Assembly: GCA_000934665.2 (NCBI GenBank)
Contig: KZ538376.1
Coordinates: forward strand, 1-64,000
Length of the DNA stretch: 64,000 nt
Reading direction: 5' to 3'
Origin: Catajapyx aquilonaris
Taxonomy: Eukaryota
Shown here: one piece after another, positions 1-64,000 of the stretch
How positions within the stretch are numbered: the stretch's first letter is position 1
Layout: every line of letters begins with the position of its first letter
Notes under the pieces: model-generated
Database searches by the model: none
Told to the model about the DNA's origin: nothing
What the model saw: the letters and a program-made list of their open reading frames with translations, nothing else
Position numbers and translations under genes: made by a program

Positions 1-699
1 AATCGGACGAGTAGTTTAGATTTTATAGCCAATTCCACGGCAAGTGTCACTTATGTACTTCTTGAGCCAATAACACATGACGCGTACAGGGGAGAGTCGG
101 GGACTTTTGAGGTTTTACTTAGAATGACATAACAAAGCTCTGGGTGAAACAAAACCTTGGGTATAAATTAGTCCGAAGAAAAAACCTAAAGTTACTGGAC
201 TACACAGGTAGGCTCACTACTTATCAAACACCTCTTCATACTACAATGCGGACTTTGTTGACATTGCAACGACCGGCATTTCGCAAAAAGCTTCCTTCTT
301 GTGCCGGTAGTCCATATTTTCGTAGCGTTTCGTAATGGGTGAATTTATGACCGTGCCCCAATTAGTCCCCATGCTCACCGCGGCATCGGAAGCGTAGAAA
401 ATCCGACTTTTGCTGTCCCACCACCGTTATCCCACACAAAGCACTTGGACGCCATCGTGGGCACATGGGGTGCGTTTTAATATCCATCCGTATCCATCCA
501 TCCAGCATTCCGAAACCACAACGTGTCTGCCAAGTCGTGGCATCGTTTGTGTCTGGTGGATTTGGGGTAACCGCACCATTACCGTCCGTCTTGTGCCCCA
601 TTACTGTAATACATATAGTGCACAACAAGCCAAGGAACGGTGCTGTGGTTTTGCCCATACCGCCATACGCATCTTATTCGCGTCGGTTCTGGGGATCAG

Positions 700-1060
700 A
701 GCCGGCCGTGGGACCCGGCATCAATCGTTGTGGATTCGGAAATCACAGAGTGGTGAGCTGCAGGTAAGTGTCACTTTCTTCTAAGAGGAGCTTGTAATAA
801 GTCTGATACATCTTAAGTGTGTAATTAATCTAAAGAAAAGCAATACATAATTTCACAATTATATATTCAAGTGTATTGGTTATTATAGTCCAAAGACGTT
901 GTGGTAAAGGAAAATTTGGCAACGTCTTTCGGCACCAAGATGGCGAGCTTCGTTGTCCTCGAAAAAAGCGCGCATTTCCCGCCTTGCACGGGTAATGTGG
1001 AGGTGATCTGGAAGGGTGGTCTGCTCTCTCAGCCGGCGAAACTGAGGATGTGAAGTGAGT
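700..1060 (+). promoter_or_regulatory. candidate promoter / non-coding first exon(s) of BRCA2
   Basis: CpG-rich; consensus donor CAG|GTAAGT at 763/764; YY1-type AAGATGGCG at 937-945; second donor GAA|GTGAGT at 1054/1055; the 8413 acceptor needs an upstream exon. Confidence 0.3.
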
Positions 1061-2385
1061 GATACACAACTTATCCTGGGACAATACCACACCGGAAGGT
1101 ATAATCTTGGAAGTGCGAATCATTGTGCTGTCAGCATTACCTTTGTGGACCTTTTGCTGAGCGTAATAATGTAAAATATAATTTGATACCCTGTGATTGC
1201 TTAGCATAAGCTGAATGTTGCTCGGCCTGGCTTACTGCATTTTCAGTCAGATGTGGCAGTTGCACAAGGCAGTTGAGTAGCTACACTAGCTTAAGCCTCA
1301 TGGCCTCATTCACACAGTTTCGGTCCAGTTATTGCAGATGTCTTGAATTTTTCCTGTGAAGATTACCTTTACTAGCAATTATTTAGCTTGCGTTTCTGCT
1401 AATCGGGGAATAATAATAATCATCATCATCACGACATTTCCCTGTAAAGGGTAGTCAGCGATGAAGGGAGACCCAAGCTAACCTAACATATGAACTAAAT
1501 TAAAACTTGTGAAAATAAAACTATAAACTACCCGTCCCACCCCTGCCCATCTCAGACAACAGACACTCAATATTAAATTTAAATGTTACACTATACAACG
1601 CAGTACTTCCCCAAATCAAGTTCCCCCCCCCNAACCCCCCTCGCCCCCAGCCACTACTCCGGACACCCTGACCACACGTGCAGTGCCGGTGAAACAGATT
1701 CAGCCCGGGTGGTGCATAACAAGTAGGGGAGGGGCCGAGGGGGGATCTCATTTTCGAAACTCAAAACAAGTGCAATTATTACGGGATAAATTAGTAAGCG
1801 CAATATGACCAAAAATGATTTTCATTTATTTGAGAGAAAGTGCCTTTCGAATTTTTAAATATGAATTCATCCATTAACTGTTCATCATCAAGTTTGTCGA
1901 CCTATTCTGAATAAATATGCAACATTGTTACGTCGTCAATTGATTGTAGGACATTGTCTTTCGAAGATAATTTTCAGACATTTCAGGACCGATAAACATC
2001 TTTCATTTGTGCATGACGAGCATGACAATTTTTTTCTGTTGATATTTCTTTTCATTTGACCATTTGCTCCCCGATTTTGGGTGGGGAATTTCCCTATGCG
2101 GAATCATTCGGGTGGGGAGTGCTCCACACCCACACCAGGTCTTTCACCGGCACTGCCGACGTGTATGACACCATCCTTGCACCTCATCGACCCCGCCAGG
2201 GACGTCCCCTCTACTCGGCAGAGCGAAGGAAACCTTATCCTCAGGCCTATTTACCTATTTACCCATTAATTAACCTACGCCATTTACACCTATCCAAACA
2301 AACAACCTTAGCCTCAGCCTAGTTCCATGGTCCTATTGACACATGAACGTCTAGGCTTAACACTAGCAACACCCTTACTGCTTAA

Positions 2386-2886
2386 CCCTCGGACGGTGAC
2401 GTGGGCACTTTTTGTGGCCAACGACCCTTTTTTTGCTATAACTTGGAAAGTTTAGGACATTCGAGATTCATCTTTGAGAACATTTTCGTTTGACTCTTTC
2501 TGTCATGAATGATGTTTAGTTTAAATTTTTTGAGCAAATAGCACGATTTGGAAAAAATTAATTAGGCGGCAATGCGTAGTTGGGGCCTGACCAAGATCCG
2601 GTCGGGCGGCTCCCGGTGGCATCCCAGGCCGCCAAGGGGTGGAATCTCCCTACTCCCGGGAGTTGGGCCCGACTGATTTTCTTTCAGATTTTTTTTCTGA
2701 TCGTACTATTTGATCAAAATATGTAAACTAAATGCTATTTGTCGTAGAAGGAATCACACTATAATTGTCTCAAAGGTGAAGCCCAAATGTGCTATATTTC
2801 GCCAGATATAACAAAAAATATGGCCTGGTCACAAAAAGTGCCCATGTCACCGGAGAGCGAACATTTCGCACGTCACCGTCAGAGGG
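2386..2886. mobile_element. piggyBac-type non-autonomous element nested in the RTE
   Basis: TTAA on both sides (2382-2385, 2887-2890); 18-bp TIR CCCTC(G/T)GACGGTGACGTG with 1 mismatch. Confidence 0.9.
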
Positions 2887-3860
2887 TTAAGACACTGACC
2901 CACCTGGTCCAACCATGTCTTCCTAGGCCTATACTTGCCCCTCTTACCAACGACTCCACCCAAATAAACCTTCTTCACAATCTCCTCCTTCATCCTCTCC
3001 ACATGGCCAAACCACCTTAGAGTAGACCTGCACACCCTACCTTTAACAGACTCCTTAACATTACACCTCTGCAAAATCTCATTCCTAATCCTATACAACT
3101 TAGTAACTCCACAAACAGCCCGGAGATAACGCATCTCTGTAGCCAACACCCTACTCTTATGCCTATCCGACCAAACCCACGCTTCACTACCATACATAAG
3201 TGAAGGAACAATAACGTGAGAATAGACAGACAACCTACAGGCAGAAGACAAGCCCTTATTTCTAGAAAACCTACTTGTGGCACCTATCACTTTCAACCCA
3301 GAACTAACTCTCCTATCAATCTCCCCATCCATTCTACCATTACTCTCAAGGACACTACCCAGGTATACAAACTGGTTGACCTGCTCAACCAGTTTTCCTC
3401 GTACCTGCAACATGCAAGGAGAAACCTGCTGTCCTCTCTCAAATACCAATACCTTAGTCTTATCTACATTAATCCTCATACCCCTCTTTTCACAAGCATT
3501 ATCTAACTTGCATAGGATCAACTGTAAATCAGCCTCACTCTCCGCCAGAAGGACAGAATCACCTGCATACAGCAAGTGACTAACTAACTCATCACCAAAC
3601 TGCACTCCTACACCTTCAACCATAGCTTCCCTTACACATGCATCTAAGTACAAGTTAAATAACCAGGGAGACATGACACAACCCTGCTTAACCCCAACAC
3701 TAATGTTAAACCAGTCAGAGAAACCCCCACTAGTTCTAACACAAGCTCTACTCTCTTCATACAATGACTTTACAGCCTCTAGCAGGCGGCCCTTCACTCC
3801 ATAGAGACTCAGAACTTCCCACAAACCTTCCCTACTTACTGTGTCATATGCTTTCTCTAA

Positions 3861-4041
3861 AGGCCCATTCACACAGGCCGTCGACGGTTTTCGTTTAGGT
3901 TTAGGTTTAGGTTTTGGACCAATCAGAGCGGGCCCTCACGGCAACCATGACGCATTGTTTACGTGAGGGCCCGTTCTGATTGGTCCGCGGCGTCGACGAG
4001 ACCAAAAACCAAAACCGTCGACGGCCTGTGTGAATGGGCCT
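3861..4041. mobile_element. PIF/Harbinger-type MITE nested in the RTE RT domain
   Basis: Perfect TIR AGGCCCATTCACACAGGCCGTCGACGGTTTT; TWA flanks; splits the FVD|LEKAYD motif. Confidence 0.88.
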
Positions 4042-4358
4042 TTAGTCTACAAAGGCAACAAAAACCTTCTTGTTTACAGCTAAATACTTTTCTATCACGA
4101 GTCTCATACAGAATATCTGATCTACACAACTCTTACCCAACATAAACCCACTCTGAATATTCAGTATTCTCTGACTTGTGACCCTCTTAACTCTTTCTAT
4201 CAGAACCTTAGCATACACCTTTCCTGGTACACTTAACAAACTAATGGCACGATAATTCTTGCAGTCACACACATCTCCCTTACCCTTATACTGAGGTACT
4301 ATAATAGCATACCTCCAATCCCTAGGAACTGCACCATTCTCAAAAGAAACGCTACATA

Positions 4359-4368
4359 AATAATAATG

Positions 4369-4421
<53 letters not shown>

Positions 4422-4750
4422 CCTGGGTAAGGGCTTTCACCCCCGGTGTGGGTATATCACACGGAACCTTTATTGAACCATTATGTACATGGAGCCAATT
4501 ATTTGAAGAGCCCGGGCCCACGGGCAGGATGACAGGAGGGGATGTGCAAAGTGCAAATGCGCTGTCTTGTATGGGTACATTTTGTGAACTCCCGCAGGTG
4601 GTTTGTCTAATGGAAGTACCACCCAAGACGAAGCCAGAGACGACGGCGTAACTCTTCACGAGAGGAAGGGGGTGTCCCCGGGCTGGGATTGAACCTGGGA
4701 CCTTAACATCCGTGGGCGCGTACATTACCGCAGCGCCACTTTGCCTCCCT
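4359..4750 (-). mobile_element. tRNA-derived SINE, family A
   Basis: A box TGGCGCTGCGG, B box GGTTCAATCCC, (TAT)n tail; homologous to 19575 and 27741 copies. Confidence 0.88.
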
Positions 4751-5160
4751 TGCTAATCGGGGAATGAAGAATAAAGAAAACGAGTTTGCCTGAAGGAGTC
4801 CAAAGGAAACTGTACTTACCATGGTGTGTTTCACCTCTCATGATTCCCAATAGGTTGGCCAACTAGAATTCAAATGGAGTACCGTATTACGGTATTGTAG
4901 TGTTCCTCATGAGGAACACCCCGATGAGTAATAGGCACCGGACAGCTTTGATATAAATATATTCTCCAGCTCAGGTAAAACACGTCTGTTCTATCAGACA
5001 ATCAGTTCACAACTCCTCCCAAACAACTCCCAACACTATATGTACACTGCTCCCATAGCAACGGTTTTCAATGCACAACTCGACCTGACAACAATACACT
5101 AAAGTTCTGTTGCCAGGACCCGAACCACTACAGTATCTAAACTGCATATTTAAAACTGGA

Positions 5161-5590
5161 CTAGAAAAACCTTCGCTACTCTTGCATTTTTCTATGGCAC
5201 AGGCGTAGACAACCACTCACTTCGCTCCCTTTTTTCTAGGCCTACAGCCTGCAGTGCCTACCATATTTTTAATCGCTTCGGATTTGTAGCCAATGTTGAT
5301 GCCCATCCCCAATCATATGCATACACCCGTTCCTCCGTGCATTCACATATCCGTGATTCCGTACCCTGCGACCCATCTGCAATTCCACCTTTGCTTTGCA
5401 TTGGCAGGGAAATATGCATTTTCCCACCTCAACATACCAATACCTTTTGAATTTAAAAAAAAAAAAATTATGGTATGAACAGAAATTCACAACCTCTACT
5501 GCCTCTATATTCGCATGCACTCGCACACATGTGTCTAAATGATATGCACACTTTCCGACCACGTTTTCTAATGGCTCGTAACTCCCCCCT

Positions 5591-5656
<66 letters not shown>

Positions 5657-6442
5657 TTCATACCCCATTATCAGCCTATCGGCCCTTTAGGGGGGAAGTT
5701 TTGTTTTGCCTGGAACTCTTTGCTTTCATTTTACTGCACTTTTTTGGGATAGGATAGGGACGGAAGGAAGCGGCTGTGGCCTATTAATTACGGAAGCAAC
5801 TCCGGAATTTTTCTGGAAGGTCCGTGAGAAACCACAGAATACCACGGTCAGAGTCGGGATTTGAGCCCAGGACCTCCCGATTAGCAGTCGGACACCATAT
5901 CCCCTACTCCAAACTGCTTCGGTACTCCCCCCTATTATAAACGTCCATGGAACTCTGCAGTGTTTGTATTAGATGATCAAAACACTCATTTCATTCTGCC
6001 TGACATTTTCTTTTGACGTTCTCGACCTATCCCCGGGTTTAGTGTCCATGTAGTTGGCACCACTGATAAACAACATCCCGACCTAGCCTATGTCCGGTTT
6101 ATTGTTTACGATGTTCCAATAATTCGACCATTCCTCCTTCCCCCCCTCCTCTCCCCCTCCCCTGTTGTGAGGTCACTGTGAAGATGTGGGTGGAGGATGG
6201 TGGAAGGGGGGAGGGGTCTTCACGGGAGATGAGATGTGTCCTCGTTGACGTCCAGCAAGCGACTGTGATGTTCTTCCACCCATTGCACATGCTCGGAAAA
6301 GGGGCCAATCCGAAGCATCATGGTAACAATATGTCCAGGTAACAATGGACGGGGCCCAATCGGAACGTGGTGGTAACAACAATATGGGGGCGAACCAATC
6401 TGAGGGCTTATACACACTCCGCAAGCATTTTAATATTATAGA
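5161..6442 (-). mobile_element. non-autonomous Helitron containing a nested SINE
   Basis: 5' TCTATAATATTAAAAT and 3' CTAG, inserted between A and T; colinear with 31877-32821. Confidence 0.85.
5595..5923 (-). mobile_element. tRNA-derived SINE, family B, nested in the Helitron
   Basis: TSD ACTCCCCCCTATTA (5581-5594, 5924-5937); (ATT)n tail; absent from the 31.9-kb Helitron copy. Confidence 0.88.
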
Positions 6443-7221
6443 TTGTAACTGTTCATACTATTCAAACAGTGCATCACAGTATTTCTGTCACATAATAGTT
6501 TAATTAATATCCTGGATCATTTCTGAGTGTCTGTGTTTGGCAGTGAAATCAGCAGCTGGATATGAAATGCAAGTTGGGAGGAGTAACATTCAGACACTTG
6601 CTTCAAGTAGCCTACTAATTTCAGTTTTTGTCAAGGGCTGCCACAATAAACGCTCCGTCGCTGACGTGGGGGCATTTTGACCCCAGCACCACATTTTAAA
6701 TTATAACTAAAGAAGTTTTGGTCATTTTCGTTTGTCCTTTACGAACTTCTTCAATTGGTTACTGACACAAATATTAGCATTCAGTTTGAAATTTTAGAGC
6801 AATTACTGCGATCACAAAAAATTAACTATGAAATGATGCGTAGAGTAAGGGCAGCAGGGGAGAGGTGGCCGGGAGTGATGAATATGTGTTTCTGCAGGGG
6901 GCACATTTCGGAGGATTAAGATACGGTGATTCAAGTAAATCCTCTTTTTTCACCAAATGCAATATCTGTACTTATTGTGCCATTGTATCATATCGCAAAA
7001 GATGTTAAATCTTGCTTGAAGGTGCTAAAAAGTCAAAATACATTATTTTGGGGGAGAAGAAGTTGGAAAAATTCATTGTTGAAAATTGTTGTACGCTCTT
7101 ACTTAGGGGCTGCTGCCCCTGAAATATATGTGAATTTGCTTTGATATAAATGTTGAAACTGGTGTGGTGGGGATGACCAATGCCACTAAACCAAAAGAAG
7201 GGAATTTAATTGGTGACTATA

Positions 7222-7954
7222 CAGGGTGAATACTGTAACTTTGGCAAAAATCACAGGGTGGGTAGTGTAGACCAAGACAAGTATTTTTGACATAGGAACC
7301 CATGTCCGGAAATGCCCCCGTACGGGGGTACGGCCGTTTCCCGCACAATATTTGGATGCAGCCAAAAGCCTGAACAACAATCGTTGTTTGGCTGTTTACA
7401 TAGCAATTCAAGATCCCAACCCGCTTAAAGCACGTCAACACTCCAAAAACTGTCGTCTCTGATTCGCTGGAGTAAGAATGACACCAAGGAATCAGAGACG
7501 ACCTTACATAACAAGTTGGCGACTCTCTTCTTTAAGGGTCTCTAGTTGCGCCTGGTGGATAGGCAACCCACCGTACTCGAAACTTGCGTTCATCAGGTGT
7601 GTCGCGTGTGAAGGAGACGAAGGTGGACAATTGCGAGTGTCAAGTGCCGAACGGAGGATTTTATTAGATCAAGGTCAGCCAACTCAGTTACACAGATTTT
7701 AGTCATGAAAGATGGAACTAATGGATGACACAATTTTATTACCATGCGTCATTGTGTTGGGATCTTGAATTGCTATGTAAACAGCCAAACAACGATTGTT
7801 GTTCAGGCCTTTGGCTGCATCCAAATATTGTGCGGGAAACAGCCGTACCCCCGTACGGGGGCATTTCCGGACATGGGTTCCTATGTCAAAAATACTTGTC
7901 TTGGTCTACACTACCCACCCTGTGATTTTTGCCAAAGTTACAGTATTCACCCTG
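7222..7954. mobile_element. Tc1/mariner-type MITE with ~200-bp TIRs
   Basis: TA|CAGGGTG...CACCCTG|TA; arms 7222-7420 and 7756-7954 nearly identical. Confidence 0.9.
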
Positions 7955-8472
7955 TAGATCAATCAACATAGGTGACTATAGAACGCAACAGAGTGTGGCG
8001 CACTGGATGCAATCCTGGGATGAGAAGTGCTCTGTGCGTAAGCACGATATGATCTGGTGTATGTTACACTTATTTCTGACACTGGAATGGCCATACAGAT
8101 CACTTCTGATTCCAGTATTGCATCCTGTGCGCCACGGTGATGCACACTCGGTTGCATTCTTATGTTGACCGATCTATAATGACATTCAACAAATGAAGGA
8201 TTTCTATAAATAATATATTGTGGACATGGACATGTGCCAATTTGGGCATGTTGCAAAATTATTTGAAGATTTTAGGAGACAAGGGGAAGCACCTTTTGAG
8301 TTTAGTAATCACTTCAATAGCCTTGTGAATAGTATTCTGGCAAGGCAGTGATTTATGATTGATTTGAGATTCCAGTCCAGAGCATATGTTACTTTTCATG
8401 TTATTCATTTCAGATGCTGCTAGATTTAAGGTAATCCTGAAAAGTGGGATTTAATATCCCCTGAGTGCAACC

Positions 8473-25354
<16,882 letters not shown>

Positions 25355-25672
25355 TTACACAACAGTCCTCCAAGACTTCATCTGGTGGTAGAGTTGCCAA
25401 AATCTGAGAAAGTTATGCAGAAGTTCAAAGTTCCAGTTATGAAGCTCAGTGATGCAATATAAGTACCTATTTCTGAGTTGTGTGCCAGTATTGGTTTGTT
25501 AGAAGTGTGATCTTTAATTTTTAATTTTTATGTATTTGGAGAATCTTTATTACCTATATAGTGTTTGTTGCAATGTTGCCCTTTGTTTTGTAATCCATAT
25601 AATCATATTTTTGTAATTTTAATTGTTTAATTTTCATACTGCAAGAATTGACAGAACTTCTTGAGTTTATAG

Positions 25673-25853
25673 AATAAATTGCTTTTTGCAAAGTGAAACT
25701 ATACTTTTTGTCAGGATAAGAAGATGGACTTGGGTAAATGGTTGACAAGCAGAAGAAAATTCATTTTCGGTGCTTGTAGTAATCTTGCTTTTTCATGAGA
25801 AAAAGTTGTATGCAATGCAAGCAAAAAATATATATTGTGGCAATACAAATAAA
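25673..25853 (+). terminator. candidate BRCA2 polyadenylation signals
   Basis: AATAAA at 25673-25678 and 25848-25853 in AT-rich sequence after the last exon. Confidence 0.45.
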
Positions 25854-26456
25854 GTTCCTGGATGGAAAGTGATACTACACAATGGTGCTACCATGTTCAT
25901 TCAAGACTGAAATGCCATAGGCTTTTGGACTTTATTACTTAGCTGTGTCTACATTTTTGCCAATAATGGTATGACCTTCTTGGCAAGTGAATACCACTCG
26001 TACAGTAGCTACATACAGTATGTATATGCGTAGCAGAAATCAGCCTGAAGTCTTCTGTCATAAATATTTTCCAGCGCATAGGGGAGCATCAAATTGCTGT
26101 TTGTGAGTCTACTAGTTGGACATGCTTATTGTTGAGGTAATTTGTTTTTGTGAAGGTGTGTTCCCAAGCTCGCAAAATTGGTTGTAACCAAAGTGTGAAT
26201 GTAGTGTAGCCTACCTTGTTTGTTTGTTGGTTCAACCCACGGACTACTCCGCGAACGTATGGAGTTCAAGAATTGGCTTTCCATTCTTGCTCATGCTTTC
26301 ACTAAGGCTGTCTCACAAGCTTGGGAACCCATGGGAAGGCTGATTGCACTGCGACATTATGTTGAATTTATTGAGTTTGATGCCATCTAATTGTTCACCT
26401 CGAGGCCATGAGAAGTGGCAATAACTGGTGCTGGACGGAACATTCTGTATGCTACA

Positions 26457-26684
26457 CAGTGATGTAGCCAGGATTCCAGTTTGGGGGGAGGGCACAAACC
26501 GAAAAGGGCGGGGCGGGGGGAGGAGGCGGAAGTTTTTTGGTTCAAGGTCACACGAGCTTAGGTAAATGTGGGAGATTTGAATGCGTGTGTATTTGATGAA
26601 AGTAGCACCTTTTCCCCCCAAAAATTAGTAATTTGAAAACATGATTTTTAAAAAAACCCACAAGAGTTCGGGGCTACGTCACTG
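26457..26684. mobile_element. hAT-type MITE
   Basis: TIR CAGTGA(T/C)GTAGCC; 8-bp TSD ATGCTACA / ATGCTACG. Confidence 0.8.
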
Positions 26685-26692
26685 ATGCTACG

Positions 26693-26965
26693 TATAATGG
26701 ATACTCCATGATAGGTCCTCTTGGGCATTTTAGGGGATCATCTTTTAATTACCCTACTTTAATCATTGCCTATGTTGTGATGGGTTTTGATTGTGGGAGG
26801 AAACGGGAGATCTCCGAGATCACCCACGCGAACACGGAGAGAACCCATCGAAACTCTATCCACATAAGTATCCACTGTCCGACTCGGGGATCGAACTCAA
26901 GACCATATAGGTCTATGCTCAAGACCTTAGAGGTGGAAGACTGTGGCGATAACCACTACAGCCTT
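26693..26965 (-). mobile_element. tRNA-derived SINE, family C (degenerate)
   Basis: Homologous to 62244-62500. Confidence 0.8.
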
Positions 26966-27740
26966 CTGTATATGCTATTCATAGAGACTGCCCTACACTG
27001 GAGTTGTGCTGTTTCATCTTGGTTGCAGCGGAGGACAAACTATGATTTCACTCGGGCCGGGCAGTTCCTGACAAACATTCTCACTAATTTGTTTATGGGT
27101 GATTCTCCAAAAACTTGCAATTTTCAAAGCAAAAATGAATGAATTTCAAAACTTGTTTTTAAAAATCTGGAAAAATTCACACTTACTCTATATGAGGTCA
27201 CAAACAAGGGAAAAATAGGGGGACCTAACTCATATTCTAAAGTGGTTGAAACCTTCCAGGATTAATTTTGCAGTTAACTGCAATAATTCTTATTGGACGT
27301 AGTTCCTCATAATATTAGATCAACAAGTGAAACTCAGTTTTTAAATATCTGTCCCCCAAGTATAGTGAAACCCTGAGCTCAAAAGTCGATAATTTGGAAT
27401 ATTTTTTTCCACTTGAAATGACCACAGCAGGCACTCAAAAGATGCCGGAATTTTAATATTAATTTTTCAGACACTAGTTTATGATGGCCAGTTTTATGAG
27501 TCGCATCTTGTTCAAGAACGATAATTTTGTTAAAATATTAATAACTTATTATTCAATAACTTATTATTGCCGGGAGTTTGGTAGGCTCCAGAAGAATGAC
27601 CTTCGGGTGCATTAGGATTAATATCACGGTCCAGAACAATAAAAGAATAGAAATTTCTGTCAGGTGATGACATCCCTTCATGCCATGGAATCACAGTTAT
27701 TTCAAAACATTTGAGTTATTATGTGTCATAGAAAAGTGAG

Positions 27741-28066
27741 AGGGAGGTGGAGTGACGCTGCGGTAACGGATGTAAGGGTCCCGGGTTCGATCCCAGCACG
27801 GGCATTCTCCCCTTCATCTCGTGCGGAGTTAAGCGGTCGTCTCTGGCTTCGTCTCGGGTGGAATCTCCGATAGACTAATCCACCCGGGAGAGTTCAAAAA
27901 ATGTACCGTTACAGACATTGCACTTGCACCTTGCACATCCCCTCCTAGCCACCCTCGCATCCGGGCGTTTCGCAAAAAGGTACCAATATGTACACATTGT
28001 ACTCGAGGTTATAAAGAAAATAAAGGTCCGTGCAATACTCCTGAGGAGGTGGTCCGCACAACCCAA

Positions 28067-28140
<74 letters not shown>
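27741..28140 (+). mobile_element. tRNA-derived SINE, family A
   Basis: 12-bp TSD TAGAAAAGTGAG; B box GGTTCGATCCC; (TTA)n tail. Confidence 0.9.
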
Positions 28141-28142
<2 letters not shown>

Positions 28143-29653
28143 GAAAAGTGAGCCAGGCGTGTGAGCGCAAAATGTGCTGTATAACTGAATTTAAAACTCC
28201 TTAATTTTTAACCCACTGACAGCAATCTTAGTTAAATCAAGGTGTCATGGAGAAGCTGTTATTTTTTATTTTTTTATTTTTTTATTTTAAATTTAGGTAC
28301 CCCTTACTCAAGCCCTCGGCTTGTTTGTGGGGATACACACTATGGAGTAGCAGTGTTGCCAAGTAACGGAGTAAAAAATCCATTTGTTTCACTCCAAATT
28401 GTTTAAAAAATATCCTGATCTGCAGGGGAGTAACATGAAAACTCGGGACACCCTTTGGAGTGATGCAGCAAGGTCATGTCAAATGATTAAATAGTTTTTC
28501 AAACGTTGTTTATACATTCAAGTATGTAAAATTTAATTATACGTGGTGTCCACAATGAACCTCCCTCCCTAGTTTCAAAGAGCGGTAAAAAATTGAAATG
28601 CAGAGGTAGGCTATCTAAGGTTTTTGTGGTTTAAGGGGGCGCTACAGTCAAAAAGCAAAGGTTTTGTAAAAAAAAATAGCCAAAAAAATCCATTAGGGAC
28701 AAGAAGTTGGGACTTCATTTTCATGAATGTACATAAGTCAAAGACCTATTAGCGCATATAATCGAATCACGTTCGTGTGTCGAAGGGCCTCCAGGGCCGC
28801 GTGACGCCACGCCACTGTCGACACGATTTAGGACGCTGGGGTCAACCTACGACCACTGTGATGTAGTGTAAGAACTTTGGTGACAGATGACTTTCTGGAT
28901 TGGAAAGTAACATAAAATCGTAAACCCATTGACAAGTTTGTGTTTTCAATGACTCACTTTTGTATAACTTATCAAAATAAGTTTTTTTTTACACTGAAGC
29001 AACTGATTTATGAATGCAAAAATGAGCCTCAGTAGGTCTAATTATCTGGCACATAGTAAGTTATTGTGAAGATACCTCAACATTTTAGTTTTGGCTGTTG
29101 TCTCTTCTCCTGCCCCAAATGTATTGCACGGAACATTTGGACAACCCCTTCTGATTCCTGGATTACGTCAGAGGTGCCAATAAACATGCAGGATGAGCTA
29201 AAACAAGTCAACGTGGAGAAAATTAGGGGTATACCATGTTAGAAAGCTGTTAGTCATGTTTTACTTTTTAGGAAGTGAAAAACATTCGATATCTATGAAC
29301 CTTTTCTAAATGCAACTAATATTGAATTTTCTGACATGCCTACCTCAGAGTAATGTTTCTCTCGCGAGAGAAACATTACTCTGAGGTAGGCTACTAGTTG
29401 TAATTTAAGAAACAATTTTGGACAGGTGCATTTATTTATTTGGACGTGGAATTGAAAATTAAATGCGTCAATCGGTTTTTGGCGTATCTTATTAGGAATG
29501 TTCTTTTATGTGAGTACCTTAGAAAATATTGTTTGTTTCTGGATTGAAACTGGATCAGAACGGAATCCGCATTTTCCGATTTCTTGATTTTTTCAGTCAT
29601 TCAGGCACTGTTTTAGCACAGTTTTCATCATGCCTGTTCAGGCTAGTAACAGT

Positions 29654-29769
29654 GGGGTGAATTTTCGTCCTACTGCTAGTAATTACTGCTAACATAGCAG
29701 TAACACTGCCAACACTGGTACGGTACTGCTAAGTTAGCAGTAACTAGCAGTGGGACGAAAATTCCACCC
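29654..29769. mobile_element. palindromic MITE (same family as 14692-14800)
   Basis: GGGGTGAATTTTCGTCC...GGACGAAAATTCCACCC. Confidence 0.7.
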
Positions 29770-30109
29770 ATTGACAGCAAATGTATAAATGGGTTGGAAT
29801 GGGCTTGTGGCACCTTGACCCCACCGTCCACTTCTTTCCCATCCTCATATGAAAGTCATATTGCACTTGGACACAACTACCTGGACCACCAAGAATGTGC
29901 TGCCACCTTTAATTGAAGTTGTGCACTCGGCGGACAAGCGACTTTTTGAACTGGTGCCCCTGCCATGTTTCATGCTGCAGCATATGAACTGATGAGTCGG
30001 GTCAGACATATCAGCACATGGCAGCCTATCCTGCATACCTCCATGGGATAGGTACTGTACAGTCTAACATGTATGGAAGTGGCTAGTGTGATTTAGATAA
30101 ATAGCCTAC

Positions 30110-30340
30110 TATTCTGCCGTCAGATGTGAGAAGACCGTAACTCAATGTGCACTTCCCCTTGCGGCGAGAAAAAAAGCAGTGGTACCAAAAGCACCCAATA
30201 GGTGGAGTTGGGGTGCCGTTCCTTTTTCCCCCTTCCCCCAACGCCACCTCTTGGATCCTTTCGGTAACACTTGCTTTCTTTTCTCGCCGCAAGGGAAGTG
30301 GATATTCAGTTACGGTCCTCTCACATCTGACGGCAGTATT
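30110..30340. mobile_element. palindromic MITE
   Basis: CTGCCGTCAGATGTGAGA...TCTCACATCTGACGGCAG, ~80-bp imperfect inverted arms. Confidence 0.75.
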
Positions 30341-31876
30341 AAGCTCTTTGTTTCTGATTATACTGTATAGTTATGTATTTGCAATGCATAATCTGACTAA
30401 GATTTCCTCCTCAGTTAATTTTCGTTGACCATCTTCAAGTCTAGTTTTCAGAAATGTTCTTGCTAGTCAGTTCTTGCTAGCCTTGATCTACAGTAATAAG
30501 ACTTACCGGTATTTCATGTTATACACACTACAGTATATTACATACTTTGCATAGAAAAATTTATTAAGGGCACGTTGTATGAATGAAAATTATGTCGGAT
30601 TGTGCATTGGGAATACTTATACACAATGGGCGATATTTCCTAATTTCCTTTGATACAACCGGCCCTATGTACACTATGACTGAACTACAAGGAGACATTA
30701 TACAATGGCAACAGTGATATTTGGGTCAAGTGCAATAGACAGTGCTCAATTTTTTGTGAAATAAATCATCATTGGAATCAATACTCCAACAAGTCCAACT
30801 TATCTAATTCATGGGGCTAATAAGAGAAAGGCTATGTCCAGAGGAGTTGTCGATATGAGTTGCCATTATAAGCAGGAAATTAGCCCATTTCTCTTGGGTG
30901 TTTGTCTTGTCATCATCAGCATCCGGGGCCTTGAATTCCGGACATTTTTTGCCCGGATTCTTCGCCAGAACTCCAGTCGCGCAGAAACTCTTGGGTTTTA
31001 ACATCTCCATTCTCGTTAACGCTGATTGTAAATGTGGAATTAATTGGATCACAAAATAATCAAGTTATACCCCGGTTGAATATTCCAATCCAGCATCTCA
31101 TTAGTCCAATATTGCAGTGCTTGAGGTTGCAATTTCCTTGTAGTGATCGCAATATTACACCCATTCGGTTTGCCTGTTTATTGGCAGTAAACGTCTTTAC
31201 TATAATGTTCACCTTCGGCTACCGAAAATTAACCTAGAATTTAGATTTCCTGAAATTTTACGCCCACAGTTTAAGTAACATAATGTGCAGCAAGAGGCAA
31301 TATTAGGGGCGGAAAAAAGCAGCAACTTTTGCTGTTGGGAACTTTTTATTTTAACATCCGGAACTAAATCCATTTCTCCTCCTTTTTTGGAAAACTTTTC
31401 AGTCCGCCAGGTTTCTTCTTCCCAAACTTTGGTCTCTTCTAAGTTTCGAAATTGTCGCGCTGGAGAAGGTGAGTGACTTTCGCAAATCCGTTTTTTATTC
31501 AGGCATTCTCGAGACGTAAGGGACGAATTTTAGGGTCATTTGGCTCTAGAACACTTTGTCACCTTTAGCTGGTCTTCAGTTCCTGAGTTAATTTCCGGCG
31601 CGGCGGAGCAAATTTTCAAAATTGTATTAGTTGAAAAGACATTCGTCAGAGGCATGATTTTGTTCGTATTTCACTCTACCCTGGATATTTCATCGCATGC
31701 TTACTAGGACGGGCTTAGCCGTTGCATTGCGCAGTTTCTGATATTCGTAAAGCGATGGTATTGATTGTTTATAGCCTAAGAAGTAACTTTTCCTTCGCCT
31801 GTCAGAGCGCTTAAGACCAAGTTTCATCAATTCAAATTAAGTGAAAATCTGATTATGCACTTTAAAAAGTTATACA

Positions 31877-32821
31877 TCTATAATATTAAAATTCTTGCGG
31901 TGTGTGTAAAGCCCTCTGATTGGTCCGCCCCCATATTGTTGTTACCGCCACGTTCCGATTGGCCCCCGCCCATTGTTACCTGGACGTATTGTTACCATGA
32001 CGCCTCCGATTGGCCCCCTTTCCGAGCATGCGCAATGGGTGGAAGAACGCCACAGTCGCTTGCTGGACGTCGACGAGGACACATCTCCTCTCCCGTGAAG
32101 ACCTCTTCACCCTTCCACCATCCTCCACCCACGTCTTCACGGTGACCTCACAACAGGGGAGGGGGAGAGGAGGGGGAAGGAGGCATGGTCGAATTATTGG
32201 AACATCGTAAACAATAAACCGGACATAGGCTAGGTCGGGATGTTGTTTATCAGTGGTGCCAACTACATGGACACTGAACACGGGGATAGGTCGAGAACGT
32301 CAAAAGAAAGTGTCGGGAAGAATGAAACCAGTGCAGTGGTTTGATCATCTAATACAAACACTGCCGAGTTCCCGCATGGACGTTTATAATAGGGGGGAGT
32401 TATGAGCAGTTAGAAAAACGTGGTCGGAAAGTGTGCATATAATTTAGACACATGTGTGCGAGTGTATGAGAGTATAGAGGCGGTAGAGGTTGTGAATTTC
32501 TGTTCATACAATAATTTGGGTTTTTTTAAATTCAAAAGGTATTGGTAGGCCTATGTTGAGGTGGGAAAATGCATATTTCCCAGCCAATGCAAAGCAAAGG
32601 TGGGATTGCAGATGGGTCGCAGGGTACAGAATCACGGATATGTGAATGCACGGAGGAACGAGTGGGGGTGTATGCATATGATTGGGGGATGGGCATCAAC
32701 ATTGGCTATAAATCCGAATCGATTAAAAATATGGCTGTAGGCCTAGAAAAAAGCGAGCGAAGCGAGTGGTTTTCTACGCCTGCGCCATAGAAAAATGCGA
32801 GCGTAGCGAGGGTTTTTCTAG
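31877..32821 (+). mobile_element. non-autonomous Helitron (uninterrupted copy)
   Basis: A|TCTATAATATTAAAAT ... GCGAGCGTAGCGAGGGTTTTTCTAG|T; no TSD. Confidence 0.88.
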
Positions 32822-35800
32822 TAATCATATATTTTCAAGAGTTGCTACAGCTGGGCATTTCTCCTTATCTAATCGGCTGTAGGGGTATGTAATGGAGAAG
32901 TTCTGTTTGTCTTGTCTATCTGCATGCCAAAGTTGGGAAGCCAGAGGCACGTACCAAACTTTGCATATTGATAGGTCACCATGACCAGGGAACGGTTGTA
33001 GAATGAGGGTGTGCCAACGAAATGCAATCATTCATACCAATTTTACACTTTTTCTGAAAGAACATTCACTTCGCTTTAACGAATTAAGGCAGAGAGAATA
33101 TAAGATTGAAAGGATAGTCAGACAGGGAGTCAAAAATAAAATGACAAAGAGGCTTCAAATGACAAATTAATAAATGTGCGACATTCAATAGCACATTGCA
33201 CATTATAATCACAACAAACTGAAAATTCCAAATTGTCGCATTAAATTATTGTCATTGTAGAAGGAATGTTTTACTTCTAACGGAAACCGTTTATATTAAA
33301 TACTTATTGACATTCTATCCTCCGTTCTCCACCTAGTTCAAGATATATTTTCCCAACTTGTCGAGCTTCCCACTGATTTTCCTGCCGCTCTCTTGGCTCA
33401 ATTTTCCATTGCTTTGTGTAAGTGGGAAGTAAATCCTGCACCGAATAATTTTACAAACGAACAAAGAACTGTAACACTAGCCATGTCGATTTTAAAGCCA
33501 AGTCAAACTTATATTATTTTGCTCATCATCTCTAAGGATCTTAGGGTAATTGTTCAAATGCACAGACTACAGTAAATTCAACCGCGTTACGATCGCAATC
33601 ACCATAACCTACGTTGTGGTGTGTTGGCACAACGTAAACCTCAGCTCTGAGTTTTTCATGTGTACAGAGGAAACAGCTAATTTGTAGAACGATTGCAATT
33701 ACAATAAATAAATTGAAATGTCGGTAATATTTGCAATATTTTCAAAAAGTGTGTGAATTTGTCACAGGCAAACTGTTCAGAAGCACTTCACCGACTGCCA
33801 GTATACAACCTTCCAAAATGACCATAAGTGCAACACGATATCATACACGCGTACATACACTGCACAAATAAATTGACTGGCACCACAAACTAGCAATCGA
33901 TAGTTGGGTGTATGTATGATACAAGCAAGCAGGTAATATGCAGGAGAGAAAAGGTGGGTTGGGTGCACAACCCATGACCTTTCAGCGCATAATTCTACCA
34001 GTATTTTTGGTGTAGTTATTACTCCCTCGGTGCAAATTCGCGCAGGGGGTGGGAGGAGGAAAAGGGAGGGATGGCAAGGGGAGAGGGGGGACCCGAAAAC
34101 TTTCCTGTGTAGGTTTGGGCTCCAGTGGCAGTGGCGCCTCTGCCTTTGTGGGCGTCGGATCTACGTACCTATCGCTCTATCTCTAGTCCTTTACATCCGA
34201 ACTATGATCAATGTGCTTATAGTGGCGTCTAAACTTCTTGAACTGACCTGATCATTTTTTTTTTCCATTGAATTTGGGTTGAACTTTCTGATACTTCTGG
34301 ACACTTTTCCTTTTTCTGGGTGGGAGGTGGGGAGGGGAGGGGAAAGGTGGGGGTGGGGGAGAGACAACCGCGTGCTACGAGTGGAGAAAATGTGTTCGGG
34401 TCTGCTGGAGAGTAGAGGTCACTTTAGCTATGCCAAGAGGTGACCGGTCGGAGGATTACACCTACTTACCTCATGACAGGTGAGCGTTCATTTATTATTC
34501 ACCTTCTGCTGAATGATTAACGGTAGTGTATGTTAAATGAACAATTTAATATTCCATTTGACACTGCTTTTAGCTAGTTGTAATATTGTGATTTTTAAAA
34601 ATAGCACCTGATGTGTACAGTACCTCGTATGTTTGCAGTAGTTCTTTGACTATAAGTAAATCAGTTTGGCCAGTATTAATTATCCAAAACAGCTTGCTTG
34701 ACTTGCGTTACATTGATCCAATTGCATCACTAAGCAACATTGACATCATTTTTTATCCAGTTACAAGTTAAATTTATATACCTAGAAATATGGTTTACAA
34801 AAAAAGCAATAAAAAAGTTCTGTAGTTGTAGATTTTAATTCACATGCTGTACCTTTCCAGTCTAGAGAATGATTTGATTGAACAGCATAAGTCTTGTTGA
34901 AGGGAAAGTTTGAGGATCGATAAATTAGCTACACAATGAATTCTTTAGCAGCAACAGCGGCAATGTTTTCACTCGGCTGGGTAAGCTGGAATGGAGGAAA
35001 AAACCAGGAAAATAATTAAATTGCCGAAAAATTACGCCGGATTAATAGTGCATTTTTGGATTAAAAGGTAGCTTTGAACTTTTGCAAACGCATAACAGAT
35101 TTAATGCCCTGTAATGCCATTTTGTAAAGCCCTTTCAGAGATTTGTCTTTTGCTGAACTACTCGTTGAATCATATCCTACGTGTAAAATCCCAGCTAAAT
35201 TTATGCATTGCCTCAACACTGTAGCATGCAATGTGGACCATCCAATTATTGGGCAATGCAGCGTAAAATAACGTGGTTTCATTTTAATATGATTTTTGTG
35301 CCTTCAATAGCTTATGGACAGCCCTATTGTCAAAAAATGCGGCCTCCCCTACTACAACATGGACTGGACTACTACACTATAGGCATGTAGTCAAATTTTA
35401 CAATATAAGCCTGATAAAGCGTGCAAAAAATGGGCCAAGGTGGAAGCTCAAACGAAATCCATCCCGTCTACCCCTGATTCAAAAACTGACCGCCAGCATA
35501 AGCGATCTCGTTATATTTTAACCCGAACATACAACCTTTTTGGACGCTCAAGCTGGTTTAGTCATTAAGGGATTTAGGGGGGCTTGTAAATACCAGGCAT
35601 AGCGGAAATATTAAATTTGGTTCAGCCCCAGACAATCCTTTTTTTCAGGGTTGTGTCACTAAAACCTGCATCCGATGCTAGGCTTGCATTCGAGAGTCGA
35701 TTTTTCTATTTCGTGCTACTATAAAACAAGAATATAAAAAAATATCGCAACTCGGGCTGAATGCCAGCTGGGGCAGACCTAAGAATGGCCTTGACGTTGT

Positions 35801-37358
35801 AGTCTGTCACTATCAGCAAAAACTATCCGCAGACTGGTCTGAGGAACTTTCTTCTTTTTTTGGTTACTAGTCGATCTCCTGAGAAGCTTTCCAGATTTTT
35901 GGGTTCCAACTGGGAAAGTTCCAACCAAGGAGTTACTAGCATTACGACGTGTCAACCGTTCTGCTCGATGGAAGTAATGCTTTCCAACTGACCATCATTG
36001 ATTTTATTCCTCCATTACCATTGCCGGAATTGCCGTATCTTTCATGGGAGACGTTTCGGGCCAGTCCTATATCATCCGACATATTTTCAGCGTAGGTCCA
36101 TGTAAATGATGGCCACTAGTGGTAACGATTGTTCAATATGATTCAATAGCATATTTTTAAATGCACTAACATATTACGGGGTAGTCATGATATTAATCCA
36201 TATATGCCTGACGGCCTATATATGTACGGTTGTTAGATTTTTAGTTATTGTTGTTAGTTCTTCATTTACTCATAAACAAAAAAATATTGAAAAAATTGAC
36301 CAAAAAATAATTCAGGCATATTACGAGCCTGATATTAGGCAGTGGCTTTGAGACTTGGTCGCTTGAATGAAAATTGCTACAATTTGGCGGCATCAGGTTG
36401 AACTGCTCTATATGCAAATGAGTCAGGCAAAACTCCGCATCAATCATTGGAGTGAGAGGTGTGCAATCCCTCCGCAGCCGTAACAACCAGCAATCTGGTC
36501 CGCAAACGAGTGCAAAGTAGCGTCAAATCCATGCTGTCCCCCAGCGGACATGAAAAGCCAACGAGCATTTTCTTGAACTATGCGAGTCAATAGATCGTTC
36601 CGGACGGGCATTAATTGCGCAAAATTAAATCGATCGTGGCAATCATCTGGCTCGATAATCGGGTGTTAATCGCTGCTGGGCTCTCCCCCGATTTGCCTCG
36701 TGTGAACGCAGCCATTCCCGCCAACACGCCCAAAAACGAGCTCGGATTTGCAAGTCAGCTGTTCTCACACCCAATCCGCTCTTTTTCCCCCAATTCCAGA
36801 TGGCCAACTGGAAATATCTAAGCTGCCAACCATACCGTGCATTTTTGATTCTGGTTCATTCATCATCATCAGGCAGAAGCTGCCTGTCAAGGTGCCTACT
36901 TGAGCGTAATCCGGACTCGACCCATCATTCATGCCCGTGGCAGAAATTCGACCAAAAGTCTGCAGACGACTCTTTAGGACATGTGTCCGGGTGTCATTTT
37001 GGGGAAGATACAACTTCATGATCCGGCCCAGGGTCATGCTGATGTCCAAAATCAACGTAATTGACAATTATTTTGACGCCAATAGTGGTATTGGACATAA
37101 CGCTAACTATGCTTTATGCGCATATTTGATATGTTTAGCGGCTTTTATTCGGATAAGTTACAAATCATAAACGAGCCGAGCACGCGGTTAGTGTCAAATG
37201 CTTTTATGCCAGACATTTGTGTATACGTTGTGGTTAGTATCCACCAATCATCACGGCCCTGCACTGATTTGATGGATTCTAACCACAACGTCCCAAGGAC
37301 AAAGACAACTACGCGACGTGAAACATCGCATGCAGTACTGTACATGTTTATTAACTAA

Positions 37359-37606
37359 CTAGCTGCGGCACCCGGAGTTGCCCGGGAAGAAATGAATGAA
37401 GGGAAAACACCTGCCAGTACCCCCGTCAACTGTCTGTCTTTCTGTGTGTCCGCCCACCAATGCCATCTGTGGTCGTGCTACTCCAACACCTTCAACCTCT
37501 CCCGCCTGTATAACGGCAACCGTCGTTTGCCTGCCATCTGTAGTCAACCCCCAACACCGGTTGGCTGGCGGCCAGACAGACTCACAAGCGGCTTTATTTA
37601 TATAGA
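37359..37606 (-). mobile_element. short non-autonomous Helitron (second family)
   Basis: A|TCTATATAAATAAAG ... hairpin CCCGGGCAACTCCGGG, then GCAGCTAG|T. Confidence 0.88.
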
Positions 37607-39807
37607 TAATATAGTTATTTTATACCCTGCATACATATAACTGAAAAAATGTTTGAATAGTTTTGTCGACCCATTACATAATCATTAATTCAACGTTTGT
37701 GATCAGTTTAATATATCCGAGCAAACAAAATCCCGCCGTGCCCATTTTGAGCTACTCTTTGACACTCCCCCAAAATAGTGTTGAACCCCCCCCCCCCTCA
37801 CCCATAATTAGTAGCCGCCTATAAATTTCCTGGAGCGAACGTGGCGGAAACTGCAAATTCCCATCAGTGCCGTTTCAAAGCGATTACGAATCAATTTCCA
37901 GATCAACACGAGGCGAGACCCACCACCACCCTTGCCAACACACCCCCCCCCCACCCCCCAAACAGTCTCAAAACCCTGTAATGAAATCCGGTTTGGCGGA
38001 AAAGCGCGAAAGTTTGAGCAGGGCGCGTCCAACTTGAAATAAGGTTTAAACGCGCCCTTTAATGATGTCATCTCGAGCCCTCAGAGGTGCCCACTTTTAG
38101 GGGGGGATCCTCTACAGATGTGACACTCTTGTGGTGTCCCCAAACGCGACGTGCTTTTTTTTCAGTGGTAAGGGGGATGGGATAGGGCGTTATATTTGCG
38201 AGGGAAGGAACTGGAGACAAATTCAATTATTCCGGGCTACTTGGCCCAAGGAAACTGCAGCAGGGCAGCCATCCAAGATTGGAACAAGTGCAAAGGGGAG
38301 GGATGCCTACCCTTCACAAAAGGCGCACTGGAGGAGATGATCCCTTTTTCCCGAAGCCTCGTCTTCATTCTAGAGTTTAGCAGTCACCCAACGGATATGT
38401 AAGCCCAAACCCTTTTAAAAATGTGGTGGATCATTTCGCCCAGGAAATTTGTGGAGGATTTAAAAAAAACGTAAAACAGTACAAAAGCAGACCGGAACTG
38501 CAGGAGTCCAAAATGGAAACATCATCCGGAGAAAAGTTGGCTAATGAGCACCCGTATCTGGGTTGGAGATCCAGACTCAATTTGCATATCCGATAATCGC
38601 ATTGGCCAAGCCACCTGAATCCAACGCTTTTTTTTCTAACAATTTATTTTTCGGATTCGGATGGAGTGTCAGTAAATTATCTTGAGACTTATAATTCGAG
38701 TTTAAAGTGGAATATTAATATCCGATTACCTAGTAACATTATGTACTAGAAAATAGCTTATTACAAAGCTGCTTAAGAGGAAAAATTGTAACGGACACCT
38801 CAATGGAACACTGTTGGTGTAATGCCATTCCACATAGTGTTTCAGAAAACATTTTCGGATAAAACATGTTTCCAAAATAATGAGCTTGCACAGTAAAACT
38901 ATAGCAAAAACTACAATTGGATGTCGAATATATCTGCAATTTTTTACGGACCAAGTGACTAGGCTTTGACGGTGGTCAAGATATATAAAATGGTTTGTGT
39001 GGGTGTAAGTTTGGGGGAACTTTGTATTATCGCCGAAGGAGGGACATAAAAAAAACTGAAAGAAGTATGGCGAAGAAAGAGGAGGAAAGGCTTTGAGCTG
39101 CAGTGAAAAGACAGACCTACACAAAGGAGATAGATTTAGATCACTGAAGGGGAAAGGACCCTAATAACTCTCCGGTCTTTTGAGGCCCACCACGTTTATC
39201 TGACAGTATACACTGAGAAAAAGGCAAAGAATTATGAACATCGACTTATCTCTCCAACGGCGATGAAAGAATCACAGGGCATGGATTGCCATTGCTATCC
39301 AATAATTATTGAAATCCAAACAAAATCATTTTGTAACCCGCTTGTTTGTAGGAGTGAATTACAGATTTGTACACTGTGTTCCGACTGAAGTGACCCTAGT
39401 TGTTAGAGATTTTTGCAGACTAAGCTGCTAATTTTTTAAGTTACTTCCTGCATGAAACTTTTTACGGTTATAAAAATAGCACATATGAATTTACGCATAC
39501 ATCTGTTTCATAAGGTTTATGAGAATAATTTATTATTGGTGAGTGAAAGTACTGGTGTAGGCCTACAGTTTGTTTATTTTTTGGGGGGATAAAACAGCTA
39601 AGAAGCTGATTAAACTTTGGAGTAACAATCTACATTTTTAAATAACTCAAATTAAAATGATTTTAAGCGTACTGAGCGGACCTGTAGTTGTCAATCGATG
39701 GCTTTAACTCAAATGCTTGCATCGCTGTGAGGGGCCTGACACTTAGCGTTGAGCGCCACCTGTTATCCCTGCAAATGACATTTTTTTTATTGGAAATGAG
39801 TTGGTCT

Positions 39808-40242
39808 TTATACCCACATTGGATAAATGGATCCCACCTTTGCACTGGTCTGCTTTCTGACTCCCTGTGATTCTTGACGTCTTTTCTTCCTCAAGGCCTT
39901 CCTCCTGATGGCTTCGATACGATTGAACACGTACCACGGGTACTTCTTCTTGAGGTTAAGCTCGGCCACCTTCACTAGGGCATAGTATCGGGCCTCTTTA
40001 GCCTTGTCCATCCACTTACACATTCGGCCGAGGCGGTAGCAGATTTTCAAAAAGCTCGCATTAGCTGCACGCACAGCGGCCACAGCCTGGCGGTACTTCC
40101 TCGCAAACAGGTAGGCATTGTGAGGGCGAGGTATGTATGGAGTCATCGTAGACTGAGAACTGGCATCATGGGTTAAGGGCACAAAACGGCTGCTCCTCCC
40201 TGGGTTGATACGGTCGTCATTGACTTGGGAAATCGCCTCTAC
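39808..40242 (-). CDS. divergent sequence-specific (SOX/TCF/MATA-type) HMG-box protein, main exon; may be a pseudogene
   Basis: IPRPHNAYLFARKYRQAV...ICYRLGRMCKWMDKAKEARYYAL...KKKYPWYVF followed by a basic tail RRKALRKKRR; pyrimidine tract plus AAG acceptor at 40243; AATAAA downstream (39529-39534). Confidence 0.75.
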   Translation of the reverse strand, partial: VEAISQVNDDRINPGRSSRFVPLTHDASSQSTMTPYIPRPHNAYLFARKYRQAVAAVRAANASFLKICYRLGRMCKWMDKAKEARYYALVKVAELNLKKKYPWYVFNRIEAIRRKALRKKRRQESQGVRKQTSAKVGSIYPMWV

Positions 40243-40294
40243 CTTGTGGATGGAAGAAGGGAAGATGAGCATTAAAGCAATGATATATTGCTCA

Positions 40295-40757
40295 AAACCG
40301 AAGCAGGTTGGTGGAGTGGACAAGGCGTCCGACTGCTAATCGGGAGGTCCTGGGTTCGAGTCCCGGGCCGGCGATCCTGGCCGTGGTTTTCTGTGGTTTC
40401 CCACGGTCCTCCCAGGAAAATGCCGGGGTCGCTTCCGTAAATAATAGGCCACAGCCGCCCCCTTCCTTTCCTATCCTTGACCCATCCATGGGGAGGTGCG
40501 GTGTCGGTGGGTGGTTTCTGACCCGCACTATACTGACCTATAGGGGGTTGTCTTGCAACCTGACCCCCTGGGGGACTGCACACGACCCCCAACATAAAGA
40601 CAACGCGCTTTCACCAGTGTCCCCTCCTCACAAATCCCTATCCTGATCCCTGCACCGGAGAGAAAAATGCGAAAGAAATATTCGTAAGAAAAATGGTGGT
40701 AATCCACCTCCCCTAAAAGGGCTCCGTTCCCTCCAATGGGGTAAACAATACTAAAAG
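40295..40757 (+). mobile_element. tRNA-derived SINE, family B (long variant)
   Basis: 13-bp TSD GATATATTGCTCA; head TGGTGGAGTGG...CCGACTGCTAATCGG...GGTTCGAGTCCC. Confidence 0.9.
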
Positions 40758-41242
40758 GATATATTGCTCATAAAGATGGAGACAACCAAATATCAAATCG
40801 TCTAGTAGGCTACATAAGATATTTCAATTTCATTTCTGTGACACAGTTCCACTGGGGAGGAGATATGCTTGATACCTGTCTACAACATGTCTCTCCATGG
40901 AGACAGCAAATTGTAAACAGCTAGTCGATTTTTTGCCCTACTGCTAGTTAGCCACTGGTACTTCTTTCAAAATCTCCTAATCATGGAGACACATGATAGA
41001 GCTTAATAGGAGAAGACAGACTATATCAGAAGCAGGCTGCTAGCAGAACCTTAACAGAGGACGAAAGACACTCTGTCTTGACTTTGTGCCAAACGCATCT
41101 TGCCCGCATTGTGAAAGCACCTAAAGTAACATTATTGGGGCCATTCAAGCTTCAAAAAAGGTTTTGTGAACAGAACATGTTACAAAAACATTATTCAATC
41201 AATCAATGCATCACTACTATTCCCTAAAAAAGGGCCTGATAG

Positions 41243-41393
41243 CGATGTGCGAGAAAGTAATCCCTCCTCGGCTTTTATGGAGACTGCTATATTTCAGATC
41301 ATTTTCTCTCCTGCTGAGATGAACAAGACCGTCGTTTATAATTTCGGGCTTTCTGTCGGCATCAAATTGCTTCACCTTTCTTTGTGGACTCAT
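41243..41393 (+). repeat. ~150-bp direct repeat, copy 1
   Basis: Nearly identical to 44330-44478. Confidence 0.9.
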
Positions 41394-41424
41394 AGGAAAC
41401 ATAAGTCAATGATTACATGCTTAC

Positions 41425-41517
41425 AGTTGCAGATAGTTTTTCTTCAGCGTCTGTGTTGTCATTCTCGAAGGCCAGGGTGACTTGCGCACCGAGGCGGGTT
41501 TGCTCATTCAGCTTCAT
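41425..41517 (-). CDS. putative upstream coding exon of the HMG-box gene (MKLNEQTRLGAQVTLAFENDNTDAEEKLSAT)
   Basis: ATG preceded by an in-frame TGA; donor ACT|gtaagc, phase 0, joins in frame to 40242, giving 175 aa. Confidence 0.45.
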
Positions 41518-42394
41518 GATGTCTCAGTTAGACCAAGAGGACTGCCTTACTGCTGGCTGGCCTCCATCTTCACACGTCAACTAGAAGCATTCAGGAGCTA
41601 GAATGATGCGGACTGTTGTGTGATATTATTGTGGTGACATTCCAAATTGTTGCTGGGGCAACGGTATTCGCTTGTTTCCCAGGGGGCAGAATGAGGCGGA
41701 GTGGAGGGTGGCACTGTTTTGTTGACGTTGCCTCGCATTATGTCGCATTCAAAATTAGGCGTTGCATTTATTGGAATTTCAAAAACGGCCGGGATTTGCA
41801 AAAAAAATGGAAGGAGATTAACAAAATTTGAAATGGCGCCCAACCTCGCACCAGTATAAGCCAACTTTTCGTCCATTTAAAAATGCCGCATTAAAAAATG
41901 ATGGCGGATGTTGAACAGGTCGGGATGATTTCGCTTCTGAAACCGATATATAATTATGCATTATACATGTTCAAATGTTCATTTTAATAATATATTGTAT
42001 CCCTGCACATTCTCATTGAGGCTTATCATTTAAATGTTTCCATAAAATAACATGTAATAAGAGAGCCTACTTTGTTTCTGTCCAACAAAAACCAAAATTC
42101 TTTTTATGAATCTAATCAGAAAGCAATGAGGACAAAAGTGTTGTGTAAAATCACGTTTCAAGTGTCGTGTAAGTCACGAAAAAAATAATTTATTTCTTGT
42201 AAAATTAATAACATAACACCAAGTTCACATAATATTATTTGAATTTGGGTCTTTGAAAATATCCTCACCCCAATAACACTAACATTAAAGTCATAAATGT
42301 GAAGAATTTTATATTCATATCTGATGTCTCTGTTACCAGTGGCTTTCTTGTCGTGCAAGTCACAAATTCCGTTGTATATTTATATAACTCAAAT

Positions 42395-42685
42395 AACCGA
42401 AGCAGGTTGGCATAGTGGATAAGGCGTCCGACAGCTAATCGGGAGGTCCTGGGTTCGAATCCCGGGACCGGCAACTCTGACCGTGGTTTTCTGTGGTTTC
42501 CCACGGTCCTTCCAGGGAAATTCCGGAGTTGCTTCCGTAATTAATAGGCCACAGCCGCTTTCCTTCCGTCCCTGTCCTATCCCAATGAGCACAGTAAAAT
42601 GAAAGCAAAGAGTTCCAGCCGAAACAAACTTCCCCCCTAAAGAGCCGATGGCTGATAACGGGGTATGAATTATTATTATTATTAT
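42395..42685 (+). mobile_element. tRNA-derived SINE, family B
   Basis: TSD TATAACTCAAAT; B box GGTTCGAATCCC; (ATT)n tail. Confidence 0.9.
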
Positions 42686-42849
42686 TATAACTCAAATGAA
42701 ATGTGCAACTGTTAAAATCAAAACATTAATTAACACTGCCTATTTCTGTTTAAACACCCTTTCCTTAAATGCTAAGTTTGTGCTTTAAAGAATTAAAAGT
42801 TAGGCATAAACTGTGTGTCATGTCGTGTAAGTCACGAATGGAATTATCC

Positions 42850-42914
<65 letters not shown>
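42850..42914. repeat. (AAT)n microsatellite
   Basis: Seen directly. Confidence 0.95.
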
Positions 42915-42915
<1 letters not shown>

Positions 42916-44329
42916 TTTCTGCATAAGTGGAACGATAACTACTTAGACTACAGAACAAGGGCATAACCAGTATTTTAGCTGGATTCATATGTGCGTCGTT
43001 GTCTTTAAGGTCTTTGTTGCTGGAATTCATTAGTGTGAATCTCCCTGCTCCTGATGAAATAGAGAACTATGGCAAGCCGTTTCATGCACATCGTATATGT
43101 CTCATCTCTGAACATCATAACCACTTTAAGACATTTCGAGAAGAATAAGGCAGGTTGCGTGTTTCAATTTTTTGGGCTCTTCATACTTGATTCGTTCCAG
43201 TTGCGCTTCCTGCATGCCTGGAGCCAAATTTACGACGTCAGCAGTCTCGTGCAGTATAGTTGATTTCCACATGTGATGGACCCCTCCACTCTGGGCAAGT
43301 GGAAGTCAGCCTTGTCTTAATAAAGCAGCTCTGCTCTTCTTCGCAAAAAGGCAGCAGGTGGCTAACCTCTTTTGCACTCTCGAGATAGCTGCACTTTTGC
43401 CGTCACAAACCCGGAGACTTACGGACTTATATTTCTCTTTCGGCTGACACGTCCCAGCCCGGAATATCCCGTCACAGAAACTCAATACCGAGGACAAAAG
43501 CTGCGAAACATCTCACCAGACGCTTCCACATTCGGTTCGGCACCGACTCTCAACCTGATTTCATGCGACGGATGTGGTTGACACTCTCTTTCACGACACT
43601 CTACCGGCCTGACTCTGACCTACAGTGTGCCAGTGCTCAGTAATGATGCAGGACTTCCGCTGGAGCCAACGCTCAACTTTACTGTCTATAGTTCAAGGAG
43701 GCCTCTTACCTGAGTTGTAACATCCCTGCTAGTCAGCCATCGTCAGAAATGATTGCTGAAATTACCTGACAAGTGAGAAACTACTAGCCTAGTAGTTTCG
43801 TAACTAATCGGAAGGGCTGATGGTAACGCCATTTTTGCTGGGAGACAAAACCTGGTGTAGGCACAAATATGTCGGGTTTTGTGCAATGTTTCCAGTTACT
43901 TTTTAACCGTGTAGGTTTCATGCCTGGATCCCATAGCAGGTGACCCATATGCATTCCACAGCAGGAAGCAGACTCTACGTAGTATATGCACACTAACTGG
44001 GCTTAGCATTGACACAACCGCCTTTTCGCGTCATGGAACACACAGGCGAGATTTCACCTGCAAAGCACCTGAGATTTCCCAAGCGTGAATGCCAGCAGGA
44101 GAATATAGGGTCCCCAAGGCTACACCTTTACGAGGCGCCTACACGAGCTCTAGCTTCTCCCAATCTCTCAGGGAAGTGGGAGAAGGGTAGTAGAGGAGAG
44201 AAAGAATGGCCAAGGGTGAACTAAAAAAATTGTGGGTTTAGGTGGGCAAGTGCTTCTTTCTGGGGGAGACCACAAACTGGCTGGCGTAATAGAATTTTGA
44301 TTACAGTTATCTTCGCTTAGGTCCATCCC

Positions 44330-44478
44330 CGATGTGCGAGAAAGTAATCCCTCCTCGGCTTTTATGGAGACTGCTATTTCAGATCATTTTCTCTCCTGCT
44401 GAGATGAACAAGACCGTCGTTTATAATTTCGGGCCGTCTGTCCGCATCAAATTGCTTCACCTTCCTTTATGGACTTAT
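44330..44478 (+). repeat. ~150-bp direct repeat, copy 2
   Basis: Nearly identical to 41243-41393. Confidence 0.9.
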
Positions 44479-47400
44479 CATGAGCCTCTTCAGGCATCTG
44501 CCTAATAGAAAACTGTGAAGCAGATGAAAGGCCTATATGCGCTACACATCACCGATGGTAACATTCCCCGAGACTCAACAGTATATAGGATTATGATTCT
44601 AGGCCACATTTCCTCCTCTGATGCTTAGGACGTCTGGCACCTTCAGTTATACGGATTAATACGATGATCAAAGTGCATTCTGCAGATGTACCAAAGTTTA
44701 GCGAGTGAATTAGTTAAAACTTGTGCAGTGCATAATTATTCTCTTTGATAACAGAAGTAGCGGGAGAACACTAAATGCAAGGTCATGATATCCTTGCTGG
44801 TTGTAATGAAGATGAAGATATTAGAAGTGCTAGGTGGTTGTGTACTACTTGTGTGTACATGAGGAACAAGCATTTATAAAACAACAAAATTGCTTGCATG
44901 AGGCCAATTGAAAAAAAAATGTTGTACTTTGTCATTGGTCTTTATGCAAGAAGCAAGAATTGATAACAAAATCTATGGAGACATCTTGCAGTTTGATTGG
45001 ATAAGAAGGTAGGCAGCAGATTGATGAATATTGCATTATATCTGCAAACATTTTCGGGACTTACTTGGGGCTTTAACGCCTATATGTACTTACCATTTTA
45101 AAATCAATCCATTGCCACGAGTAATATATTTATTATAATTTCATGACACAAACTAGTAAAAATATTCATTTACTACATTGGCTACATTAATTTGGATCGA
45201 GGGGGCTAAGAAAAAAAGGGTTGTCAAAGGGAATTCAAGAAAATTAATTATGATTAAAATAATGCATGTCGTTAGATATTTCACTCACACAGGATTATTA
45301 CCGGTATAGTGTCTCATGTATGCAGGGGTAGTGCCAAAGGTGCGCACTTTTCGTATTAAAGCTCCTTGCTAATTTCTAAGACAAAATTGCCTTAGTTGAT
45401 GTTGGCAATTTCGGCTTGATTACGGAAATAATCTCTTGTCAAGCTTAACAACGCCTCATACAAGGGCATCAATGAGTCATTCACCACCAGGAAATTCTTC
45501 CAGATGGTCAAACCGCCCAGGTCAATGGGGAGAGTGATGCGGCCACATGGTTTCACCACTCGGCGATCTGCTGATTGGGAAACACTGCTTTAGAATATCT
45601 TTTAATAACATTCGGTTTTTGGTTGCACAGTATATGATTCAATTGACACTTCTATCACACCCCACCAGGGATAGGTACACTAAATTCAAAGATGCACGAT
45701 CTGTCACTTCATAGGACTAGACTAGACTCGACGGTGTAATGCGTCAGCTCTTCCTCTTACCAAGAGCTGAAGATACGGGCCAACATGTTTCATCTTTTGG
45801 GGGCTTTGTGTAGAATATAGTTGCCCAGATTTTCACTTCTCCTGGGTCATAAATTGAGCGTAATTTTTGCCGCCCTCTCCCTTGGGAAGACGGCCAAAGT
45901 TGCCCGGATTATTTCTTAGGCCGTCGTAGTTATAAATCAGTCCTGCAAGTTGTCGCAGTTTTGAACAAAAGCTTTCTTTTAAATGACAACCACACTCCTA
46001 TTTCGAACAACTTGTGCGTTTCCGATATGAATCTGTGACCTTTGCACAGTAAGCGACAATCATTGCCGCGCAATGACATTCAGAGAGAGAAAAAAAATCA
46101 AAATGGAAAGGCTGAGCTGGTGTCACACGCTTTCAACCGAGTTTTCAAAGCCTTTGCATTTTTATCCTATTCTGCAGACGGATTGTGCCTGACAGGTGCA
46201 GGTGACATGTTTTATGGCCGAAAAACGCCAATAAAGTAACAGAAAGAGATTCTGACGCGGAGGCGGAAAACTGGCGTCATTCCCGAATCCCCCTGCCTCC
46301 GATACAGTTGCAAATGGTGAAGCTTCAACAAAGGCATGTTGAAGGATTTTTTTCTCCCGATTTTTTGGAGGCCTATATTATGTGCATGCGACAACCTGAA
46401 TGTTAGTAGCCAACTGGAAAGACACGCACGCAGCTCACTTTCCGGACGTTTGGATTTTATATGAGTTTTGAGCCTGAAAAGGCGCTTCTAATCTTAATGT
46501 TAATAACATTTTCTGTCCCTAAACTAGTTGCAAGTGTAGCTTGTTAATAACGATTCACTAAGAGCGAAATGTTGTAACCCATTAAATCAATTTAGAACAA
46601 TGCGTTGCTTGAAAGTTAGTAAAGATAATGCATACGAGCATAATGCAGCCTAAAGCCCAAAATTGCTGGCTGTTATCGCTTTATACAGCCATGTAGAGCT
46701 CCACTGTTAAGTACCGTACGCAGAGCAAAATTTTGGGTAGTTTTTATTTTTTAATTTTGGAGGAAAGAGGCTTTACTGATAACTACTTTCACGTGTCCAA
46801 CAGTTGAGTCACAATTCAGGAGGAAATATCGGTTCTAATCACCGGGCCATTGCCATAGTTGATTCATGGGTGCGATCGAATCTACGTGCTATAAAAGTTG
46901 GTAACGGTTTTATTTTACACTTTTTATGGGTTATTTTGAGAGTCAGATGCGCCTGGTCATCTGAACGTCATTTTTTTGAGTCCCTGCAAATAGTTTAGAA
47001 TGACGTCATTTGTAATCCAATTATAACGGGGCAATAACTGGTCACGTTCAGATGAATGGTAGCCTTAAATCATAGATGATGGTTTCAAATTTATTACCTT
47101 TAGGTTTTTAGTCTCGTTCCTGTACGATGCACGAGTATTTGAACTCGAAATTCTAAGCCAGGTCCGCTAATGAAATAATCGATATTTGATTAGGTCGTAT
47201 ATCACCGCCTGTACTCGGCAAGTACCAAAATATGCATCAGCCAATAGAAAAGGGTACAGGTACAGTACATCCGTTCTGTAACTTTAATTTGGACCCGTGT
47301 TCTGTTAGGTCATTAATTAATATCACACAATAGATTCGCTTTGTTTCAATATAGACTCTGTTGACGCTTTGTTTTATTATAGATTAAAGTTCTCTACTGC

Positions 47401-50400
47401 GATATTGTGTACAAGGACACCTGCGATTGGTTGGAAGCAATATTTAAACACGATTCATCGTATTCAATTGCGTTCAAATTTTTGCCTAACTCTTTAAACA
47501 AAAGCCAGATATAGGAAATCCTTGCCATACTAGCAGGTCGGTTCAGCCGTAATCTTTGCTGGAAATCGGCCGGATAATTTCTGGGCTTGGAAATCCCCGA
47601 TCTCAAGGGGGAATGAGAAGGAGAGTGGGGAGGAGGCTCATTTTCTAGCCAGAAAGTGTGTTTGGTTCATTCTGGGGGGTTTAGCGAGAAAAACAAAGTG
47701 GTAGAGAGCTAGGGAATGACCGGCTTTCCTAGGGATTCATTCCAACGACAACAACACTTTACTGGCTATCGGCTAGTGTTGTGTCCTGCCTCTTCTCCCC
47801 GCTTCACCCGCAGGCTCTTTGATCGGCCATTGTGCGCTGCTTGCAATCAGCCTGGCCTTTTTTGGCCAGGGGATGGGGTCGCTGTCCTGATTCATACGGA
47901 TGGTTACTGATCCAACCCTTCAGACCAGGGGGAAAATCTAAAAATGAGCCGGACGTAGCTGATAGATGTTGGCGACCAAGTGGCCATTTATTTTTGGGGT
48001 TGACGTCAAAAATACCCGGTGGTCTCTTCATAGCACATGATTCAATAATCATGTGTAGTTACTCGACCTTTTTAAATTAGAATTATTCACGGTCCATTTG
48101 TGATTCAGCGAGTAAAAGTTGGAGCGTGTAATTACCGCTTGAACGTGACCTATTTTGCTGTTTATGATGTTAGGAAATAAAATGGCATAATTGACGAGCG
48201 AGGAAATAGCGGTAATTACGGGAACATAGCGGTGGCCGAGAGGCTTCACACTCAACACCGTGACATGCGTTATGCATGTAACCTTTTTAATGTTTGCAGG
48301 TGCTAATTGCGCGACAAAAGCGATGTGCAGGAGGAGAGAAAAATACACATGCAATGCTTCTGATTATATCTGACGTCACGTTAACAGCGATTTTGAATTA
48401 AACACACCGAAAGTAACGTGGGGATAAGTTCGTGCCGTTGAGATGATATGGTAATTTTAAAATAGCCCTTCAGTTAAATTCGAGTGCAACTTACAGTAGC
48501 CTAAATGAAAGGGCTACAGTGTAGATTGTCAATCGCCCTCTTCAAACTGTCCGAAATGCACACTAAATTACAGTGGATAGTTGTAAATAGATGCACGATG
48601 TGCAAATGGATGCGATACGCTGCTGATGAGTTTTGCATTCACACAACGTGAAAAAGACTTACTAGATTCACTTTTTGAACCATTTCAATGGCAGGTCGTC
48701 TGCACCAGTCCGCTTATGCTGCACTTTATTTTCTAGGGCATATATTTTGTCGACCTTTGACCACTCTATATCCTAATATTCAGTTTTAAGTGGCGCACAT
48801 TATCGTCCCGTTCAAAATGGCGTAGTCGCTACCGCACATTCATCACATCTAACACACGTTGTTTCATCAGAGTAATGGCCGCTGTGACAGGCTTATGCTA
48901 ACACTTAGGTGGCAAACACGCTCGCTGATATAACCCTGCGGCCCTTTCGGTCGCTTTGTGCGGGACGGAAAAGTTGCGGGGAACACTATTAACCAAAGCG
49001 ACAGTCCTCTTTCAGCAAAAAAATGACGTCATGAAATGGGCAAGTTGTACCAAAACTTGCCCTGAACAATGCAAAGTTTGGGCGCGACCTAATTAGGCAG
49101 AACGTTGTACCCCCCAATTAATTCGGGTTCAGTCCTTCTCCTGGGATTCATCCCGAGCCCTTTTCATTGGGGTAACCATCTACCCTATACCCTCTGTCTC
49201 CAAAACTACTCTCCATCATCATCACCTGTCCTCTCATCGATTTAGCACCAGACTTCTTTGATTGATTGGACTTAGTCGGCCTTGTTTTGCAGTTTGGGCG
49301 CTTCCCGCAGGTATGTTTTGCTATTGGACCTGCCTGACATTCATATAGAGGACGGTTTGTCATGGAGCCCTTTCTGTCCGGGACACCAATGGCAGCGGGT
49401 TGAATGTGTTTCCGTGGCACAGATCGAGTATTGCAATAACACTATTTGCACAAAAATTACCAACGTAGCCCTGCGCTTTGTGCCAAAGCCAAAAGGCCTT
49501 TGCTTTCAAGTACAAATTAATTAGACGCTATGGCAAAAGCCATATTTTGTACGCTCCTACTGTGGCGTACGTAATCTTCCCTTGCAATATTGAAGCCGCG
49601 ACTACCTATAACAGGCAGGATAAAAACGATGAAAAACAAGGATGTGATTTTTTTGCAGCAAATGTGACGCGTTTTATTTTTCATGTTTAACCGTAGCACA
49701 CTATGCTAAATTACTTCTTCCTGTAGACAAGATGACCCAGAAAAGTAAACCTGCTTTGGACGGAATTAACTGCACAGCTTATTCTGAAACCTGCCATGTC
49801 AGTGACTAGCATTTTTCAGAAGAGCCGAAAGATCTCACTGAAAGCCCTATATTACTTCCAGGTACAGGGTGCTTCATAATGATTTAAACCAACTTTTAGG
49901 ATGAACTCCTGTTGACATTTTGTAGAGGGGGCATTGGTCTCCGCAGGTAAAGGCTTCAGACACATGGTATGTATATAAAATATCCTGGCAGCTATGCATC
50001 CCTCTACACAATGTTGGCTTTCTTCATTTATTTTAGATATGCCGTGAAAATTAAGCTACAATCTAACTAGGTGTAGCAGATAGTTGCCCAGACAATGAAA
50101 GTGACGTAGAATGCATCCGCGATATACGTATCTTGTAGAAGATAATAATTATAATGCACTCTTTGTTAAAATATAACCATCATATAAAATGTAACCATCA
50201 TAGTAAAGAGGCTACAGAGACCAAAATAATGACATCTATTTGTATAAAGTGATCCTTTGTTGCCCAGGAGTTCGCTCTAGTCTAGATATTTATAGGAATC
50301 ATTATGAAACACAATGTTTGCATAACCTCTCCAGTTTTTTAAAAATACGTATCATGCAAAGTGATTGTTTTCAAAATACACCAATCGTGAGATTGCTCTG

Positions 50401-51392
50401 CCTGCGCACTTTCTTTAGGTAAATAATCAAACCTTTTTAGAATTTTTTTTCATCCGGTGGCATTGGCGTAGGTTAGTTACATGGGAGGTTACGCAAATGT
50501 TGCATTTATTTTTTAAGTAAAATAAGGATCAAAAGACTCGTGTTTTCCAAACAGTGTATACTCTCGCTTCGCATTTCATTGATTTCATTCATGTTTTCCA
50601 GGCTTATATTAGGTTGTGCTCATTAATAATTAATGAAAGGGCTCGTATGTAAATATTTTGATCTGACTTCTCAGAGGAAAAAGGACATACGAAAGGGCAA
50701 TGCCACATTGCAAGAGACACTCTAAAAATAAAACTCATTATGCTGCTTTGCAACAAAATCGTCACCAATATGACAAAATGACGAATTCAACATTTTCATC
50801 ATTGTTCAGGAGAGCCAAAAGAAACCTGCAAACTGCTCTAGAAAAAAGATAATGCTACGTGAAATCTGGAAAATTGGAAATTGTGCACAAAATGTAGAGT
50901 ACCTCTCATGCTCATGTGGAATTTATTAAGCATGTACTATGTATGTAACAATGACATTATTGTTGCGAATTCTCCCTTTTGGCAGCTTTTTCTTGGACTA
51001 AGTGATTGTTGTAAAAAGGACGTATACGGTATATGAACTAGCGATGGGGCCAAAATCACGTCTCGCTTAAAAATCACTAATAAGTTATTTAAAAATCACG
51101 GTTCACTTGTAGCGTGATTCTCAAATCACGTACGCTATTCGTGATTTTATTTAATTCTGTCACAAAGCATGCAAAATTAACTCAGTTCTTCGCGAATTGA
51201 TTTATATTGACAATGCTCTTGGGTATCGTTCGGTAACCATAATGCCTTAAGCTATAGGGTTGGTCTAGAAACAGGAAGACATGTTTTTGTTTGTTATAAT
51301 TATTATTTATGATATATTATTAGTTTCATCGATATGATTGTGTGTTGTGATAGTTGAATTGTGTGTCCTTCTTCGCTGACTCCCTCCTATAG

Positions 51393-51393
<1 letters not shown>

Positions 51394-51467
<74 letters not shown>
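51394..51467. repeat. (GAT)n microsatellite
   Basis: Seen directly. Confidence 0.95.
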
Positions 51468-51468
<1 letters not shown>

Positions 51469-52703
51469 TAACGGAAAATAAAAATGTAAACAATCAATAT
51501 TTCATCCTGCTCAAGTTCATAGTTGTGTTGTTTTTGTATATTTTATCAGCACGATTATCAGTCTAGTCTTTCAGAGCAAAACGTGATAAATTCGCGTTCA
51601 GAGCAAAACGTGATGGAATCACGTTGAGCTTCAGACGTTTCACGTTCACGACTAACGTCCCGAATTTTCACTCTTTGTCCCAGATTTTTTCAAACGTCAT
51701 TCGGAACCCCTGTTTGTCCCGGATTCGGCCAAGTTGTCACGGTTATTGTAGGATTAATACAGTCACATGAATGTAAGTGTAAACATGTTACTCGCCGATG
51801 TCGTCGGTTATTATTATTATTATTGGGGGGAAGGCCCATAACATCTCATTACGGTGGCAAAAATTATGATTGTCATATTAATGTCTAAATTAAATAATGG
51901 TAGGGCCTACACTTTCAATGATTTTATAAACCCTTCCTCACCTCCTCCTCTCGACATTCGTTATATATATGAGGTGTCCCGTTTTGGGGCTTTGAAAGGT
52001 CGATTTGGTCACTTCCCCTCGATGACGTATGTCTGACTCGGTGCGGTGGGTCTCTAGTGGTGGGTGGTGGGGCATGGCTTATTGGGTATGTACTTGTCTT
52101 CAGTAAGCTGTGGGACCGGAAGTAGCTGTTTTTACTGAAACTGTGAGGACTTTCACTCATCTGTGGGGACATTTACGGTCCCCACAAGAAAATTGCGGGC
52201 CGTTTGCTTTTGCAGTAGTAGGGACAACCACCCAGTTTTGTCAGAATGCGACGCAACACTTTGGCCATAACTCAATTTTGGAAAAAAAAATGAATTCGTC
52301 CTTTTGTCATATTGGCGACGAAATGTGACTACAGCATAGAGAGTAGCCATTGCCATCATTGTATCTATCTCTCATCATTACTATAGACAAGCCGTAAACC
52401 AAGGCAATACACTTAGTCATATACACTGTATATGAAAGATGAGCTGCTACTCTCATATAGTTCACTCTACCATTGGCTATAACGGTATAGTGAGGAAGGA
52501 AAATCCTAATTGGGTATCCTCGGACGGCTCATCCAGGCTATTTTTGGAGCAGACCGTAAAGCTAATCTTGTTTGCTTCCCTGCGGAATAGAGAGGAGTAA
52601 TTTATCTACCTGTAGGTTACAAAATAATAATCGGAAGAAGAAACTTCACACTTTTGTCACATCCCCTGAGGAGTGTTGCCACAACGTTTCTGCAGCCCCA
52701 TAT

Positions 52704-52704
<1 letters not shown>

Positions 52705-52773
<69 letters not shown>
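52705..52773. repeat. (TAA)n microsatellite
   Basis: Seen directly. Confidence 0.95.
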
Positions 52774-52774
<1 letters not shown>

Positions 52775-53124
52775 CCGTAGAGGAAACATAGGATAGGCCT
52801 ATCCTACTAAAACTTATACAGTATATTGCAGCTGGGCATGGATGAGCTGGTGGACCAATCATGCGTGAATCATGGCCTCAGATGCATCGGCTCCTCTAAT
52901 AAATGAAACCAAACCAAACCAATAAGACAAAAATATTTGGCTCTATTAGTGTTACATCCGACATAACCCACTAATACAAGATGTTTCATAATGATTCGGG
53001 CAAATTACTGTGGTGAACACATGGATATCAGAGGAATGTATATTGTGCAGTGTCGTTACTGAGATAATTATAATTAATCAAAGAGCGCTACATACGACCA
53101 TGTCCTATTGCTAAAGACAGTATA

Positions 53125-53573
53125 CACTGTGTAATTAAATCGACCAGTCAGACCTGTACCCGTGGCTTAATTGTCACCAGAGGATCATGTTATGTAGAGG
53201 AGTCATTAGGTCTGGGTAGCCTCATTACTGATGAGATAATTGATCATTTGCGATTTAGCGATTGGGCCTAAAAGTGATTGTCAAATATCAGTGACAAGTG
53301 CGTGTCAGTGTGTGCTGGTGTGTGCCATGCGACATGCTAGTAGCCAAATGGAAAAGCTGCTATTATTTGACCGGTGATGCTGAGGTGAAGGTGAGGGGAA
53401 GCGTGGCTGAAGGTTTCCATACCTCCCAGGATACTTTGTACTTGTCGTTTGAAGGCAATTATCTCTGTAATGAGGCTGCCCAGACATAATGACTCCTCTA
53501 CATAACATGATCCTCATCTGGTGACAATTAAGCCACGTGTACAGGTCTGACTGGTCGATTCAATTACACCCTG
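53125..53573. mobile_element. Tc1/mariner-type MITE
   Basis: TA-flanked; ~85-bp inverted arms (GTGTAATT.AATCGACCAGTCAGACCTGTAC...GAGGAGTCATTA). Confidence 0.85.
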
Positions 53574-54208
53574 TATGCATGTATTTCCATCGTCTCCGCA
53601 ACTCACTGTTACTTCTAATGAGGCAGCAGTATAAATATCATCAATAATTATTATATGTATTAGTACAGTGCGTTCCAAGCATGCTGGTCACATTAGTTAT
53701 AAGAAATTATTTTTCTCGAAGCTGTTATTTTTGTGTAGCTAGATTCGAGGGGCCCTTCTATAGCAACTGAATATGAAAGGTATTACAAGGTAGAGCGGAG
53801 GAACTCATGCCTTTTATGCCATTTACTAAGCACGTAACCTTTGTAACGAGGCATCGGAGACCAAAAGGAGAGTCCCCCCCNCCCCATGACCGTAAGTCCT
53901 CTTTTGGTCGATTACAAACTGCCTCCACCAAAGTATTGCTCTCTTGTTACTCTACCTGCACGAGTGACTGTTGTTTTAGAGGTGGCGTAAATTTCCTAGC
54001 ACCATAGGCATTAAATTCTCGTGTATTCCCAAAAGGGCACAAATACAGTCATGCATTATTTCCAAACGGCCTTAAATATATCTTTGAACCAATCACACGG
54101 CCACGTTACGTCACGTGACGCTCCTGCCTGGGCGAATCTAATCCTTTACTACGTCGTCCAAGTGGTTAACCACTCGACTGTAAAGTGTACGGGAGTATAC
54201 CAAAATTC

Positions 54209-54280
54209 AAGGAGTACCAAAGAGTAAGGTACCTAAGGAGTACCAAAGAGTAAGGTACCTAAGGAGTACCCGGGAGTACC
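54209..54280. repeat. 26-bp tandem repeat (AAGGAGTACCAAAGAGTAAGGTACCT)
   Basis: Two exact copies plus partial copies. Confidence 0.85.
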
Positions 54281-56130
54281 ATTGAAGGTGTAATACACCG
54301 GAATACCCAACGACGTTGTCCTTGCTATTCCATTATGTGTGTCAGTTGGCATGCATTGCTTTCACCTACCTATTTCCTTGTGACAGACCATTCCCATATT
54401 TCTCCAGACAGATGCGTTGGTCGTGTAGAGCAGTATGTAATAAATACAGATTTTTTTGGCCAGCAGGAAAATAATATGCAGTGTTTGGATTATGTGCTAA
54501 ATTTTTGCGAATAAACCATCCCAGGTATTGTTTTATTGTCCTGTACTGTACATACGTAATTATGTAAATCTATAGACATTATGTTAACAATCAAATTTTT
54601 TGCTATATCTCAAAATGTTCCTGGAGATGTTATGGTAGTTTGGAAATAAGCTCTTCAAATACAACTTTGACATAATGTGCCCCTCTAGTGTACAGAAGTT
54701 TGCTTTAGAGCAGAAGTTTGTCTGAAGCACTGTGAACCACCCTGAATTTCCAACTGCTGTGATATCTATTGCCATGTCCTTTGTGGCAGTCAACTTATTA
54801 TCCCATTCATTTTGGCGTATGTAAAACTTGCAGTTAGATATAATTGGCCTCGGGAAATCTGCGTTCTCAATTTGCACATCTTGAACATGAATTACACGGG
54901 TTCCTAGCTACCTAGTCAATGACATCATTTGGGTAATGGCAGTGACCCATAATGGTACCTCTGGCTGGAACTGAAGTCTGTCTCTTATAACGAAGTCCAC
55001 GTGAATGCTCTCCTCTTTCGCCAGAAAAAGAAATAATTGCCCCAGTGAGCCCGTATGCCCTTCTTTGAACGAGCCAAGAAACCGCGGAGACATTTCCCAT
55101 TAGTCGGATCTGTTGCCATGGAGCACCCCCGATCCGGATACGAACCGTGTTATCTGCTGGAGTAAAGCCGCTGGTTTGATGAGGGACTTGCTGAGGAGGG
55201 CCAATCAAGGTGGCGGCCAAATGGTTCCAAGCGTGGGGGGCTGACCTGACACGGGGAACGTGCGGTGCATTATGGGCAACCAGCTCCGCCCACTTCCGGA
55301 ACCACAGGTCAGGTCGAGAATGAGAAAGAGGTCTTGCTTGGTCTTAAATCCTGGGGCGGCGTTGGATGGCCCCGGGGCCGACTTGGCTATCCCTTTAGGG
55401 AGAGAGCTCCAGACTTTTATTCCTTCATGATGCATGGCCAGGCCCGACCAAAATGGCCGCATGCTCCATTTTATTGTTGGTCTTGCCGCCGTTGGCCACA
55501 GTTTTTTTCTTTCTTTTTGGCTCTTCGGCCAGCCCCAGCCATCGATTCTACGCCAATTTCATTAGTGGGAACGCTCCTAGACACTTCCAAAAGCCTCACC
55601 TGATGCCCTTGCACTACATTCCAGGACGACTGATTCTTTCGGGGTTATTTTGGACTCGTGGATTGGAAAGCTTTTTGAGCGTTTGAATTCTGCAATGGGG
55701 ACTAGAGGGTCATGATGACTTGCAGGTTACAGGCTTATTGATCATTATGGGCAACTTAGGGAATAATTACCAATGTTACAAAAATGGATCCGAGAACATT
55801 AATAGCATCAGTGATGTGCTGCTTACATGCAGTATGAACAAAGTCAGCCCATATTCTTATTGGTAAAAAATATTGCGGACGTTTATTTCCACTCGCTGCT
55901 GTCGCCACACTTTCACTGTGTTACTGTTACATATACACGGTTGAATAGCCCAAGGAGATTTCCAACTACATAAATATGTATAATTATGATTCCACACCAA
56001 ACTTCAACATGAATTCATATGGCGAGCGTTTGGGAATAATCACTGATACGAATGTTAGCTAACTTCTCTTACACAATCATGTTATATGGTACCCTGGAAT
56101 GGTTCGAGAACCGGCAAGGTACCGGGTATT

Positions 56131-56355
56131 ATAGGCCGTTCAGGAAAAGACTGCATGGGTTCAGTTTACGGGGTTTTGAAGTAGAGTTGCCTGACACAAA
56201 AGGAACCCGGAATACCCCACATCCACGTTGAAAAAAACATTTCCCACCTGGCTACTCTACTTATCATCATGGTAAACATAGGGACTGGGGAGGTGGGGAG
56301 GGGGGCTGAAAAGTTGGAAAACCCCACCTAATCCCCGCAGTCTCTTCTTGGTCCT
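56131..56355. repeat. interspersed repeat (copy 2 of 11780-11995)
   Basis: Direct sequence similarity. Confidence 0.8.
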
Positions 56356-56726
56356 CCCCCCCCCCCCTTTTTTTTTTAGAAGAAACGATCTTGTAAAATT
56401 CTCAAATCTTCGTTACCATATTTTTGGTTTTGTACGCCATTCATTATTATCAAATGAAACAGACAGGGGTACTGATGAAGTAAAACGTGATTGTAATTTC
56501 ATATTTATGAACCAGTAACATTACCATGTGTGTTACTTGCATTCATTCCTTAGTGGGAAATATTTTATTAGTGTGGCATGTGGATTAGCTATCTGGCATT
56601 GGGGAGGGAAAGAGGTTTTCGGAATGTGGAAGGAAACGGGAGAACCCGAGAAAACCCACGCGAACACGGATATAACCCCTTGAAACTTTTTCCCCATTAG
56701 AAAATTCCCTGTCCGATCTAGCGCGG

Positions 56727-57004
56727 GAGTATAGTATGAAAAATCGGAGTCCCATGCCACTTCGGAAGTAGTAGACCAGAGTCCCACGCCAGATGATTTA
56801 ACGAATTATAACATTATTTTCACGATTTTTAACGTTAATTTCACATAAAGATGTGTAACGACCATTATTCCGTTGAGACGATATGTTAACGTGAAATTGT
56901 CGTCAAAAGTTGTTTAAATCGTTAAAATATTGTAGGGGATTATCTGGCGTGGGACTCTGGTCTACTATATCCGAAGTGGCATGGGACTCCGATTTTTCAT
57001 ACTC
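56727..57004. mobile_element. Sola-like palindromic MITE nested in a degenerate family-C-like SINE (~56540-57062, - strand)
   Basis: GAG...CTC termini, 4-bp TSD GCGG, ~60-bp near-perfect TIRs. Confidence 0.7.
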
Positions 57005-58379
57005 GCGGGATCTCAGAAACGGAAGGGTATGTCATTAGCCGGTATGGCACAGTGTCTCTCCCTGTGACATTGGTGTTTCCCAAGAATAATAATTGTTGAC
57101 GAAAACCAGCCAGATACACTTCCTTCAATCAAAAGCAGCTAATTCCGTTTTGTTTTTATACAGTCTTAGTAGTGACAAAATTTTATTATCTGTAATTTAG
57201 GCTCCATACTTGCGGATGCAAAAATGCGCCACTTTAGCAGTAAGTTATTTTGCTAATCGACATGCCTGGTTTTTCTCTTCTCCTGCAAGGACTAAGCTAC
57301 TTCTGCTTTTCATCTCCACAATTACAAGAAACATAAAGTGCATTTGTGTAACCCTGTTTCCTACTATAATTATTATCGCTAATTATATGGATATTTATAC
57401 CAGTAACATTCAGTCCAGGACCATTGCCTCATTATTATGCAGGAAAATCATGGTCCTGCGCTGATCCACTGTATCATTTTGCTCCCGAGGCGGAATGGGC
57501 GTGCCGCTTCAGGCCATACCACACTCCCGTGGATGCCCGCAGACGCAAAAGCTACGTAAGCACTCACAATTGGCTGAATAATTTTGGCCTATCATATATT
57601 CAACATATGCCTACTGCCAATTTTGCACCAAATGCAATTGACTATACGCTATAATTATAGAGTAGATCTATTTACGTATGCTTAGTTTAATACAGTATAG
57701 GCTACAACGCACGCAGCAGGATTATTTTCATTTTCATGTAGCTACAGTCCTGACCGTGAAGCATACTTTTCTGTATAGGATGTAAATAGTGAGTTTGAGA
57801 ATTTGGAAGTTGAAAACATTCAAACTATAGTTGAAACTATAAATGCTGTGCATTTTAGGAGCAAAATTCTATAGCTTGCTGGCGGGAAGAGACTAACTGG
57901 CAATTAGTGATCCTGGTGGTAAGGAGAGCTGAACGGGACGAATGGAATAGGATGGGAGGAAAATTTGAGATTTTGTTATATCGTTTTGTTATATTATTGG
58001 GAATAGATGCGGGTGTTTATGGGCTGTAGGGTCTGCAGACCAGGCCAGTCCGTCAATCCCCATTGAAGCTTACTGGTACCGTTACAGTACTGTATACTCC
58101 TCGAACATCATTGTTATTATGCAATACTAGCCTGTATGACTCACGCAGGTACTGCAGGTTCCCAACTTCAAATAATAAATACGGTATGCATATTTCGTGA
58201 ATATTTATTGTCACGCCTAGCACAAAAGCATACTAATATGCAGCACGTAAGTTTATTGATATGAACAGCAATCAAACTGCATATGACGATTACTTCTGTA
58301 ACGCAGTGCGAATTGGAAGAGATACATGAATCAATGTATGTGCAACCCGCACGTTGCAAATGGATGGCGGTCCCCGCAA

Positions 58380-58520
58380 CTAGCATAAAGGAAGGACTAT
58401 TTATGCCCGAATGGGTTTATCTGCTGCGTGAAAAAAAACGGGAACTGCTCCAGAGTGTTGCCAGTCAAATGGAGCGAAGAGTGCAGATAAAATATGAGGA
58501 TGACGTCGGGCCCATTTAAA
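58380..58520 (+). pseudogene. possible C-terminal remnant of a Tc1/mariner transposase
   Basis: RELLQSVASQMERRVQIKYEDDVGPI resembles the terminal L..V..SM.RR...C....GG.F motif. Confidence 0.35.
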
Positions 58521-61500
58521 GGCTTTAACGAGCTTCGGGGATGGGACGTGGAAATTTCCATGGCAATGATTTCCTAGTAATCTGAGGGTGGGTCCCTACA
58601 GTCTGGCAGATTGATGGCCCTGAATTTACGCAAATGAAAACACCTATCTCTTGATGTAGGTCTGCCCGCTTGTCCATATACCATGCAGTACTAGATTCAA
58701 ATATTTTTTGAGCTCCACCAGGTTGTACTTGAGATCACTGCAATTTTTATACCAAAATCTGCAACATGGATAGCATTATTTAGAATTTATTGCTATTGAA
58801 ATTGCCCAGAAGCGCCACATGTTGAGATTACCCGCAGATGAAATTGAAGCATACTAACAGTTGCATATACATTGCAACGTTTTAATTATTGGTAAAACGA
58901 GTCATAAATACCGCGTGGTTCCATTAAGGACGGCCTATACTTTTGATTTGCATGTGGCAACTGCTGCAATTTCCGTTCCGCCATTAGCATTATAACGCCT
59001 CGGATGTGACACCTGCAATTTCACATATCCCACGTTAGAATTGCTCTCTTAGCATAGATTCAATTAACTTGCTGAAAATGAAAATGCCTCTTAATTGTTT
59101 GCCATTTTGAGATAATTCCGGGAAATATTCTGCTACGGCCGTAGTGCGATAACGCGTTCCAAGTCCCATCGGCTACTGTAACTGTATATTATACTGTAAA
59201 TACCTCAGGTGCCCACAAAGTGAGCGAAAGTGAGCTTGTCTACTCTTTCCTTTTCGGACATTCTATATTGCTAAAATGCAAAATGACTGCAGACTGGTCT
59301 TGTCGCCGTCAACTCTCCCCATAATTTTGAGTTTCCAGCCTTCAGGAGGACATATTCATCCTCTGCTCTGAGTAGAGATTATGAGCACATTGTCAGCAGG
59401 ATTTTGAAATCTATTCTACCCTTTTCCAGTCCCGCGTCCAGTCCCAAACATTCTTTTCATGCAAGATGCAACATAATAATATATCAGATAATATTATAAA
59501 TCACTGCCATAAGAAATTGTTCGAAAATATAATTGCTTAAAATAAGCGGATTATAGTGCCAAATTATATGACTAACTAAAATGGACATTTCAACTTTATG
59601 TGTTGTGGCCAAGGTGGGTTGAGAATAATACCCTTGCTTGTACTGCACAGTACCTGCCTTTCCGGTGTTATCAAAATCTCCGTATCATCTTCTTATCTGA
59701 TGCTGCTAGAGTCTTCCTGCACAGTTATATAGCCTAAACTTTTGAAGCACCTTTGCCACTCTTTCTAATGACTTTGCGAAAAGTAACAAGTACTGCACTT
59801 TCTCACTTGAAATGGCCATTTTGGATTTCACAGGACTACGGTGCCAAATATTGTTAACTTTCTTGGTAGAGGAAGAGAGAAAAATGTAGTGCGAAAGTGC
59901 ACACTCCAAACTCGATGTCATCAAATTTCCGATAGGTCAATAAAGCTGGCGCAGTGTGAGTCAATTAATTTGGAAATATGAATATATAGGTTGTAAAAAC
60001 TACCTTATTTGCCTATACTGTACAAAGTTTCAATCTCTCAGTTAGATTTTTCAGTGAGGAAACATAATATGTAATAATTAATTTAAGCCCACCTTATGTT
60101 TATTTTCCTCACAACCGATTGCAAAACATTGCAATTTTCTGCAAACACTTTTTTGGCAAAGCAATTTCAGTTGTTCATCTCCTTATTTTGATCGCGCAAT
60201 TGGGGCGCACATTCCATTTCCAGGCTCCCCGTCACTGCGAAATCAAAGTTTGTGAAAGCGTCTGCGAAACGGGCAATAAAGTCAAAAAGCGTGCAGTATT
60301 GTTGAGGGTCGGAGGCCACTTCTGAGAGAGATTATGCCCGAAGTTAAAGCGTTTCAATTATCCCGCGGAAGCGACGTGTTTTAAGCCAGTAACGATTGGG
60401 GACGAGGTAGGTGTAGGTGGGTAGAGGACGAAGCCATTTTGGTGGTCCTGTGCTGCTGATCGTCGCTTTTCTCACGTCAATACTCCGGGCGCCCAGCATC
60501 CAGACCTTCCTCACCTTTCCCCAGCATTGGTAGGGTCGGACCCACCGAATAAAAGGATGCCGCTATCCGGACCACCAATTCGCTAAGACAGCTCTATTTC
60601 CAGACGGCCCTCATAAAAGGGAAATCTACTCTGCTGCAGACTAACGGGGCCTGATTTTGCATATCGGTGCTTCACGGCGGGTTCATGCGTTGCAAGCCTC
60701 GTTGCAAGCTGTACAAAGCTGTGAATGGAAAGCCGAAGACTTGGCCCAAAGTGTGGGCCGCCATAGAAGGTCGTACTTCACTATTAATTCTGCTACACAA
60801 AGAGGCCTAAATATTGTGTCCGTTTCCGTGTTAGACAGGTTACGTTGTATGCGACAAAAATACCAAGGAAATCCTATGGTTACTGCAAAATGTTTTCGCA
60901 GTAGACATGTTTCGGCTATAGCCAATGGCTTTTATGCGCATTTGACTTGTGGTAGGCCTACTACTAGTACTTGAAGTGAACGTATGATAGCAGATGATAG
61001 TGATTATTGAACAAAATAGGGTGCTTTATCAAAACTTTCTGGATCGTTAGAACCACAGAACTATGGTCGGGAGATGTACACATCCTCTTCAATTCTGTCT
61101 TGTGGATGAATTATTGCCACCAAAAAGGGCACAGGCGTCAGCTGCTAATAGTGTTTAGGTAGAATATGCGTAGCAGCTGTTGCAGCAAACTTGCCGTACT
61201 CTAACACTAAGTGTACAGTACCATACGCCAAATACTGTACAGTATACTAAATAGCGGACACAATTCATTCGTATATCCGGTGAGTGTTGTGACCTGCGGC
61301 ACACTCCTTACCTGCGTGTTAAGTGGGAAAGGTGTCGCAGGTGCTGGCGCTCACAGGATATACTAAAGGACCCGTGTCAACAATACTATTATTATTATTT
61401 AGTCGACTGTACCTATACACGCATACATTGTACTTTTACTGTAACATTTGTAAGGACATTTTTTTTGAACATTTGACAACTCAGATATATATCTTTAAAA

Positions 61501-61559
61501 TGTGAGAATAGTAAAATTAATGTAACGAAGCTAAAATGTTGGATTTACTAAAAATGAAA

Positions 61560-61903
61560 ATCTGCTCCATAAAACTCGCTTGATTTGTTGCATTAAGTAT
61601 AGAAGGCTGGTGTACTCGCATCCCAGAGGGGGTCTTATCACCACGGAGCAGACTGTGAAACTTATTGGTAGCCTATGAAGGCACACAGCGACTTCTTGTA
61701 AGACTGATTCAAGAAGGAAAGAACGAAGCGGCTGCAGCCATTCCGATATACCAAAACCCGCCAAAACCACTCTTGAATTTTTCTGGAAGCGGTAATCGGG
61801 GAAAACTACAGAAAACCCATATCTGGATAGTCGGCACAAGGGATCGAATCCAGAACCTCCGGAGGCCACTCAAATCCTAACCACTAGACTAGGCCGCCTC
61901 GGC
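61560..61903 (-). mobile_element. degenerate tRNA-derived SINE (family-B-like body)
   Basis: TAGTCTAGTGGTTAG A box, GATTCGATCCC B box, GGGTTTTCTGTAGTTTTCCC core; 3' boundary approximate. Confidence 0.65.
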
Positions 61904-62243
61904 ATGTGGGGGGTACCAATATATTGAAATGTCTGTAGCGGGTAAAGATTTTTGGCTATAAGCTGCTTATTTTAAGCAGTTACTTTTGCACCCTTATCTG
62001 TGTTTAGAAGACCCTATTAGCTGCTAATATTATGTTAATGTCTACATGGGGCCCCTCTTACAAAAGTGGGTTCTATTACTGACTTTTGGAAACAATAAAA
62101 TCCATTCAAAATAATAAAAAAATTATCCAAAGGCTGAATGACGAATATGTACAAAAATCTTATGGAGCCTGTTCATCAAAATGCAGCGGTGCCCTGGAGC
62201 ACTAATGACCATTAGCCAATTAAATCATACTCTCAACTGATTA

Positions 62244-62500
62244 TAATGGATACCCCGTGATAGGCCTCCTTGGGCCTCTTAGGGGATCATCTTTTTGAAC
62301 AACCGTCTTTAATCTTTGCCTGCGCTGTATTTGATAGTGAGAGGAAACGGGATAACCCCGAGAAAACCCACGCGAACACGGAGAGAACCCATCGAAACTC
62401 TATCCACATAAGTATCCTCCGTCCGACTCGGGGATCGAACTCGGGACCTCAGAGGTGGAAGTCTGCGGAGCTAACCACTCCGCCACCGTGTCGCCCTTAC
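62244..62500 (-). mobile_element. tRNA-derived SINE, family C, with V-domain-like core
   Basis: 16-bp TSD TACTCTC(A/G)ACTGATTA; head GGTGGCGGAGTGGTTAG...GAGTTCGATCCC; core GTTCTCTCCGTGTTCGCGTGGGTTTTCTCGGGG. Confidence 0.88.
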
Positions 62501-63687
62501 TACTCTCGACTGATTACAAATAGTAATTATTAAAATGTTACTGAAATCCATCACAGTTTGGTAGCAAAACATTCCCATTCAGCGATGGCCTATACAAGTA
62601 CTTGTATTACACATTTGGCCCGCCGCGCCGTTAGACAATTCCCCTGTCAAGCAGACATTTCACGTGGCACTAGTCCAGTGCGGAATGCTTGCAATATCGC
62701 ACATTCCATCATTAAATCTGAAAACTACGCTTCTTAAAATAACTCTGCGAGCTCCACGTGACAATTATTCGAGCTGGGCACAGAAAATGCATGTGATTAT
62801 TGCACCTTGTACACGTCCTAAACTATGGGCAGGGTGTTGAAAGCCGGTCAGATGAAAGAGATTCAAAACAGTTTATCTCGTTGTTAACTGTTTTAATTGT
62901 GAACGGGCCTATAACTATGAATTACAGGGTGGGGTGGCGTTATGGTGACGCACGGGGGGTGCTTTATGCAACACGCGGTGAAAACTAGGCCAAACTCCGG
63001 CCGGATTATTCGCATTCATTGCGGGATTAGATATTTCGCACTGATACGCTCAATTCGGCTACACTTCATTTGCATGAAAATCTCCGGCGCACTTGACTTG
63101 TCCGCAGGCGACAAAAAAAGGGTTGGGCCCTGGAGGGGGGGGGGGGGNGGGGGGGGGGGGGGGGGCTAGACACTGAAAACCCCCTCCCAAATTTCGCGCC
63201 ACGACCTCCATATCTCACTACTTCAGCACAGCTTACTCTTCTTCTACCACTCCGCCCTTGTCCCACAAATTTCGCAAATAACCGAATTGGAAATCTTCCA
63301 GGACTGTCCCATTTTGCCAGATGGCTAACTCAGTCTGGATATGGCCTTTAATCGTAGCTTCTTTTTTTTCTTCAAAAAAGGCCCTCTGCGGACTTTGTTA
63401 CATGAAAACGGGCTTAGTTGTAATTTTGTCTGGCTTAAACGAACGGAGGAACGTTGAGTGGCCTTGTCCGAGTGAATAATAAAATATGTTTAACAGGAAT
63501 AGGAATATACTTGTCGAAACAGTTTGGTTCGGAAGTATACTTCTGTCCTACGGAAAAACGTCGCATCTGCACATTGCGATAAAGAAAACACGACCTTATC
63601 TGCACTTCAGGCCAGTTTTGTTTGAATTGGAATGAATTATTTAAAATATTTGAATTCATTTATGAGAATTCACCTAAAGCATGGTTG

Positions 63688-63899
63688 TAGTCTGACGGTT
63701 TCAGCAACTATACTAAATAGACCCGAGTGGATCTGGTCGTCTGCGTTAATTGAGAGTAAAGTTTTAAAAATTGCCATTTCTAGGCCTGTCAGTCTGTCTT
63801 GAGTCAAGAAATGGCAATTTTTAAAACTTTACTCTCAATTAACGCAGACGACCAGATCCACTCGGGTCTATTAGTATAGTTGCTGAAACCGTCACACTA
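63688..63899. repeat. near-perfect inverted repeat (foldback MITE-like hairpin)
   Basis: ~94-bp arms with one indel and one mismatch, 25-bp loop. Confidence 0.9.
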
Positions 63900-64000
63900 G
63901 AATCGCTGAATTGGTAGTTGTTATTCGTTATTACACTCATTAATCATGAGGTTGTATGAGGTCCCGGCTGGTTCGCCAGCGACGGTACTCTCTTCCTCGA

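Follow-up and report, generated by a model that had tools for sequence, protein, structure and literature searches.

The window analysed here, a stretch of 64,000 nucleotides, carries a BRCA2 gene on its + strand, which Pfam identifies from helical, OB1, OB2 and OB3 domains distributed over three + strand ORFs. A large exon region at 16764..18704 (+), bounds that are stop-to-stop ORF limits and not true splice sites, contains putative BRC-like repeats at about 16840-17650, then the helical domain (PF09169, 2e-41) and OB1 (PF09103, 8.4e-33). When BRCA2 proteins of five relatives were aligned to the window by tblastn, the BRC-repeat regions of thrips and Ptychodera matched 15856-17654 (E 4e-7 to 8e-3); Pfam returned no BRC-repeat family at E ≤ 0.01 over 16764-17705. 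Upstream of the BRC-like region lies a 504-codon ORF (12652-14166, +) that is rich in S, P and K; it matched no Pfam family at E ≤ 0.01, and a possible identity is a long BRCA2 exon, N-terminal or central, with little conservation. Between 18704 and 22582, about 100 residues of the five relatives, comprising the tower and the start of OB2, had no tblastn match.

Five sequencing runs cover the stretch. Four are DNA runs from one sample, possibly or probably the assembly's own source, and the fifth, X5, comes from another sample and study. X5 is not recorded as RNA, and we infer from its spliced contig that it is an RNA-type run. One X5 contig (record 25) has 417 nt upstream of an exon starting near 22579-22582, so at least one exon is unplaced in 18705-22581. 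The penultimate coding exon (22582..23195, +) encodes OB2 (PF21318, 2.9e-10) and the N-terminal half of OB3 (PF09104, 7.5e-13, profile positions 10-59), both found in the ORF at 22572-23222, and ends ...EGIK with AAG in phase 0. It is flanked by an AG at 22580-22581 and the donor GTAAGA at 23196, and X5 contigs 25-27 show 0 other letters over 22579-23193. The last intron (23196..25027, +; GT..AG) is rich in high-copy repeats and is defined by a single 570-nt X5 contig that joins 23193 to 25026 over 1832 nt without mismatch (GT..AG with the cut at +2), its shorter side having 255 letters; the DNA runs do not show this joint. The coding part of the last exon (25028..25351, +) holds the C-terminal half of OB3 (PF09104, 1e-13, profile positions 65-133, exon residues 6-73), a short linker and the basic start of a TR2-like module, and the spliced X5 contig has 0 other letters over 25026-25317. 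The BRCA2 gene is thus expressed and these two exons are spliced together.

The X5 splice joint and the sequence together set the frame of the last exon, and from 25028 this + strand frame reads ...PSNNRKRINVLK and then TGA at 25352-25354 (in a longer reading, ...GKHPPSNNRKRINVLK directly before the TGA). The in-frame TGA stands in the context CTA AAA TGA TTA CAC and is followed by LHNSPPRLHLVVELPKSEKVMQKFKVPVMKLSDAI, 35 sense codons at 25355-25459 closed by a TAA at 25460-25462 (+), an end that lies 8 codons past an FKVP motif and is comparable to the relatives' protein ends. The earlier note had reported the TGA at 25352, the 35 open codons and the TAA at 25460, and we recovered the same coordinates and letters. 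Coverage by X5 stops at 25317, 35 nt before the TGA, and is uninformative on the codon. The first AATAAA on the + strand after the TAA (25673..25678) is a candidate poly(A) signal; the hexamer is frequent in the window, with 110 matches.

The DNA runs X1, X2 and X4 were each assembled on their own, and their contigs covering 24599-25900 show 1 other letter, at the window's N (24612); none is listed over 24623-25900. Their word depths (29.5, 21.2 and 15.7) equal those of neighbouring single-copy pieces. Because the contigs of three runs agree at depths of 15.7-29.5, a base-call or consensus error is very unlikely, and we regard the TGA at 25352-25354 as a genuine genomic stop codon. The earlier note had listed such an error among its options, which the identical letters in all three runs speak against. 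Since the three runs share one sample and minor variants are lost in contigs, the site may still be heterozygous.

Two routes that would dispose of the stop were rejected. Excision of the TGA within an intron would delete conserved residues, since the alignment of the module continues through the stop, with the TGA filling one column; the RNA-type contig is collinear to 25317. The only GT between 25317 and the stop lies in AAT|GTTCTA, which we take to be a poor splice donor by the donor consensus. A changed genetic code was dismissed on finding 0 TGA codons inside the 646-, 216- and 108-codon BRCA2 ORFs.

From the base composition of the following 1 kb, the probability of 35 codons without a stop is 0.085, so the open frame alone means little. 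We built profiles solely from the BRCA2 tails of other animals and searched with them all six reading frames of the window, in which stops had been replaced by X. One profile comprised six C-termini (louse, two sawflies, ant, bee and hemichordate). The other comprised 67 sequences obtained from 74 segments, keeping those that scored at least 2.4 bits against the first profile, dropping two evident false matches, adding five tick tails by a short motif and removing identical sequences. Searched against whole frames, the 6-sequence profile had its sole positive match at 25364-25438 in the BRCA2 frame (4.4 bits, equalled in 2 of 100 block-shuffled windows), and the 67-sequence profile its sole match at 25394-25447 (1.3 bits, a score matched in 7 of 200 shuffled windows). 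These scores are low because each target is a 21,000-residue frame, and we therefore turned to length-matched tiles of 50 residues. The tile containing the finding scored 15.2 bits with the 6-sequence profile and 13.3 bits with the 67-sequence profile; of the 12,774 real tiles from the six frames, the 4 top-scoring ones all overlap + strand positions 25292-25531, and the next real tile reached 9.3 and 6.1 bits, respectively. Among 51,096 shuffled tiles, 0 reached the score of the finding (top shuffled tiles 9.1 and 12.8 bits). Scored alone, the 35 post-stop residues gave 16.2 and 13.5 bits and the pre-stop part 2.5-2.6 bits. The tblastn match of Ptychodera (hemichordate) BRCA2 passes through the stop, covering 25049-25486. 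Pfam had no family for the 35 residues after the stop, and no phmmer alignment of the last exon plus extension ran past query residue 96. By a profile likeness beyond chance, the 35 predicted residues are homologous to the BRCA2 tail. The earlier note had named a failure of these residues to align with arthropod C-termini as the outcome to look for against its reading; in our searches the tail matched by profile.

The C-termini of the phmmer BRCA2 matches have a common block, ..R[LI]..L..YG.PP.LSP, followed after about 12 residues by F..P. In an alignment of 67 tails the window reads NNRKRINVLK-X-LHNSPPRLHLVVELP-KSEKVMQKFKVPVMK, and the TR2/CTRB module predicted from this alignment straddles the stop, with a basic RKR..L part before it and PPxL and an FxxP core (FKVP) after it. 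The pre-stop part (NNRKRINVLK, 25322..25351, +) fits the consensus ..R[LI]..L.. and includes the basic patch, and the 35 codons at 25355..25459 (+) are homologous to the RAD51-binding half of TR2/CTRB, with the PP of SPPRL at 25367-25372 and FKVP at 25424-25435. Twelve columns (R, L, L, Y, P, P, L, S, P, S, F and P) are conserved in 60% or more of the 67 tails; the window is identical in 8 of them, with I for L in addition, and after the stop it keeps 6 of 9 (P, P, L, S, F and P). FKVP aligns with the F..P columns, which belong to this set. The conserved Y is H in the window, or L with a one-residue shift, and vertebrates have L or I there. At the S-P of the L-S-P column, the CDK site (human S3291), the window reads H-L and lacks S/T-P, as do the ticks and shrimp of the alignment; an S-P at 25364-25369 precedes that column by a few residues. 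In the order and spacing of its motifs and in its place after OB3, the segment agrees with the relatives. The candidate module thus lies C-terminal to OB3, matches the profile and contains an FxxP core, in a frame interrupted by the TGA at 25352-25354. The central claim of the earlier note, a TGA directly before an intact-looking TR2-type segment, is borne out by frame, profiles and alignment.

The stop column is the most variable of the block. Among the 67 sequences it holds R in 19, Q in 9, Y in 8, C in 8, H in 4, S in 4, W in 3, N in 3, A in 3, K in 3 and M, G and V in 1 each, or 13 different residues in total. All 67 relatives compared have a sense codon there, which makes the stop the derived state. 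Since the TGA occupies exactly one column of the alignment, a single substitution is enough to explain it; the residues at this column that lie one step from TGA are R (CGA/AGA), W, C, S (TCA) and G (GGA). The earlier proposal that an Arg (CGA) fits at the stop is in keeping with the 19 sequences that have R, and in so variable a column CGA is one of several candidate precursors.

In human BRCA2, 3296-KAFQPPR-3302 sits in the acidic-patch groove of RAD51, F3298A abolishes filament binding, S3291 contacts RAD51 E91, and a KKRR patch further N-terminal is a separate DNA-binding activity, as described in the available part of PMC10622577. The core of the P-motif is F-x-x-P, in which the F and the fourth-position P are critical, according to the accessible text of PMC11229353. 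Like human TR2/CTRB (exon 27, with a KxFxPP P-motif), the module in the window is C-terminal to OB3 and has a basic patch, a PPxL stretch and an FxxP core with flanking lysines (RKR...SPPRL...QKFKVPVMK). Unlike it, the module has a TGA that parts the basic part from the RAD51-binding part, whose RAD51 binding is putative by homology. The core FKVP also differs from the human FxPP (louse likewise has FKVP and locust FHVP), as does the H-L at the human S3291 S/T-P column, where the nearest S-P is displaced upstream. By homology, a product ending at the TGA would lack everything that touches RAD51 in human.

We next consider how well the tail is preserved relative to other animals. A phmmer search of 1.84 billion representatives with the last exon plus extension gave 7 matches at E ≤ 1e-3 (best 41.8 bits, identity 31-38%), with all alignments inside query residues 2-96; one match (P0007, a repeat protein) was judged unrelated and dropped. 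A word-indexed search for longer proteins gave 0 matches. The helical/OB1 exon retrieved 135 BRCA2 proteins at E ≤ 1e-10, with 0 above 49% identity and a mixed top of insects, ticks, fishes and a priapulid, and in a quick tree the window sat on a long branch (0.89) inside no well-supported group. On these searches, the protein collections covered contain no close relative. For preservation, we scored length-matched segments with the 6-sequence profile, placing X at the stop, and compared the window with 32 segments that were neither in the training set nor from Hymenoptera. The window's tail scored 15.2 bits. Lower scores were obtained for 11 of the 32 orthologue tails (alligator, turtle, frog, an unnamed vertebrate-type protein, one fish, two shrimp and four ticks) and higher scores for the other 21, ranging from paddlefish (15.3) to locust (52.2). 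The 35 codons contain 0 frameshifts and 0 second stops. By profile score, the predicted tail is as good as those of working orthologues, which means that it is still under selection or that constraint was relaxed only recently. By our estimate, the 105 nt available cannot limit "recently" more narrowly than to about one tenth of a substitution per neutral site.

The sequence around the stop, CUA AAA UGA UUA CAC, has two features that fit a leaky stop, UGA itself and a purine (A) at -1. UGA is the leakiest stop, a -1 purine is favourable, and UGA-CUAG and CARYYA are stimulatory 3' motifs, as described in the available part of PMC4132726. The UUACAC that follows the stop in the window matches neither CUAG, UGA-C nor CARYYA, the motifs named in that part of the source. 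Folding of the 131 nt from 25340 gave -18.2 kcal/mol, whereas shuffles gave -22.1 +/- 3.4 (z = +1.14), and 177 of 200 shuffles reached an equal or better energy. The earlier note had pointed to a weak downstream pairing (25376..25444, +); the paired strings exist, at 25376-25385 and 25433-25444, but the minimum free energy fold does not contain the pairing, and it is not supported as a structure. A search of Rfam over 24900-27500 at E ≤ 10 gave 4 weak, unrelated matches with no SECIS among them, and the fold of the region predicted no duplex around the UGA. The A of the UGA has a G as its 5' neighbour and a U as its 3' neighbour. For ADAR enzymes, an A flanked by 5' G and 3' U is the least favoured.

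Several explanations of a TGA before a preserved tail have to be weighed. The reading we favour, with somewhat better than even confidence, is a recent nonsense allele or a lineage-specific truncation of the BRCA2 C-terminus. Reference individuals carry some stop-gains, and these are enriched near 3' ends; human BRCA2 has a natural stop of this kind in its last exon, the polymorphic K3326*. The reading that competes with it most directly is functional read-through of the UGA, programmed or selected, by a near-cognate tRNA (Trp, Arg or Cys), yielding isoforms with and without TR2, which we consider rather unlikely. We took the prior odds of a nonsense change and of functional read-through as comparable, and the tail does not separate the two because both predict it to be intact. 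Thus an extension homologous to the RAD51-binding half of TR2, and no less well kept than in functional orthologues, is also what read-through predicts. The stop column, which takes 13 different residues including R, W and C, tolerates almost any residue, and therefore a read-through product would probably work. The UGA with A at -1 suits read-through in the light of the leaky-stop features that PMC4132726 describes in its available part, the stop falls between basic and RAD51-binding parts whose activities are spatially distinct in the portion of PMC10622577 at hand, and read-through is widespread in an insect, with stop/sense interchange discussed, in the accessible text of PMC3840789. Against this stand the UGA-UUACAC context with its missing stimulatory 3' motifs, a downstream region that folds no better than its shuffles, and the sense codon in 67 of 67 relatives, by which the stop is derived. 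Since no known stimulatory context or structure is present and every relative compared has that sense codon, the odds tip to a nonsense change. In our judgement, a read-through stop arising inside an ancestral conserved motif would also be a small subset of read-through cases. Of the options in the earlier note, programmed read-through accordingly gains nothing from the context and structure tests and is carried here as a rival, and a nonsense allele or lineage-specific loss is preferred at the strength given above.

The remaining explanations are much less probable. A sequencing or assembly artefact, or a heterozygous site at which the nonsense branch was kept, would leave a sense codon on at least one chromosome and a normal BRCA2; the DNA support does come from one sample that is probably the assembly source, and contigs lose minor variants, but three separately assembled runs agree at depths of 15.7-29.5 with no alternative letter over 24623-25900, and we hold this to be very improbable. 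More improbable still is another form of recoding, either A-to-I editing of UGA to UGG (Trp) or insertion of selenocysteine. W does occupy the stop column in 3 of the 67 relatives, and editing that removes stop codons has been described in a fungus, in the available part of PMC13123824, but no SECIS was found down to E = 10 within 2 kb downstream. Moreover, no double-stranded structure surrounds the codon, and the ADAR preference disfavours G-A-U. Least tenable is a chance open frame in an A+T-rich 3' UTR with a coincidental likeness to TR2, the module having never been present or having long been lost. The open-frame probability of 0.085, the end of phmmer alignments at query residue 96, the missing Pfam match for the 35 residues and the low whole-frame scores (4.4 bits with 2 of 100 shuffles equal, 1.3 bits with 7 of 200) are compatible with such a frame. 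However, the single best match over all six frames in the whole-frame searches lies exactly within 25364-25447 in the BRCA2 frame, 0 of 51,096 shuffled length-matched tiles are as good, and motif order, spacing and position match the relatives, so that this reading is close to refuted.

Under the favoured reading of a recent nonsense change, a single-base substitution at a variable linker position inside an ancestral TR2/CTRB module would have produced the TGA in an expressed, otherwise intact BRCA2 orthologue. The stop would be evolutionarily young, as a private allele, a strain allele or a change that occurred recently in the lineage. The main product would end ...NNRKRINVLK, retaining the putative BRC-like repeats, the helical domain, OB1-OB3 and the basic patch, and would lack the PPxL...FxxP segment that forms the RAD51-filament grip in human BRCA2. 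By analogy with human and mouse, such a protein would be a separation-of-function BRCA2, in which RAD51 loading is kept and filament stabilisation and fork protection are weakened, and full-length protein would presumably arise only through unprogrammed leak at the UGA. Mouse Brca2 exon-27 deletion alleles are viable, with defects in repair and fork protection. They lose the TR2-bearing C-terminus and would fall in the same class of phenotype, although they are engineered and come from a vertebrate.

If the UGA were instead read through to a purpose, we would tentatively expect two BRCA2 forms from one mRNA, termination leaving the DNA-binding basic patch without the clamp and read-through, with W, R or C inserted at a residue-tolerant position, restoring the ancestral PPxL...FxxP clamp. 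Translation might then, no less tentatively, set the ratio of a "loader-only" form to a "loader plus filament and fork stabiliser" form. In vertebrates, the corresponding control lies in CDK phosphorylation of the S-P site, which is lost at the aligned column here.

Natural stops and read-through in other systems offer points of comparison. Human K3326* (rs11571833) places a stop 93 amino acids early and is a neutral polymorphism with a debated modest risk, as described in the available parts of PMC4601142 and PMC5796231. Like the stop in the window, it is a natural nonsense codon in the final BRCA2 exon that costs only C-terminal residues, and it has healthy carriers; the two differ in that the stop in the window precedes and removes the core, whereas K3326* falls beyond KAFQPPR (3296-3302) and leaves this core intact. 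The read-through genes OPRL1, OPRK1, AQP4 and MAPK10 and many Drosophila genes, as presented in the accessible portions of PMC4132726 and PMC3840789, resemble the window in having UGA, a protein-like extension and a -1 purine. The stop in the window differs from those of programmed read-through genes in having neither CUAG nor CARYYA and no 3' structure, and its extension is the ancestral C-terminus, unbroken in 67 of 67 relatives, rather than a lineage-specific add-on. In PEO1 cells resistant to PARP inhibitors, low-level read-through of BRCA2 Y1655X gives meaningful full-length protein, as reported in the available part of PMC12526053. Unlike the candidate in the window, that event, on the same partial account, was acquired in cancer cells, is UAG-selective, lies mid-gene and works via changes in termination and NMD. 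In the limited literature that we searched, BRCA2 read-through appears only as an acquired trait of drug-resistant cancer cells, with no germline or programmed case.

Within BRCA2, TR2 sets fork protection and filament stabilisation apart from RAD51 loading. To our knowledge, it has so far been studied with engineered mutants. If the TGA is a plain nonsense allele, it would provide a natural separation-of-function allele, with the stop upstream of the FxxP core, and would indicate that the truncation is tolerated outside mammals. If it is read through, it would be the first translational recoding that we know of to control a RAD51-binding element of BRCA2.

The window also contains several repeats, some of them within or near the gene. 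Three segments, 22400-22516, 23219-23803 and 24038-24622, have word depths in the thousands in the DNA runs, compared with about 15-30 for exons, and are high-copy repeats beside and inside the last BRCA2 intron. In DNA contigs, 23264 and 23763 are connected by an "opposite strands" joint, possibly the trace of a foldback element. Long triplet microsatellites lie at 19814-20065, in a BRCA2 intron, and at 27833-28207, downstream of the gene, and read as poly-Asn, poly-Ile, poly-Tyr and poly-Leu in several frames. Two minus-strand ORFs at 2847-3935 and 4042-4752 match reverse transcriptase (PF00078, 3.6e-18 and 5.7e-06, the second below the Pfam cut-off) and probably belong to one non-LTR-type retroelement; the second is broken by a run of tyrosine codons, a triplet microsatellite. 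Finally, ORFs at 6070-6457 and 23968-24523 encode near-identical peptides (LPCCEVTVK.WVE.GGR.EGSSRE.RCVLVDVQQ.TV.FFHPL.MLG.GAN), and one repeat family is therefore present twice in the window, with one copy inside the last BRCA2 intron.
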